Positions 1 through 64,000 of a stretch of 64,000 nucleotides of DNA are shown piece by piece. The notes under the pieces were generated by a model. It ran no database searches. It was not told the origin of the DNA and worked only from the letters and a program-made list of their open reading frames with translations. The stretch comes from Gemmatimonadota bacterium (GTDB lineage: Bacteria; Gemmatimonadota; Gemmatimonadetes; Gemmatimonadales; GWC2-71-9), in the NCBI GenBank assembly GCA_039591655.1, contig JBDHDE010000009.1:1-64000 (forward strand). The letters are read 5' to 3'. Both the position numbers and the translations under genes were made by a program. Within the stretch, counting starts at the first letter, position 1. Each line of letters begins with the position of its first letter.

Positions 1-115
1 GCGGCCACCAGGGTCCTTCGTCGCGAGTCTGCCCGGACACCGATGACGCCATCGAGGCGATGGCCAGGAGACAGACGCAGGGAATCGCGAGTCGGCGTGA
101 AGGGTGGGAGATCAC
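1..115 (-). CDS. N-terminus of a secreted protein, probably cyclase (kynurenine formamidase-like) family; runs off the left edge
   Basis: Not in the ORF track. GAGGAGG RBS at 123-129 and GTG at 115 give MISHPSRRLAIPCVCLLAIASMASSVSGQTRDEGPWWP: a signal peptide followed by a GPWWP motif recalled from cyclase-family N-termini. Confidence 0.55.
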   Translation of the reverse strand, partial: MISHPSRRLAIPCVCLLAIASMASSVSGQTRDEGPWWP

Positions 116-405
116 GAGTGCACCTCCTCGGGTCGAGAACGGCCCCGCCAGTCCAACGTCGGTGGTCCTGGCGGTCACGTCCGTCGGTGGGGCGTCCAAC
201 TTTGGAGGCCGCTCGCTCTGGCGAGGCGGGCCGTCGAGGCCACTCGGCGGATCGACGGACATGGCTAAGGTGCAACGGCCAGCAGGTGAAACAAGCTTGA
301 TTCGGGTCGGGATTCGGCGGGTCCGGCAGGAGCCCTTCGAGGATGCGGGGCGCAGCGACTAGGTGTTTTGGCGGCCGCCCCCCCTAAGCCCACCAGCCCT
401 GGAGA

Positions 406-507
406 CTGGTAACGAGAGCAGCGCGATACCCTAGAAGCCCCGTGACGAAACGGCCTTGCAGCTCGGAGGATGTTGGGTGGGTCTCAGGCTGGACCCGGCC
501 TGATGCC
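406..507 (+). repeat. att-arm-like repeat, copy 1
   Basis: 102 bp, 90/102 identical to 525-626 by manual ungapped comparison; starts CTGGTAA. Confidence 0.9.
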
Positions 508-524
508 GTGGCATGATCTAGACG

Positions 525-626
525 CTGGTAACGGAAGCAGCGCGATACCTCGGAAGCCCCGTCAGGAAGCGGCCTTGCGGCTCGGAGGATGTTCGGTGGG
601 TCTCAGGCTGGACCCGGCGTAATGCC
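525..626 (+). repeat. att-arm-like repeat, copy 2
   Basis: Direct repeat of 406-507 with a 119-bp period; its first 92 bp match 1909-2000 at 66/92 without gaps. Confidence 0.9.
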
Positions 627-742
627 ACAATGTCTGTTACAATCGAGCGAGCCGACCTGCGCAGGCTCGCGGTCGCGGTGACGGGGCTGCATCTTGATCC
701 CCACTCACAAACTCAACCGGAACACCTGAAGGAGATGAGAAC

Positions 743-1686
743 GTGATTGAAGAGATCTCTGCGCAGGAGTTGAACACCGATCGGTTCATCGAGGAGAAGG
801 TCGACGAGATTCGCGCAGCCATAGGTGAAGGGATGGCGATCAACGCGCTCTCAGGAGGCGTGGATTCGTCGGCCGTCACGCTGCGTCTTCATCGACAACG
901 GCCTCATGCGGGAGCAGGAGCCAGATCAGGTTGTCGGTGCTTTCCAGAAGCTCGGCGTCCTGGTGGAGATCGTCGATGCGCGAGCAGAGTTCTTCGCGGC
1001 GCTCAAGGGAGTCACGGACCCGGAGGCCAAACGAGAATCTATCACCCAGACCTTCTACCGAAACGTGTTCGGACGCATCGTCAGGGAGAGCGGGGCCAAG
1101 TGCCTTCTCCAGGGAACCATCCTCACTGATGTCGATGAGACGGTGGCAGGGATCAAGCGGCAACACAACGTCTTTGCACAGCTCGGGATTGATCCGCAGG
1201 AGGCCTTTGGCTACCACATCGTTGAGCCGCTCATTCAGCTTCGCAAGGACGGCGTCAGAAGGGTGGGCAAGGCTCTCGGGCTTCCGGACGAGATCAGCGA
1301 GCGCATTCCGTTCCCAGGACCGGCGCTCTCGGCACGCGTGATAGGGGAAGCAACACCCGAGCGGATAGAGACCGTCCGAAAAGCAACTGCAGTTGTAGAG
1401 CGATTGCTGGGAGGGACAGGCGCATTCCAATATCTGGCGATCCTTCATGAAGACCGCGTGACCGGTATGCGGGACGGCAAGCGTGATTTTGGCCAGCAGA
1501 TCGAGGTGCGTTGTTGGGACAGCGTGGACGCGCGGACTGCCACGCCAACTCGGCTCTCGTCCGAGATCCTCGAGAAGCTCGCGCTCGAGGTCATCCGCGA
1601 GGTGCCAGACATTGTCAGCGTCACGTACAACATGGCGCCAAAGCCTCCCTCCGCCAAAGCCTCCCTCGACGATCGAGGCGATCTGA
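743..1686 (+). pseudogene. guaA: GMP synthase subunit B (ATP pyrophosphatase plus dimerisation domain), disrupted twice
   Basis: Motifs SGGVDSS, FIDNGLMR, LLQGTI, IKRQHNV, PFPGPAL, VTYN..KPPSTIEAI. Frameshift at ~884 and a 16-bp tandem duplication at 1636-1667. Confidence 0.85.
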
Positions 1687-1792
1687 CGTCACAAGCCCGG
1701 CAGGACTCGTTGCGCTGGCAGACGCGGCCCTCCGCTGAGTCCTTGGCTCCAGAGGATAGCGGTGGCGCTCGTGAGCATCGGTGGGCGTCGGT

Positions 1793-1813
1793 CCCGCATC
1801 TGGACCCGCGGAG
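1793..1813 (+). repeat. left-arm att-like repeat CCCGCATCTGGACCCGCGGAG
   Basis: 21 bp identical to 6478-6498. Confidence 0.9.
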
Positions 1814-1900
1814 GCCTAGTTTGCGCGTAGTTTGGGTCTCTGCTCAGATAGGGGGCAAGTAGCGACAACGACTTACGCAGCCGGACGAACGGCGAGGACT

Positions 1901-2000
1901 CTTAGGAGCTGGTAAGCGGAGCCGCCTGACCCCTCGCAAGACCCGTCACGCAGGCCACTTACGGATCGGCCAATCTTCGGTGGGTCTCAGTTTGGGTCCG
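1901..2000 (+). mobile_element. att-like site: tRNA-Leu anticodon-loop core CTTAGGAGCTGGT plus right arm (repeat copy 3)
   Basis: 1901-1913 is identical to tRNA positions 6683-6695; 1909-2000 is colinear with the 406 and 525 repeats. Confidence 0.7.
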
Positions 2001-2080
2001 CTTCTTCTCCCTGGCAGGACGACTCCCGCTCTAGTGGTGGGGTTGGGGAAGAACAGCGCCCGGCGCGGGGCCGCACAGCG

Positions 2081-2114
2081 AAAAGCCCCGAACGCCGCTG
2101 GGACGTTCGGGGCT
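2081..2114 (-). terminator. Rho-independent terminator after the matrixin gene
   Basis: 11-bp stem AGCCCCGAACG/CGTTCGGGGCT ending in a short T-run on the minus strand. Confidence 0.7.
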
Positions 2115-2143
2115 GTGCGATAGGGCACCGCGTGGATCAGTCT

Positions 2144-3151
2144 CTACTGACCCCGTGCATATAGGGACCTGAGCCCTGCAACATCGGGGGGCAACGGCGT
2201 GCGCTCCTCGCCACCCAGGTAGAATGGGTTCATAACAGCTTCGGGGTTGAACACCCTCAGGTTCGGCTTGAGTTTGAATGGTTGATTCCCGTTCGGTCGG
2301 TCATAATGGATCGGCCCACCGAAATGGCCAAGTCCGACGGCGTGTCCATTCTCGTGTACGGCGATCGTCTCGATGTCGATTGGCGCGGTCTCATCGAGGT
2401 AGACCGCGTCGGTTGTGGTCCACGCAAAGTCCGCGTTGTACAACTGCTCTACATAGAGCATATCCCGGTAGCCATCACCGTCGGTATCTGGCACCGAAAA
2501 CCACCAAGTCACGCCGATGATGGAACTGCTGCCCAGGCAGTCCTCGAAATACGCCGGATCGATCCAGCCTCCAACCACGATGTGCGCGGCGGGAATGAAC
2601 GCAATCAGACCGGTGTTCGGGTCATAGAAGATCAGGTTGTCTGCAGCAAGATCGACGATGTCGATACAGTTCCCACCAGGGTCGAGGATAACTCCGTCTA
2701 GGATGTCGTAGTTACCACCGATGTCTGGAAGTCGGTTCGCCAGAAGGCTGGTATTGTCGATGTTGTTCCAGCTGTCATAGGCACTCACGAGTACTGCGTC
2801 CACGTCCCCAGACAAAACGTCGGTCGTATAGTCAGACTCGTCGAGCATGTAGGTCACTTGCGGATTTGACCAACGGGTTCCAGTGCGGAGGCGACCGAAT
2901 GGGTCCGTGCCCGGGCCGATACGGAAGAGCCATGGGTACTCCAGACGCATCTCGCTACCACTTGCTTCGAGCCCTGCATTGACTCGCTCCACAAAGGCAG
3001 CGATCTGTTCATATGCTGGATCGACCTGATTCCCCGATTTCCTAGCAAACGCCGGGTCGCCAGCGGACTGTGTGGCTGTCGGAGTCGTCGTTGGCTGCTC
3101 GCACGCGGTGAGGACTGCGAAGGCTGCTAACAGAGGGATGCAGCGTTTCAT
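2144..3151 (-). CDS. matrixin (M10-like metzincin) metalloprotease, lipoprotein
   Basis: HENGHAVGLGH zinc motif, AVMNP Met-turn, lipobox LTAC; GGAGG RBS before ATG 3151. Confidence 0.85.
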   Translation of the reverse strand: MKRCIPLLAAFAVLTACEQPTTTPTATQSAGDPAFARKSGNQVDPAYEQIAAFVERVNAGLEASGSEMRLEYPWLFRIGPGTDPFGRLRTGTRWSNPQVTYMLDESDYTTDVLSGDVDAVLVSAYDSWNNIDNTSLLANRLPDIGGNYDILDGVILDPGGNCIDIVDLAADNLIFYDPNTGLIAFIPAAHIVVGGWIDPAYFEDCLGSSSIIGVTWWFSVPDTDGDGYRDMLYVEQLYNADFAWTTTDAVYLDETAPIDIETIAVHENGHAVGLGHFGGPIHYDRPNGNQPFKLKPNLRVFNPEAVMNPFYLGGEERTPLPPDVAGLRSLYARGQ

Positions 3152-3304
3152 GGCGTGCCTCCAGTTGGCTGTGGCGATGCGGGTGTGCGCAGCAGGAGCT
3201 TCTGCCCCCCGGCGGATCGACGGATACCGCAAATGTGTCGCTGGGGGCACAACTCGCAAGGGCAAATCTGAAGCGGGTTCTTTCAGTTTAGCGGCCCCGA
3301 GACA

Positions 3305-3333
3305 CCAGCGCCCGGCTCGGGGCCGGGCGCTGG
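3305..3333. terminator. palindromic hairpin (CAGCGCCCGGC family)
   Basis: 12-bp perfect stem immediately after the stop at 3335. Confidence 0.65.
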
Positions 3334-3334
3334 G

Positions 3335-3703
3335 TCAGTTCTCAGGTAGGCTCTCGATCACCGCGATGGTGACCACTACTCCGACCACGACCAGTGCGCC
3401 GAAGATCACCCCAACTGTCAGCAGAGTGTCGGCCTCCTTGAGTTCAATGGCCGACACGTCAGCAAGCGGGACGCGGTACGGCTCGGTCCCATCGTAGCCC
3501 GAGAGGGTGTCACCGGACACCTGTGGCCCCGTAAGCACGACCTTCGAGCCGTCTGCCAACTTCACCAACACCTTGTCTGGTTGTTCCTGAGCGATCACCT
3601 GCTGCGGACTCAGATCCTGCGTTTGCCACGTCGTGCAGGCGGCTAGGTGCGTCGGCAGCAGGATGAAGGCGATGAGGCGTCGAAACGGTGGGTGTGCGTG
3701 CAT
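3335..3703 (-). CDS. small hypothetical lipoprotein with C-terminal TM helix
   Basis: GGAG RBS, lipobox LAAC, hydrophobic C-terminus. Confidence 0.7.
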   Translation of the reverse strand: MHAHPPFRRLIAFILLPTHLAACTTWQTQDLSPQQVIAQEQPDKVLVKLADGSKVVLTGPQVSGDTLSGYDGTEPYRVPLADVSAIELKEADTLLTVGVIFGALVVVGVVVTIAVIESLPEN

Positions 3704-3790
3704 TGCTCCCCCCTGATCTCCTCGCCCAAACGTGCCACCACGGGCACCCCAAACAAGAGCAGAAGCACTCGGGATTAAGCCCAGACACAA

Positions 3791-3817
3791 CAGCGCCCGG
3801 CGGGGGGTCGGGCGCTG
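3791..3817. terminator. palindromic hairpin (CAGCGCCCGGC family)
   Basis: 11-bp near-perfect stem just after the stop at 3824. Confidence 0.6.
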
Positions 3818-3823
3818 CACTGT

Positions 3824-6070
3824 CTATGGACACACATCGTCAGCTGCATCCTCCACCGCATCGATCAGGGCCTGCGCCTGTCCTTGGCTGAGCGGCGGGG
3901 TCAAATCGTTCACCTGGCCCCTGAATGCTTTGACTTGGCCGGTGATGGCCGAGCACGGTCGGCCAGCGTTGATGAAACGGAGGGTTCTGTTAAGCGTCCT
4001 GTTCAGAGTGTTGCCCTGTTCCGGCGTGAGAGTGCCGTCATCCACCAAATCCTGGATTCCGTCTTGAACTGCTCCGATCTGGTCCTGTGGGGTGACGGCG
4101 ACCTCAAGAACCCAAAGCGTGGCATGAGACTCACCCGGACCCGTTGTACTCTCGCCCACGACCGCGACGACGCCATTCTCATCAGCTTCGCTGACGTCGA
4201 AAGCCTCACTGGAACCCGTGGCGAACGAGCCGAGGTCAACCATTCCACTCGCCGCGCTCCAGAAGAAGGCTCGGAAGTCGCCAGACGCGAGGCGGCTTGC
4301 TCCGACCACATGGCCGCTACTGTTTATGGCATTGGCGCGACTCAGATCACCTCCCAGCGTTCCAAGGCTCACCATCCCGGCAGTTCTGGTCCACCGAAAT
4401 GCTCGGATTCCTCCGGCAGCGTCTCGACTTTCCCCAACTACAATGCGCAAATCGTTGATATCCGCTCCCTGACTGCAGCAGCCGCCGAGTGTGCCGAGGT
4501 CCTCCATACCCGCAGCTGGCGTCCAGAGGATTGCATGTTGATCTGCCGACGCGGTGGTGCTGAAGCCCGCTACCTCTCCCAACTCATTGATCCCCCCACC
4601 GCGGCTCAGGTTGCCGCCAGGCAAGGTTCCGAGATCTAGCAGGGGGGCTGTCTCAGTCCAGATAACAGCTCGCAGCCCCGCGGGAAAAGCCCCCAGCCCG
4701 AGTATCTGTCTGCCGTTGTTGATATCCCCGACGTCCAACACGACGCCTCCTGAAAGGGATCTGATGTCCACCATGCCGCCAAGCTCTGTCCACAGCCACG
4801 TCGTAGAACCGGTCCCGACCACTTGGCCGAGGTCATTGATGCCGACCGCAGTGCTATGGGTCAGACCAGTTGCCGTGCCAAGATCCCTCATGGCGTCTCG
4901 TGCGGTCCACAGGAAGGCACGTGGCACACTAGTGCCCGAGACTGTGCTGAAGCCCACGACCTGCCCGAGGCTGTTAGTGCCTAGAGCGCGGCTTTGATTG
5001 TGACCTGGCAGCGCCCCTAGATCGGTCATTGAGAGAATCGACATGCCGGGTGCCGGACTGATTCCGACTTCAAACAGAAAGATGTCGTTGTTTCCGTTGC
5101 GGGAATCGGTCCACACTATGCGGTCCCCAGAGATCGCGGGGTCACGCTGTCCGAACGGATCCGTAGTTACTTGAGACTCGCCTCCGCTGACCAGGTCAAG
5201 CATGAAGATGTCCAGGTTACCGTTCCGGCCATCCTGCCACGCGATCCGATCACCAGAGATTGAGGGCTGTTCTTGATCGGCTAGATCGGCAGTGAGCTGA
5301 ATCTCCGTCCCAGTGGCCAAGTCGAACATGAAGACGTCGAAGTTCCCGTTCCTACTGTCGTCCCACACGAGCCGGTCCTGGAAGACCCCGAGATACCGCG
5401 AGAGCGACCCGATTCCAGAGTGGAAGTGCGTCTCTGTTCCAGCCGTAACGTCGTACATCGCGATCACCCTAGCCCCAGAAATGGCGACGTATTCAAGCCA
5501 GAAGATGCGGTCGCGGTCAATGACGGGATAGGACTCAATGTTGTTGTCATTCGTGATCTGGGTCTCGACGCCACTTGCCAAGTCGAACATGAAGATGTCC
5601 ACGTTGCCTGCATCACCGCGCCAGACGACGCGGTCACCCGAGATCGCTGGCATGAACTCGTGGGTCGATGCGGTACTAATCTGGGTTTCCGACCCCGTTG
5701 CCAAGTCGAACATATAGACGTCAAAGTTGCCGTTTCGAAGGTCCAACCAGACAATCCGACCCGCCGAGATGGCTGGCTCGAGCTGATCACTGGGGTCACT
5801 TGTGATCTGAGTTTCGGCTCCCGTACCCAGGTCAAGAAGAAAGACGTCCGAGTTACCGTTACGATTGTCGGCCCACACTACATGATCCCCGTCAATAGCG
5901 GGTTGGATCTGCGAGGCCGGGTCCGTCGTAATTGGGCTCTCGGTGCCTATGGCGATCCCGGTTGCTGCGAACAACGGCGGCGGCTGATGTGCAACTACAT
6001 ACGGTTCTGTAGCATCGCTGCAGGCACCGAGTACGATCGTGGCAAGGCCCAGCAGGGCAATACGCTTCAT
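3824..6070 (-). CDS. lipoprotein with seven PAISGDRIVW-type beta-propeller repeats, seven HAF-type repeats and a helical C-terminus
   Basis: Lipobox LGAC; repeats PAISGDRIVWxDxRNGNxDIF and AFxWT..GMxDLGTLGG..S.A..IN..G.VVG; GGAGG RBS. Confidence 0.85.
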   Translation of the reverse strand: MKRIALLGLATIVLGACSDATEPYVVAHQPPPLFAATGIAIGTESPITTDPASQIQPAIDGDHVVWADNRNGNSDVFLLDLGTGAETQITSDPSDQLEPAISAGRIVWLDLRNGNFDVYMFDLATGSETQISTASTHEFMPAISGDRVVWRGDAGNVDIFMFDLASGVETQITNDNNIESYPVIDRDRIFWLEYVAISGARVIAMYDVTAGTETHFHSGIGSLSRYLGVFQDRLVWDDSRNGNFDVFMFDLATGTEIQLTADLADQEQPSISGDRIAWQDGRNGNLDIFMLDLVSGGESQVTTDPFGQRDPAISGDRIVWTDSRNGNNDIFLFEVGISPAPGMSILSMTDLGALPGHNQSRALGTNSLGQVVGFSTVSGTSVPRAFLWTARDAMRDLGTATGLTHSTAVGINDLGQVVGTGSTTWLWTELGGMVDIRSLSGGVVLDVGDINNGRQILGLGAFPAGLRAVIWTETAPLLDLGTLPGGNLSRGGGINELGEVAGFSTTASADQHAILWTPAAGMEDLGTLGGCCSQGADINDLRIVVGESRDAAGGIRAFRWTRTAGMVSLGTLGGDLSRANAINSSGHVVGASRLASGDFRAFFWSAASGMVDLGSFATGSSEAFDVSEADENGVVAVVGESTTGPGESHATLWVLEVAVTPQDQIGAVQDGIQDLVDDGTLTPEQGNTLNRTLNRTLRFINAGRPCSAITGQVKAFRGQVNDLTPPLSQGQAQALIDAVEDAADDVCP

Positions 6071-6477
6071 GAGGGACCTCCGGTGGCGGAACGGTATCCA
6101 GGTGCACAGACGCCCAATCGCCCGGACAATTACGTCCGAGCCTCGTCTCCACCCCCTCATCCCATGTATTTGAACGGAATCCGCTAGGCCGATTGCTTAC
6201 AGCCGTGCGCCGGTGCTCCGGTGCTGCGCCTAACTAGTAGTAAACTGTATTCTTGCCTGCCCCTCGGGCGTGCCGCGCAGGCCTAACGTGAAGCTCCACC
6301 GGAGAATTCTGCGAGCACCACAGCTTAATCCGCTCGCAGCCTAATCCGCACAAGCGCCGCCTGGACAGGGAGCCGCCGTGGGGATCTTCCTCTCACCAAT
6401 CTGTGATTCGGAAACCCGCCCGGCCAGGACTATCCGGGGGCGTCAGGTGCTCGAATTGGGACATTCGATCAGGTGGA

Positions 6478-6498
6478 CCCGCATCTGGACCCGCGGAG
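6478..6498 (+). repeat. left-arm att-like repeat upstream of tRNA-Leu
   Basis: Identical to 1793-1813; TGGACCC occurs twice with a 12-bp period. Confidence 0.9.
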
Positions 6499-6650
6499 AT
6501 ACCGGAGAATGCCCCACCAAACCGCCGACCATGCGGGAAAACACCACATCTGAAGATCGACCTGGACCCGTCCCCGAGGACCCAGAAGCCCCGTCCTCCG
6601 GGCGCATTCCCTATGCTGACAAGGACTTAGATTTTACCTTATGTGATCCC

Positions 6651-6732
6651 GCGGCCGTGGCGGAACTGGTAGACGCGCCAGCCTTAGGAGCTGGTGGGGC
6701 AACCCGTGGGGGTTCGAGTCCCTCCGGCCGCA
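6651..6732 (+). tRNA. tRNA-Leu (anticodon TAG), CCA not encoded
   Basis: Acceptor GCGGCCG/CGGCCGC, D-loop TGGTAGAC, stem CCAGC/GCTGG with loop CTTAGGA, long variable arm, GGTTCGAGTCC T-arm. Confidence 0.97.
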
Positions 6733-6736
6733 TCGA

Positions 6737-6772
6737 AAGAGCGCCTCGACCTGGTTCCGTCGCGGCGCTCTT
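6737..6772. terminator. hairpin after the tRNA, between convergent genes
   Basis: AAGAGCGCC...GGCGCTCTT inverted repeat. Confidence 0.6.
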
Positions 6773-6799
6773 CGCTTGCATAGGCGAGCGGGATCCCAG

Positions 6800-7591
6800 C
6801 TAGCCGCCTCCGGTCCCCTCCCCTGGGGTCCCGGTACCCGGCCCGGATCGCGGCTCCGGCACGTGCGCCTGCCGCGCCGCCTGCTCAGCCCGCTGTTGCC
6901 TGTCCCGCCACCGTTTGCGCGGCTCCTCCTTGGACAACTTGTGGAGGTTCTTGCCGAAGCGGATCACGAGCACCGCGAACATCGCCAGCGCCATCAGCGC
7001 CACCGCCGCGTTGGCGACGAACCGCACCTCATTCCCGAGCCCCGGCAAGAGGGTGGAGCTGAGCCAGAGCGCGACGTTCGCGAGGATCAGGACGATGCGG
7101 GCCTCGGTAGGACCGATCCGAGCGTACGCGATCTTGAATACGCCGAAGACGGCCGATTCGAGATAGACGTTGATGGAAAGCGTGAGGTAGACCAACATCA
7201 GGACCAGTGCCAGATCGAGCCGCACGTACGGCGACAGGCCCAAGCCGATGCCGATCACGGCCGTGGTGAACGCGTCCACGACGTGGTCGATGTAGTACCC
7301 GTAGCGCGGCCGCTCGGCCTTGCGCACCCGGGCCAGGGTTCCGTCCAGGCTGTCCCCGAACCAGTTGACCACCAACATCATGCTCGCGAACCACAGCCAG
7401 TCCGGATCGCGCCCGGAGAGCGCGTAGCCAGCTCCGCAGCCCACGGCTCCGAGCACTCCAAGGGCCGTGAAGTGGTTGGGGTTGAGCCAACCGGGCACGC
7501 GGGCGGCCATCGCGCGGAGCATGCGACGCTCCGGCTCCGCCAGCAGGAAGGTCATCTCACGCTTCGCTTTCGCCGTCTCTCCCGTCGCCAT
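6800..7591 (-). CDS. CDP-alcohol phosphatidyltransferase family protein
   Basis: DSLDGTLAR...GYYIDHVVD signature; TM helices; GGAG RBS before ATG 7591. Confidence 0.9.
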   Translation of the reverse strand: MATGETAKAKREMTFLLAEPERRMLRAMAARVPGWLNPNHFTALGVLGAVGCGAGYALSGRDPDWLWFASMMLVVNWFGDSLDGTLARVRKAERPRYGYYIDHVVDAFTTAVIGIGLGLSPYVRLDLALVLMLVYLTLSINVYLESAVFGVFKIAYARIGPTEARIVLILANVALWLSSTLLPGLGNEVRFVANAAVALMALAMFAVLVIRFGKNLHKLSKEEPRKRWRDRQQRAEQAARQAHVPEPRSGPGTGTPGEGTGGG

Positions 7592-7856
7592 GGTCTCCGT
7601 CCCCGTCGTGAGTCCCGCAGGAGGCAGCGACTGCCCCCGGACACGTCGTAAACTGCGCGTTGGCTCCGTCAGGCACCAGCAGGCCCCACCGACTATCGGG
7701 CCGGCGCCGTCCTCAGGCCGATGGCTGCCGCTCGACGCCGGCCCGGGTCGCCACCACCACGGCCCCGCAGGTGATCGACCCTGGGGGCCTGCGGTCACCC
7801 GGGTTAGATTTCGCGCCTCGGATATCGTGCCCCTTTTCCGGTGTAGATTGCGGTAG

Positions 7857-9116
7857 ATGACCGTCGAGACCAGCGAGATCCAGATCACCAAGGTGGGCGA
7901 GGAGCCGGGCGTGGCGAACCTCAAGGTCGAGGTGGCGCTGCCCCGAGTCGAGGCCGCCGAGCAGAAGGCGACCGCCCTGTACCAGCGGCGGGCCAAGCTC
8001 CCCGGATTCCGGAAGGGCAAGGCCCCCCTCGCGGTCGTCCGCAAGATGTACCGTGATGCCATCCGCGAGAGCGTGATCCGGGAACTGGTCGAGGACACAT
8101 GGAAGACCGCGGTGGAGCAGGAGCAGCTCAAGCCCATCGCCGATCCCCGGGTGCGCGACCTCAAGTTCGAGGAGGGCTCCCCGGTGACCTTCCAGCTCCA
8201 GGTGGAGATCAAGCCCGAGATCGCCCTGGGCCGTGTGGGGGGCTTCCGCCTGAAGCGCCGTTTGCCGCCCGTGACCCACGAGATGGTCGAGAACCAGATC
8301 GAGGAGCTGCGCCGTCAGAAGGCACCGTGGGTACCCGTGACCGGAGGGCGTCCCGCCAACGGCGAGCTGGTCTCCGTGAGCATCGCGACCTTGACCGACG
8401 GGGAGCCCGAGGAGACCAAGCAGTATCAACTCCTGCTGGGATCGGGCCAGGCCATCCCTGACCTGGAAGAGCGGATCATGGAGCTCACGCCAGGGGACAC
8501 GACGGACGCCACGGTCCGCTACCCGGACGACTTCCCGGACGAGACGAAGCGAGGGCAGACCCGTGCGGTCCGCATCACCCTCCACGAACTCAAGCGCCTG
8601 GAGCTGCCCGAGCTCAGCGACGACCTCGCCCGGGAGTTAGGCGACTTCGACTCGGTAGCCCAGCTTGAGGGCGCCGTCCGGGAGGATCTGGAGACGCACG
8701 CCAAACGGGAGGCGGATGCCGAGGTGCGGCGCGAGCTGATCGACCAGGTCATCGCCGCCAACGGCGTCACCGCCCCGCAGCCTCTGGTGCAGCGGCTGCT
8801 CAGCGCTTACGCTCAGGCCTACGAGGTGCCCGACGCCCAGCTTGAGAAGTTCGCCAAGGACTTCGGCCCCGTGGCGGAGCGGCAAGTACAACGGGATCTA
8901 ATCCTCGACCATGTGGCGGAGCGGGAGAGCCTCACCGCCACCGAGGAGGATGTGGATCGGCGGGTGGCGGAGATCGCCGAGCGCCGCAAGGCCGAGCCCG
9001 GACAGGTCTACGCCTCCCTGCAGAAGGCGAACCAACTACGCGAACTCGAGCGGAGCCTGACCGAAGAGAAGGTCTTCGGCTACCTGCTGGAACAGTCCAC
9101 CGTGACCGATGAGTGA
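7857..9116 (+). CDS. tig: trigger factor
   Basis: PGFRKGKAP ribosome-binding motif, FKBP-like middle domain, upstream of clpPX. Confidence 0.95.
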
Positions 9117-9135
9117 GAGGCATCACGACATACCT

Positions 9136-9750
9136 ATGGCACAGATCTTCCCTCCCTACGTAATCGAGCGCTCCAGCAGGGGGGAGCGCACCTACGACAT
9201 CTTCTCCCGGCTGTTGATGGACCGCATCGTGTTCATGGGCACGCCCATCAATGATGACGTGGCGAATGTCATCATCGCCCAGCTTCTCTTTCTGGAAGCC
9301 GACAATCCCGAGCGGGACATCTATCTGTACATCAACTCCCCGGGCGGGATCATCTCGAGCTCGTTCGCTATCTACGACACCATGCAGCACATCCAGGCAC
9401 CGGTGAACACGATCTGCATGGGCATGGCGGCCTCGGCGGGGTCGTTCCTGCTGGCAGCTGGCGCGGAGAACAAGCGCGCCGCGCTGCCCCACGCCCGGAT
9501 CATGATGCACCAGCCGTCGGGCGGATATCAGGGCACCGCGGCGGACATCGAGATCCAGGCGAAGGAGATCCTGTACCTCCGCAACAAGCTCAACGAGCTG
9601 TACTCGGTTCACACCGGGAAGCCCGTCCTGGAGATCGAGACCGACATCGATCGGGACCGCTTCATGTCGGCGGAGGAGGCACGGGACTACGGGATCATCG
9701 ACAAGGTGATCCAGAAGCGGGCCGAGTTGGAAACCCCCAAGTCGTCTTGA
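9136..9750 (+). CDS. clpP: ATP-dependent Clp protease proteolytic subunit
   Basis: [26 protein letters not shown]; alternative start at 9109. Confidence 0.97.
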
Positions 9751-9775
9751 CGAAAGGACTTGCGGGCCCCATACT
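9747..9775 (+). promoter_or_regulatory. sigma70-type promoter for clpX
   Basis: TTGACG-17 bp-CATACT. Confidence 0.5.
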
Positions 9776-9799
9776 AGCGGCAGCCTGATAGGCAACCGA

Positions 9800-11050
9800 A
9801 TGCCTCAAGACAAGCACCTGCGCTGCTCGTTCTGCGGAAAGTCGAAGGACGCCGTCCGGAAGTTCATCTCCGGCCCGTCGGTCTACATCTGCAACGAGTG
9901 CATCGCGCTCTGCAACGAGATCCTGGCCGAAGACGAGGAACGGGAGGTCGCCGAGGCGATCACGCAGGTGCCCACGCCTGCCGAGATCAAGGCCGTGCTG
10001 GACGAGTACGTGATCGGACAGGAGCGGGCAAAGCGGGTGCTCTCGGTCGCAGTCTACAGCCACTACAAGCGCATCAACTCCGAATCCCTCCGCAGCAACG
10101 AAGTCGAGCTCGAGAAGTCCAACATTCTCCTGCTGGGTCCGACGGGAGTCGGCAAGACGCTCCTGGCGCAGACGCTGGCGCGGATTCTAGACGTGCCCTT
10201 CACCATCGCCGACGCCACCACGCTCACCGAGGCGGGCTACGTAGGCGAGGACGTCGAGAATATCCTGGTGCGGCTGCTGCAAGCCGGTGATTTCAACGTC
10301 ACCGAGTGCGAGCACGGCATTGTTTACATCGACGAGCTCGACAAGATCGCTCGGAAGAGCGAGAACCCGAGTATCACGCGGGACGTGTCGGGCGAAGGGG
10401 TGCAGCAGGCTCTCCTCAAGATCCTGGAGGGCACCGTGGCCTCGGTGCCGCCCCAGGGCGGTCGCAAGCACCCGCAGCAGGAGTACATCCAGATCAATAC
10501 CAGGAACATCCTGTTCATCTGCGGTGGCGCCTTCGACGGACTCGACAAGATCATCGAGGCCCGCACGGGACGGCGCCAGATCGGGTTCAGCAAGGAGGAA
10601 GTGGAAGCCGGCAAGGCGGAACAGCTGCAGAAGAACCCCTACCTCGACGTCGAGCCCGACGACATGCTCCGCTACGGACTGATCCCCGAGCTCGTGGGAC
10701 GACTCCCAGTGAACGTCGCGCTGGACTCGCTCGATGAGGAGTCCCTCGTACGGATTCTGCTCGAGCCCAAGAACGCCCTGACGAAGCAGTACAAGAAGCT
10801 GTTCGAGCTGGAGAACGTGGGGCTCACGTTCGAGCCAGACGCCCTCCGTGCGGTCGCACAGCACGCAACCAGGCGCGGCACGGGCGCGCGGGGACTGCGG
10901 GCGTCTCTCGAGGATGTCATGACCGACATCATGTTCGATCTCCCGGGCCGGGACGACGTTCATGAGGTCGTCATCACCAAGGAATGCATCAAAGACGGCC
11001 GGCCGCCGCTCGTGGTCACCGAGGGGGCCCGCGTGAAGAAAGAGGCCTGA
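9800..11050 (+). CDS. clpX: Clp protease ATP-binding subunit ClpX
   Basis: CSFCGK zinc finger, [19 protein letters not shown] loop. Confidence 0.98.
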
Positions 11051-11634
11051 CGAACGTCACCTTCATCGGCAGCTTCCCGGCTGCCGATTTCCACGTCCGG
11101 CCCATCCTACCCGAAGTCGCGTTCCTGGGCCGCTCCAACGTCGGCAAGTCGTCGCTGATCAACGCCCTGGTGGGACGCAAGGCCCTCGCCCATACCAGCA
11201 AGACACCCGGGAAAACCAGGACGTGTAACGTGTATAACGTCGAGGAGCGGTTCTACCTGGTGGATCTCCCGGGATACGGATATGCCCGGGCCGCAAAGGC
11301 CGAGCGCCGCAGTTTCCAGGCGCTGCTGCGCGGGTATCTTTCCACCAGGGAGACCCTGGCTGGCGTCGTCTGGCTGCTCGACGCGCGCCGCGATCCGTCG
11401 GCCGAGGACCGCACCATGGCCGGCGAGCTGGCCGGGCGTGGCGTTCCCACGCTGGCCGCCATCACCAAGGCCGACAAGGTGGCGCGGGGCAGACGGCGTG
11501 ACCGTGTCAGTGCGATCCTGGACGCCGTGGAGCTCGAGGAGGAGCAATGCATCGTAACCAGCTCGCGCACCCGCGAGGGCATGGAGGATCTGCGGGACGC
11601 GATCAACGGGCTCATCGACCGGGGTGGCCCATGA
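11047..11634 (+). CDS. engB: ribosome biogenesis GTPase YihA/YsxC
   Basis: [23 protein letters not shown]; start uncertain (CTG at 11047). Confidence 0.92.
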
Positions 11635-12245
11635 GCCGCGCGCTTCCGTGGAGCCTCGCGTGCCTCGTGCTCGCCGGCCCGCTGCTGGCCCAGCAAGATC
11701 CCGCACCGGGCTTGCTGGATACGCTGCCCCCGGTGGGGTACGGGACGCTGGGACAGGGGGATGTGGCGCTGCGCCTGTCCACGGAGCTCTACGACATCCA
11801 GATCATGCCCCTGCACGAGGGCATCATCCGGCTCATGGCGCCGGACACCTACGCATCGTTCCACCGCCTCCTGGAGTCCCGAGCGCCGGAGCTGGCTGAG
11901 AGCGCCGCACGGTTCGGGGTGCGCGATCCGACCTACTTCCTGGTGACGTTCTTCGGCAGGCAGCAGAACGCGCGGTTCTCACCCGACCTCCTCACTGTCA
12001 CGAGCCAGAACCAGGTGTTCCGGCCCGTGTCGATCCTCCCCCTCACCCCCTTGTGGAGCGGCCAGCAGCTGAACCAACGCGAGACGGCGAGGGCGATCTA
12101 TATGTTCGCCGACGGGATCCGCCTGGAGAACGAGTTGACGGTCTCCTATGACCGGTTCGCGACGAGCGCGTGGGCCACGATCATCCGGACCCTGGACCGG
12201 GAGTGGTCGTCCGTGCAGGCACGGGCGGCGCGGGAGAACCCGTAG
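11631..12245 (+). CDS. hypothetical secreted protein
   Basis: ATGA overlap with engB; signal peptide ending LLA-QQ. Confidence 0.75.
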   Translation: MSRALPWSLACLVLAGPLLAQQDPAPGLLDTLPPVGYGTLGQGDVALRLSTELYDIQIMPLHEGIIRLMAPDTYASFHRLLESRAPELAESAARFGVRDPTYFLVTFFGRQQNARFSPDLLTVTSQNQVFRPVSILPLTPLWSGQQLNQRETARAIYMFADGIRLENELTVSYDRFATSAWATIIRTLDREWSSVQARAARENP

Positions 12246-12373
12246 AGCTCACCGGCCACGCCACACACCTCAGCAAGAGGCCCTCTCATCGAACCCGCGA
12301 GAACCTGGTGTCGCCGCACACCTTGTGCGCTAGACTAAATTCCGAGTGTGATGATCGCAGTTGAGATGCGCGC

Positions 12374-13204
12374 ATGGTGCACCGACCGCTCCGCAAGCTG
12401 ACGCTCCCCGGCGCCCCGAAGCGCGAGTACGACCGCTGGCTGGGCGAGCTCGAGGACCGCCTGGCCAACCCGGCCTGCGACCGCGAGCTGCTGTGCCGCG
12501 AGACCCTCTTCGATCTGTACCACCCGGGCCTGGGCAACTACGACGACCTGATCGCCGATGCGGCAGTCTCCCCAGCCACCCGGGCGGCGCTCCTCGCCCT
12601 GGACCCGCGCCACATCACGATGGAGCCCGAGTACTACCATGAGATCGACGCCGAGCGGTACGCCCGGGTGAAGCCACTCCTCTGGCTGTGGCAGAGCTTC
12701 GATCGCTCTCCGTTGGGCGGCGGCAACGTGGATGTGGCCATACGCTTTCGCAGAATCCTCGCAAGGCACATCTTCAAGCAGTGTGGCCGGAACTTCAAAT
12801 GCTTCCAGTTCGTCGAGTTCTCGTTCGGCTACAACATGGAGGTCGGGGACGACGTGGTGGTTCATCGGCACGTCTTGCTCGACGACCGTGGCGGGATCGT
12901 CCTCGGCAACCGCGTATCGGTCGCGGATTACGCGAACATCTACAGCCACACACATGCCCTGGCCGACCAGCAAGACGTGACCGACGCAACCGTGGTTCTG
13001 GGCGACGGAGTGCGCATCACCTACCACGCCACCGTGCTGGCCGGTGTGCACGTGGGTGAGGAGGCCATCGTGGGCGCCGGCGCCGTGCTGACCAAGGACG
13101 CCAAGCCCTGGCACCTCTACCTCGGCGTGCCCGCCAAGCCCGTCCGGGTCAAGCCCAACGCCCCGCCCGAGATCACGGGCGCGCCACCGCAAGAGCCCAA
13201 GTGA
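12374..13204 (+). CDS. hexapeptide-repeat acyltransferase
   Basis: Left-handed beta-helix repeats (VVLGDGVRI, VGEEAIVGAGAVLTKD, GVPAK). Confidence 0.88.
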   Translation: MVHRPLRKLTLPGAPKREYDRWLGELEDRLANPACDRELLCRETLFDLYHPGLGNYDDLIADAAVSPATRAALLALDPRHITMEPEYYHEIDAERYARVKPLLWLWQSFDRSPLGGGNVDVAIRFRRILARHIFKQCGRNFKCFQFVEFSFGYNMEVGDDVVVHRHVLLDDRGGIVLGNRVSVADYANIYSHTHALADQQDVTDATVVLGDGVRITYHATVLAGVHVGEEAIVGAGAVLTKDAKPWHLYLGVPAKPVRVKPNAPPEITGAPPQEPK

Positions 13205-15306
13205 CGACGGTCCTGTGGATCTGCCTCGCCGTGGCCGCCCTGGCCGCTGCCTGGTGGCTCGGCACGCAGTGGGCTAGGGCCCGGGCCGCGCGGCGCGCCG
13301 AGCCGGCGCTGGCGGAGGCCCGATCGGAGCTCACCCGGCGCCTCAACGAGCTCTTCTCCCTTCAGGAACTCGCATACGTGCTCTCGGATTCCATCCACCT
13401 GGATCGCATCGCCGATCAGGTGGCGAAGTACGTGGAGCGGTTCGTGCCCTGCGACGGCGCCGCCGTCGTGATGGCCGGCGATCCGCCCGAGCGCCTGCAG
13501 GTCCTGGCGGCGGAGGGCACGCTCTCCCCCTTCATCGGTACCGAGACGAGCCTCCTCCAGGGCGCCGGTCTCATCGGGGCCGCCATGGAGGAAGAGACGC
13601 TGCAGATCGTAGAGCGGGAGGACCAGCAGCGCTCGGTGCTGTTCGGTGACGTCACGGCACGGCAGGCCGTGACGGTGCCGCTCCGGGCGCACGGCATGAC
13701 GGTCGGCGCAGTGGCGGTGGTGAAGGAGGGCACGGAGCCCTTCGCTCCCGCGGACCTGCGCCTGCTGTCCACCGTGGCCACCCACGCGGCCATGGCCCTG
13801 GCCAACGCTCGGTTCTTCTCCCTCGTGCACAGCGGCAAGCTCCAGTGGGAGACGACCTTCGACGCTCTCGCCGACGGTGTGGCCGTGGTGGATGAATCCG
13901 GACGCGTGAGGCGGGCCAACCGTGCCCTGGCCATCATGCTGGGGACGAAGCTGCCCGACATCATCGGCCTGGACCTCAGCGGTGCGCTCCTGGGCGACTC
14001 GCCGGAGCTCCGCGAGCTGTTGGAGCGCGCCCGGTCGGAGCGACCGTGCCCGCCCCTCACCGCCCGCTCCGCTACGCTGAACCGCATCCTCCGCATCGGT
14101 GCCTCCCCCATCTCCGCCACCGTGGCCCCGGGCTGGGTCGCAACCCTGATCGAGGACGTCACGGAGCAGAAGGAGCTGGAGGGACAGCTCATCCAGAGTG
14201 AGAAGATGGCTGCCGTGGGCCAACTGGTGTCAGGAGTGGCCCACGAGCTCAACAACCCACTGACGTCCATCGCCGGCCTCTCGGAGTTCCTGCTCCAGCG
14301 GCCCGAACCATCGCAGCGGGACCGGGAGCACGTCCGGGTGATCAACGAGCAGGCCGAGCGGGCAGCCCAGATCGTCCGCGACCTGCTGATGTTCGCGCGC
14401 AAGGGTCCCACCGAGGTGGCCGAGGTGGACCTGAACGACGTCACCCAGCGGGCGCTCTCCCTCATCAGCTACGAGGTGCGGCTCCGCAAGGTGGAGGTGG
14501 AGACCGATTTCGCCGACGGGCTGCCGCGGGTCCGCGGCGACCGGCATCAGATTCAGCAGGTGGTGCTCAACCTGCTCAACAACGCCGTGCAGGCGGTGGC
14601 GGTGCTGCCGCCGGAGCAGGAGCGCAACGTGCGGGTCAGCACGAAGCAGGAGGGCGGCCACGCCGTGCTGCAGGTAGCGGACTCGGGCCCTGGCATACCC
14701 GACGAGCTGCTGCCCAGGATCTTCGATCCCTTCGTGACGACCAAGGCACCCGGCCAGGGCACCGGCCTGGGGCTCTCCATCACCTACCGCATCGTGGAGG
14801 ATCACGGCGGCCGCATCGCGGTGGAGCGCGCCCCAGAGGGTGGCGCCCGGTTCGTCGTGACCCTTCCCCTCGAGCCGGCGAACGCTGCAGCGCCGCCCGC
14901 GCCCGACAAGGAATGCGACGAGACCGGCGCGGCCCGCACGCCCAGCGGGCGTCGCATCCTGCTGGTGGACGAAGATCCGGCGGTGCGCCGCATGATCGGC
15001 GTGTTGTTCGCCCAGGACGGTCAGGACGTCGAAGCGGCCCGGGACGCCCGGCACGCCGTGGGCCTGCTGGAGAAGCAGCCATGGGACCTCGTACTGGCGG
15101 ACGCGCGGGCCGCAGTGTCGGCCGGGGAGAGCTTCGCCGAGGTCCTCTGCTCACGCCACCCTGGCCTCAAGACCCGCACGATCTTCCTCACGGCCGACGT
15201 GCGGCCGGAGACGGAGGAGTGGCTCGGTGATCTGGGGTGCCGCTACTTCCGCAAGCCGTTCAACGTGAGGGAGCTGCGGGCGGCGGCGGCAGAAATCCTG
15301 CGCTAG
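13201..15306 (+). CDS. hybrid sensor histidine kinase (TM-GAF-PAS-HisKA-HATPase-REC)
   Basis: [10 protein letters not shown]-box, NLLNNA, DSGPG, GTGLGL, C-terminal receiver (LLVDED, KPF). Confidence 0.93.
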
Positions 15307-17612
15307 GTCTCTCGCCGGGGGGTGATGCCCCGGGCGCGCAGCAAGACCGCCTGGAGGCGTGCCGAGAGGGCCCGGGCCCTGAAGGGTTTGGAGAGGTAGT
15401 CGTCGGCTCCCAGCTCGAACACCCGCACCTCAGCGTCCTCATCACCGTGGGCCGTCAGCACGACCACCGGGATGTCTTCCGTCGCCGGCCGGGACCGCAG
15501 GTGGCTCAGGACGCCGTACCCGTCCAGTCCGGGGAGGTTGAGGTCGAGGACGATGATGTCGGGGGCGTGCCGGTCCACCTGGTCGAGAGCCTCCACGCCG
15601 TCCGCCGCCTCCGCCACCTCGTATCCGTCGCGCTCCAGCAGGTCGCGCATCACGCGGCGGAGCTGGTCCTCGTCGTCCACCAGTAGGACCGTGGCATCGG
15701 GGCCGCGCCGCGGGTCGGGCTCGGGCGGCTCCAGCAGCTCGAAGGCGGCTCCCCCCATATCGGCAGCGGGCGAGGCACCGTCTCCATCCCCCTTGCTCAC
15801 GGTCTCCTTGACCGCCACCTCCGGCCCCGACGGCCGGCCCCTGCGGTCAGCTCCCCGCTTGCGCTTCGGCTCCGGCGGCGCGCCCTCGTCCCCCTGGGGA
15901 ACGTCCACCACCCGCAGCAGCTCGTCGATGGTGGACTCGCCCCGCAGCACGTGGGACACCCCGCTGTCCCACAGGGTCCTCATGCCTGCGCGGCGGGCCA
16001 CGTCGGCGATGCGGTCGGCCGTCTCGTTGGCGCCGATGGCCTTCTCGATCTCCGGGGTCACGCGCAGGATCTCCACGATGGAAAACCGCCCCCGGTACCC
16101 GGTCATGGCGCACTCGGGACACCCCACACCGCGGTACACCGGCGTGTCGCTCGGTATCCAGCGCTGGAGCTTGCGCGGTATCGCCTCCACCCAGACCTCC
16201 TTGCAGGTGGGGCAGAGCCGACGCATGAGGCGCTGGGCAACCACACCCCGCAGCGCGCTGGCAATCTTGAACGGCTCCATCCCGATGTCCACCAGCCGGG
16301 TCACAGCGTTGGGCGCATCGTTGGTGTGCAGGGTGGAGAGCACCAGGTGGCCGGTGAGAGAAGCCTGCACGGCGATCTGGGCCGTCTCCCGGTCGCGGAT
16401 CTCGCCCACCAGCACCACGTCCGGGTCCTGACGCAGGATGGAGCGCAGCGCCGCGGCGAACGTCAGACCGGCCTTGTCGTGCGTCTGCACCTGGACGATC
16501 CCCTGGAGCCGGTACTCCACAGGATCCTCCACCGTCACGATGTTCACACCCTCGCTCTGGACATGACGGATGGCGGAGTAGAGAGTCGTGGTCTTCCCGG
16601 ACCCCGTGGGGCCGGTGCACAGGATGATGCCGTCGCGGTTCTCCAGCAGCTCCTCGACCGCTTGGGACTCCTCGGAGTCGAGGCCCAGCTTGTCCAGCGA
16701 CAACACGGTGCGCGAGGAGTCGAGCACCCGGACCACCACCTTCTCGCCCAGCGAGGCCGGGAGGGTGGAGACCCGCAGGTCGACAGGGATGCCGTTCACC
16801 GCCACTCGGGCGCGCCCGTCCTGGGGGCGCAGCCGGTCGGCGATGTCGAGGCCGGAGATGATCTTGATGCGGGAGATCAGCGGGAGGCCCGCCGCTCGCG
16901 GGATCTTCATGACCTGCCGGAGCACGCCGTCGATCCGGTAGCGGACCGCAACACCGCCCTCCTCCGGCTCGATGTGGACGTCACTTGCCCTGGAGTTGAT
17001 GCCCTCGGAGAGGATGAGATCCACGAGGCGCACCACCGGCCGTTGGGAGGCCTCCTCGGCCGAGATGGTGAGCTCGTCGGCCTCAGCCTCCTTCTCGTCG
17101 AGCGTGGTGATCTCGTGCTCGCCGGTCTCCATCCCCTCCAGGAGCTGCTCGATCACGTTCTCGGGCCGGTAATGTTCGTCGATCTTGTCCCGGATGCTGG
17201 ACGGGCTGGCCAGCAGGATCCGCACTTCCCGCCCCGTGGCGAACGCGAGGGTCTTCTCGCAGTCGAGATCGAAGGGGTTGGCGGTGGCGATCTCGAGGTA
17301 CGAGTCGGTGATGCGGACGGGGAAGATCTGGTAGCGCCGGGCCACCTGCTCGGCGACCATCTCCCGAGCCTTGATGTCGCTCTGGGACAAGTCGGCGAGC
17401 TTCAGGCGGAACCGGGTGGACAGCTGGCTCAGGACCTCCTCGTCGGAGACGAGCTTCTGGCCCACCACGTCCTCCCACAGCGAGTCCTTGCCCTCCTCGC
17501 TCTCGCGCAGCTCCCCGAGCTTCTCGGTGCCGATCAGCTCTTCGACCGTCGGCACCAGCCACTCGTCCCTGTAGTGTCTAACGGTACACCTCCGGAAACC
17601 TATGCCCGACAA
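15303..17612 (-). CDS. GspE/PilB-family ATPase with C-terminal receiver domain
   Basis: ASDVHIEP, GPTGSGKTTT, TVEDPVEY, LRQDPD, LSTLHTN, CxxC pairs; REC VLLVDDE..VLDLNLP..DDYLSKPF; start uncertain. Confidence 0.92.
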   Translation of the reverse strand: MSGIGFRRCTVRHYRDEWLVPTVEELIGTEKLGELRESEEGKDSLWEDVVGQKLVSDEEVLSQLSTRFRLKLADLSQSDIKAREMVAEQVARRYQIFPVRITDSYLEIATANPFDLDCEKTLAFATGREVRILLASPSSIRDKIDEHYRPENVIEQLLEGMETGEHEITTLDEKEAEADELTISAEEASQRPVVRLVDLILSEGINSRASDVHIEPEEGGVAVRYRIDGVLRQVMKIPRAAGLPLISRIKIISGLDIADRLRPQDGRARVAVNGIPVDLRVSTLPASLGEKVVVRVLDSSRTVLSLDKLGLDSEESQAVEELLENRDGIILCTGPTGSGKTTTLYSAIRHVQSEGVNIVTVEDPVEYRLQGIVQVQTHDKAGLTFAAALRSILRQDPDVVLVGEIRDRETAQIAVQASLTGHLVLSTLHTNDAPNAVTRLVDIGMEPFKIASALRGVVAQRLMRRLCPTCKEVWVEAIPRKLQRWIPSDTPVYRGVGCPECAMTGYRGRFSIVEILRVTPEIEKAIGANETADRIADVARRAGMRTLWDSGVSHVLRGESTIDELLRVVDVPQGDEGAPPEPKRKRGADRRGRPSGPEVAVKETVSKGDGDGASPAADMGGAAFELLEPPEPDPRRGPDATVLLVDDEDQLRRVMRDLLERDGYEVAEAADGVEALDQVDRHAPDIIVLDLNLPGLDGYGVLSHLRSRPATEDIPVVVLTAHGDEDAEVRVFELGADDYLSKPFRARALSARLQAVLLRARGITPRRET

Positions 17613-17847
17613 CGAGATGGAGTCGCCGGGCGAATGGTTAAGATACGCCGTTCCAGGGGCGCCGACCAGGGGTTACATCACATTCCCGTACCATTGTTGG
17701 GCTTACGGGCCCGGCCCCGGACCCGCCCGCAGCCCCGATGGACGGCCGGCGCGAGTTGGCCCGGGGACCCGGGAATACCCCCACTTGCACTCGGGGTTCG
17801 CCCGCGGGGACCCCCAGCGGGCTCCCGGAGGTCGTGAGGGCCCCCAA

Positions 17848-19896
17848 TCAGAGGATGGGCCACAGGTCCCGCGTCAGGTCCACCACCAGGCTCACCCCCT
17901 CACCCCTCAGGCTCACCCCCAAGTCGGCCCGGAACAGCCGGTGGAAGAGCTCCAGGCCCAGGCCCGCCACTACCCGGACCCCCTCGCTGGGCCGCCACGG
18001 GACGCGCGACACGGCTCCTCCCGCCCAGCCGGCGCTTACGAACGGGGCCACCACAATGCGCCGCCCGGTATTCGCGAAGGCGCCCATAGTGAGCGCCGGG
18101 ACGGGCACCGGGAGGCGCCACTCGAGGTGGCCGTGCAGGGCGTACCGCCCGCCCCACTCCCGGAACGGCTCGCCCACCAGCGTGCCCCGCCCTCCCATCA
18201 CGAAGGACCGGTGGGGGGGCAGGTCTGCAGAGCCCCACCCCGCCCAGGTCCGGAGCACGACGCTGGTCACCCCCACTGCGGCGTGCGCCCGCCCGGCCCC
18301 CCGGACCCGCACGTACTGCACGCTGTCGCCGGCTCCGGCCTCCAAAGCGAGCTCCCCGCTGACCCCACCCCGCACCGCCAGCTCGGCATCACGCCGTTCC
18401 ACTCTGAGCGCCCCCACGGCGAAGGTCCCGCTCCCCAGAGGGGGGTTGGGGCGGTCGAACGATCCCGACGCCGGCTCGGTCACGATCTCCAGGCTGGTGG
18501 TCCGCTCCACCCCACCCGCGAGGCTGACGCGCCCTCGGGCGCTCACATCGTGCCCCAACGATGCGAGCAACCGATCCGCCAGCACGTAGTCGCCGTAGTC
18601 CTTCCCGAGCTCCTGGGCCAGCACCGAATTGAGCAATCCCGAGATCACGGGCTCGACGCCCACGTCCTCCACCCGGCGCAACGCGGTGAGCCCCAGCGTG
18701 GTCCGCCCCAGTTGGTAGCGCAGCGACGCCAGCCCCTTGAGACGCTGATCGCTCACCCCGTAGGAGATCCATCCACGCAGCTCCGCCGCATCGCCACCGG
18801 GCCGCACCACTCCACCCAGCCCCAAGGCCAACCCCTCGACACGGTTGAACCGCACCAGCTCGGAGATCGACCCGATACTGGGGCGGGCCGCCGCGAGCCC
18901 CGAGAGTACGTTCGACCCGGCGAGCTCCTCGATCTCGAGCCGCACCTGCTCCAGGTCGAAAGTCATGGCGGGGCCGGCGACCTCCTTGATCGCCGCATCG
19001 AGGGAGACGTCCCATGCGAAGGTGTCCAGCACCGCGTCGGGGGCTGCCACGATCTCCGGCCCGCGAAAGTCGCGCTCGGAGAGCCCGACATTGAACTGGT
19101 AGTCCCGGATCTCCCAGCGGCCGCGGATGATGCCCCTGGCCGGGAGGTCCAGCCACTTGGTGCGGCGCCGAATCTCGATCTCCTGGCGGCGCGGCAACCA
19201 GTAGCGGCCTTCCCACAAGCCGTTCTCCAGAACGATGGTGATGTCCTCCAGCGTATCGTCCAAGTAGGCGCTGCGGGTGAAATTGAAACGGAAGATGATG
19301 AGCTCGGCCGTCTCCCGATCGAAGTACAAGCTGCCCACCACCCGTGGCGCGCCGAAGTCCTTGGGGCGCACGCGGACCTCGTACACGCGGACCTCCCGCT
19401 GCGGCAGGCGGATGGAGAGGGAGTCGGTCAGCGCGTAGTCGTACAGGCCCGGACCACCGCGGGACAGGGGATGCGGCACGTCCCGCACCTCTTGGCCCTC
19501 GCCCAGTCGAATGTGATCGGCGAAGTTGTTCTGCACGATCCCGAGATGGTCCCGATGGTATTGGATGTCCGTGGGAAGGTCCGCCCGGTCCCGCCACCCG
19601 ATGATGCGCTGCTTGCTGCGGTTCGGAGCCTTCCAGTAAACTTCCAGCACCAGCTCATCGGACTTGACGAGCCGCGGGGGCTCGGCGAACCCTTCACCGA
19701 ACTGGCCGAGGAAGAACACGAACCCATGCGCGCGGACGCGGTAATCCACCAGCGAGGTGTCGGCCCGGCGCTGCGACCGCCGCGTGATGCCGCGGCTGAC
19801 CAGCGCCGTGGTTCGTTCGCTGTTCCACGTCTGGGCGAGGAGTGGAGTGGGAGCGAGCGCCAGGAGTACGGCGACGAGGGCGCGACGGTGACCCAT
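17848..19896 (-). CDS. hypothetical exported/outer-membrane protein with probable C-terminal beta-barrel
   Basis: Signal peptide; RFNRVEG motif; alternating-residue strands in the C-terminal half. Confidence 0.75.
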   Translation of the reverse strand: MGHRRALVAVLLALAPTPLLAQTWNSERTTALVSRGITRRSQRRADTSLVDYRVRAHGFVFFLGQFGEGFAEPPRLVKSDELVLEVYWKAPNRSKQRIIGWRDRADLPTDIQYHRDHLGIVQNNFADHIRLGEGQEVRDVPHPLSRGGPGLYDYALTDSLSIRLPQREVRVYEVRVRPKDFGAPRVVGSLYFDRETAELIIFRFNFTRSAYLDDTLEDITIVLENGLWEGRYWLPRRQEIEIRRRTKWLDLPARGIIRGRWEIRDYQFNVGLSERDFRGPEIVAAPDAVLDTFAWDVSLDAAIKEVAGPAMTFDLEQVRLEIEELAGSNVLSGLAAARPSIGSISELVRFNRVEGLALGLGGVVRPGGDAAELRGWISYGVSDQRLKGLASLRYQLGRTTLGLTALRRVEDVGVEPVISGLLNSVLAQELGKDYGDYVLADRLLASLGHDVSARGRVSLAGGVERTTSLEIVTEPASGSFDRPNPPLGSGTFAVGALRVERRDAELAVRGGVSGELALEAGAGDSVQYVRVRGAGRAHAAVGVTSVVLRTWAGWGSADLPPHRSFVMGGRGTLVGEPFREWGGRYALHGHLEWRLPVPVPALTMGAFANTGRRIVVAPFVSAGWAGGAVSRVPWRPSEGVRVVAGLGLELFHRLFRADLGVSLRGEGVSLVVDLTRDLWPIL

Positions 19897-19955
19897 CACG
19901 CCGCAATATCACGGCCCCCGAGGCTCGCGGCAAGCGCGCTCGTCGCTGCGCTCCG

Positions 19956-21449
19956 GTGAGGCGCCAGACCTCTTTCGAGGCATTCTCTGCGGCGGCCGCG
20001 GCGGGGGGCGTGATTCCCGTCGTGCGCGAACTCCCCGCGGATACCCTCACGCCGATCACCGCGTTCAGAGCTCTGGCCCGGCCGCCGTTCGCGTTCCTGC
20101 TGGAGTCTCTCGTGGGCGGCGAGCGCTGGGCCCGTTATACCTTCCTCGGCACCGAGCCACGGGAGGCGTGGCGCTACCGCGAAGGCACCGTGGGGCGTTG
20201 GACGCCCGGGAGCGGCTGGCAGCCGGACGTGAAGGCTCGCGATCCCCTGGAACATCTCGCAGCGCAGCTCCGCAGCCTGAAGCCGGCACCTGTAACGGGA
20301 CTGCCGCGGTTCTGGGGTGGCGCGGTGGGCTTCTTGAGCTACGACGCCGTGCGCGCCATCGAGCGCCTACCGGGTGGGCCGGCGGACGATCTCGGCTTCC
20401 CCGACGCCATGTTTCTCGTGGCGGACACCGTCGGCATCATCGACAACGCGTTCGGCCGCGTGCGAGTGGTCAGCAGTGCAGAGGTCCCGGCCGGCGCCGA
20501 CCGGCGAGCGCTGAAGCGGGGATACGAGGGGGCACTGGAGCGGAGCGCCGCATTCGCGGACCGGCTGCGCACGCCGCCTGCGGTAGCGCCCATTACCCTC
20601 GAGGGCGACGCATCCCTCACGCCGGAGTCCCCCTACCCCCGCGCCGCCTTCGAGCGCGACGTGGGTCGCATCAAGGAGTTCATCCGGGACGGTGAAGCAT
20701 TCCAGGTAGTGCTATCCCGCCGGCAGGAGGTCCCGTGCGCCGCAGATCCGTTCGACGTGTACCGCTCCCTGCGCACGCTGAATCCCGCCCCATACCTCTA
20801 TTACCTGGCCTTGGACGACCTCCACGTGGTGGGCAGCTCACCAGAGGTCCTGGTGCGCGTCGAGGACGGGGAAGTCACCGCGCGACCCATCGCAGGCACG
20901 CGACCCCGGGGCACCACGAGTGAGGAGGACGCAGCACTCGCGGCTGACCTGATGGCAGACCAGAAGGAGCGGGCGGAGCACGCGATGTTGGTGGATCTCG
21001 GACGCAACGACGTCGGCCGCGTCGCCGAGTACGGAACGGTGCGCGTCACGGTGGACAAGGAGCTGGAGCGGTACTCCCACGTGCAGCACATCGTGAGCGA
21101 GGTGCGCGGCCGGCTCCGTGCCGGGTTGGACGCCGCCGACGTGCTGCGCGCCTGCTTCCCCGCCGGGACGGTCTCGGGCGCACCCAAGGTGCGGGCCATG
21201 CAGATCCTCGACGGGTTGGAGCCCACCCGCCGGGGGCCGTACGCGGGAGCGGTGGGGTATCTGGGGTGGGGGGCCGCGACACTGGACACGGCGATCGCCA
21301 TTCGCACGGCCGTGCTGCGCGGCGGACGGGCGTACGTGCAGGCCGGCGCGGGTATCGTGGCCGACAGCCATCCGGAGCAGGAGTTCGAGGAGACAGAGAG
21401 CAAGGCAAGCGCCGTGCTCCGCGCACTGGCGGTGGCCACGAATCATTAG
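19956..21449 (+). CDS. trpE: anthranilate synthase component I
   Basis: FLLES, NPAPY, PIAGTRPRG, EHAMLVDLGRND, GTVSGAPK, QAGAGIVADS. Confidence 0.92.
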   Translation: MRRQTSFEAFSAAAAAGGVIPVVRELPADTLTPITAFRALARPPFAFLLESLVGGERWARYTFLGTEPREAWRYREGTVGRWTPGSGWQPDVKARDPLEHLAAQLRSLKPAPVTGLPRFWGGAVGFLSYDAVRAIERLPGGPADDLGFPDAMFLVADTVGIIDNAFGRVRVVSSAEVPAGADRRALKRGYEGALERSAAFADRLRTPPAVAPITLEGDASLTPESPYPRAAFERDVGRIKEFIRDGEAFQVVLSRRQEVPCAADPFDVYRSLRTLNPAPYLYYLALDDLHVVGSSPEVLVRVEDGEVTARPIAGTRPRGTTSEEDAALAADLMADQKERAEHAMLVDLGRNDVGRVAEYGTVRVTVDKELERYSHVQHIVSEVRGRLRAGLDAADVLRACFPAGTVSGAPKVRAMQILDGLEPTRRGPYAGAVGYLGWGAATLDTAIAIRTAVLRGGRAYVQAGAGIVADSHPEQEFEETESKASAVLRALAVATNH

Positions 21450-21497
21450 CCAGGGATTCTCTGGGCGGGTATATTCCGGCCAGCGAGGAGTGTTGTC

Positions 21498-23102
21498 TTG
21501 CGGGCATTCAAGCTCGAGAGCACGGCAGGCGACATCACGATCGATCTCACGCAGCCCCGCACCGTAGTCGTGGGGCGCGCCGTGACCAGCGATCAACCCG
21601 TCTACGATCCCACCGTTTCCCGTCGTCATGCCGAGGTGTCACTGGACGACGGCGGTGTGCGCGTCCAGGATCTGGGCTCCAGCAACGGCACCTTCGTCAA
21701 CGGCACCCGCGTGAACGAGACCGTCGTCACCGACGGGGATGTTGTGACCTTCGGCAAGGTGGCGTTCAAGGTCGTCGAGGTCACGCCCCCTGCGGCCCAA
21801 CCCGCTGCTAGAGAGTCGGCGTGGGCGCACAAACCGCCCCCCGAGGCCACCATCGTCAAACAGGTGGCGGTTGAGCCGGCCTCGGACCTGGAGAAGGTGG
21901 CTTCGCGCCCCAGCGGGGCCTCACAGCTCAAGCTCGAGGCGGACACGCTCGACGAGCGTCAAGCGGAGAAGCTCTCTCTCCTGCTCGATATATCGAAGGA
22001 GCTCTCCAAGCAGCAGGAGGTGGATCGCCTCCTCGAGAAGGTCGTGGACATCACGTTCAAGGTGATGGAGGTCGACCGGGTGTCGATCCTCATGCTGGAG
22101 GGTGAGGGCGAGCTGATCCCCCGCGTTTCCCACAACCGCTTAGCGGAGGGCGCAGGCGCGAAGGTTCCGCAGTCCATCGCCCGCCGTGCAGTGGACGAGC
22201 GGCTGGCGATCCTCACCGACAACGCCGCGGCCGACGATCGGTTCAAGGGCAAATCGATCCTGATGCAGAGCGTGCGCAGCGCAATGTGCACGCCGCTGAT
22301 GGGGAGCGAGGGAAACGTCCTCGGCATCATCTACGTGGACAACATGACGGCGACCAACTCGTTTGGCGACGAGGAACTCGAGTTCCTCATCGCGTTCTCC
22401 GGAATCGCCGCCGTCGCTATCGAGAACAGCCAGCTAACAGAGCAGGTCAGGCGCGAGGCCGTCGTGCTCTCCAACTTCCAGCGCTACTTTGCGCCCGACC
22501 TAGCCGAGCAGATCGCGGAGCAGGTCGACGAGATACAGCTCGGTGGGACGAAGCGCCCGGTGGTGGTGTTCTTCAGCGACATCCGCGGGTTCACCTCGAT
22601 GTCGGAGGAGATGAGCCCCGACGAGATCGCCACGGTTCTCACCGAGTACTTCACCGAGATGGTGGAGATCATCTTCGAGCACAGTGGCACGCTGGACAAG
22701 TTCATGGGCGACGCCATCATGGCCCTGTGGGGCGCGCCCATCGAGCTGGACGACGCCGCCGACCGCGCCATCCAGGCCGCCATTCGGCAGCAGGAGATCC
22801 TGGCCGAACTCAATGAGAAGTGGAAGGAGCAGGGTCGCCGGCAGGTCGAGATCGGGATCGGGATCAACTTCGGCGAGGTGTTCGCGGGCAACATCGGCAG
22901 CGACCGCCGTCTGGAGTACACGGTGATCGGCGACGCCGTCAACACCGCCGCCCGACTCTGCTCGAAGGCCGGGCCGGGGGAGATCCTGATATCGGATCCG
23001 TTCTACCAGGCCCTCAAGGAGCCACCCGAGGTCGAGGCCCTGGAGCCCCTCGAGCTGCGGGGCAAGGCCAAGGCCGTCCCCGTCTACCGTGTGAACCGGT
23101 AG
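21498..23102 (+). CDS. FHA-GAF class III adenylate cyclase
   Basis: FHA GR..SRRHA..DLGSSNGTFVNG; cyclase FSDIRGFT, DKFMGDA, YTVIGDAVNTAARL. Confidence 0.93.
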   Translation: MRAFKLESTAGDITIDLTQPRTVVVGRAVTSDQPVYDPTVSRRHAEVSLDDGGVRVQDLGSSNGTFVNGTRVNETVVTDGDVVTFGKVAFKVVEVTPPAAQPAARESAWAHKPPPEATIVKQVAVEPASDLEKVASRPSGASQLKLEADTLDERQAEKLSLLLDISKELSKQQEVDRLLEKVVDITFKVMEVDRVSILMLEGEGELIPRVSHNRLAEGAGAKVPQSIARRAVDERLAILTDNAAADDRFKGKSILMQSVRSAMCTPLMGSEGNVLGIIYVDNMTATNSFGDEELEFLIAFSGIAAVAIENSQLTEQVRREAVVLSNFQRYFAPDLAEQIAEQVDEIQLGGTKRPVVVFFSDIRGFTSMSEEMSPDEIATVLTEYFTEMVEIIFEHSGTLDKFMGDAIMALWGAPIELDDAADRAIQAAIRQQEILAELNEKWKEQGRRQVEIGIGINFGEVFAGNIGSDRRLEYTVIGDAVNTAARLCSKAGPGEILISDPFYQALKEPPEVEALEPLELRGKAKAVPVYRVNR

Positions 23103-23659
23103 GGCTGCCCCGCTGCCTCCAGGAGGTCCACCACCAGCCGGAGCGGCAACCCCATCACACTGAAGAAGTCCCCATCCACGCGCTCGATCAGCACGGCGCC
23201 GTATCCCTGCACCCCGTAGCCCCCCGCCTTGTCCAGGGGCTCCCCAGTGGCCACGTACGCCGCGATGATCTCCGGCGCCAACGTGCGAAACCGGACCCGC
23301 GTCACGTCGTAGCGCTCCAGCACTTCGCCGCCCGGCGGGGCCAGCGCGACGGCGGTGACGACACGATGCTCGCGGCCCGAGAGCAGGCTCAGCATCTGCT
23401 CGGCCTCGGCAGCGTCCGCCGGCTTGCCCAGGATCTGGTCGTCCACCACTACTACCGTGTCCGCGGCCAGCACCGGTACCTCAGGCCGCCGCTGCGCCAC
23501 GGACTGCGCTTTCTCCCGGGCGAGGCGCACGGCCATGCTCTCGGGCAGCTCTCCGGGCTCGGGGCGCTCGTTCACAGCGGCCGGAACAACCTCATGAGGA
23601 ATGCCCAGCATCTCGAGGAGCTGGCGCCGCCGCGGTGATTCCGAGGCGAGGATGATCAT
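23084..23659 (-). CDS. maf: Maf nucleotide pyrophosphatase
   Basis: [30 protein letters not shown]. Confidence 0.93.
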
Positions 23660-24093
23660 CGCTCGAGGATGAGCGTGACCGGCCCGTCGTTCACCAGGGC
23701 AACATCCATCAGCGCACCGAACTCGCCCGTCTCGACCTGCAGCCCCCACCCCCGCAGCGCGGCCACGAAGCGCTCGTACAGGGGCACGGCGTGCTCAGGG
23801 GGGGCGGCATCCACGAATGACGGGCGCCGTCCCTTGCGGGAATCCGCATAGAGGGTGAACTGCGACACGACGAGGAGCGCTCCACCCACGTCCCCCAGGC
23901 TCAGGTTCATCTTCCCCTCGTCGTCGGCGAAGAGCCTCAAGCCCACGATCTTGTCGGCCATCCAACCCAGCCCGTCCTCGCCGTCAGCGGCGCTGAAGCC
24001 CACCAACACCAAGAAGCCGCGCCCGATCTCTCCGACGACGCGGCCCTCCACGCTCACCGACGCGCGACTGACGCGCTGCAGCACCACGCGCAT
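23656..24093 (-). CDS. dtd: D-aminoacyl-tRNA deacylase
   Basis: [19 protein letters not shown]. Confidence 0.96.
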
Positions 24094-24099
24094 AGCGCG

Positions 24100-25926
24100 C
24101 TACTCCACGGTCACGGACTTGGCGAGGTTGCGCGGCCGGTCCACGTCGCAGCCGCGGCGCACCGCCGTGTAGTAGGCGATGAGCTGAAGCGGCAGTACGC
24201 TCAGGACGGGGGTGAGGGAGTCGGTGGTGCGGGGGATGGTGATCACCTGATCCGCCAGGGCCGTGATCTGCTCGTCGCCGTCGGACACCACCGCCAGCAC
24301 GCGTCCCCGGCGGGCCTTCACCTCTTCGATGTTGGACAGGATCTTCTGGTACACGGCGTCCCGCGGCGCGATGAACACGACGGGCATCATCTCGTCGATC
24401 AGTGCGATGGGCCCGTGCTTCATCTCCGCCGCCGGATAGCCTTCGGCGTGGATGTAGGAGATCTCCTTGAGCTTGAGGGCACCTTCCAGGGCCACCGGGA
24501 AGTTGTACCCCCGACCCAGGTACAGGGTGTTCTGCGATCGCATGAACCCTTCGGCCACCTGCTGTATGTGCTCTGCGCGGGAGAGCACGTCCTCCACCTG
24601 ATCGGGAAGCACCTCCAGCGCCCGCACGATCTCGCGGCCCTGGAGCACCGAGAGGGAACGCAGCCGGCCCAGCCGCAACGTGATCAGCGCCAGGGCCACC
24701 ACCTGGGCGGTGAAGGCCTTGGTGCTAGCCACGCCGATCTCGGGACCGGCGTGCAGGTACGTGCCGCCGTCCACTTCCCGGGCAATGGAGCTCCCCACCA
24801 CGTTCACGACGCCCACCGTTAGGGCGCCGCGTTGCTTGGCCTCGCGGATGGCGGCCAGCGTGTCCGCGGTCTCGCCGCTCTGTGAGATGGCGATGACCAG
24901 CGTTCCCTCGTCCAGGATCGGGTTGCGGTAGCGGAACTCCGAGGCGTACTCCACCTCGGCCGGGATGCGGGCCAGCTCCTCGAGCATGTACTCCCCGATG
25001 AGCGCGGCATGCCAGGACGTCCCACAGGCGGTGAGCACGACCCGCTCGATCCCCAGGAGCTCCTCGTCGGTCAGGTTCAGGCCGGCCAGCTTGGCGCTGC
25101 CCTCGTCCTCCAGCAGGTGACCCCGCAGCGTGTTCCGCAGGCTGTCCGGCTGCTCCATGATCTCCTTCAGCATGAAGTGCGGATAGCCGCCCCGCTCGAT
25201 CTTGGCGAGGTCCCAATCGAGCGTCGTGACCAGCTTGTCGACGTGGGTGGTGTCCAGATCCGTGATGTCGTAGGCGTCGCGCCCGACCACCGCCATCTCG
25301 CCGTCATCCAGGTACACCACCTCCCGTGTGTGCTCCAGGAGCGCAGCGGCGTCGGAAGCGACGAAGTGCTCGCCCTCACCGAGACCCAGGAGCAGCGGCG
25401 AGCCGTGCCGGGCCGCCACCAGCGTGTCCGGATGCGCGGTGGATACCACGGCTATCCCGTAGGCGCCTTCCACGCGGCGCAGCGCCTCGGCCACCGCCTG
25501 CGCCAGCGAGCCATCCAGGAACTGCTCAATGAGGTGCGCCAGCACCTCGGTGTCGGTGTCCGATCGGAAGGTGTGGCCCTGCTCGGCGAGCCACGCCCGC
25601 AGCGCCCGGGCATTCTCGACTATGCCGTTGTGCACCAGCGCCACGGTGCCACCGCAGTCGGTGTGGGGGTGCGCATTGAGATCGTTGGGCACGCCGTGTG
25701 TCGCCCACCGGGTGTGTGCCACGCCGATGGTGCCCCGGGGCAGGTGGTCGCCGAGGTGAGCTCTGAGGTCCGCCAGCCGTCCCGCCACCTTCTCGACGAC
25801 GATGGAGCGGCCCTCGATCACTGCGAGGCCCGCCGAGTCGTAGCCGCGGTACTCGAGACGCTCCACACCCTCCAGCAGCACCGGTGCAGCCTCACGATTG
25901 CCTACGTATCCGACGATTCCGCACAT
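24100..25926 (-). CDS. glmS: glutamine--fructose-6-phosphate aminotransferase
   Basis: MCGIVGY, HTRWATHG, SQSGETADT, PRNLAKSVTVE. Confidence 0.98.
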   Translation of the reverse strand: MCGIVGYVGNREAAPVLLEGVERLEYRGYDSAGLAVIEGRSIVVEKVAGRLADLRAHLGDHLPRGTIGVAHTRWATHGVPNDLNAHPHTDCGGTVALVHNGIVENARALRAWLAEQGHTFRSDTDTEVLAHLIEQFLDGSLAQAVAEALRRVEGAYGIAVVSTAHPDTLVAARHGSPLLLGLGEGEHFVASDAAALLEHTREVVYLDDGEMAVVGRDAYDITDLDTTHVDKLVTTLDWDLAKIERGGYPHFMLKEIMEQPDSLRNTLRGHLLEDEGSAKLAGLNLTDEELLGIERVVLTACGTSWHAALIGEYMLEELARIPAEVEYASEFRYRNPILDEGTLVIAISQSGETADTLAAIREAKQRGALTVGVVNVVGSSIAREVDGGTYLHAGPEIGVASTKAFTAQVVALALITLRLGRLRSLSVLQGREIVRALEVLPDQVEDVLSRAEHIQQVAEGFMRSQNTLYLGRGYNFPVALEGALKLKEISYIHAEGYPAAEMKHGPIALIDEMMPVVFIAPRDAVYQKILSNIEEVKARRGRVLAVVSDGDEQITALADQVITIPRTTDSLTPVLSVLPLQLIAYYTAVRRGCDVDRPRNLAKSVTVE

Positions 25927-25934
25927 GCTCCCGC

Positions 25935-27293
25935 TCAAGCTCCTGCCAGGACCGCCTGGCTCGCCGCAATGAGTCCCTCGGCGGCGTCCGGCGTGGGTGC
26001 CTCGGCAATCAGCCGGACGATGGGCTCCGTCCCCGAGGGCCGCACATGCAGCCACCGGTCGGGCCACGCCAACCGCAGTCCGTCCTGCCGATCCACGGTG
26101 GCTTCGCCGAACCCGCTTTCCAGCGCCGCATAGGTCGCGTCGAGGTCGCCCCCCCGCGGCACCTTCGCCTTCACGATAGCGTACTGCGGCCCTGCCGTCA
26201 CCAGGCCGCGCACCGTCTCTCCGCTACGGGCCAGGAGGTCCAGCACCAGGGCCGCCGCCAGCGGCGCGTCCCGGCCCAGGTGGAGGTCGGGGAGCATCAC
26301 GCCCCCGTTGCCCTCCCCACCCACGACGGCGCCGACGCGCTGCATGGCCCGCGCCACGTTGGCTTCGCCGACGGGCGCGCGGTGCACCTCGCTACCGAAC
26401 TGCCGGGCAACGTCGTCTACCACCAGGGAGGTCGAGAGGTTCACCGCCACCGGCCCCGAGCGCCGCTCCAGCACCGCTCGCACGCCGAACGCGAGGGTGT
26501 AGTCCTCGCCGATAGCTTCCCCTGCCTCATCCACGAGGGCCATACGGTCCCCGTCCGGATCCACGGCCATCCCGACATCTGCGCCCGCTCCCCGCACTGC
26601 CTCACGCAACCCTGCCAGGTTGCCGGGCACCGGCTCCGGGGCTCGGGTGAAGCGGCCGTCCGCCTCCAGGTCGATCCCTACCACCTCACACCCCAGGCGC
26701 TCCAGCAGCTGCGGCAGGATGACGCCGCCGACCCCGCGCACGCAGTCCAGCGCCACCGTGAATCCCCGCTCGCGCACCGTCTCCACCTCCACGAACGGGA
26801 GGCCGAGGACGGCCTCGAGGTGGCGCTCGACCGCTTCTCTGTCCTCGGTGAGTGTGCCTCCTCCGTTCATGTCCTGCGGCGCAAGTTCCGCTGCGTCCAC
26901 CAGCCGGAACAGGCGGTCCACCAACTCACGCTCCAGGAAGAGCCCGTCGGCCCCCACGAACTTGAGAGCGTTCCACTCGATGGGATTGTGGCTGGCGGTG
27001 ATGATGATCCCGCCGGCAGCGCGGTGGTGTTCCACCGCGAGTTGCGCGGTGGGCGTGGGGATCATGCCGCACTCCACCACGTCCGCGCCCGCCCCCAACA
27101 ACGCCTCACGGGCGGCCTCTGCGAAGCGCGGACCGGATTCCCGGGAGTCGCGGGCCAGCACCACGGCGCGGCGCTCATCAGTGGTCGCCAGCCGTGCGAA
27201 GGCGGCAACGTAGCGCGCGACCACCTCGGGAGTGAGGTCGCGGTCCACGATCCCCCGGACGCCGGAGACGCTGCGCATCAACGTGCCGCTCAT
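25935..27293 (-). CDS. glmM: phosphoglucosamine mutase / phosphohexomutase
   Basis: TASHNP, DPDGDR, GEGNGG, RPSGTEP; adjacent to glmS. Confidence 0.88.
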   Translation of the reverse strand: MSGTLMRSVSGVRGIVDRDLTPEVVARYVAAFARLATTDERRAVVLARDSRESGPRFAEAAREALLGAGADVVECGMIPTPTAQLAVEHHRAAGGIIITASHNPIEWNALKFVGADGLFLERELVDRLFRLVDAAELAPQDMNGGGTLTEDREAVERHLEAVLGLPFVEVETVRERGFTVALDCVRGVGGVILPQLLERLGCEVVGIDLEADGRFTRAPEPVPGNLAGLREAVRGAGADVGMAVDPDGDRMALVDEAGEAIGEDYTLAFGVRAVLERRSGPVAVNLSTSLVVDDVARQFGSEVHRAPVGEANVARAMQRVGAVVGGEGNGGVMLPDLHLGRDAPLAAALVLDLLARSGETVRGLVTAGPQYAIVKAKVPRGGDLDATYAALESGFGEATVDRQDGLRLAWPDRWLHVRPSGTEPIVRLIAEAPTPDAAEGLIAASQAVLAGA

Positions 27294-27406
27294 GCGATTA
27301 ACCTAATCGATGCCCGGTGGCTGCGGCATGCTCCACGGCAATCCATCGGTTGCCCCTTCCGTGCCGGTCTGTATAGGTTCCGGTGCCGCCCGTCACCGAG
27401 CTTTCC

Positions 27407-28588
27407 ATGACCCGCGTATTCCTGGAAGACCTCGAAGCGAAACTCGCCACGCGTGCCGTCCATGCGGGGCAGCGCCCCGAAGACGATCCCGCGGGCGCCA
27501 TCATGACCCCCATCTATCAGACGTCGACCTATGTGCAGCCCGCCCTGGGCAAACACAAGGGGTTCGAGTACGCCCGCACGCGCAACCCGACCCGTGACGC
27601 CCTGGAGCGCAACGTGGCAGCCCTCGAGGGGGCGACCCATGGCTTCGCGTTCGCCTCGGGCATGGCCGCCACCGACGCGGTCCTCAAGCTGCTCTCCGCC
27701 GGCGACCACGTGATCTGCGGGGAGAACGTCTACGGCGGCACCCACCGGATCATGACCATGGTGTTCCAGCGGCTCGGGCTGGGGTTCTCGTTCGTGGATA
27801 CCCGCGAGGTGGGGAACGTCGAGGCGGCGCTCACCGACGCGACAAAGTTGATCTTCGTCGAGACCCCGACGAACCCGATGATGCACCTCACCGACCTCGC
27901 GGCCGTGGCGCGGCTCGCGCGCGACAGAGGACTGGTAGTGGTAGTGGACAACACATTTGCCACGCCGGTCTTCCAGCGCCCCATCGCCCTGGGCGCGGAG
28001 GTCGTGTTGCACTCCACGACCAAGTACCTGAACGGCCACAGCGACATGGTGGGCGGCGTGGTGCTCACCACCCGGGACGACCTGGCGGAGCAGCTCGGCT
28101 TCATCCAGAACGCGGCCGGTGCGGTGCCCGGGCCGCTGGACTGCTGGCTCAACCTGCGGGGCACCAAGACGCTCCTCGTGCGCATGGCCCAGCACGATCG
28201 CTCGGGCCGGAGCATCGCCCAGTGGTTGGCGGAGCACGCCCTGGTCGAGCGCGTGTACTACCCGGGCCTACCCGGCCATCCGCAGCACGAGTTGGCGTGC
28301 CGCCAGATGAGCGGCTTCGGGGGAATGATCTCCCTGGACCTGGGTTCCCTGGAGCGGGCCCGCGCGGTGGTGGAGAACACCAGGCTCTTCGCGCTGGCGG
28401 AGTCGCTCGGCGGGGTGGAGAGCCTCATCGGACACCCCGCGACGATGACCCACGCCACGGTCCCCAAACCCATGAGGGAGGAGATGGGACTCACCGACGG
28501 GCTGGTGCGGCTCTCGGTGGGGATCGAGGACACAGATGACCTGATCGCCGACCTCGACAGGGCGCTGGAGGCAACCCGCACGTCGTAG
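27407..28588 (+). CDS. cystathionine gamma-lyase/synthase (Cys/Met PLP enzyme)
   Basis: YARTRNPT, ETPTNP, DNTFA, STTKYLNGHSD, AESLGG. Confidence 0.92.
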   Translation: MTRVFLEDLEAKLATRAVHAGQRPEDDPAGAIMTPIYQTSTYVQPALGKHKGFEYARTRNPTRDALERNVAALEGATHGFAFASGMAATDAVLKLLSAGDHVICGENVYGGTHRIMTMVFQRLGLGFSFVDTREVGNVEAALTDATKLIFVETPTNPMMHLTDLAAVARLARDRGLVVVVDNTFATPVFQRPIALGAEVVLHSTTKYLNGHSDMVGGVVLTTRDDLAEQLGFIQNAAGAVPGPLDCWLNLRGTKTLLVRMAQHDRSGRSIAQWLAEHALVERVYYPGLPGHPQHELACRQMSGFGGMISLDLGSLERARAVVENTRLFALAESLGGVESLIGHPATMTHATVPKPMREEMGLTDGLVRLSVGIEDTDDLIADLDRALEATRTS

Positions 28589-28673
28589 AGAGGGTTGTGA
28601 AACTGACCCTCTCGGTGTGCGTACGGTCTAGCATCCGAACGACGCCGGCCACCCGCTGCTGTTGGAGGCAGAC

Positions 28674-29684
28674 ATGACAGAAGGAACAGGGGTCCCCTCG
28701 GCACGCCCCCGGAAGGTGCTCAAGGACATCGCCGCGTTGAGCTGGGAGCACCCTGCCGACCGTGCGGCGCTGCAAGCCGTCCGTGCCGTCCCCGGTTTCA
28801 ACGAGGCCGTGAAGAAGATCGTGGGCTTCTTCGGGGAGCGGGGCATCCGCCTGATCTTCCAGGCCAACGCGGTACGCGTGGGCCCCAAGCAGTTCCCCAA
28901 GCTGCACACCCTGATGACCGAAGTGACCGCCACGATGGACTGGCCGGAGCAGCCCGAGCTGTTCGTGACGCAGACGCCCATCGTGAACGCCGGCGCCTTC
29001 GGCGTGGACCACCCGTTCATAGTGATCAACTCGGGCGCCATGGGGTTGCTGGACGACGACGAGCTGCGGGTCCTCCTGGGACACGAGCTGGGCCACGTGA
29101 TGAGCGGGCACGCGCTGTACCGCACCGTGACCATCCTGATCCTCACCCTCGGGTTCCAGAACCTGCCCTTCCTCGCCGGCATCGTGCTGCTACCCATCAA
29201 GCTGGCGCTGCTCGAGTGGTACCGAAAGAGCGAGCTCTCATCCGACCGGGCCGGTCTGCTTGCGAGTCAGGACCCGACGGCGTCGATGCGGGTGTTCCTC
29301 AAGCTCGCCGGCGGAGGCAGCATGGGGGAGACGGATCTCGCGACCTTCATGGAGCAGGCCCGCGAGTACCAGGAGATGGGCGGCCCGGTGGACGCCATCT
29401 ACAAGATCCTCAACATGCTGGGGATGACCCACCCGTTCCACACCCTGCGGGCGGCCGAGCTGCAGAGCTGGATCGACGAAGGGGTCTACGAGCGCATGCT
29501 GGCCGGCGAATACACGCACCGCGGCGAGGAGGAGAAGGAGCGGCCCATCACGGTCGACATCGGGGAGGCAGCCAAGCACTACGCCGAAGAGGCCAAGCAC
29601 ACGGTTTCGCAGATGACCGAGGCCGCCAAGCGGGCCGCATCCGCCTTCACCGACGCGTTCAAGGACAAGGGCGAGAAGAAGTGA
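28674..29684 (+). CDS. M48 family Zn metallopeptidase
   Basis: HELGH, ELSSDRAG, THP. Confidence 0.9.
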   Translation: MTEGTGVPSARPRKVLKDIAALSWEHPADRAALQAVRAVPGFNEAVKKIVGFFGERGIRLIFQANAVRVGPKQFPKLHTLMTEVTATMDWPEQPELFVTQTPIVNAGAFGVDHPFIVINSGAMGLLDDDELRVLLGHELGHVMSGHALYRTVTILILTLGFQNLPFLAGIVLLPIKLALLEWYRKSELSSDRAGLLASQDPTASMRVFLKLAGGGSMGETDLATFMEQAREYQEMGGPVDAIYKILNMLGMTHPFHTLRAAELQSWIDEGVYERMLAGEYTHRGEEEKERPITVDIGEAAKHYAEEAKHTVSQMTEAAKRAASAFTDAFKDKGEKK

Positions 29685-30955
29685 AGGTCCTCGTCGTCGG
29701 CGGCGGCGGGCGGGAGCACGTGCTCTGTTGGGCGCTATCCCAGTCCGCCGCCGTTTTTTGCGCGCCGGGCAACCCCGGCACCGCGCAGCTCGGCACCAAC
29801 CTGCCCGTCGACCCGAGCGACCACGGGGCCGTCGTCCGGGCGGTCCGGGAGCACGGCATCGATCTCACCGTCGTGGGCCCGGAGGCGCCGCTGGTGGCCG
29901 GCCTGGTGGACGACCTGGCCGCGGCGGGGCACCGCGCCTTCGGCCCCACGGCCCGGGCCGCCCGCATCGAGGGCTCCAAGGCCTACGCGAAGGAGGTCAT
30001 GTTCGCCGCGGGCGTGCCCACGGCCGGCAGCCGCACATTCAGCGACAAGACCCCGTGCCTGGAGTACATCGGGTCCCATGCCGAGCCCCTGGTGGTCAAG
30101 GCCTCGGGGCTCGCCGCGGGGAAGGGGGCCATCGTCTGTGAGACCCGGACCGTGGCCGCCACCGCCGCCCAGGAGATGTTCGCCGGCAGGTTCGGCGACG
30201 CCGGGCGGGAGGTCGTGGTGGAGGAGTACCTCACCGGCGAGGAGCTCTCGATCCTGGCGCTGACCGACGGCGAGCAGGTGATGCTCCTGCCGGCGTCCCA
30301 GGACCACAAGCGCATCGGCGAGGGCGACACCGGGCCCAACACCGGCGGCATGGGCGCCTATACACCGGTCTCCATCGCCGACGAGGCCCTGCTCCAGCGG
30401 GCGGACCGCGACGTCATCCGGCCTGTGCTCGCCCGGCTGGCCGCCGACGGGGCGCCGTACCGGGGAGTCCTCTACGCGGGGCTCATGGTGGACGACGTAG
30501 GCAACGCCAAGGCACTCGAGTTCAACTGCCGGTTCGGCGACCCCGAGGCGCAGGTCGTGCTACCGGCGGCCGACCTGGACCTGGCCGACCACCTGTGGCG
30601 CATCGCCGCCGGCGAGTCCTGGACGCCTCCGATGGCCGCCTGCCCCGCCACCCGGGCCGCCGTCACGACGGTGGTCGCGTCACCCGGCTACCCCGCTGCC
30701 CCGAAGACGGGGGCGGCCATCAGCCTGCCGGAGCTTCCCAATAACACGCTGCTGTTCCACGCCGGGACGACCCTCGACGAGGGCGGCACCCTGCGCACCG
30801 CCGGCGGACGGGTCCTCAACGCCACGGGACTCGGTCGCGACGTGTCCGAGGCCGCCGAGGCGAGCCGGCGGCTCGCCGAGCAGATCGACTTCCAGGGCCG
30901 GGTGTACCGGCGAGACATCGCGTGGCGCGAGGTAGCGCGTGCCGGAGCTTCCTGA
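29681..30955 (+). CDS. purD: phosphoribosylamine--glycine ligase
   Basis: GGGGREH, PGNPG, GPEAPL, DTGPNTGGMG, EFNCRFGDPE. Confidence 0.96.
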   Translation: MKVLVVGGGGREHVLCWALSQSAAVFCAPGNPGTAQLGTNLPVDPSDHGAVVRAVREHGIDLTVVGPEAPLVAGLVDDLAAAGHRAFGPTARAARIEGSKAYAKEVMFAAGVPTAGSRTFSDKTPCLEYIGSHAEPLVVKASGLAAGKGAIVCETRTVAATAAQEMFAGRFGDAGREVVVEEYLTGEELSILALTDGEQVMLLPASQDHKRIGEGDTGPNTGGMGAYTPVSIADEALLQRADRDVIRPVLARLAADGAPYRGVLYAGLMVDDVGNAKALEFNCRFGDPEAQVVLPAADLDLADHLWRIAAGESWTPPMAACPATRAAVTTVVASPGYPAAPKTGAAISLPELPNNTLLFHAGTTLDEGGTLRTAGGRVLNATGLGRDVSEAAEASRRLAEQIDFQGRVYRRDIAWREVARAGAS

Positions 30956-31775
30956 GGTCGAGACGATCGTCCGCGACCTCCGCCCGACGCTCACCGGCCG
31001 AACCCTCACCAACCCCAAGCTCCACCACAGCGACGTCCTACGGCGGGTGAGTCGCGCCCGGCTGCTGCGCACCCTGAGCCGCAAGCGAGTAGAGCAGGTT
31101 GCCCGGCGGGCGAAGCACGTCGTGCTGGTCCTGGCCGGCGGCCACCGGCTCGTGATCCAGCCGAGAATGACGGGCAGCCTCATCGTGCATGACCGGCGCC
31201 TCACGGCCGACGAGCGGCGCTATGTAGTGCTCGAGGCCGGGATCGGCGGCGGCGCGCGCCTCGTGTACCGCGACGTACGCCGGCTCGGCACCATATGGTT
31301 GTTGGACGATCGGGGGTGGCAGTCCTATACTGCGCGCATCGGTCCCGAGCCGTTGGACGCCGACTTTGGCGCAGCCGATTTCGCGGCACGGATGCGCGGC
31401 ACCCGTCAGGCCATCAAGAAGGCGTTGATGGATCAGCGGCGACTGGCCGGCGTGGGGAACATCTACGCCAACGAAGCCCTCTTCCGGGCGGGGATCGACC
31501 CGTCACGCCGCACCGACCGGCTGGCGCGGGGCGACCTCGAGCGCTTGTACCGCACCGTGCGCGACGTCCTGGAGGAGGCCATCGCCGCGAAGGGCACCAC
31601 CGTCCGGGACTACCGCACCGGAACCGGCGAGGCGGGATCGTTTCAGGAGGTCCTGCTGGTCTACGGCCGGGGCGGGGAGCCATGCACGCGGTGCAGTGCC
31701 CGGCTCGCGACCACCCACGCCATCGACGGTCGGGCCACCACGTTCTGCTGGCGTTGCCAGGGGAGCCGAGAATGA
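30939..31775 (+). CDS. mutM: formamidopyrimidine-DNA glycosylase
   Basis: MPELPEVE, GVGNIYANE, C-terminal zinc finger. Confidence 0.95.
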   Translation: MPELPEVETIVRDLRPTLTGRTLTNPKLHHSDVLRRVSRARLLRTLSRKRVEQVARRAKHVVLVLAGGHRLVIQPRMTGSLIVHDRRLTADERRYVVLEAGIGGGARLVYRDVRRLGTIWLLDDRGWQSYTARIGPEPLDADFGAADFAARMRGTRQAIKKALMDQRRLAGVGNIYANEALFRAGIDPSRRTDRLARGDLERLYRTVRDVLEEAIAAKGTTVRDYRTGTGEAGSFQEVLLVYGRGGEPCTRCSARLATTHAIDGRATTFCWRCQGSRE

Positions 31776-32791
31776 GGATCGCCGTGGTCTTCGACACCCC
31801 GAATGACGGGTGGGAGGACGAGGACTTCAAGCGGGAAGTCGCTGCCGAGGTGGACGAGGCTGAGTACGAGGTGGCCGAGGCCCTGATGGAGTACGGCCAC
31901 GACGTGCTCCTCGTGGGCGTCCACGACGACCTGCACCACATGTTCGTGCGGCTGGCCGGGTTCCGACCGGAGCTGGTGTTCAACTGCGCCGAGGCGTTTC
32001 ACGAGCGGCCGCGGCTCGACTACATCCTCCCCGCACTGCTGGAGGCGGAGGGTTACCACTACACCGGCTCACCGCCGACCTCGCTTCAGATCACCCGCAA
32101 CAAGGCGATGAGCAAGAAGCTCCTCGCCTACCACGGGGTGCCGGTGCCGCGGTTCGTCACGTTCCGCCGCACCGAGAAGGTCTCTGCGGCGCCCGAGATT
32201 CCCTTTCCCCTCATTGTGAAGCCGCTCCAGGAAGACGCGTCCGCGGGCATCGCGCAGGCCTCGATCGTGCAGGACCTAGAGACCCTGGCCGAGCGGGTCC
32301 ACTTCATCCACGAGAGCTTCTCGCAGCCGGCCATCGCGGAGGAGTTCATCGACGGCCGGGAGCTCTACGTCAGCGTGCTGGGCAACGGCGACCGGCTCGA
32401 GGTCCTGCCCATCATCGAGATGGTGTTCGACAAGCGGAAGAACCGACCGGAGGAGCGCATCGCCACCAAGGCCGCGAAGTGGGACACGCCGTACCGTGAC
32501 GGGAGGGGCATCAAGAACGTGTTCGCGCGGCCCATCTCCCAGGAGGCGCGGAACCGGATCGAGGACGTGTGTCGCACGGCGTTCCGGGCCCTATGGCTGC
32601 GGGATTACGCACGGGTCGACGTGCGGCTCACGCAGGACGACCAACCCTACGTAGTGGAGGTCAACGCCAACCCCTTCATCAGCTTCGGACACGACACCGC
32701 GAACGCGGCGGAGAAGGTCGGATTAGACTTCTACGCGTTCATCGACCGCATCGTGCAGGAGGCCCTCTCCCGGTATGAGCCCCAATCGTAG
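31772..32791 (+). CDS. Ddl-like ATP-grasp ligase
   Basis: LVFNCAE, YTGS, IVKP..EDASAGI, EEFIDGRE, YARVDVR, EVNANP; lacks the Ddl GGxSxE and LHG motifs. Confidence 0.88.
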   Translation: MRIAVVFDTPNDGWEDEDFKREVAAEVDEAEYEVAEALMEYGHDVLLVGVHDDLHHMFVRLAGFRPELVFNCAEAFHERPRLDYILPALLEAEGYHYTGSPPTSLQITRNKAMSKKLLAYHGVPVPRFVTFRRTEKVSAAPEIPFPLIVKPLQEDASAGIAQASIVQDLETLAERVHFIHESFSQPAIAEEFIDGRELYVSVLGNGDRLEVLPIIEMVFDKRKNRPEERIATKAAKWDTPYRDGRGIKNVFARPISQEARNRIEDVCRTAFRALWLRDYARVDVRLTQDDQPYVVEVNANPFISFGHDTANAAEKVGLDFYAFIDRIVQEALSRYEPQS

Positions 32792-33803
32792 GCGGAAGTC
32801 CCGCCACCCCGTCCCCACGCCCGAGCTGCGCTGCGCCTGCGGGCACGAGCTGAAGCGCTATTGGCCCTTCTGTCCGTGGTGCGGCCGCAAGCAGGTGTGG
32901 CGCGACGAGCCGCCCGTGACGGACGCGGAGTGCTACAGGTGCGGCTGGGTGGTGTCGGACTTTCACAGCTTCTGTCCCTGGTGCGGCACCGACATCTACG
33001 AGGAGGGCTACTCCAGCGAGCCCATGAAGGCGCCGAAGGGCTTCCGGTTCGACGCCCGCTGCGATTGGGGCTGCGGCGGGGGACTCCAGTACCCGATGCC
33101 GTGCTGCCCCTGGTGCGGCCGGGACCAGGAGTGGCGGGACTGGGATGAAGAAGGTTACGACGGCTCGTGTCCCCACTGCCACCGCGGCGTGAACGACTGG
33201 ATGGAGGCGTGCCCTTGGTGCGGCAAGGACCCCACGGGACGGGATCTGATCCCCCGGGCGCTGCGACAGGTGCGGGACCTCCTCCGAGCATCCCGCATCA
33301 AGGACTGGGGCTATCGGGTCGTGTTGCGCCCCGGCGTCTCGGGAGTGGATCCCAAGGCCCCCAAGATCATCGAGATCGACTGGGACCACGTGCTGAAGGC
33401 GCGGGGGCGGACCGAGATCCCGTGGAGGACTCTGGTGGGGCTGATCTGTCACGAGGCCGGACACAGCTTTCTGTACCACCACTGGTCCTGGACCAGGACC
33501 CCGGCGTTCAAGAACGTCTTCGGCGAGGTCCACAAGGCATACCGGGTGCGGGACGACACCTGGGTCGATATGCAACGCCGCCGCGTGAGCACCGCGAAGG
33601 CGGAGTACGTAAGCGCCTATGCGTCGAACCATCCCCTGGAGGACTTCGCTGAGACCTTCCGGTTCTACGTGGTGCGCCGGGGGCGCATGCGGGAGCTGCT
33701 AGCGGAGCTGGGACGCAAGCGCAAGGCGGTGATCGTGTACGAGAAGTTCCTCGCGCTGCACCACTACCTGCGCCACCTCCGGTTACTGCGGCGATCGTGG
33801 TAA
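32775..33803 (+). CDS. multi-zinc-ribbon protein fused to a putative zinc metallopeptidase
   Basis: Eight Cys pairs including four CPWCG; HEAGH; YVSAYASNHPLEDFAETF. Confidence 0.85.
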   Translation: MSPNRRRKSRHPVPTPELRCACGHELKRYWPFCPWCGRKQVWRDEPPVTDAECYRCGWVVSDFHSFCPWCGTDIYEEGYSSEPMKAPKGFRFDARCDWGCGGGLQYPMPCCPWCGRDQEWRDWDEEGYDGSCPHCHRGVNDWMEACPWCGKDPTGRDLIPRALRQVRDLLRASRIKDWGYRVVLRPGVSGVDPKAPKIIEIDWDHVLKARGRTEIPWRTLVGLICHEAGHSFLYHHWSWTRTPAFKNVFGEVHKAYRVRDDTWVDMQRRRVSTAKAEYVSAYASNHPLEDFAETFRFYVVRRGRMRELLAELGRKRKAVIVYEKFLALHHYLRHLRLLRRSW

Positions 33804-34912
33804 CCGGCGCCCTCGCCCTACCCCTCGGCGATCTGGCGCTGCTGAAGCGCCGGGTCTCTGCTCTCGCCGAGAACCGGCCGGCCGTCTACCGCATGCTCGA
33901 CCCCACCGGCCGCGTGGTGTATGTGGGCAAGGCGAAACGCCTGCGCGGAAGGCTCATGTCTTACTTCCGAGCCGATTACCCCGAGGACAAGGCGGCCCGC
34001 ATCCTCCACGCAACCGCCGACATTCAGTGGGACTACGTGCCCTCCGAGTTCGCGGCGCTACTGGGCGAGCTGCGGCAGATCCGGCGCTACCGGCCGGTCT
34101 TCAACGTGCGCATGAACCGGGCGCGCCGGGTAGGATTCATCAAGATCTCCGGGGGGGCCGCGCCGAAAGTCTACGTGGGCAACACCGTCGGCGGTGACGA
34201 AGTGCAGCACTACGGCCCCTTCACCGGCGTCGGTCGTTTGAAGGAGAGCGTGAAGGTCCTCAACGACTTGCTGGGTCTGCGCGACTGCGCGCTCAACATG
34301 CCCGTGGCGTATTCGGAGCAGGGAGACCTGTTCGCCCCGCAGCGCCGCGCCGCGTGCCTGCGCCACGAGCTCGGTACCTGCACGGGACCGTGCGGCGGCT
34401 TCGTGGCCGAGCCGGAGTACCGCCACCGCGTGGCCGCTGCCACCGACTTCATCGAGGCCCGTGCCACCGAGCCGCTGGACGGCGTGATCGAGGAGATGAC
34501 GACGGCCAGCGATCGGGACCACTTCGAGCGCGCTGCCTGGTGGCGCGACAAGTTCGAGGTGCTCACGTGGCTGCTGGGCGCGTGCACCCGGGCGCACGCC
34601 GCCCTCGAGAGCCTGAGCTTCGTGTACACCGATCCCGGCGTCTACGGCGACGACCGCGCGTACGTCATCCGCCGTGCCACTGTGTGCGCAGCGGCTCCCG
34701 CGCCCCACACACCAATCGAGCTGGAGGCGTTCCGGTCACTGGTGGCCGAGCATGCCGGGGGCGACCCGGAGCCCGGACCGATCCCACCTGGAGCACTGGA
34801 CGAGACGTTGCTCGTGCTGTCCTGGTTCCGGCGCAAGCCCGGCGCCATGAGGCGCACGGTTGCGCTGCACGAGTGGCTCGAGCGGCATGGACCGCGGGAG
34901 ACGCACGCGTGA
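33797..34912 (+). CDS. UvrC N-terminal-like (Cho-like) GIY-YIG nuclease
   Basis: PAVYRM..YVGKAKRLR.RL.SYF, Cys cluster, UVR motif FERAAWWRD. Confidence 0.85.
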   Translation: MVTGALALPLGDLALLKRRVSALAENRPAVYRMLDPTGRVVYVGKAKRLRGRLMSYFRADYPEDKAARILHATADIQWDYVPSEFAALLGELRQIRRYRPVFNVRMNRARRVGFIKISGGAAPKVYVGNTVGGDEVQHYGPFTGVGRLKESVKVLNDLLGLRDCALNMPVAYSEQGDLFAPQRRAACLRHELGTCTGPCGGFVAEPEYRHRVAAATDFIEARATEPLDGVIEEMTTASDRDHFERAAWWRDKFEVLTWLLGACTRAHAALESLSFVYTDPGVYGDDRAYVIRRATVCAAAPAPHTPIELEAFRSLVAEHAGGDPEPGPIPPGALDETLLVLSWFRRKPGAMRRTVALHEWLERHGPRETHA

Positions 34913-35892
34913 CGGATATGCTGTTCGCGCTGGCGAGGCTGGCGGCGGGGCTGGCGGTTCTCTTCGTGGGCGGCCATTACCTGGTGCGCGGCGCCTCCGC
35001 CGCGGCGCTGCTGGCCCGGGTGTCCACGACGGTCGTTGCCCTCACCGTGGTGGCGATGGGAACGAGTCTCCCAGAGCTCGCGGTGAGCCTGGACGCCGCC
35101 GCCCGGGGCTCCACCGACATCGCCTACGGCAACATCATCGGCTCCAGCATCTTCAACATCGGCGCGATTCTCGGTATCGCGGCGATCATCGCGGTCATCC
35201 CCGTGCGGCGGCAGACCATTCGCGGCGAGTATCCCATCATGTTCGTCGCCGCCTGCCTCGTGCTGTTGCTGGCCCGGGACGGCCGCGTGGACCGGCTCGA
35301 GGGCGGGTTTCTCATCATCGGCCTCGGCATGTTCATCGCCTATACCGTGTATCTGGCGCGCCGTGGGTTGAGCCCCACCGAGGCCACCAGCCTCGAGCGC
35401 GACGTGAAGCGGGCGGCCCACCTGAAGCACGGAGCCGGGCGGGCATGGGGGGGGAACATCGCCCTGGTGCTGTTCGGGCTCGCTGCTCTGGCGGGTGGCG
35501 CCCATCTCGCCGTGGCCGGTGCGGTCGAGGCCGGGCAGATCTTCGGCATCGAGGAGCGGGTCATCGGCCTCACCATCATCGCCATGGGCACTAGCCTGCC
35601 CGAGCTGTCCACCTGCGTGGCGGCGACGTACCAGAAGGAGCCCGAGATCGCCCTGGGAAATGTCATCGGCTCCAACATCTTCAACCTGCTGGCCATCCTG
35701 GGCGTCACGGCCGCCGCGGTCCCCGTGCCGGTGCACGCGCGCTCCCTGGCGCTGGACAACTGGGTGATGCTCGGATTCGTCGTGGTTCTCTACCCCATGA
35801 TGCGCTGGGGGAATCGCGTATCACGGCGGGACGGGCTCGTGCTGCTGGCGGGGTTCCTGGTCTACATGGGGTATGTGGTGGTGAAGGGGTAG
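34909..35892 (+). CDS. calcium/sodium antiporter (YrbG family)
   Basis: Two GTSLPEL alpha repeats; GNIIGS and GNVIGSN. Confidence 0.93.
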   Translation: MTDMLFALARLAAGLAVLFVGGHYLVRGASAAALLARVSTTVVALTVVAMGTSLPELAVSLDAAARGSTDIAYGNIIGSSIFNIGAILGIAAIIAVIPVRRQTIRGEYPIMFVAACLVLLLARDGRVDRLEGGFLIIGLGMFIAYTVYLARRGLSPTEATSLERDVKRAAHLKHGAGRAWGGNIALVLFGLAALAGGAHLAVAGAVEAGQIFGIEERVIGLTIIAMGTSLPELSTCVAATYQKEPEIALGNVIGSNIFNLLAILGVTAAAVPVPVHARSLALDNWVMLGFVVVLYPMMRWGNRVSRRDGLVLLAGFLVYMGYVVVKG

Positions 35893-35895
35893 GTC

Positions 35896-36369
35896 CTACA
35901 GCTCCACGATCCGTGCCCTTGGCGGAATCCCCGGCTCCAGCTCCATGATGCCCACTGACGGCGCCAGCCCGGAGCGGCCAGGACCCGCCGATCCCGGGTT
36001 CATCACCGTGACCGTCTTGTCCACCAGCTCGAGCAGCGGCCTGTGGGTGTGGCCGTACACTATGATCTCGGCGTCGGGGAACGCCTGGCGCAGGGCCTGC
36101 GGGTTGGGGGAACCGAGCTGATCACCGTGGGTCACCGTCACCAGGAAGCCATCCAGCTCCAGCTGGGCTACCTGCGGGCAGCGTTGTCGGATCTCGAACC
36201 CGTCCATGTTGCCGTACACCGCGGTCACCGGCGCCAGGGCCTCGAGCTCGGTGAGCACATCCGCCGGGCCGACGTCGCCGCCGTGCAGGATGTGATCGAC
36301 CTCCGCGAAGACATCGAACACCTGCGGGCGTAGCTTCCCGTGGGTATCGGAGATGACGCCGAGGCGCAC
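35896..36369 (-). CDS. YfcE/MJ0936 metallophosphoesterase
   Basis: SDTHG, GD, GNMD, HG, GHTH, NPGS. Confidence 0.92.
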   Translation of the reverse strand: MRLGVISDTHGKLRPQVFDVFAEVDHILHGGDVGPADVLTELEALAPVTAVYGNMDGFEIRQRCPQVAQLELDGFLVTVTHGDQLGSPNPQALRQAFPDAEIIVYGHTHRPLLELVDKTVTVMNPGSAGPGRSGLAPSVGIMELEPGIPPRARIVEL

Positions 36370-36371
36370 GC

Positions 36372-36953
36372 TCAGCCCTGCCAGCGGGGAACGAGCTGAG
36401 CGTCCACCTCCATGTGGTCCAGCACCCGCTGCACGATGAAGTCCACCAGCTCCCCGACCTGCTGTGGCCGGTGGTAGAACCCCGGCGTTGCCGGCATCAC
36501 CACGGCGCCCGCCTCGGTGACCGCAGCCATGTTCCGCAGGTGGACCAGCGAGAGGGGCGTCTCCCGGGGGACGAGGATCAGGGGCCGGCGTTCCTTGAGC
36601 GTCACGTCGGCGGCCCGCTCGATGAGGGAGCGGCTGCTGCCCTGGGCGATGGCCGAGAGGGTGCCCATCGAGCAGGGACAGACGACCATCCCTGCGGTGC
36701 GGGCCGAGCCCGAGGCCGGGGCGGCGCCGCGGTCACCGTTGTCGTATGGGGTGACGCTGGACCAGTCCCCCCCGGTAGCCTCCTTGAGCTCGGCCTCCGA
36801 GCCCACACCCGTCTCCGTCCGGAGCAGACGCCAGCCGTGGCTCGAGACCACCAGCATCAGCGGCACCTGATGGCGCGCCAGCACCTCCAGCAACCGGACC
36901 GCATAGGGGCCACCCGACGCGCCGGTGATGCCCAGCACCCAGGGAGCGCTCAT
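36372..36953 (-). CDS. ubiX: flavin prenyltransferase UbiX
   Basis: GITGASG, PCSMGTL, RAADVTLKERR, PRETP, PGFY. Confidence 0.95.
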   Translation of the reverse strand: MSAPWVLGITGASGGPYAVRLLEVLARHQVPLMLVVSSHGWRLLRTETGVGSEAELKEATGGDWSSVTPYDNGDRGAAPASGSARTAGMVVCPCSMGTLSAIAQGSSRSLIERAADVTLKERRPLILVPRETPLSLVHLRNMAAVTEAGAVVMPATPGFYHRPQQVGELVDFIVQRVLDHMEVDAQLVPRWQG

Positions 36954-37207
36954 TGTCCCCTCCGGTTGGGCGTCGGGGTCTTGTGGGGGTGGCGCAGCGG
37001 GCCCGACGGAGGGGGGGCCTTGGGCCCTTTGGGGAAGGGAGAAGGGGACATGGGGAACGGGCCCTTCCCCTCCCCGCTCCCACCGGACGAGCGCTGCCCG
37101 CGGCGCCGCGGCTTGCCCTTCCCGCTACCCCGTTTCCTCTCTCCGGAGGTCGCACCCTTCCCCTTTCCCCCTTCTCCCTTCCCAGCAGTCTTTCGTTTCC
37201 CGCTCAT
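36950..37207 (-). CDS. 85-aa basic low-complexity ORF encoded by a palindromic insert
   Basis: ATGA overlaps with both neighbours; G/K/R-rich then P-rich. Confidence 0.45.
   Translation of the reverse strand: MSGKRKTAGKGEGGKGKGATSGERKRGSGKGKPRRRGQRSSGGSGEGKGPFPMSPSPFPKGPKAPPPSGPLRHPHKTPTPNRRGQ
37032..37183. repeat. inverted repeat built from 7-mer purine/pyrimidine units
   Basis: GGGAAGGGAGAAGGGG (37032-37047) and CCCCTTCTCCCTTCCC (37168-37183), extending imperfectly inward. Confidence 0.85.
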
Positions 37208-38103
37208 ACCAGCCTATCCCCCAGGGCAAACCCAAAGACCACGATGCTCATGATCCCGTTCATGCGGAAGAACGCCGCATCGAGGCGGCTCAGATCGCCG
37301 GGCTTCACGAGCTGGTGCTCCCAAGCCAGGATCAGCGCCGCCACCGCCACCCCGACGTAATACACCGGGCCGAAACGCGTCCCCAGACCGAACGCCACCA
37401 GCATCGCCAGCGTGACCCCGTGCAGCAGCTTGGCCAACAGGATGGCGCGGCGCTGTCCCAGGAGCACCACCGCGCTGTTGAGCCCGTGCTCGCGGTCGAA
37501 CGCCTCGTCGGGCAGGGCATAGAAGATGTCGAAGCCCCCCACCCACGTGAGCACCGCTAGGCCGACGGCGGGCAGCGTCCACCACGGCACGCTCCACGCC
37601 CCGGTTACCGCCAGGTACCCGGCGGCCGGCGCGATTCCCAGGCCCGCGCCGAGCCACAGGTGACTCCACGCAGTGATGCGCTTGGTGTAGCTGTAGAACA
37701 GGATCCACGCCAACGCCAGCGGACTCAACAGCAGGCACAGCCGGTTCAGCAGGCCGGCTGCCGCCACGAGCACCGCCGCTGCCAACACCACCGATACGAC
37801 CGCCTGCGCCAACGTCAGCTTCCCGACCGGCAGCTCGCGGTACCTGGTGCGGGGGTTCAGAGCGTCGTAATGCCGGTCCACGATGCGATTGAACCCCATT
37901 GCCGCGAACCGCGCCGCCGTGAACGCCACCAAGATCAACCCGGCATGCCGCAGGGTGACCCCTTCCCCGAACGACGCATACACCACGCCGAGGAAGGCGA
38001 ACGGCAGCGCGAACACCGTGTGCGGGAGCTTGACGAAGTTGACGTAGCGCAGGAGCAGCGAGTCTCCCGCGAACGTCTGCCCCTCGAGCTGGCGCACCGT
38101 CAC
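37204..38103 (-). CDS. ubiA: UbiA-like polyprenyltransferase (MqnP-like)
   Basis: HTVFALPFA, AMGFNRIVDRHYDALNPRT, YSYTKR, FDIFYA. Confidence 0.92.
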   Translation of the reverse strand: MTVRQLEGQTFAGDSLLLRYVNFVKLPHTVFALPFAFLGVVYASFGEGVTLRHAGLILVAFTAARFAAMGFNRIVDRHYDALNPRTRYRELPVGKLTLAQAVVSVVLAAAVLVAAAGLLNRLCLLLSPLALAWILFYSYTKRITAWSHLWLGAGLGIAPAAGYLAVTGAWSVPWWTLPAVGLAVLTWVGGFDIFYALPDEAFDREHGLNSAVVLLGQRRAILLAKLLHGVTLAMLVAFGLGTRFGPVYYVGVAVAALILAWEHQLVKPGDLSRLDAAFFRMNGIMSIVVFGFALGDRLV

Positions 38104-39596
38104 GGACCCGTCCGGGGGTCGAGCCGGATCCCCAACTCCTCCCACATCGCGTCCACTCGGGCCTTGGTCTCCGGGTCCATCTCGATGCGCTCCGGCCACT
38201 CCCGCTCGAACCCTTCTTCCTTCCACTTCGTGGTGGCGTCGATCCCCATCTTGGAGCCGTAGGTGAAGGCACGGGAAGCGTGGTCCAGCACGTCGATGGG
38301 CCCCATGGTGAAGCGCACGTCCCGCTCGGGATCGATGTGGTTGAGCGCCACCCACCATGCTTCCTCGGGATCGCGCACGTTGACGTCCTTGTCCAGCACC
38401 ACGATCACCTTGGCCAGGGACATGAGGCCCATGCCCCACAGCCCGTTGATCACCTTCCATGCCTGTCCGGGATACTGCTTGTCGATGCTGACGAAGACGA
38501 GGTTGTGGAAGATCCCCGCCGCCGGCATGTGGTAGTCCACGATCTCGGGCACGTTGAGCTTCAGCAACGGCAGGAAGATCCGCTCGGTGGCGTGCCCCAG
38601 ATAGTAGTCCTCCATGGGAGGACGCCCGACGATGGTGGTGGGGTAGACCGGCGCGCTGCGCATGGTCACCGCCGTCACGTGCACCGCGGGGTAGTAGTCG
38701 GCGAGGGAGTAGAAGCCCGTGTGATCCCCGAACGGTCCCTCCATGACCAGGGGCTCCGCCGGGTCGATGTAGCCCTCGATCACGATCTCGGCCTGGGCCG
38801 GCACCAGGAGATCGCTGGTGACCGCTCGGGCCAGCCCCACCGGTCTCTTGCGCAGGAACCCGGCGAAGATGTACTCGTCGATGTTGGGCGGCAGCGGCGC
38901 CGAGGCGGAGTAGATGGACGGCGGATCGCCCCCCAGCGCGATGGCCACGGGCATGCGCTCGCCCCGGGCCGCCATCTCCCGCCAGTGGGCCGCACCCACC
39001 TTGTGGCGTTGCCAGTGCATGGCAAGGAGGTCCCGCCCCAGGACCTGGACCCGGTACATCCCCACGTTGCGCACACCCGTCCGGGGATCCCGTGTGATCA
39101 CCTGGGGCAGCGTGATGTAGGGGCCGCCATCCCTGGGCCAGCAGGTGATGATGGGGAGGCGGCCCAGATCCGCCTCGGTCCCCTGCCATACCACTTCCTG
39201 GCATGGCGGCCGGCCCGACACGGTGCGGGGCGGGTACTTGGCGATCTCGGCGACCTTGGGCAGCAGCGCCAGCTTCTCCCGCCAGCCCTCCGGGACCTTG
39301 AGCTTGATGAGGTCGGCGATCCGCGCCCCGATGTCGTCCAGTTGCTCCACGCCCAGCGCGCGGGCCATGCGCCGCTCCGACCCGAACAGGTTGATGGCCA
39401 GCGGCACCTCGCTGGTGGACCCGTTGGCCAGCACCGGCTGCTCGAACAGGAGCGCAGGTCCCCCGCCTGCGCTCTTGCTACAGCGATCGGTAATCTCCGC
39501 GATCTCGAGGTGCACGGACACCGGCCGCGCGACCCGCACTAGCTCCCCGGCCTCTTGCAGCACGGCCAGAAGCGCCTGGAGGTTGTCCAGCGTCAT
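38100..39596 (-). CDS. ubiD: UbiD-family decarboxylase (menaquinone biosynthesis type)
   Basis: RNVGMYR, EGPFGDHTGFY, GRPPMED, GSKMGIDAT. Confidence 0.93.
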   Translation of the reverse strand: MTLDNLQALLAVLQEAGELVRVARPVSVHLEIAEITDRCSKSAGGGPALLFEQPVLANGSTSEVPLAINLFGSERRMARALGVEQLDDIGARIADLIKLKVPEGWREKLALLPKVAEIAKYPPRTVSGRPPCQEVVWQGTEADLGRLPIITCWPRDGGPYITLPQVITRDPRTGVRNVGMYRVQVLGRDLLAMHWQRHKVGAAHWREMAARGERMPVAIALGGDPPSIYSASAPLPPNIDEYIFAGFLRKRPVGLARAVTSDLLVPAQAEIVIEGYIDPAEPLVMEGPFGDHTGFYSLADYYPAVHVTAVTMRSAPVYPTTIVGRPPMEDYYLGHATERIFLPLLKLNVPEIVDYHMPAAGIFHNLVFVSIDKQYPGQAWKVINGLWGMGLMSLAKVIVVLDKDVNVRDPEEAWWVALNHIDPERDVRFTMGPIDVLDHASRAFTYGSKMGIDATTKWKEEGFEREWPERIEMDPETKARVDAMWEELGIRLDPRTGP

Positions 39597-40321
39597 GCCC
39601 GCGCACCCCAGTAGATCCTGGCGATCCCGCAGGTGAGAGCCTCGTGGCCCACGTCGCGCATTCCGGCGGCGGCAATGAGCCCTCCGAGGGTCTCCGGCTC
39701 GGGAAGGCCCGCCACCGATGCTGGCAGGTAGCTGTAGGCACTCGTATGTTTTGACACCCAACGGCCGATCTGCGGGAGGACGCGCCGGAAGTAGAAGAGG
39801 TAGAGTGGACGCATGGGCCACATGGTCGGGGTCGCGAACTCGAGAATCACCAACCGTCCTCCCGGCTTGAGCACCCTGGCCATCTCCGCCAGCCCGGCAT
39901 CAGTGTCCGTCAGATTCCTCAGTCCGAACCCGATCGTCAGCCCGTCGAATGTCCTGTCGGCGAAGGGCAGCTCGAGGGCGTCGGCGCCCACCCCCCGGAG
40001 GCCCCCGGCCTTGCCCAGCCCGAGCTTGAGCATGGGCACCACGAAGTCGGCCCCCACGACCCGGCCTCGGAAGCCCCGACGCCTCGCCAGCTCCGCCGCG
40101 AGGTCGAGGGTCCCGGCGCAGAGGTCGAGGTAGGCGCCACCCGGCGCCGCCCGCCATTCCAGGCGGTCCACGGCCCGGCGCCGCCAGCGGCGGTCGATGT
40201 TGAGGCTCAGGACGTGGTTCAGCAAGTCGTAGCGCGGCGCGATTGCCGTAAACATGTCCCGCACGTACGACCGCTTGGAGTCGTCGCTGCGCGACCCGAC
40301 CTCCGGAGGGGTGAGCGCCAT
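39593..40321 (-). CDS. ubiE: ubiquinone/menaquinone C-methyltransferase
   Basis: MF..IAPRYDLLNHVLS, LDLCAGT, FGLRN, RVLKPGG. Confidence 0.93.
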   Translation of the reverse strand: MALTPPEVGSRSDDSKRSYVRDMFTAIAPRYDLLNHVLSLNIDRRWRRRAVDRLEWRAAPGGAYLDLCAGTLDLAAELARRRGFRGRVVGADFVVPMLKLGLGKAGGLRGVGADALELPFADRTFDGLTIGFGLRNLTDTDAGLAEMARVLKPGGRLVILEFATPTMWPMRPLYLFYFRRVLPQIGRWVSKHTSAYSYLPASVAGLPEPETLGGLIAAAGMRDVGHEALTCGIARIYWGARA

Positions 40322-40372
40322 AAGCGCGAAAAGTACTGGTGCGCTTGAACTTGCCGCAAGAACGGTGCAATC

Positions 40373-40399
40373 TGAAACCGTTTCCGGCCGCCAGGCGTA
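40373..40399 (+). promoter_or_regulatory. ECF (SigW-like) promoter upstream of the sigma gene
   Basis: TGAAAC-17 bp-CGTA. Confidence 0.5.
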
Positions 40400-40412
40400 A
40401 AGTAAGGGACCA

Positions 40413-41015
40413 ATGCACTACCTCCGCGACCTCTCCAGCGTCAGCGACCAGGAGGTGGTGGAGCGGGCAAGCGCCGGGGCAGAAGCCGCCTATCGGGAGC
40501 TCGTCCGCCGCTACCAGCGTCCCGTCTTCTCCCTCATCTACCGCATGGTGCGGGACCGGGAGCTGGCGGAGGATCTCACCCAGGAGACCTTCGTCAAGGT
40601 CCTGAACGCCATCGAACGCTACCGGCCCGAGTACAAGTTCTCCTCCTGGATCTTCAAGATCGCCAACAACGCCGCCATCGATCACCTGCGGCGGCGGGAG
40701 CTGGATACCCTCTCGCTCGAGGGCGGCCCCGACGCCACGACGCCCGACCGGATGCAGGCCACTTCGCTGCAGTTGGGAGACGTAACCGAGTCGCCCCTCG
40801 AGGAGCTCGAGGCTCGGGAGCTGGGCTCGCAGATCGAGCGCGCCATTGGCGCCCTCAGACCCGAGTACCGCTCCTGTATCATCATGCGACACGTCGAGGG
40901 CCGGGCGTACGATGAGATCGCCGAAATCCTCGACCTGCCGCTGGGGACAGTGAAGACCTATATCCACCGTGCCAGAGCGGAGTTACGTCACACATTGGAA
41001 CCGCTCAAGGAGTGA
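40413..41015 (+). CDS. ECF RNA polymerase sigma factor (SigW/RpoE-like)
   Basis: AEDLTQETF, FSSWIFKIANN, YDEIAEILDLPLGTVKTYIHRAR. Confidence 0.95.
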   Translation: MHYLRDLSSVSDQEVVERASAGAEAAYRELVRRYQRPVFSLIYRMVRDRELAEDLTQETFVKVLNAIERYRPEYKFSSWIFKIANNAAIDHLRRRELDTLSLEGGPDATTPDRMQATSLQLGDVTESPLEELEARELGSQIERAIGALRPEYRSCIIMRHVEGRAYDEIAEILDLPLGTVKTYIHRARAELRHTLEPLKE

Positions 41016-41038
41016 AACCCGGGGCCCGACGCTCCGTA
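41013..41038 (+). promoter_or_regulatory. second ECF (SigW-like) promoter upstream of the anti-sigma gene
   Basis: TGAAAC-16 bp-CGTA overlapping the sigma stop codon. Confidence 0.55.
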
Positions 41039-41050
41039 AGGGAGTGTGAG

Positions 41051-41578
41051 ATGAACGACCAGACGCCGAACGCACAGACGCCCGCGCAAGAGGACCCGGC
41101 AGTCCACCGGGCCCTCGCGACGTTACCCGCCTTCGGACCCGCAACGTGGTTCGAGGACCGGGTGATGTCCCGGGTGCGCCGGCCGCTGCCGCCCTGGCTC
41201 AAGCAGGCCCTGGCGGGCTGGCGTCACTACGTAGAGTCGGGACGGATCTACGGAGTGGTGGGCGCGCTGGCTGTCGGCAGCCTGCTTCCCGCGACGGCGG
41301 CGCTGCTCTTGGCTTCCACCTTCCGGGAGCAGATCGGTGACGGAGTCGCCTGGTTCTTCAGCGTGGGTGTCCCCTACGTGGGGGCCCACATCGCCGCCGA
41401 CGCGGCAGAGGTCGCTTCGGAGGTGAACACCATGGTGGGCGCGCTCTTCCCGAGCACCACCGTACTGGCGGCAGCCGCCGCCGGGTCCGTGGTGATGCTC
41501 GCCGGGTGTGCATGGGGTCTGTATCGCACGATGAACGTTCGAGGCGCCGTGAGGCTTTCGCGCTATGAGACGAATTAG
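41051..41578 (+). CDS. putative membrane anti-sigma factor
   Basis: Follows the ECF sigma; P..WFEDRVMSRV helix then TM segments; GGAG RBS. Confidence 0.65.
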   Translation: MNDQTPNAQTPAQEDPAVHRALATLPAFGPATWFEDRVMSRVRRPLPPWLKQALAGWRHYVESGRIYGVVGALAVGSLLPATAALLLASTFREQIGDGVAWFFSVGVPYVGAHIAADAAEVASEVNTMVGALFPSTTVLAAAAAGSVVMLAGCAWGLYRTMNVRGAVRLSRYETN

Positions 41579-42821
41579 ACAAGAGGTCCGGATGCTCGGG
41601 CTGGGGCTCATCGCCACCGGCCTGCTGGTCGCCGCCCCGACGGCCCGAGCGCAAGAGGTCGTGGGCCACAGGGCAGAGCGCTCCGACGAGGAAGCCACCC
41701 TCGTCTTCGAGCTCGCCGATGGCGATGCTCTGAGCATCACGCTGGCCGGCGGCTGGGTATGGCTCAACGGCGCCCAAGTGGGACGCTACCGCAGTGGCGG
41801 TGCGTTCGAGGCATCGTGGCGCTCGGCGGTCGAGCAGGGCGGCGGGGATGTGACGGCCGACCTTCTCGAGAGCGTGCAGCAACTCGAAGTGGCCGAGTTC
41901 CGGGAGTCCGAGATCGAGGGGATCGCGGCCGTTGCCGCCGCGGTCGAGAACCTCTTCATCGGAGAGGTGATCGTGCCCGAGATCGTCGCCGACACGGACC
42001 TCCATGGGGTCGGCATCGGCGCGGGGGACGCGGTCGGTGCGGCAATCGCGGAAGCCACTGCAGCCGCCGAGGCGGCCGCCCGAGTCATGGAGACCATCAG
42101 GGTCGAGGCGCCACCCGCCCCACCGCAGCGGTTCGTGGTCGTGAACCACTCGCCGTCGCTCGTCGGCGGCTGGGCCAGCGGCCTCTTGAGCCTCGTGGCT
42201 ACCTACCTCGGGCTCGCGTTCATGGGGCTGGGCTTCCTGTTTCTCGCGCCGCGGCAGCTGGAGACGGTGGGCGACACCGTGTGGCACTCATTCTGGCGCT
42301 CGTTCCTCGCGGGTCTCTTCGCCCAGCCGCTGCTACTGCCGGTCTTCGGCATGGTGATGGTGGGGCTCGCCCTCACGGTGGTAGGCGTCCTGGTGCTACC
42401 CTTCGCCGCCGCCGCGTTTGCCGTTGGGCTGTTCCTCGCGGTGACGGGCGGGTACATCGCGCTGGCCCGCACCGTGGGCGAGATCTACCTGAGGCGCAAG
42501 ATGGCCCGGGGTGAATCGGTGGCGACCTGGGGCTCGTTCCGGTACATCGTCTACGGGCTCTCGGGGCTCCTCGCCATCTGGCTGCCGGCGGTCGTCCTGG
42601 GGCCGGTGCGGGTAGCCGGTGAAGTCGCCCTGATCATCGCCATCGTCACCACGTGGGTGCTGGCCACTGCCGGCTTCGGCGCAGCCATTCTCTCCCGCGG
42701 AGGCGTGCGGGGCACGTTCGTGCGCCGTCTGGACCTGGCACTCACCGACGAGCAGTTCTGGACCACGGATCAGATGCCCGCGGACCAGCCGCGGGAGCGC
42801 ATCGCGCGCCGCCGGCCGTGA
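41565..42821 (+). CDS. hypothetical membrane protein (exported N-terminal domain plus multi-TM C-terminus)
   Basis: Signal peptide, about five TM helices, overlaps neighbours. Confidence 0.75.
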   Translation: MRRIRQEVRMLGLGLIATGLLVAAPTARAQEVVGHRAERSDEEATLVFELADGDALSITLAGGWVWLNGAQVGRYRSGGAFEASWRSAVEQGGGDVTADLLESVQQLEVAEFRESEIEGIAAVAAAVENLFIGEVIVPEIVADTDLHGVGIGAGDAVGAAIAEATAAAEAAARVMETIRVEAPPAPPQRFVVVNHSPSLVGGWASGLLSLVATYLGLAFMGLGFLFLAPRQLETVGDTVWHSFWRSFLAGLFAQPLLLPVFGMVMVGLALTVVGVLVLPFAAAAFAVGLFLAVTGGYIALARTVGEIYLRRKMARGESVATWGSFRYIVYGLSGLLAIWLPAVVLGPVRVAGEVALIIAIVTTWVLATAGFGAAILSRGGVRGTFVRRLDLALTDEQFWTTDQMPADQPRERIARRRP

Positions 42822-43699
42822 GAGCCACCCACCTGTTTCCACTCGTCGCGCTGGGCGTGCTGACGCTGGTCGGCGCACCTAACGTGTCCACGGCGCAGTC
42901 CTGGCATACTAAGTCCCTCAGCCGCCAGTACCGAGGTGAGCGGCACCTCACCGTAAGCGTGGAATTCGCCTCGGGCTCGTTCACCCTGCAGCCTACGGAG
43001 GGATCCGCGCTCTACCGTGCGGAGCTCAGGTACGACGAGGAGCACTTCGACCCGGTGGCCCGGTATGAGACCGCCTCGCAGGAGCTGCACCTCGGGGTCG
43101 ACGCCGACGAGATCGATCGTGACTTCGAGCTGAGCGACGAGTCACCGCAGTACCTCCACGTGGAGCTCTCCCCGGCCGTGCCCACGGAGCTCGACCTCGA
43201 GTTCGGCATTGCCAAGGCGCAGATCGATCTGGGTGGGCTGTCACTGCGGCGCGCGGCGGTGAAGACCGGGGCGAGCGAGAGCGTGGTCGCGTTCAGCGTT
43301 CCCAACCGCGTCGCGTGCGACAAGTTCTCCGTCGCGGTGGGAGCCGCCGAGATCCTGGTGGAAGGCTTGGGAAACGCCCGCTGCGGCGAGATTACAGTGG
43401 TGGGTGGCGCGGGAGCCATGACGCTCGACTTCACCGGAGCGTGGCAGCAAGAGGCGATGACCCGGGCCGTGCTCACGGTGGGCCTCGGTACGGTGACCCT
43501 CCGCCTGCCAGAGAACCTCGGGGTCGCGCTGGACCTCGACCGGCTCTTCGTCGGGTTCGAGGCCAACGGATTCACCAAGCGGGGCGATCGCTTCGTCTCG
43601 GCCCACGCCGAGGACGCGGAGCCCGCCCTGTTCCTGCACATCAGGGCGGCGCTGGGTGAGATCAGAGTCGAATGGGTGAGCCCGGAATCGGGCACCTAG
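42818..43699 (+). CDS. exported beta-rich protein (LiaF/DUF2154-like)
   Basis: Signal peptide; repeated beta-strand units (LDLEFG..A.IDLGGL; TLDFTG). Confidence 0.65.
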   Translation: MRATHLFPLVALGVLTLVGAPNVSTAQSWHTKSLSRQYRGERHLTVSVEFASGSFTLQPTEGSALYRAELRYDEEHFDPVARYETASQELHLGVDADEIDRDFELSDESPQYLHVELSPAVPTELDLEFGIAKAQIDLGGLSLRRAAVKTGASESVVAFSVPNRVACDKFSVAVGAAEILVEGLGNARCGEITVVGGAGAMTLDFTGAWQQEAMTRAVLTVGLGTVTLRLPENLGVALDLDRLFVGFEANGFTKRGDRFVSAHAEDAEPALFLHIRAALGEIRVEWVSPESGT

Positions 43700-43704
43700 C
43701 AGGT

Positions 43705-44457
43705 TCAGGACAACCGCTCCAGCCGCACCTCTCCTCCCACACCCGCACCTAGGGTCCGCGCCGCCGATCCATCCCGGACGGCGATCTCCACCGTTCCCCC
43801 CGAGCCCACAAACGCCACGAGCCCGCCGCGCTCCACGTCCCCAAAGGTGCGGCCCACGGTGACCGCGCTCCCGCCGAGGTGCAGGCGGTCGCCGCCGCTC
43901 AGCATCCACTCCGGGAAGTTGGTGACAAGGGTCCCGAAGCGGTCGACATAGATCACCTCACCCACCAGCGCCCCGTTCACCTCCCGAGGCGCCGGGAGCG
44001 GAAACCGGATGGCGTCGTCCACGGTGACGCCGAGGTCGGCTAGCCGCGCGCCCATCGCCAACCGCGCCGCCGCCGGTGCGAACACGTCGCGCCCGTGAAA
44101 TGTGGGCGAGGCGTCCCGGGGCACGGCGAGCTCCATCACGCGGGCGCCGTCCAAGACCGGTGTGAGGAGACCGTTGTCGGGGGCCACGAAGAACTGCCCG
44201 CCGGCACTCGCGGCGAGGGCGCGCCGGGCGGTGCCGACCTCCGGATCCACGACGGTCAGGTGCACCGTCCCGTTGGGGAAGCGACGCCACGATCGATCCA
44301 GGAGGTATTGGGCGGCCCTGATGTCTCCCGGCATCACCTCGTGCGTGATGTCCACCAGCACGGCGTCTGGCGCTCCCGCGAGAAGGGCCGCCTTCATCTC
44401 GGCGACGTACGAGTCGTGCGAGCCGAAGTCAGTAAGGAGGGTGATGATGGACGCCAT
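43705..44457 (-). CDS. SAM hydroxide adenosyltransferase / chlorinase family (DUF62)
   Basis: ITLLTDFG, VVDPEVGT, TFHGRDVFAP, VDRFG. Confidence 0.93.
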   Translation of the reverse strand: MASIITLLTDFGSHDSYVAEMKAALLAGAPDAVLVDITHEVMPGDIRAAQYLLDRSWRRFPNGTVHLTVVDPEVGTARRALAASAGGQFFVAPDNGLLTPVLDGARVMELAVPRDASPTFHGRDVFAPAAARLAMGARLADLGVTVDDAIRFPLPAPREVNGALVGEVIYVDRFGTLVTNFPEWMLSGGDRLHLGGSAVTVGRTFGDVERGGLVAFVGSGGTVEIAVRDGSAARTLGAGVGGEVRLERLS

Positions 44458-44483
44458 CAACCGCTCCGGGTAGGAACCGGGCT

Positions 44484-45569
44484 CTAGGTGATGATGGGCA
44501 GCGGAACGCGCTTCCCACCCGCACGCTCGATCACTGCCCGCGCAATGGCGGCCAACGCCCTGCCCGCGGGCGAGTCGGGTCGGCCGACCACTACCGGCTT
44601 GCCAGCATCCTGCTCTTGGGTCATCTCCGCCTGGAGCGGCACCTGGCCCAGCAGCGGCACATCCAGCTCGTCGGCGAGCCGCTGGCCGCCCCCGCCCGAG
44701 AAGACCTCGCTTCGCTCACCGCAGTGGGGGCAGTCGAAGTAGCTCATGTTCTCGACGATGCCGAGCACCGGCACGCCGACCCGCTCGAACATCTTAGCCC
44801 CACGCAGCGCATCGCCCGCCGCCATCTCCTGCGGCGTCGTGACGATGATCCCTCCCTGCATGTGCACCGCCTGCGCCAGGGAGAGCTGCGCGTCGCCGGT
44901 GCCGGGCGGGAGATCCACCAGGAAGAAGTCGAGCTGTCCCCACTCCACGTCGCTCAGAAACTGGTTGATGATCTTGGTCACGATCGGGCCGCGCCAGATG
45001 GCCGGCATGTCCCGCTCCACCAACAGCCCCAGGGAGATGAGCTTCACACCGTACTGCTCGAGGGGCACGATGCGGCCGTCCCGCACAGGGGGGCGGTCGT
45101 TCACCCCGAATAGGCGCGGGATATTGGGGCCGTACACGTCGGCGTCCATGAGCGCCACCTTCTTGCCCGCCCGGGCAAGCTCGGCCGCGACGTTGGCAGC
45201 CACGGTGGACTTCCCCACACCGCCCTTCCCGCTGGAGATCGCGAGCACCGCGCCGAGATCCGGCATCGCAGGCGGCGGGGGTGGCTCGGCCCGCGCCACC
45301 GGAGCCGTACCCGGCGGCGGGCCTCCAGCGGGTTCCACGACGTTGATCTTCACGTCGCTCACCCCCTCCACGTCACGAACCGCGCGGCGCGCCTCGCGCA
45401 CCAGGCTCGCCGGATCCTCTTGAGACAGCACGAAGGTGAACGACACGTGGCCGTCCTTCTCAACGGTGAGCTCCTGCACCATTCCCGCCGAGATGACGTC
45501 GTTGTTCACCCGCGGATTCCGTACGTTGGTCAGCGCGCCCGCCACGAGCGCTTCGAGTTGCTTGGTCAT
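44484..45569 (-). CDS. mrp: Mrp/NBP35 Fe-S carrier ATPase
   Basis: SGKGGVGKST, DADVYGP, WRGP, DLPPGTGD, CPHC. Confidence 0.94.
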   Translation of the reverse strand: MTKQLEALVAGALTNVRNPRVNNDVISAGMVQELTVEKDGHVSFTFVLSQEDPASLVREARRAVRDVEGVSDVKINVVEPAGGPPPGTAPVARAEPPPPPAMPDLGAVLAISSGKGGVGKSTVAANVAAELARAGKKVALMDADVYGPNIPRLFGVNDRPPVRDGRIVPLEQYGVKLISLGLLVERDMPAIWRGPIVTKIINQFLSDVEWGQLDFFLVDLPPGTGDAQLSLAQAVHMQGGIIVTTPQEMAAGDALRGAKMFERVGVPVLGIVENMSYFDCPHCGERSEVFSGGGGQRLADELDVPLLGQVPLQAEMTQEQDAGKPVVVGRPDSPAGRALAAIARAVIERAGGKRVPLPIIT

Positions 45570-46603
45570 GGTTGTGGAATGATAACCGACCTGGCGGCTG
45601 CGAGCACCCGCGCCTGGGCCTCGGCCAGGTCACCGTCGAGCGAGGCGCCGGCGGCCTTCCGATGCCCTCCACCCCCGAAGGACTCGGCGAGGCTCGCGAC
45701 GTCCACGTCCCCCACAGAGCGGAACGACACCTTCACACGTCCACTCGCGAGCTGGCGGAACAGGATCCCCAGGCGCACACCGTGGATCGAACGGGCAACC
45801 TCGACGATGCCGTCGAGGTCGGCGGCATCCACCGCGTGCCGCTCCAGAGCACCCGGGGGGATCGTCATCCAGGCGAGCCCGCGGTCCCGCTCCACGACCA
45901 GCGTCTCCAGGGTCTCGGCCAGGAGCCGCACCTTGCCCTCGGGCTCGCTGGAATAGACGTGACGGTAGATGTCCTCCGCGTCAAGGCCGTGCGCCAGGAG
46001 ATGGGCCGCGATCTGGAGCGTGCGGGGCGACGTGTTGCTGAACCGGAACCCCCCGGTGTCGGTCAGGATCGCCACGTACAGCGCCTGCGCCACCTCGACG
46101 CCCAACTCCCACCGCGCCGCCCGTGCCAGGTCGTACACCAACTCACCCGTGGCGCACGCGTCCGCATCCACCAGCCGCGGCCCCGCTGGTAGCTCGCCGT
46201 CGCTCACGTGATGATCGATACACGCCACCGGCACCGAGGTGGCTTCCACCACGCGCCCCAGGTGCCCGAGCCGGCCGACATCCGCGATGTCCAGCACCAC
46301 GATGGCGTCGGCGCGCTCGAGTTCCTTGACGGCCGCTGCAGTGCGGTCGGCGCCCGCCGCACCTGCAAGAAGGAACTGGTACCGCGCGGGGAAGGGCGTA
46401 GGGTTGGCGATCGCCGGCTTGATGCCCTGGCGGGTCAGCAGGTGCCACAGCGCCACCTCGCTACCCGTGCCGTCACCATCGGCATTGACGTGGGTGGTCA
46501 GCGCGACCCGCATCCCGGGCTCCACCATCTGGAGCACGTGCCTGGCCGCGCGACGCCGCGCTCCCGGCACGCTCACGCGGCTCTTATCTGGAGTCTTGCT
46601 CAC
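45566..46603 (-). CDS. nrnA: DHH phosphoesterase (NrnA-like)
   Basis: H.NADGD, IDHH, TDTGGF, GGGGHRKAAG. Confidence 0.88.
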   Translation of the reverse strand: MSKTPDKSRVSVPGARRRAARHVLQMVEPGMRVALTTHVNADGDGTGSEVALWHLLTRQGIKPAIANPTPFPARYQFLLAGAAGADRTAAAVKELERADAIVVLDIADVGRLGHLGRVVEATSVPVACIDHHVSDGELPAGPRLVDADACATGELVYDLARAARWELGVEVAQALYVAILTDTGGFRFSNTSPRTLQIAAHLLAHGLDAEDIYRHVYSSEPEGKVRLLAETLETLVVERDRGLAWMTIPPGALERHAVDAADLDGIVEVARSIHGVRLGILFRQLASGRVKVSFRSVGDVDVASLAESFGGGGHRKAAGASLDGDLAEAQARVLAAARSVIIPQP

Positions 46604-46780
46604 CGTCTCGCGCCTCGGCCACCGTTACCGTTCGAACCATTGGACCGGGGCGGGTTAGCCCCGAGGATAACATTGTAGCGGATCGCCCCGGTGCCCCGCT
46701 ACGGCAGGATGGACACGGCCTTGCCGCTCAGGGGCCCCCTGCCCATTATGACAGGCCTCGTACCCGCCAAGAAGACGAAT

Positions 46781-48535
46781 ATGGAGATACTCGAGAGAGT
46801 CCTCGAATGGTTGTCTGGGCTGATCTGGGACCGCGGAATCCCGATCGGCGGCCAGGAGGTCCCCTGGGTCGTCGTAGCGCTGTTGGGAACCGGACTGTTC
46901 CTCACCATCCGCCTGGGCTTCATCCAGCTCCGCAAGCTGACCCACGGGTTCGCCGTCACCTCCGGAGTGTACGACGACCCCAACGAGCCGGGGGACGTCT
47001 CTCACTTCCAGGCCCTGACCACGGCCCTCTCGGCCACCGTGGGCATCGGCAACATCGCCGGCGTCGCCCTCGCCATTCACTGGGGCGGCCCGGGCGCGCT
47101 CTTCTGGATGTGGATGACCGCGCTGGTGGGCATGGCCACCAAGTACTCCGAGGTGACCCTCGCGCAGCACTACCGGCAGGTGGAGAAGGTCGACCTCGAC
47201 CCGTACAAGTGGGAGGGCTCGGTCTCAGGGGGGCCGATGTACTACATCGAGCGCGGCTTGGGGCAGCGGTGGCAGCCGCTGGCGGCGTTCTTCGCCCTCA
47301 TGCTGGGGACCACCGCGTTCCTCACCGGTAACGCCATCCAGGCCAACACGGTCGCCGATACCATGAGCAGCACGTTCGGCATCCCGGTGTGGATCACGGG
47401 GCTCGTGACGGCGTCCATCGTTGCGATGGTGATCATCGGCGGCATCACCCGGATCGGGAAGGTCACCGGCGTGCTCGCGCCTCTGATGGCCGCGATCTAC
47501 GTCCTCGGGGCGCTCGTCATCATCACGATGAACTACGATCAGGTGATCCCCGCGTTCGGGATCATCTTCCGGGAGGCGTTCAACCCGACGGCAGGCGTCG
47601 CCGGGACCGGGGTGGGCGTGTTCCTGCTCACCATGATCTGGGGCGTGAAGCGTGGTCTGTTCTCCAATGAGGCCGGCCAAGGCTCGGCTCCCATCGCGCA
47701 CGCGGCCGCCAGGACCGACGAGCCCGTATCCGAGGGCGTGGTGGCGCTGGTGGAGCCCTTCATCGACACCCTCGTGATCTGCACCATGACCGGCCTGGTG
47801 ATCATCATGACGGGCGTGTGGCAGGATAGGGTGAGCACCGAGATCGATCTCACCGGCGGCGACCTCTCGTATGTGAGCTACGAGCTCCAGGGCGGCCACC
47901 ACCAGATCGACAACCCGACGCAGATCGTGCTGGAGGACGGCCGCTACGTCGAGACCGAGCTGGGCTCGGCCCGAGTCGCATGGCACGAGGTACCCGTCGA
48001 GCCGCTTTGGGTAGACGCCGAGCAGGAGCAGCTGTTCAGCGGCGTCGTGTATCCCGACAGCGAGGTCGCCGTGGCGGCCGACGGCACGTCGTACGCGGCC
48101 CTCTTCGCCGAAGCGGCGGAAAGCGGGGCGCCGCTGACCATGCTGGGCTTCCAGCGCGGCCTCCCCGGCAACTTCGGACGCTACATTGTCGTGCTCAGCG
48201 TGTTCCTGTTCGCGATCTCCACGGCCATCGCGTGGAGCTATTACGGCGACCGATGCGCCAACTACCTGTTCGGCCACCGCGCGGTGTTGCCGTACAAGTT
48301 CGCGTTCGTGACCATGCACTTCGTAGGCGCCGTGCTCTCACTGTCGGTGGCCTGGACCCTGGGCGACGTCTTCCTGGGGATCGTGATCCTGCCAAACCTC
48401 TTGGCGCTGATCCTGCTCTCACCCAAGGTGGTGGAGCTCACGCGCAGTTACTTCCAGCGCAAGCCGTGGATAGAGAATCGCGAGGTGCACCGCCGGCTCA
48501 GGGAGGAGCAGCGGGCGCGGCGCCACCATCGGTAG
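46781..48535 (+). CDS. alanine/glycine:cation symporter (AGCS family)
   Basis: ATVGIGNIAGVA, GGPGALFWMW, RGLFSNEAGQGS, FIDT, WSYYG. Confidence 0.93.
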   Translation: MEILERVLEWLSGLIWDRGIPIGGQEVPWVVVALLGTGLFLTIRLGFIQLRKLTHGFAVTSGVYDDPNEPGDVSHFQALTTALSATVGIGNIAGVALAIHWGGPGALFWMWMTALVGMATKYSEVTLAQHYRQVEKVDLDPYKWEGSVSGGPMYYIERGLGQRWQPLAAFFALMLGTTAFLTGNAIQANTVADTMSSTFGIPVWITGLVTASIVAMVIIGGITRIGKVTGVLAPLMAAIYVLGALVIITMNYDQVIPAFGIIFREAFNPTAGVAGTGVGVFLLTMIWGVKRGLFSNEAGQGSAPIAHAAARTDEPVSEGVVALVEPFIDTLVICTMTGLVIIMTGVWQDRVSTEIDLTGGDLSYVSYELQGGHHQIDNPTQIVLEDGRYVETELGSARVAWHEVPVEPLWVDAEQEQLFSGVVYPDSEVAVAADGTSYAALFAEAAESGAPLTMLGFQRGLPGNFGRYIVVLSVFLFAISTAIAWSYYGDRCANYLFGHRAVLPYKFAFVTMHFVGAVLSLSVAWTLGDVFLGIVILPNLLALILLSPKVVELTRSYFQRKPWIENREVHRRLREEQRARRHHR

Positions 48536-48561
48536 CACCCCTCGGCGGACCGCCCACGAAG

Positions 48562-48592
48562 GAGCGCCCGGACCTACACGGTCCGGGCGCTC
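48562..48592. terminator. hairpin between convergent genes
   Basis: 13-bp perfect stem GAGCGCCCGGACC/GGTCCGGGCGCTC. Confidence 0.7.
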
Positions 48593-48623
48593 TGCATTAC
48601 GGCTGGCGGGACCGGTGTCCGGG

Positions 48624-50192
<1,569 letters not shown>

Positions 50193-50591
50193 TCAAGCGT
50201 CCTGGGGTTCTTCCTCCTCTTCGGGAGAGGCATCCTCGGAAGGCTCGCTCTCGGCCGGCGCCTCCTCGTCGGACGCCTCGTCGGACGCCTCGTCGGACGC
50301 CTGCGGGGTGAGTTCGTCGGCCACCACACGCCCCGCGGCGGCGAGCCCTTCCATGACCCGGCTCGCGGCATCCATCACCTGGGCTGCGCCCTTGGTGGCC
50401 ACATCACCCACCCGCACGCTGCCGACCCTGTCCTCGATGCTCTCGGCGAGGCGCTGTACGGTCGAGGGAGCCCGCCGGCTGTAGTTGTACTTCGAGTCCA
50501 GGAACTCCAGATAGTCGAGCAGCTGCCGACCTACCTCGTCGTCCAGCTCGTCCAGCCTACGCTCGATCTTGGATCGCAAGTTCTCGTTCAT
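50193..50591 (-). CDS. hypothetical protein with acidic tail
   Basis: AAGGAG RBS; three 12-bp tandem units encoding ASDE. Confidence 0.75.
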   Translation of the reverse strand: MNENLRSKIERRLDELDDEVGRQLLDYLEFLDSKYNYSRRAPSTVQRLAESIEDRVGSVRVGDVATKGAAQVMDAASRVMEGLAAAGRVVADELTPQASDEASDEASDEEAPAESEPSEDASPEEEEEPQDA

Positions 50592-50601
50592 GACCGCTCC
50601 T

Positions 50602-51648
50602 TCATTGCTCCCGCTCAGCCATCTCGACCAGGTCGAGCACCGGGTTCCCCAGATACTGCGACCGGGCCGTCCTGACCCGTCCGATGATCACCAGCTCGCT
50701 CAGCGGCTCGAGGCGCTCGAACCTGGCGAGCTGGACGTCGTCCACCACGATGTACACGAATCCGGCCTCCGGCAGCGGCCCGCGGGACAGCACGTAGCGT
50801 TGCCCTTCGGGAATCTCCTGCCGCAGCTCATCGGCCCGCTGAATTGCGATGAACTGCACGACCCACTGCAGGAGCTTGCCCTCGAACTCCCTAGGCCGCG
50901 AGCGCACCTCGGCGCCACTGACCCCCACCAGCACACCCGGTGTCGCAGGCCGGAGGTCGCTCTCCCGCACCCACCCCTCGGTCTGCACCCGCACCCACTC
51001 CCCGGAGCGCGCCAGCACGCGTACCGAGGCGTCGGGAGCGAGGACACCGGTGGGTACGCCGTCGGGCGTGCGATGCAACTGGGCGCTGTCGGACGTGACG
51101 GCCCGGTCCAATCGTGGTGCATCGGCGCCTTCACCCGCCGCCGTCGGCGCCGCTGACCGAGCGGGCAGCGCCTCTGCCGGGGCCGCCTGGGCCGAGGCCG
51201 CACGCTCCAGCGATCCCGCAAACATCCAGGCGGTGCGTCGCACGCGCACCCAGCCCGGCCGCCGCTCCAACTCGTCGAGCAGGCAGCCCGATGCGAGTCG
51301 GCCGAGGATCCTGCCGTTCGGCGCGGCCCGGATGTTCTCGCCCCGGTCGGCGGTAACCGACAGGTCGAACCCGGGGCGGCTCGTGGTCGCCACCGATTGC
51401 CCCCACACCCACCCCTCGAGGGTCACCCGCACCCAGCGGCCGGCCACGCTGTCCCCGGTCAGTGCGATGCCGGCATTCACCGTCGCCAGCTGCGCGGATT
51501 GCCCGGAGGGCTCGCGCCGAAAGTTCTCCGTGCGAAGTACGCGATAATCCTGCTGTGCCGCGAGGGGAACGATGCCCGACCCGAGGGTAAGCACCAACAG
51601 TGCGGCGCAGGCTGGTAGCGCTGGTAGGAGGTGGCTAGATTGCCTCAT
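50602..51648 (-). CDS. exported SH3b-domain protein
   Basis: Signal peptide; three W-V-R-V..(G)W motifs. Confidence 0.75.
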   Translation of the reverse strand: MRQSSHLLPALPACAALLVLTLGSGIVPLAAQQDYRVLRTENFRREPSGQSAQLATVNAGIALTGDSVAGRWVRVTLEGWVWGQSVATTSRPGFDLSVTADRGENIRAAPNGRILGRLASGCLLDELERRPGWVRVRRTAWMFAGSLERAASAQAAPAEALPARSAAPTAAGEGADAPRLDRAVTSDSAQLHRTPDGVPTGVLAPDASVRVLARSGEWVRVQTEGWVRESDLRPATPGVLVGVSGAEVRSRPREFEGKLLQWVVQFIAIQRADELRQEIPEGQRYVLSRGPLPEAGFVYIVVDDVQLARFERLEPLSELVIIGRVRTARSQYLGNPVLDLVEMAEREQ

Positions 51649-51687
51649 CCTCAGATTCCGACGAGAGTGTAGGAGCCGCATGGTTCG

Positions 51688-52419
51688 ATGGCAAACCCAC
51701 AAAGCTCCACTATAGTGTACACGATCAGGGCGGCCTGCGCCGCCCTCGCGCTCCTCTGGCCCACTCCCAGCGCGGCCCAGGCGGGGCACTCGCCGGAGTC
51801 ATCCCCATACAGCGACGTGCGCGCCAAGACCCTTTTGGGGCTCACCCTGGGATACACCAACGGCTCGGGGGGCAGCGTCGGGGTGGGTCCGGCCGAGGGG
51901 CCGATGGCGGGGGCCCGGGTGGACCTCTTGCTGGGCGGCCCCGTCCAGCTAGGCGTGAGCGCCATGGCCGGGAACCTCGACCGGACGCTCATCGACCCCA
52001 GCCAGCCGCCGGCGTCGCGGGTCGTGGGAAAGGACAAGCAGCAGATCCTGTTCCTGGAGGGATCCATCGGGCTAGTGTTCACCGGCAGGAAGACGTGGCA
52101 CGGGCTGGCTCCGTACATCGGAGGATCCCTGGGGCTCGCCTTCGGGAGCAGCGTGCCGGCGGACTCGCTCAGCGATTTCGAGTTCAAGACGAAGTTCACC
52201 ACCGCCATCCTCGCCGGCACCCGGTGGCATGTCGGCCGGCGCCTCGCATTCCGCTTCGAAGTACGGGACATGCTGTGGCAGTTGCGCTATCCCAGCTCGT
52301 TCTTCGACACGTCGAACCCGGACGCTCCACCTGTACTGGATCCCCGCGTGAGAGACGACACGGAGTGGACGCACAATCTCCAACTCTGGATCTCGTTGGG
52401 GTACGCCATCCGGATCTGA
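51688..52419 (+). CDS. hypothetical outer-membrane beta-barrel-like protein
   Basis: Signal peptide, alternating strands, PYIGGSLG. Confidence 0.65.
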   Translation: MANPQSSTIVYTIRAACAALALLWPTPSAAQAGHSPESSPYSDVRAKTLLGLTLGYTNGSGGSVGVGPAEGPMAGARVDLLLGGPVQLGVSAMAGNLDRTLIDPSQPPASRVVGKDKQQILFLEGSIGLVFTGRKTWHGLAPYIGGSLGLAFGSSVPADSLSDFEFKTKFTTAILAGTRWHVGRRLAFRFEVRDMLWQLRYPSSFFDTSNPDAPPVLDPRVRDDTEWTHNLQLWISLGYAIRI

Positions 52420-52422
52420 CCC

Positions 52423-53118
52423 TTGGAGTTCTTCGCAGACGGCCTGCGGCGCGGCGTCGAGCTGATCCTGGGGGGCGATGCCGAGGTGTTCGACATCACC
52501 CTCCTATCCCTGCGCGTTGCTCTCATCTCCACCATCCTCGCCTGCGGCATCGGCGTCCCCGTCGGGTTCATGGTGGGCACCACCCGCTTCTGGGGCCGCC
52601 GGGCGGCCATCACGGTCCTGAACACGATGCTGGCCTTCCCCACCGTGGTGGTCGGCGTCCTGGTCTGGGGGCTCCTCTCCCGCCGCGGGCCGCTGGGCGG
52701 CGCCGAGCTGCTGTACACCTGGTGGGCCATCGTGATCGCCGAAGTGGTGCTGGCGGCGCCCATCGCGGCGGCCCTCACCGCCGCCGCGGTGCAGGGCATC
52801 GATGCCCGGGTGCGACGCACGGCCCTCACACTGGGCGCGAGCCCCCTCAGGGCCCATCTGGCGGTGGCCCGGGTCGCCCGGTTCGCCTTGCTCGCCGCCG
52901 TGGTCGTCGCGTTCGGTCGGGTCCTGGCTGAGGTTGGAGCCGCCATGATCGTGGGCGGCAACATCCGGCACCACACACGGACCCTGACCACGGCCGTCGC
53001 CCTGGCCACCTCCCAGGGTGACTTCCCGTTGGCCGTGGCGCTGGGCCTGGTGCTCCTCGCCCTCGCCCTCACCGTCAACGTCCTGCTGCAACTATTCCAG
53101 GGTCGAGGCGATGCTTAG
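52423..53118 (+). CDS. tungstate ABC transporter permease (TupB-like)
   Basis: FGRVLAEVGAAMIVGGNI...TRTLTTA. Confidence 0.88.
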   Translation: MEFFADGLRRGVELILGGDAEVFDITLLSLRVALISTILACGIGVPVGFMVGTTRFWGRRAAITVLNTMLAFPTVVVGVLVWGLLSRRGPLGGAELLYTWWAIVIAEVVLAAPIAAALTAAAVQGIDARVRRTALTLGASPLRAHLAVARVARFALLAAVVVAFGRVLAEVGAAMIVGGNIRHHTRTLTTAVALATSQGDFPLAVALGLVLLALALTVNVLLQLFQGRGDA

Positions 53119-54106
53119 CGCCCGCAACGTCCACCACGCGTACGCGGGCAGGACGGTGCTCTCCCTCGAGGCGTTCGACCTCGAAGCCGGATCGGTGACG
53201 GCGCTCGTCGGTCCGAACGGCGCCGGCAAGAGCACTCTGCTGCGCATCCTCGCGGTGCTGGAGCGGCCGGACGCAGGCACCCTGAGCCTGGACGGGCGCC
53301 CCCTGGTGAGCGCGGCCGACCGGCGCTGGGCGCGCCGCCATGTGACCCTGGTGGAGCAGCACCCGTACCTCTTTGGCGGAACCGTGCGGCACAACCTTCA
53401 CTACGCGCTGTCGCTGCAGGGGATTCGCGGCCCGGAGGCGGCGCGGCGGACCGAGGCCGCCCTGGACCGACTCCACGCCGTGGAGCTGGCCGAGCGTCCG
53501 GCGGGCGACCTCAGCGCCGGCGAGATCCAGCGGGTGGCCGTGGCGCGGGCACTGGTCCTGGAGCCCAAGGTCCTGCTGCTCGACGAACCAGCCGGCGTGG
53601 CCGACAGGGCCACCCTCGCGCGCCTATATCAGACCTTGGCGGAAGAGCAGGAGCAGGGCACGGCCCTGTGTTTTGCCTCACACCAGCTGGAGAACGCGTA
53701 CCGCTGGTCGGACCGGCTGCTGGCCTTGGCCGAGGGGCGTGCCAGTCAAGTCACCCCGGAGAACCTGTTCCGCACCGTGGTGCCTGAGGGCGAGGGCCCG
53801 AAGACCGTCCGGGTCGGCTCCCTCGACGTCCAAGTAGTGACCGACCGCTCGGGACCCGCGACCCTCGCGATCCCGCCCGATGAGATCCTGGTGAGCTTGA
53901 GCCCGCTCCGATCCAGCGCCCGGAACGCGTTCCGCGGCAGCGTGACGCGCCTGGCGGAGGACGGCCGGGGCGGGGTCACCCTGACCGTAGACGTGGGGGT
54001 CGATCTCGCCGCGCGCATCACACGCTCCGCCCTGGACGAGCTGGGGCTGCATATCGGCTCGGAGGTCGTGCTTTCCTTCAAGGTCATGGCCGTGCGGGTG
54101 TTCTGA
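53111..54106 (+). CDS. ABC transporter ATP-binding protein with TOBE domain (TupC-like)
   Basis: GPNGAGKST, LSAGE, LLLDEP, SSARN, ARITRS. Confidence 0.88.
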   Translation: MLSARNVHHAYAGRTVLSLEAFDLEAGSVTALVGPNGAGKSTLLRILAVLERPDAGTLSLDGRPLVSAADRRWARRHVTLVEQHPYLFGGTVRHNLHYALSLQGIRGPEAARRTEAALDRLHAVELAERPAGDLSAGEIQRVAVARALVLEPKVLLLDEPAGVADRATLARLYQTLAEEQEQGTALCFASHQLENAYRWSDRLLALAEGRASQVTPENLFRTVVPEGEGPKTVRVGSLDVQVVTDRSGPATLAIPPDEILVSLSPLRSSARNAFRGSVTRLAEDGRGGVTLTVDVGVDLAARITRSALDELGLHIGSEVVLSFKVMAVRVF

Positions 54107-54126
54107 TGCGACACTACATTGTCGAT

Positions 54127-54552
54127 ATGCCTACAGTGCGCTTGACCCGCGTCGTCGAGTTCAGCGCGGCGCATCGGTACTTTCGCCCCGAGTGGTCGGC
54201 CGAGCGGAACTCCGAGGCGTTCGGCGCTTGCGGCAGCGAGTACGGGCACGGCCATCGGTACGAGTGCGCCGTGACGGTGGAGGGGCCTGTGGACGGCGAC
54301 ACCTCGATGGTGATGAACCTCGACGCCCTGGATCGGGTATTGCGGGAAGAGGTCACTGAACGCTTCGACCACCGGCACCTGAACTACGACGTACCGGAAT
54401 TCGCCTTCGGCAAGACGGTGCCGACGGCAGAGGCGCTGGCCATCCACATCTGGGATCGGATCGCGCCGCGGCTCCCCTCGGGGGTACGCCTCCAGCACAT
54501 CCGGGTCCAGGAGGAACCGCATCTCTATGCCGAATACGACGGTGGCGCGTAG
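54127..54552 (+). CDS. 6-carboxytetrahydropterin synthase / PTPS family
   Basis: FSAAH, C...YGHGHRY, FDHRHLN, PTAE; alternative start at 54106. Confidence 0.88.
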   Translation: MPTVRLTRVVEFSAAHRYFRPEWSAERNSEAFGACGSEYGHGHRYECAVTVEGPVDGDTSMVMNLDALDRVLREEVTERFDHRHLNYDVPEFAFGKTVPTAEALAIHIWDRIAPRLPSGVRLQHIRVQEEPHLYAEYDGGA

Positions 54553-55354
54553 CACCGCCCTGCTCTGCCTCGCGGCGGCCATGGGCGCCGCGCCCCTCCC
54601 CGCCCAGGAGCGCTCCCAGCCGCGGCTCTTCCTGACGATCAATGCCGGCATCGTGTTCGGCGGCGACCTCTGGACGCTCCCAGAGCAGCCGGTGGCCATC
54701 ATCGGAGGGGGCGGCTTCGACTTCGACACGATGCGCATTGCGCGTCGGCTGAACCCGGGTCTGGCCGCTGGACTCACGGCGGCCTTGTTCATGAGCAGAC
54801 ACTTCGGGCTCACCTTCGAGGCGATGTACCTCGGTCAGCACATCGATGACGACTGTACCATGGTGGCCGAGAACGCCGCCCTCGACCCGCAGCGTCGCAA
54901 CGCACAGGTGTGCAGGAGCATCACACAGAAGGAGACGTCGGTGGCAACGACGGGGTTCTACCTGGGTGCCATGTATCGCTTCGCTCCCGGGGGCTTTGCC
55001 ACGCCGTTTCTCCGCGTCCAGGGCGGGGTCTCGCTTCGCAACACGAGCGTCGTCGAGACATCCGGGGCCTTCCTCGATGCGGACGGCACCGTTCGAGATC
55101 GGGTGATAATCGTGGACCCCGACGACAGCTACACCGCGCCCACGATGGCCATATCGGCTGGGGTGATGATCCCCGTCAGTCCCGGCTACCAGTTCACTCT
55201 GGAGGTCCGGGACCACATCATTCGCATGCAGCGCGTTACGGGACCGGCGGTCGCCCCGGCGAGGCACCCTACCGAGGGGTTCTACGACCACGCCATCACC
55301 GTGACAGTCGGCTTTAGCATCGTGCTGGAGAAGAAACGCGGCAGGAGATACTGA
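54527..55354 (+). CDS. hypothetical outer-membrane beta-barrel-like protein
   Basis: Signal peptide, alternating strands, basic C-terminus. Confidence 0.7.
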   Translation: MPNTTVARSTALLCLAAAMGAAPLPAQERSQPRLFLTINAGIVFGGDLWTLPEQPVAIIGGGGFDFDTMRIARRLNPGLAAGLTAALFMSRHFGLTFEAMYLGQHIDDDCTMVAENAALDPQRRNAQVCRSITQKETSVATTGFYLGAMYRFAPGGFATPFLRVQGGVSLRNTSVVETSGAFLDADGTVRDRVIIVDPDDSYTAPTMAISAGVMIPVSPGYQFTLEVRDHIIRMQRVTGPAVAPARHPTEGFYDHAITVTVGFSIVLEKKRGRRY

Positions 55355-55357
55355 CTA

Positions 55358-55972
55358 ATGCGGAGCGCCGTGCTCGCGGGCGGCACTGCCAGTCGTTTCG
55401 GCGGACGCCCCAAAGGACTCGAGAAGGTCGGTGGGGTGCGGATCCTGGACCGTGTCGTGGAGGTCGCGACCGTCGCCACGGGAGCATCCCCCGTCCTCGT
55501 CGCCAATGCACCCGAGGCACAGCAGTGGATTGACGGCATCGGGACGGTCGCCGACATCGTCCAGAATGCCGGCAGCCTCGGCGGCATCTACACCGCCGTC
55601 AGCTCGGGTGAGGGACCGGTGCTGGTCGTGGCATGGGACATGCCGTTCCTCACCGTGGAGCTCGTCGAAGCGCTGGTGAACGGCGCCGGCGACTACGACA
55701 TCTTCCTGCCCGAGAGCACCGGGCCCCTGGGGGTGGAGCCGCTCTGCGCGATCTACGGCCCCGGCACCACGGAGCCGATCCAGCGGAGCCTCCTGCACGA
55801 AGACCTCCGTAGCACCAAGTTCCACGACGAGGTGCGCCGGGGCACCCTTCCCCTCGATGAGGTGAGAGCGTTCGGCGATCCGGACGTCCTGTTCTTCAAC
55901 GTGAACGACCCGCAGGACCTGCAGCGCGCCGAGGAGCTGTGGCGCGGTCAACACGAGACCCCACGCGCCTGA
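55358..55972 (+). CDS. mobA: molybdenum cofactor guanylyltransferase
   Basis: LAGG.ASRFG..K, DMPF, EPLCAIY, FFNVNDP. Confidence 0.92.
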   Translation: MRSAVLAGGTASRFGGRPKGLEKVGGVRILDRVVEVATVATGASPVLVANAPEAQQWIDGIGTVADIVQNAGSLGGIYTAVSSGEGPVLVVAWDMPFLTVELVEALVNGAGDYDIFLPESTGPLGVEPLCAIYGPGTTEPIQRSLLHEDLRSTKFHDEVRRGTLPLDEVRAFGDPDVLFFNVNDPQDLQRAEELWRGQHETPRA

Positions 55973-57213
55973 CCCCGGGCGAGGCCGCCCGGGCCATTCT
56001 CGCCGAACTCCAGCCGCTCCCGGCCGAGCCGGTCCAGCTGCGGGAGGTCCGCGGCAGGGTGCTCGCGGCCCGCATCGTGAGCCCGCTGGACATCCCCCCG
56101 TGGAACAACTCCGCCATGGACGGCTATGCCGTGCGGAGCGAAGACGTCCGGGGACGCGTGCGCGGCGACGGCGTGGTGCTGCGGATCGTAGAGGAGATCG
56201 CCGCCGGTGCGTTTCCCACCAGGGCGCTCGAGCCGGGAGAATGCGCCCGCATCTTCACCGGCGCCGCGGTCCCCGAGGGCGCCGACACCGTGATCCGGCA
56301 GGAGCACACGACTGCGCTGGAGGGGGGCCGCGTGCGCATCGAGGACGAGCGCGACGCGGGACGCAACGTGCGCGCTCGCGGGGAGGACATCGCCCGTGAC
56401 GCAGTCGTCTTCGAGCCAGGCACCGAGATCGGACCGGCACAGGTCGCTGTCCTTGCCTCGCTGGCGATGCCCGAGGTGGAAGTGCATCGGCGGCCCACGG
56501 TGGCTATTCTCGGCTCCGGCGACGAGATCGCCGACCTGGATGAGCGCGCGGCGATTCTGGCCGGCCGCAAGATCGCCTCGTCCAACACCTACGGCATGCG
56601 GGCCGCGCTCGAGGAGGCGGGTGGCGCGCTGCTCGACCTGGGGATCGCCCGGGACGACCCCGCCGATTTGAAGCTGCGTCTGGACGAGGCCACGCAGGCC
56701 GACCTGCTGGTCACGTCCGGTGGAATGAGCGTCGGGACCCACGACCACCTGCGGTCCATCCTGGAGGAATCCGGGACTGCGACGAAGTTCTGGTGGCTCC
56801 GATCCCGACCCGGCGCGCCGGTGGGCTTCGGTCTACTGGGCAGCCTCCCGTGGATCGGCCTTCCGGGGAATCCGGTGAGCACGATGGTGACGTTCGAGCT
56901 CTTCGTGCGGCCTGCAGTGCGGAGGCTCCTGGGTCATTCGCGACCGTTCCGCCGCACCGTGGCCGTACGGGTGGGGGAGCCGATCACGACGCCGGCGCGG
57001 CTGACGCACTTCCTGCGCGTGCGCCTCACGGACGAGCATGGCGAGCCAGTCGCCCGTCTCACCGGCCCCCAGGGCTCGGGGCTCCTCACCTCCATGGCCC
57101 GGGCCGATGCCCTGTTAATCGTGCCGGAGGACGTCTCGGAGGTGGCGGCCGGAGCGACGCTCCAGGCCCTGGTGCTCACCGACGGGGTGCACCTGGAGGA
57201 GGTGCCGTTCTAG
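55939..57213 (+). CDS. moeA: molybdopterin molybdotransferase
   Basis: SAMDGYA, IFTGA.VP.GAD, SGDEI, SGGMSVG, GLPGNP. Confidence 0.95.
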   Translation: MARSTRDPTRLTPGEAARAILAELQPLPAEPVQLREVRGRVLAARIVSPLDIPPWNNSAMDGYAVRSEDVRGRVRGDGVVLRIVEEIAAGAFPTRALEPGECARIFTGAAVPEGADTVIRQEHTTALEGGRVRIEDERDAGRNVRARGEDIARDAVVFEPGTEIGPAQVAVLASLAMPEVEVHRRPTVAILGSGDEIADLDERAAILAGRKIASSNTYGMRAALEEAGGALLDLGIARDDPADLKLRLDEATQADLLVTSGGMSVGTHDHLRSILEESGTATKFWWLRSRPGAPVGFGLLGSLPWIGLPGNPVSTMVTFELFVRPAVRRLLGHSRPFRRTVAVRVGEPITTPARLTHFLRVRLTDEHGEPVARLTGPQGSGLLTSMARADALLIVPEDVSEVAAGATLQALVLTDGVHLEEVPF

Positions 57214-57749
57214 CTACGCGCTGGCCCGCCCCGGTTGAAGAGCTGGATGAGCGCGCTGATGTGGGCCAGATGATGGTCATCGTGTTCAGCCTGGAAGAAC
57301 ATCATGTCGCACACGCGCATTGGCGTGTTCAGACGCGGATGCAGTGCCGACCTTCCGAAGTCTTGCCGCTCGAAACTCTCCAGCCTGCCCACGAGCCGCA
57401 TTCGCTCTCGCCGAAACGCCGCGAGAATCGCTTCGATGCCACCGCGGTTGTGGCCCGCCTCGTGGGTCTTTCGGTTACTCATGTCGGCGGGGCGCAGGGC
57501 GGACGCCCCACCTTCGAAGTCATCGAGCCGTCCCAGGAACAACTCCTCCAGATCCCACAGGTGTCCCGCGTGCTCCTGGATCGACCACCTCTCACCGTCC
57601 CGCTGCGCCAGCACCTCCGGAGACAGGCTGCGGATGCGCTCCTCGAGCCTTGCCGGGGTGCCCCGCAGCCGCTCCAACAACTGTGGTGCCAGCTCCACCG
57701 GGAAGTCGAACTCGAAGGTTCTGTCGATCCACCGCGTACCGGGATTCAT
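57210..57749 (-). CDS. DinB family protein
   Basis: WSIQEHAGHL, EHDDHHL. Confidence 0.88.
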   Translation of the reverse strand: MNPGTRWIDRTFEFDFPVELAPQLLERLRGTPARLEERIRSLSPEVLAQRDGERWSIQEHAGHLWDLEELFLGRLDDFEGGASALRPADMSNRKTHEAGHNRGGIEAILAAFRRERMRLVGRLESFERQDFGRSALHPRLNTPMRVCDMMFFQAEHDDHHLAHISALIQLFNRGGPARS

Positions 57750-57830
57750 CGATGCTGTTCCCTCTCTTCGTTTGGTGACTCCGAGGTGTCTACAGGCGTC
57801 CTAGAGGCCAGTACGAAGACCAGTTCCACG

Positions 57831-58481
57831 TCACCGACCGTCCTTGCGGCCGGTCCGTAGCTTGTTGCCAACCTCGCGAACCACGCGCCGCGCCAGCACA
57901 TCCTCGTGCTTCCGCATGAACTCCTCCACCGTCCCAGGCTCCCTCACTGCCAGGGCCCGGAGCGCCCATGACATCGCCTTCACCACCATGTCGTCCTGGT
58001 CCTCCAGCAGCAGACGGCATACAGCCAGCGTGCGTCGTGCGTCTCCCTTCCCCCCATGCGCCTTGACGTTGAGCGGTACCGTGCTGACCAGCGCCGCCCG
58101 CCGCCACCAGCGATTCCGCGAGCAGGCCCACCGGTGAATCACGGCGTCCGCCACCTGACGCTCGCGCCAGGCCGGACCGGCTACTCCTGCGAATGAGTCG
58201 ACATCACCCCAGCCGCGCATGTGCTTGCCAAGGCGCTGGAGATCGCGGGCACGCACGAGGGAGAGCGCCGAGGGGTGATAGCGGATGAGCTCGTAGGCGA
58301 CCGGGTAGGCGCCGGGCGGGCCCTGCTCAACGAGGCGCACCGCGAGGTCGATGACGACCCTTCCCGGCGCCGCCGCAACCTGCTTCGAGACATCGCGCCG
58401 CACCGACCGCAGAGATGCCGCGTTGGGCGTCTTCAGTCTCTTGAGGTGCCGGGCCACATCTGCCGCTAGGGGTGTGCCCAT
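57831..58481 (-). CDS. DNA alkylation repair protein (AlkD-like)
   Basis: W..VD, WACS.N.WWRRAA, DDMVVKAMSWALR. Confidence 0.88.
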   Translation of the reverse strand: MGTPLAADVARHLKRLKTPNAASLRSVRRDVSKQVAAAPGRVVIDLAVRLVEQGPPGAYPVAYELIRYHPSALSLVRARDLQRLGKHMRGWGDVDSFAGVAGPAWRERQVADAVIHRWACSRNRWWRRAALVSTVPLNVKAHGGKGDARRTLAVCRLLLEDQDDMVVKAMSWALRALAVREPGTVEEFMRKHEDVLARRVVREVGNKLRTGRKDGR

Positions 58482-58558
58482 TGTCCGCTAGAGAGCCGCA
58501 CGTTCCTCCCGGCTCAGTGCACGGCGTACGACGCGCGGCTCTACTGAAGTCCCCTGGG

Positions 58559-58993
58559 TCATCGCCCACCCCACAGCACGTTCACGATGACCCAGCTCCC
58601 GTTCCACTTTGCCAGGTGGAGGTAGTCCACGTAGCGCGCGGATGTCGCCACCACGGTCGCAATGTTGCCGTCCACCCGAAGCACCATCACCTCGACCTCG
58701 CCCTTCTGCTCAGGATGTTCGCTCCCTCCACCGGCCCGCGTGTACTCGACCATGTCGCTCTTGGTGATGGAGTTGATCATGCTCCTGCCAGTGGCCTCGT
58801 GCGTGAAGACAATGCGTTTCACGAGATCGGGGTGGAGGCTTCGCTCCATCCGGGTTACGTCGCCCGCCCACCATCCCTCGACGTAGTCGAGCACGGCCTG
58901 TTCGACCGCCCCTGTCTCGTCTGCCGTCTGCGCAGCCACCGGCCTCGGTGCCAACAGCACAATCAGCAGAAGCGTGAGTCTCAGTGTCCACAT
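58559..58993 (-). CDS. exported NTF2-like (lumazine-binding-like) protein
   Basis: Signal peptide; DYVEG..GD..RM...LHPDL.KR; YVDYLHLAK.NG.W.IVNVLW. Confidence 0.82.
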   Translation of the reverse strand: MWTLRLTLLLIVLLAPRPVAAQTADETGAVEQAVLDYVEGWWAGDVTRMERSLHPDLVKRIVFTHEATGRSMINSITKSDMVEYTRAGGGSEHPEQKGEVEVMVLRVDGNIATVVATSARYVDYLHLAKWNGSWVIVNVLWGGR

Positions 58994-59012
58994 GATTCCC
59001 CCGGTGATCTCC

Positions 59013-59411
59013 TCAGATGTCGCTCGACGAACGCACATCTCGTGTTGCGAGCGCCGCCCCAATTCCTACCGTCACCGCCGGAATGATCAGGTACGTGATC
59101 CCGATGTCGGCGACGTACTCTGCCACAGTCATCTTCATCGGCCCGCCCACCAGCATCAGCGGAGCGTCTATCGCCATGCTCATGACCATCCACAGCAGCC
59201 CGACGGCGACCCCCTCCTTCACGAACTCTCGCGTCACTCTCTTGAAGTAGGCGACACCGAACGCCACCGCGGCGACCGTTACGGCGACCGGCATGATGGA
59301 CTCGAAGAGGGCGCGGGACGACTCGCGCAGAGGGAAGATCGCGAAGGCCACAACGAAGGGAATGAGCCAGATAACGAAACCGAAGAGAACTGCTCTGGGT
59401 ATGGAGGTCAT
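59013..59411 (-). CDS. hypothetical 4-TM membrane protein
   Basis: Four hydrophobic segments; GGAG RBS. Confidence 0.75.
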   Translation of the reverse strand: MTSIPRAVLFGFVIWLIPFVVAFAIFPLRESSRALFESIMPVAVTVAAVAFGVAYFKRVTREFVKEGVAVGLLWMVMSMAIDAPLMLVGGPMKMTVAEYVADIGITYLIIPAVTVGIGAALATRDVRSSSDI

Positions 59412-59435
59412 GACGTTCTCCCGCTTCAGGCTGCC

Positions 59436-59978
59436 TCAGTCCCCGGATCCGAGCTGTGCGGCCACCTCCGATACGACCGAGAACGGCGCGGCCGGCTTGG
59501 CCCGGAACCGGGCGTCGAGTTCGTGCGCGTCCTTCTCGAGCGGAATGCTCTCGTACCGGAAGCCATTCTCCGCCCATCCCATCACGTACCGATGCACGAA
59601 CTCGTCGACGCCGAGGCGGGCGTATTGGACAACATGCACGAGCTCGTGGAACAGAGTAGGCAGGCGCTCGGCTGGTTCGACGGGACGAGCCTCCGACAGC
59701 AGGACGGTGTCCCCGAAGGTGATACCCGCCATCTGGCCGAAATCCAGGGGTATCGGTACGCCGTGCTGTGTCAGCACCTCGTAGAAGTCCGGGTTCGGAA
59801 CCACCGGTACCGACACGATGCGCACCTGGTCCAAGATCTCGTCGGGAAAGAACAGGCTGAGCACGTCACGGTCGTGCGGTCCCAACGGGTGCCCGCCGGG
59901 CCGGTGGCACTCGCGCTGGGCCATGACCCACTTCGGGCCACGTTCCAGGAACAGGTGGAGGACCTCGGCAACGTCCAT
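59436..59978 (-). CDS. HExxH protein (DUF4157-like)
   Basis: AGITFGDTV, FHELVHVVQY, IPLEKDA. Confidence 0.75.
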   Translation of the reverse strand: MDVAEVLHLFLERGPKWVMAQRECHRPGGHPLGPHDRDVLSLFFPDEILDQVRIVSVPVVPNPDFYEVLTQHGVPIPLDFGQMAGITFGDTVLLSEARPVEPAERLPTLFHELVHVVQYARLGVDEFVHRYVMGWAENGFRYESIPLEKDAHELDARFRAKPAAPFSVVSEVAAQLGSGD

Positions 59979-59988
59979 GGAGCGATCG

Positions 59989-60708
59989 CTATCCGGAATC
60001 TCGGTCTAACTCGCCTTCTTCCTTGCCTTCCTCTTCGCGGTCTTCTTCTTCCGGACCTTCTTTCTCCTGGTGGCTCTCTTCGCCGCCTTCTTCTTCTTGC
60101 CTCCCGGTGGTGGGCCGTTGCCCATCGGTCTGACTCCTATCAGAGGTGAAGAGCCTGGCTGCCGCAATGCAATACCATTCCAAGGACATCCTTGCCGAGA
60201 AGAACAGAACCACCAGCGCAAGCGCGATCAGCAGATAGACAAGGGTCGGCCATCCGTCGGCCACCTGGGAACTGGAACGCGCCACGAGCAGGAGCAGCAG
60301 GGCAATGAAGGTGTTCGCGTAGAATTGGTAGAATCTGTAGTAGAACTCCACGACCGTCTCGAATGCGGTCAACCGCCGGTCGTCGGCGAGCTGATCAAAG
60401 TGGATGATCGAGAGGTCCACGGGCTCGAGTATGGTGTACTCGGCGATGCGGGCGTAGTGGATTACACGGATGCCACGGGTGTACACGTAGTCCAACACCA
60501 GGGCGCGTACCCCGCTGATCACGATCCCCAGAGCCAGGGACGCGAGAAGGACGAAGAAGAAGACCCCCACGTTCTGGTCCTTGTCGACGGCTGCCGTCAA
60601 CCAGGCAGAAGCGAGCGGCGAGTGATAGGAGGCGGCGATCAGGCCGACGAAGCCCGGCGCGACGAACGCGATGACCGTTCCGAGAGTGACGCCGGTGATC
60701 TTTGCCAT
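59989..60708 (-). CDS. hypothetical multi-TM membrane protein with acidic tail
   Basis: Four hydrophobic helices; YYRFYQFYAN segment. Confidence 0.7.
   Translation of the reverse strand: MAKITGVTLGTVIAFVAPGFVGLIAASYHSPLASAWLTAAVDKDQNVGVFFFVLLASLALGIVISGVRALVLDYVYTRGIRVIHYARIAEYTILEPVDLSIIHFDQLADDRRLTAFETVVEFYYRFYQFYANTFIALLLLLVARSSSQVADGWPTLVYLLIALALVVLFFSARMSLEWYCIAAARLFTSDRSQTDGQRPTTGRQEEEGGEESHQEKEGPEEEDREEEGKEEGELDRDSG
60006..60125 (-). CDS. 39-aa Lys/Arg-rich peptide nested in the upstream gene's 3' end
   Basis: AGGAG RBS at 60134-60138; MGNGPPPGGKKKKAAKRATRRKKVRKKKTAKRKARKKAS. Confidence 0.5.
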   Translation of the reverse strand: MGNGPPPGGKKKKAAKRATRRKKVRKKKTAKRKARKKAS

Positions 60709-60888
60709 GGAAATAAGGTGTCACAGAATCGGCAGTTCCTCCAGGCCGCCGAGCCCCCCAAAAAAAGACGCCTAGCGGCGACAGCTGGTGGGGCGCAGGG
60801 CTTTCCTGCGGATCAATGGCTGCCAGCCACTAGACGTCTCGAGCGTCGGCGAATGTGCACCCCGGTACCGGGGTCCGCAAGGGCGCCT

Positions 60889-62547
60889 CTACATCCGCTT
60901 GTAGGCGGGACCCGCACCCCCCTCCCGAGGGGTCCACCGCGGACCGACGACATCCGTCGCCTTGCAGTCCACACAGTTGGGGGCGTTCACCCGGAGCTCG
61001 CCGTCGCTTACCTCGTACACCGCCGCCGGGCACAAGTGGGTGTAGAACTCCGCGACCTCCGCGGGGACGTCACCCGCCGCGATGAGGTGCGTCGGTATCG
61101 TATCCCGAGTGGCGTTCCCCGATTTGAAGACCGCGTCCACCTTGCTGACGGTGAGCTCATTGTCGGGCGCGAGGGATTCGTCGCCGCCGGGGACGCGGGG
61201 CGCGGCGGCATCGGGCTCCATGGGAATCCGCCTCCCCGGGATTCGCCCACCCGTGAGGCTCATGAGGCCTGCCTTGAGCGCGCCCTTCCAGAAGCCGTCC
61301 TTGAACGCGAGCCGCATGTTCCGCGTGCGGTAGAGATCGCTCGCGATGTAAGAGCTCTCCACCATCCGGTCATACTCGGCGAGCTTCGCTCCCGAGACGT
61401 CGTCGGTCTTGAGGGCCACGAAGATCGCCTTGGCGGCGAAGATCCCCGACTGCACCGCGTAGTGAATCCCCTTGAGGGACGGCACATCCACGAGCCCCGC
61501 CGAGTCGCCGAGGATCACCACGCCGTCGCCGGAGCGCCGCTCGGGCAATGCGTAGTAGCCGCCCTCCGGAATCGTCTTGGCGCCCCACTCGATCAGCTCC
61601 CCACCGTCCAGGTACCGCTTGAAGAGAGGATGCTGCTTCAGGCGCTGCAACAGGTCGTGCACGTCGAGCCTGCGCTGACGGTAGTCGAGCCCTACCACCA
61701 ACCCCAGCGCCGCGACCTTGGGCTCCAGGGGGTACATGAAGCTCCCTCCAAAGGCGTCGCGCGGGAGGGGCCAGCCCATGCTGTGAATCACCGTGTCCAG
61801 CGGCCGCTCGAGCTCCCACAGCTCCTTCACACCCAGTGCGAAGATCTGCGGATTGTGGGAGCCCACTCCCTGCCACTCGAGGTACGCCTGGGCGAGCATC
61901 CCCCTGGTCCCCTCCGCCAGGGCCGTCACCTTGGCCACTATGTCGGCGGGCGGCATGTAGTTGGACATCTCGTTGCCGTCCCGGTCGAGCCCCGAGGGCA
62001 CGGTGCGCACGCCCAGCACCTTGCTCCCCTCGGTGAGCAGCGCTCCCGCCGGAAAGCCAGCGAACACGTCCACGCCGAGCTCCTGTGCCCGCTCACCCAG
62101 CCAGCGCACGATCTCGCAGATGGACGCGACATAGTTGCCCTTGTTCTTCATCGTGGGCGGCGTGGGGAGCCGCCAGGCGCGGGTCTCGGAGAGGAAGTAG
62201 ATGTCCTCGCGGCTCACCGGCGAGCCAAAGGGAAAGTCCGCCTCACCGAGGTCGGGAAACAGCTCGCGTAACGGTCGGGGATTGACCACCGCCCCCGAGA
62301 GGGAATGCTCCCCCAGGGAGGCGGCCTTCTCCAGCACGCCAATGCTTACCTCGCCGAGGCCCTCGCCCGAGGCATTGTCCTGCTGCACGAGCTGCGCCAG
62401 GTGGATCGCTCCCGCCAACCCGGCGGGACCGGCACCGACGAACACTACGTCGAGGTCGATCCGCTCCTGGCCTGGAGCCTCACTCAGGATGAGCTGATCG
62501 CGGGGGAGCCCCGGTTGGTGGCTCGCGGGAATGATCGGTCCCGCCAT
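60889..62547 (-). CDS. electron transfer flavoprotein-ubiquinone oxidoreductase
   Basis: VGAGPAGL, SLSGAV, GVKELW, KGIHYA, CPAAVY, NCVDCK. Confidence 0.93.
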   Translation of the reverse strand: MAGPIIPASHQPGLPRDQLILSEAPGQERIDLDVVFVGAGPAGLAGAIHLAQLVQQDNASGEGLGEVSIGVLEKAASLGEHSLSGAVVNPRPLRELFPDLGEADFPFGSPVSREDIYFLSETRAWRLPTPPTMKNKGNYVASICEIVRWLGERAQELGVDVFAGFPAGALLTEGSKVLGVRTVPSGLDRDGNEMSNYMPPADIVAKVTALAEGTRGMLAQAYLEWQGVGSHNPQIFALGVKELWELERPLDTVIHSMGWPLPRDAFGGSFMYPLEPKVAALGLVVGLDYRQRRLDVHDLLQRLKQHPLFKRYLDGGELIEWGAKTIPEGGYYALPERRSGDGVVILGDSAGLVDVPSLKGIHYAVQSGIFAAKAIFVALKTDDVSGAKLAEYDRMVESSYIASDLYRTRNMRLAFKDGFWKGALKAGLMSLTGGRIPGRRIPMEPDAAAPRVPGGDESLAPDNELTVSKVDAVFKSGNATRDTIPTHLIAAGDVPAEVAEFYTHLCPAAVYEVSDGELRVNAPNCVDCKATDVVGPRWTPREGGAGPAYKRM

Positions 62548-62551
62548 CGCG

Positions 62552-63488
62552 TCACCCCTCCCGGATCTTGTTGATCTCCTCGGTGAGCCGCGGCATCACC
62601 TCGAAGAGATCCCCGACGATCCCGTAGTCCGCGACTTTGAAGATGGGGGCGTCGGCATCCTTGTTGATTGCGACGATCACCTTCGCGGTGCGGATACCGG
62701 CCAGGTGCTGGATCGCCCCGGAGATGCCGACCGCGAAGTACAGGCTGGGGCTCACGGTCTTGCCCGTCTGCCCCACCTGCTCGGCATGCGGCCGCCACCC
62801 GGCGTCCACCACGGCCCGGGAGGCGCCCACGGCACCGCCCACTGCCTCGGCCAGATCCTCGATGAGCTTGAAGCCCTCCGCGTCCTTGAGGCCGCGGCCC
62901 CCGGCCACCACCACCGATGCCTCGGCCACGTCCAGCGCGGCCCGCTCGGGCTGCTTGACCTCGATGGTCCTCGCCCTTGCGGCACCCACGGAGGCGGCCA
63001 CCATCTCCATGGCGCCCGCCTTGGAGGACTGGGCCGGCGAGACCGCGTTGGGCCGTAGGGAGATTACGCACGACGAGGCAGTGTTCTTGAGGGTGTAGAT
63101 CGCCTTGCCGCCGTATGCGGGACGGGTCACGACGACCCCGCCATCGTGCGCCACCGTCGTCACATCCGTGGCCAGCGGGCAGCCCAGTCGCGCCGCGACC
63201 CGCGGCGCCAGGTCCCGCCCCAGTGCCGTAGCGGGGATGATGACCGCCGCGTACCCACGCGTAGGCGTCGCCCTGATAGAGCTCGAACGCATCGTCGGCA
63301 GCGACGAACACCTTGTCAGCCCCGAACTCGCCCAATCCCCCGCTGCCCATCCCAGTCGGGCCGATCACCAGGGCGTGCACCTCCCCACCCATCGCGTCAG
63401 CCAGTCCGCGCGCCGCGGTGAGCGCCTCGTGCGACACACGCTTGAAGGTGCCGTCGCGCTGCTCAAGCACTGCCATCACGTTCGCCAT
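62552..63488 (-). pseudogene. etfA: electron transfer flavoprotein alpha subunit, frameshifted near 63255
   Basis: N-terminal part in one frame (MANVMAVLEQRDG..GADKV), remainder in another (GRDLAPRVAA..QVGQTGK..GISGAIQH). Confidence 0.85.
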
Positions 63489-64000
63489 CAGAGCACCTTC
63501 GCTTCGTTGCGGAGTGCATCGACCAGGGCGGGAACCGCCGCGACTCCCTCGCCCACGATCCGGCCTTCCTTGCGCTCCGGCGGCGGCGCCAGCCCCACCA
63601 CCTCCAGGCCGTCGGCTTCCAGCGAGGCGTCCTTCACCTCCAACGGCTTCTTCTTGGCCAGCATGATGCCGCGGAGCGCCGGGTAGCGCGGCTCGTTGAG
63701 GCCCTTGTCGGCTGTGATCACCCCCGGGAGGTCGAACTCCACCACCTCTACGCCGCCCTCGATCTCCCGCTCGGCCTTACCCTTGCCGTCGCCGATCTCG
63801 AGCTCCGTGATGGCGCTGGCGCAGGGGAGCTCTAGCAGCTCCGCCACCATCACGCCAACCCCGTGGTTGTAGTCGTCAATGGCCACCTTGCCGAAGAGGA
63901 TGAGGTCATAGCCTCCGTCCTCGAGCTCGGCGGCGAGCGCCCTCGCCACCGGCAGGGGATCGAGCCCAACGGCATCCGTCTTGAGCAGGATGCCGCGGTC
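63488..64000 (-). CDS. etfB: electron transfer flavoprotein beta subunit (5' part beyond the window)
   Basis: DLILFGKVAID, REIEGG, LNEPRYP..GIM.AKKK. Confidence 0.93.
   Translation of the reverse strand, partial: DRGILLKTDAVGLDPLPVARALAAELEDGGYDLILFGKVAIDDYNHGVGVMVAELLELPCASAITELEIGDGKGKAEREIEGGVEVVEFDLPGVITADKGLNEPRYPALRGIMLAKKKPLEVKDASLEADGLEVVGLAPPPERKEGRIVGEGVAAVPALVDALRNEAKVL

Follow-up and report, generated by a model that had tools for sequence, protein, structure and literature searches.

The window, a stretch of 64,000 nucleotides from a Gemmatimonadota genome, begins with a tandem array of recombinase-free modules on the 5' side of a tRNA-Leu(TAG) gene, which was probably built by the tyrosine integrase of a visiting satellite-like element crossing over in the anticodon loop. 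Each module has a right arm as border and, if complete, also a left arm carrying the tRNA upstream region and the 5' half of the gene. Mobilisation of the modules would have taken place in trans. The start of the window coincides with a contig end, and just the final portion of the array falls within it.

Att-like sites and module borders in the window

The intact tRNA-Leu(TAG) gene was located at 6651-6732 on the forward strand (ARAGORN, Rfam RF00005) as the sole one called in the assembly. Its anticodon arm comprises a stem at 6678-6682, the 7-nt loop at 6683-6689 and the second stem strand at 6690-6694. A sequence-only reading of the same DNA had pointed to a 13-mer, CTTAGGAGCTGGT, at 1901-1913 of the forward strand, equal to 6683-6695 and starting with the loop. 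This match is exact from base 1 of the loop, thereby representing a core made of the anticodon loop and 3' stem, and all four copies of the 13-mer in the 3.31-Mb assembly lie within the array. The arm copies at 406 and 525 do not follow this tRNA-loop core but another 7-nt core. The latter, termed type-2 core (393-409, forward strand), was defined in an alignment of 11 cores as a 5-bp half site, a 7-nt spacer differing from the anticodon loop, and a second 5-bp half site.

The cores are followed by right arms, described in that reading as an arm of ~92 bp occurring at 406, 525 and 1909. The three 92-bp stretches are indeed related, with 89%, 65% and 72% ungapped identity (repeat family D4). 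On the forward strand, nhmmer delimited copy 1 at 405-507 (E 1.6e-23), copy 2 together with a degenerate type-2 core at 516-626, and copy 3 at 1908-2010 (E 8.8e-28). Copy 3, at which the 4.8-kb module next to the tRNA begins on the left, shares 83-88% identity with three junctions on contig C5. Copy 2 starts 119 bp after copy 1, an interval that is an empty module; an identical 119-bp doublet layout is found at locus L075. A conserved block, "L2" (157-392, no strand assigned), with the type-2 core at its end, precedes the doublet. Blocks 82-91% identical to it accompany other cargo in L075, and arm-less copies of its initial ~120-160 bp exist at other genomic positions, with partial copies on C95, C6, C101, C36 and C124.

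Each of these three right arms contains a pair of 7-nt motifs with a 5-nt spacer (478-496, 597-615 and 1981-1999), in agreement with the 12-bp period noticed earlier. The array contains ten such pairs, where the frequency in the remaining genome would predict 0.19. Since the motif was derived from the array itself, the independent control is limited to the spacer comparison, in which spacers of 2-4 and 6-9 nt yielded 0-1 pairs each.

The proposed 21-bp left arm at 1793 and 6478 exists as an exact repeat with one further genomic copy, on C5 in the same array, but is only a part of the actual arm. The left arm proper spans ~180 bp (6471-6650, forward strand) and consists of a motif pair (6474-6492), a conserved stretch and ~50 bp immediately upstream of the tRNA, whereas 1790-1813 on the same strand is a remnant of the motif region only (23/24 identical to 6475-6498). 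Three further copies of the left arm, one of them partial, reside on C5, and copies were also detected in other genera. Its conserved last ~50 bp are likely the promoter and are present in relatives without arms as well. The 5' half of the intact tRNA gene would derive from the last module to arrive. A decayed tRNA half within 1814-1900 was considered and rejected, as shuffled sequences did as well (115, 254 and 144 of 300). No Rfam match besides the tRNA was obtained for this stretch, and scanning 1-6900 for sigma-70 promoters and terminators gave none.

The array beyond the window, relatives and candidate integrases

Judged from contig overlaps, the array likely extends over about 29 kb across contigs C107 and C5, a length that depends on 114-bp contig-end overlaps, with C5 overlapping C95 as well. 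Nine sites, 0.12-8.6 kb apart, are aligned in tandem at one target on the joined path. Scanning the whole assembly placed all right-arm (8/8) and left-arm (4/4) matches on the C5-C107-C9 path (C9 being the window contig), thus tied to the tRNA-Leu locus. The displaced tRNA 5' halves expected to the left of the window were found in three C5 junctions, each with the order left arm, displaced 5' half, right arm. Given the contig join, they lie upstream of the intact tRNA in the same orientation; the window itself holds the 13-bp core only. Both arms are kept on the 5409-side module of C5 and on the window module 1901-6695, and one arm is truncated in some others (truncated or degenerate arms at C5 12861, 4106 and 2506 and at window 1790). 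A far-left array boundary with a native promoter remnant was not found on C5. Contigs of the runs X1 and X2, both from one study and possibly from the source sample, connect 6682 back with 1901 (at depths of 12.2 and 7.2, with likeness 88 and 35 letters on the short side). A circle would account for this junction no better than a further tandem neighbour in some related strain, and no weight is placed on it.

Comparison of the locus in relatives revealed the variability that the sequence-only reading had asked for. The distance between the flanking gene and the tRNA amounts to 3.1, 5.5, 8.4 and 20.3 kb in genus-mates versus 40.7 kb here, and the cargo in between mostly differs. Crossover in the anticodon loop is corroborated by the tRNA 5' fragments in relatives, 15 of 16 of which lose the match 0-1 nt past the loop; a right arm follows four of the loop-ending fragments. 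In all genomes having both on one contig (10/10), the fragment lies upstream of the intact gene. Modules are shared together with the arm with other genomes (L068, 92% over 3.2 kb; L026, 88% over 1.4 kb; L063, 98% over 300 bp), and the motif pair is held at fixed spacing on both arms across genera. In G002, G004, G007, G008 and G009 the locus varies and arms are not detectable. An arm-pattern scan of genome contigs returned 21 loci, eight of which score E<1e-10 against the arm profile; the other 13 look like chance matches. The same scan of metagenome and viral contigs gave zero matches.

The noted lack of an integrase in the window was confirmed: four PF00589 matches exist in the genome, none of them on the window contig, and PF00239 has no match in the genome. 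Pfam scans of the called cargo, a subset of the ORFs, detected neither recombinase nor relaxase, and an unfiltered search with the family profile revealed no integrase remnant on the C5-C107-C9 path (best E 1.5). The search for a tyrosine recombinase responsible for the array, empty on the path itself, led to a plausible family elsewhere, represented by two sister integrases (L139 and L185; 56% identical, tree support 93/86) that each adjoin the motif pair of the array. L139 is a 7-kb element encoding the integrase (PF00589), a DUF3631 protein, an AAA ATPase and proteins of 165 and 231 aa without Pfam match; no conjugation genes were recognized by Pfam, and it looks like a satellite-like element. 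The motif pair is located at the 3' end of its integrase, and its other end is formed by the left arm and a tRNA identical to that of the window (109/109), while its integrase-side arm was undetected by the right-arm profile. At L185, the right arm lies ~220 bp from the integrase 3' end (E 2.2e-9 in 676 kb), found with a model built without L185. Both integrase ends bear a type-2 core and no tRNA half.

Considering 96 integrase 3' flanks, the motif pair occurs in three, including L139 and L185. It is absent in four other relatives (57-66% identity), and 79 metagenome integrase loci yielded no right arm. On these sequence grounds, the L139/L185 family is a plausible source of the array-building recombinase. 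Within the present assembly (95% complete) there is no full-length member, the family being represented by a 142-aa fragment beside tRNA-Ile only. Two other candidates were dismissed. The G036-type integrase family occurs in 0/10 genus genomes, and its 30 loci have no arm match apart from tRNAs. The second candidate, an intact 388-aa integrase encoded immediately before tRNA-Leu(TAG) at L138 (G142), is accompanied by another repeat pair and no arm match.

Putative orphan attI sites and the proposed origin of the array

The sequence-only reading overlooked that the part adjoining the left arm corresponds to an integron attI spacer and that attC sites occur in modules further left, which implicates IntI as a second recombinase. 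The spacer homologue (intI 3' end to attI) covers 6222-6470 on the reverse strand, without intI, and includes an attI-type GTTAGGC box at 6234-6228 pointing into the module; attI sites follow the GTTRRRY rule. A profile of the four array copies matched at full length in G010 (E 2e-15), G002 (5.6e-10) and the own contig C97 (4.2e-7), each time 45-53 bp past the point where the intI match ends. At E<0.01 it hit 8/29 intI 3' flanks, with none of the 5' flanks below E 0.7. Its homology to the spacer between intI and the first gene in relatives marks 6222-6470 as a putative attI site.

Four of the five strong spacer matches in the genome are inside the array. Three copies in this genome are fused to a left arm, with attC sites behind two of them. 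The fusion also occurs in G119, another genus, at the same tRNA, corresponding to 1/11 left-arm loci outside this genome. Arm-less orphan spacers were located at C5 10318-10454 and on C1 and C73 of G002. The attC profile gave full matches at C5 6323-6463 and C107 3907-3767, a long partial one at C107 1436-1324 and four short ones, all oriented as the attI boxes. The C5 site folds into a long hairpin (z -2.7), the minimum-energy fold of the C107 site is not attC-like, and the C107 sites have no attI upstream within their module. By this profile, parts of C5 and C107 classify as CALIN (at least two attC, no nearby intI), unlike the window, where no attC was found behind 6222-6470 or elsewhere in the modules; hairpins at 2052, 3304 and 3789 lack the boxes and any attC-profile match. 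No IntI is encoded on the path, and the only one of the genome, on C97, lacks its N-terminal third. Together with the missing full-length candidate integrase, this means that neither layer runs on resident genes as assembled.

In the mechanism we propose, a module circle composed of left arm, tRNA 5' half, loop and right arm would recombine with the tRNA gene, the putative arm-type integrase binding site being the motif pair of 12-bp period that both arms share. The 5' half of the incoming module would rebuild the gene, the previous 5' half would be left attached to the incoming right arm, and older modules would be shifted leftwards and then decay. Modules ending without a tRNA half (398, 517 and 1901) would need to have entered through internal junctions, or else to have shed the half at a later stage. 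Inside modules, attC cassettes were likely added by IntI in trans at the inward-facing attI. We only tentatively extend this toward a two-tier shuttle without own enzymes, in which IntI would load the orphan attI of a carrier and the satellite integrase would ship and stack the whole module.

The modules might instead be relics of once self-mobile islands whose integrases were deleted, with the arms as scars; such modules would not travel by themselves but could, like CIMEs, still leave together with a neighbour. According to the available text of PMC5704250 and PMC7563491, CIMEs classically arise in this way, and this reading agrees with the truncated arms on C5 and at window 1790 and with the broken integrase that L035 carries at this tRNA in a 5'-side island of 2.4 kb. 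The lack of a detectable integrase remnant on the path, the recurrence of small modules together with the arm in other genomes and the constant motif spacing on both arms across genera point away from such decay, which we regard as rather unlikely. Local duplication, or co-assembly of strain alleles that would render the long array partly an assembly product, could be suspected from the contig end at the window start, the fork of C5 to C107 and C95, the doublet at 399/518, and the window stretch being unspanned among the contigs listed from four runs. Yet the copies are only 65-89% identical with unrelated genes between them, five sites are contained in C5 alone, the same junction types and doublet occur in relatives assembled separately, and near-identical contigs of run X1 bridge sites 399 and 1901, making this explanation hardly probable. 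Equally, the concentration of attI spacers and several attC sites in the array could reflect an integron remnant (CALIN plus orphan attI) lying by chance beside the tRNA, with IntI having built everything and the arms incidental. tRNA 5' halves and arms, instead of attC, delimit the modules, the arms form no significant hairpin (z -0.9), most arm-bearing loci in relatives lack attI and attC, as do the window's modules for attC, and the loop-exact breakpoints largely refute this reading, leaving it most improbable.

The preferred reading, loop-crossing accretion by a satellite-type integrase, places the array close to known systems. The idea of a new integron-like system was not sustained, as att-bounded integrase-less tandem elements are CIMEs, which in the available text of PMC5704250 and PMC7563491 keep att arms without integrase and lie in tandem at one target gene with the newest nearest to it, exemplified by ICESt1/ICESt3-type composite islands. 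The array shares the integrase-less, arm-bearing modules in tandem at one target, but differs in its 5' side location, up to eight modules, orphan attI at module ends, and a candidate partner that is satellite-like (integrase, DUF3631) with no conjugation module seen. CIME-type tandem accretion at a tRNA is thus already known, the variant here being the module end with an orphan attI. Nor is the 5' side exceptional: such islands are common at tRNA-Leu(TAG) in this family and form a known minority in the available part of the Islander study (159/3919; 125 tandems of at least two, four of at least three; PMC4383910). Like the islands in that part, the array has an intact tRNA, a displaced upstream 5' fragment, an anticodon-loop break and a tyrosine integrase family nearby in relatives; Islander demands an integrase per island, so that modules without one would not pass its filter. 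Tycheposon-seeded islands of Prochlorococcus, as far as covered in the consulted part of the preprint (bioRxiv 10.1101/2020.12.28.424599), likewise grow from the tRNA end with partial tRNA copies separating neighbours; newcomers push old ones inwards and integrases partition by tRNA. Tycheposons encode their own integrase, whereas the array modules have none and carry conserved 100-180-bp arms and attI, features absent from the consulted part of the preprint. With inverted-integrase integrons and CALINs, as presented in the accessible text of PMC4889954 and PMC8618304, the array has attI spacer homology, attC-bounded genes downstream and no neighbouring intI in common; it differs in that attI is joined to a phage-type arm and tRNA half and that the modules are not attC-bounded.

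A survey of titles and abstract beginnings, mainly from freely accessible journals, yielded no description of a fusion between an att arm and an orphan attI. Island finders requiring an integrase and integron finders with few attI classes leave such modules invisible to both. They account for a locus varying from 3 to 41 kb in a little-studied bacterial group, and the two-tier shuttle, if true, would be a site-specific route for chromosomal integron cassettes between genomes without transposons. Arms, core, candidate integrase, attI/attC and the intact IntI of genus-mates render movement in trans and docking at the orphan attI testable.

Cargo of the window modules

The tRNA-proximal module carries three genes on the reverse strand. 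ORF calling and a PF00413 match (E 3e-7) suggest a secreted protein or lipoprotein with matrixin-like similarity at 2144-3151, an ORF at 3335-3703 encodes a 122-aa protein without family match in domain searches, and 3824-6070 encodes a beta-propeller and HAF-repeat protein (TIGR04275 and TIGR02913 above cut-off). On the forward strand, a GMP-synthase gene (guaA C-terminal, ATPPase-type) occupies 743-1685, supported by PF00958 and by TIGR00884 at E 3e-61, below its cut-off. It shares 35% identity with the gene resident on C1, and its frame is broken near 884, where contigs from three runs have 34 extra letters; the same contigs have 16 fewer at 1636.

Anatomy and extent of the array

The assembly examined (3.31 Mb, 149 contigs, 95% complete) contains a sole TAG leucine tRNA called by ARAGORN, located at 6651-6732 and followed 3' by a CDP-alcohol phosphatidyltransferase gene, trigger factor, and two genes which we take from their sequence to be clpP and clpX, an order conserved in genus-mates. 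The region 5' of this tRNA is, with high confidence, a real and well delimited tRNA accretion array. All five observations of the sequence-only reading (a tRNA-derived core, right arms, left arms, a periodic motif pair, and unrelated cargo with no integrase gene) held on re-examination. The 13-bp core shared with tRNA-Leu occurs four times genome-wide and the 21-mer of the left arm three times, while the 7-nt motif pair at its 12-bp period was counted 10 times within the array versus 0.19 expected, alternative spacings giving 0-1. A whole-genome profile search located eight right-arm copies, five on contig C5 and three in the window, with none elsewhere below E 2. The displaced tRNA 5' halves anticipated to the left of the window were found at three C5 sites, each half running through the anticodon stem and having a left arm before it and a right arm after it.

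The window covers the first 64 kb of contig C9, whose start overlaps the end of C107 by 114 identical bases, likewise the starts of C107 and C5; C5 overlaps C95 too, producing a fork in the path. The joined path comprises nine sites with successive spacings of 3.6, 7.5, 1.3, 1.7, 8.6, 0.12, 1.4, and 4.8 kb, totaling 29.0 kb at 62% GC (genome 67.5%). About 12 kb of additional non-conserved genes lie to its left, a stretch with no detectable far-left end. Among the cargo are genes for a two-component pair, Ser/Thr kinases, and glyoxalases, along with those for a methyltransferase, an M1 peptidase, and a saccharopine dehydrogenase. Contigs of the sequencing runs X1 and X2 connect 6682 to 1901, a junction that fits a circle or another tandem neighbour without distinguishing the two.

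Some further features were recorded in this assembly. C95 (L004), forking off the same C5 end as C107, has a kinase as first gene (94% identical) together with the shared leader, GC hairpins, and a HAF-repeat gene, and may be this array in another strain's version. The guaA-like cargo gene at 743-1685 shows a broken frame near 884 and a 16-nt duplication near 1636; contigs of three runs disagree with the assembly at both positions, reflecting a strain difference or an assembly error. One GC hairpin terminates many accessory genes (14 copies by strict pattern), and some accessory genes begin behind a common leader of 120-160 bp. Leader and hairpin occur in the window at 157-318, 2052-2114, 3304-3332, and 3789-3817 as well as on C95, C101, C61, C6, C35, C122, and C124, and X1 and X2 contigs fuse the leader at 318 straight to the hairpin at 2052-2054; possibly they constitute another type of repeated gene unit.

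The locus in related genomes

Comparison with relatives bore out the expected variability, with the distance between the same left-flanking gene and the tRNA ranging from 3.1 kb (G007) over 5.5 (G002), 8.4 (G004), and 20.3 (G010) to 40.7 kb in this genome, and with mostly different gene content in between. Five relatives (G002, G004, G007, G008, and G009) have only ~50 bp upstream of the tRNA in common with the window and no arms were seen at this locus. Consequently, the left arm does not belong to the native flank, and some variation at the locus is not linked to detectable arms.

A right-arm match was obtained in 13 of 300 family genomes (E below 1e-4 in seven of those), mostly immediately behind a tRNA-Leu 5' half. 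Among 21 titled pattern matches, eight records carried the same arm, every one labelled Gemmatimonadota or a subgroup. Three modules were found together with their arm in other genomes at 88-98% identity; since two of these are in genus-mates, vertical descent is possible for them. Searching 400 family genomes for the 5'-half pattern revealed additional copies in many; being targeted at 5' halves, this search says nothing on the frequency of 3'-side islands, and at L140 an integrase is located 3' of tRNA-Leu(TAG). In 15 of 16 fragments compared with the intact gene, the match ceases 0-1 nt past the loop, the sixteenth matching 6 nt more because the right arm of this array's type resembles the 3' stem at its start, which holds for the window too. 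The fragment lies upstream of the intact gene in all ten genomes having both on one contig (this count leaves out G155, where a near-full copy is interrupted).

Read by eye, other element families (L126/L127, L128, L124/L134/L135/L138, and L035) also target this anticodon loop on its 5' side; each family possesses a short repeat pair of its own, with an 11-12 bp period. G217 carries two tRNA fragments and the intact gene in tandem. The leftmost remnants in G010 (L027 8536-8614) and G009 (L033 17209-17285) comprise the upstream region plus only ~16-17 nt of the tRNA, the break not being at the loop.

A candidate recombinase

Tyrosine-type recombinases of this genome are XerC-like and XerD-like proteins and, on C97, an N-truncated integron integrase (IntI) that passes the TIGR02249 cut-off; next to tRNA-Ile lies a 142-aa fragment. 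Searching genomes that carry the arm yielded L139, a 6,963-bp contig bearing at its integrase end a motif pair and a type-2 core, i.e., half sites around a 7-nt spacer differing from the anticodon loop (as at 398 and 517 in the window). Its 416-aa integrase (PF00589) is oriented toward these and is followed by a 165-aa gene, DUF3631, a 231-aa gene, an AAA ATPase, a left arm 91-98% identical to this genome's copies, and a tRNA, with all 109 bases up to the contig end identical to the window's. The host bin has a second, divergent tRNA-Leu(TAG) (69/82 identical); therefore, L139 probably stems from a close relative of the organism studied here.

The L185 integrase, 56% identical to that of L139, is its sister (support 93/86) in a tree of 28 of the 30 loci, two short ones being omitted, and a right arm lies ~220 bp from its 3' end. 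At both loci, the core at the integrase end is type-2. Of 96 integrase 3' flanks, three contain the motif pair, namely those of L139 and L185 and that of a distant locus; other close relatives lack it. Behind L139-family integrases we typically read by eye a direct-repeat pair, then a tRNA, which fits arm-type sites as in lambda-type integrases. A relative was detected in 107 of 400 family genomes; no full-length member was found in this one. Judged on these sequence features, with the type-2 cores, the close relatives lacking the pair, and the missing resident member speaking against it, the L139/L185 family is a plausible, unproven integrase partner of the array, which it could be or not be with similar probability.

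The 142-aa fragment (C127 1793-2425, L151) is an L139-family integrase just 5' of tRNA-Ile(GAT), and we regard this locus as a second decayed 5'-side island. L158 and L187 hold same-family integrases directly before the start of a gene, presumably RecQ-like from its sequence, instead of a tRNA.

Integron sites and a proposed scheme

The conserved 430 bp upstream of the tRNA consist of two pieces, 6222-6470 and the left arm proper at 6471-6650, which begins at the motif pair and is present in several genera. A profile of 6222-6470 built from four array copies matched over full length in G010, G002, and this genome's own C97, the matched DNA starting 45-53 bp past where intI itself matches and reaching to a GTTAGRC box. 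Five more intI 3' flanks among 29 examined gave partial matches, and no intI 5' flank scored below E 0.7. The window copy is 58% identical to G010, shuffles averaging 48% with a maximum of 51%. Homology of this piece to integron attI sites is very likely real.

In G013, G103, and G118, cassette arrays come after the intI 3' end, assigning them to the inverted-integrase integrons, a described class (PMC4889954). Models built from attC sites of these genera first found attC sites in our genome, and a second model, from four of its sites outside the array, matched C5 6323-6463 (E 6e-27), C107 3907-3767, and C107 1436-1324. Four short attC remnants also lie on the array path, all attC matches having the orientation of the attI boxes; the model search returned none in the window. 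Directly behind the fused attI copies at C5 16938 and 5870 follow a gene and an attC or attC remnant, an arrangement not seen behind the window's fused copy. The three arm-fused spacers are mutually 67-76% identical and therefore do not derive from a recent duplication. In G119, which belongs to a different genus, an attI-like site is likewise fused to the left arm at this tRNA, whereas 10 other left-arm loci outside this genome show no such fusion; orphan attI spacers without arms occur as well. Use of attI inside the modules may be expected about as readily as its disuse.

The scheme we propose builds on anatomy, arm confinement, loop-exact breakpoints, variable content, and attI and attC homology as directly observed. 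Module circles would integrate at the anticodon loop, swapping in their own tRNA 5' half, and modules would age leftward, the oldest being farthest from the tRNA. The integrase would be supplied by L139-like visiting elements, and IntI would load cassettes into modules in trans. Modules ending without a tRNA half and type-2 cores with variable 7-nt spacers are not accounted for by this scheme. A two-tier shuttle, with attI-bearing modules loaded by IntI and carried by a satellite integrase, both in trans, is a speculative and rather improbable extension.

Tandem, att-bounded, integrase-less accretion is shared with the CIME concept (PMC5704250, PMC7563491), 5' fragments and tandems with islands counted by Islander (PMC4383910, Table 1), and inward-pushing growth leaving partial tRNAs with tycheposon islands (bioRxiv 10.1101/2020.12.28.424599). 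Gemmatimonadota integrons and CALINs (attC clusters without nearby intI) are covered in PMC8618304. Among the titles and abstract openings listed by the literature searches, none describes the fusion of an att arm with an orphan attI.

On C97 (6083-7248, L152), the N-truncated IntI lies right behind a methyltransferase gene, with the attI spacer 3' of it. Sites of the attC type are dispersed over C105, C130, C137, C54, C35, C33, and others. L248 (G118:C1 8001-26000) is an inverted-type integron with >20 near-identical 98-bp attC sites within 15 kb.
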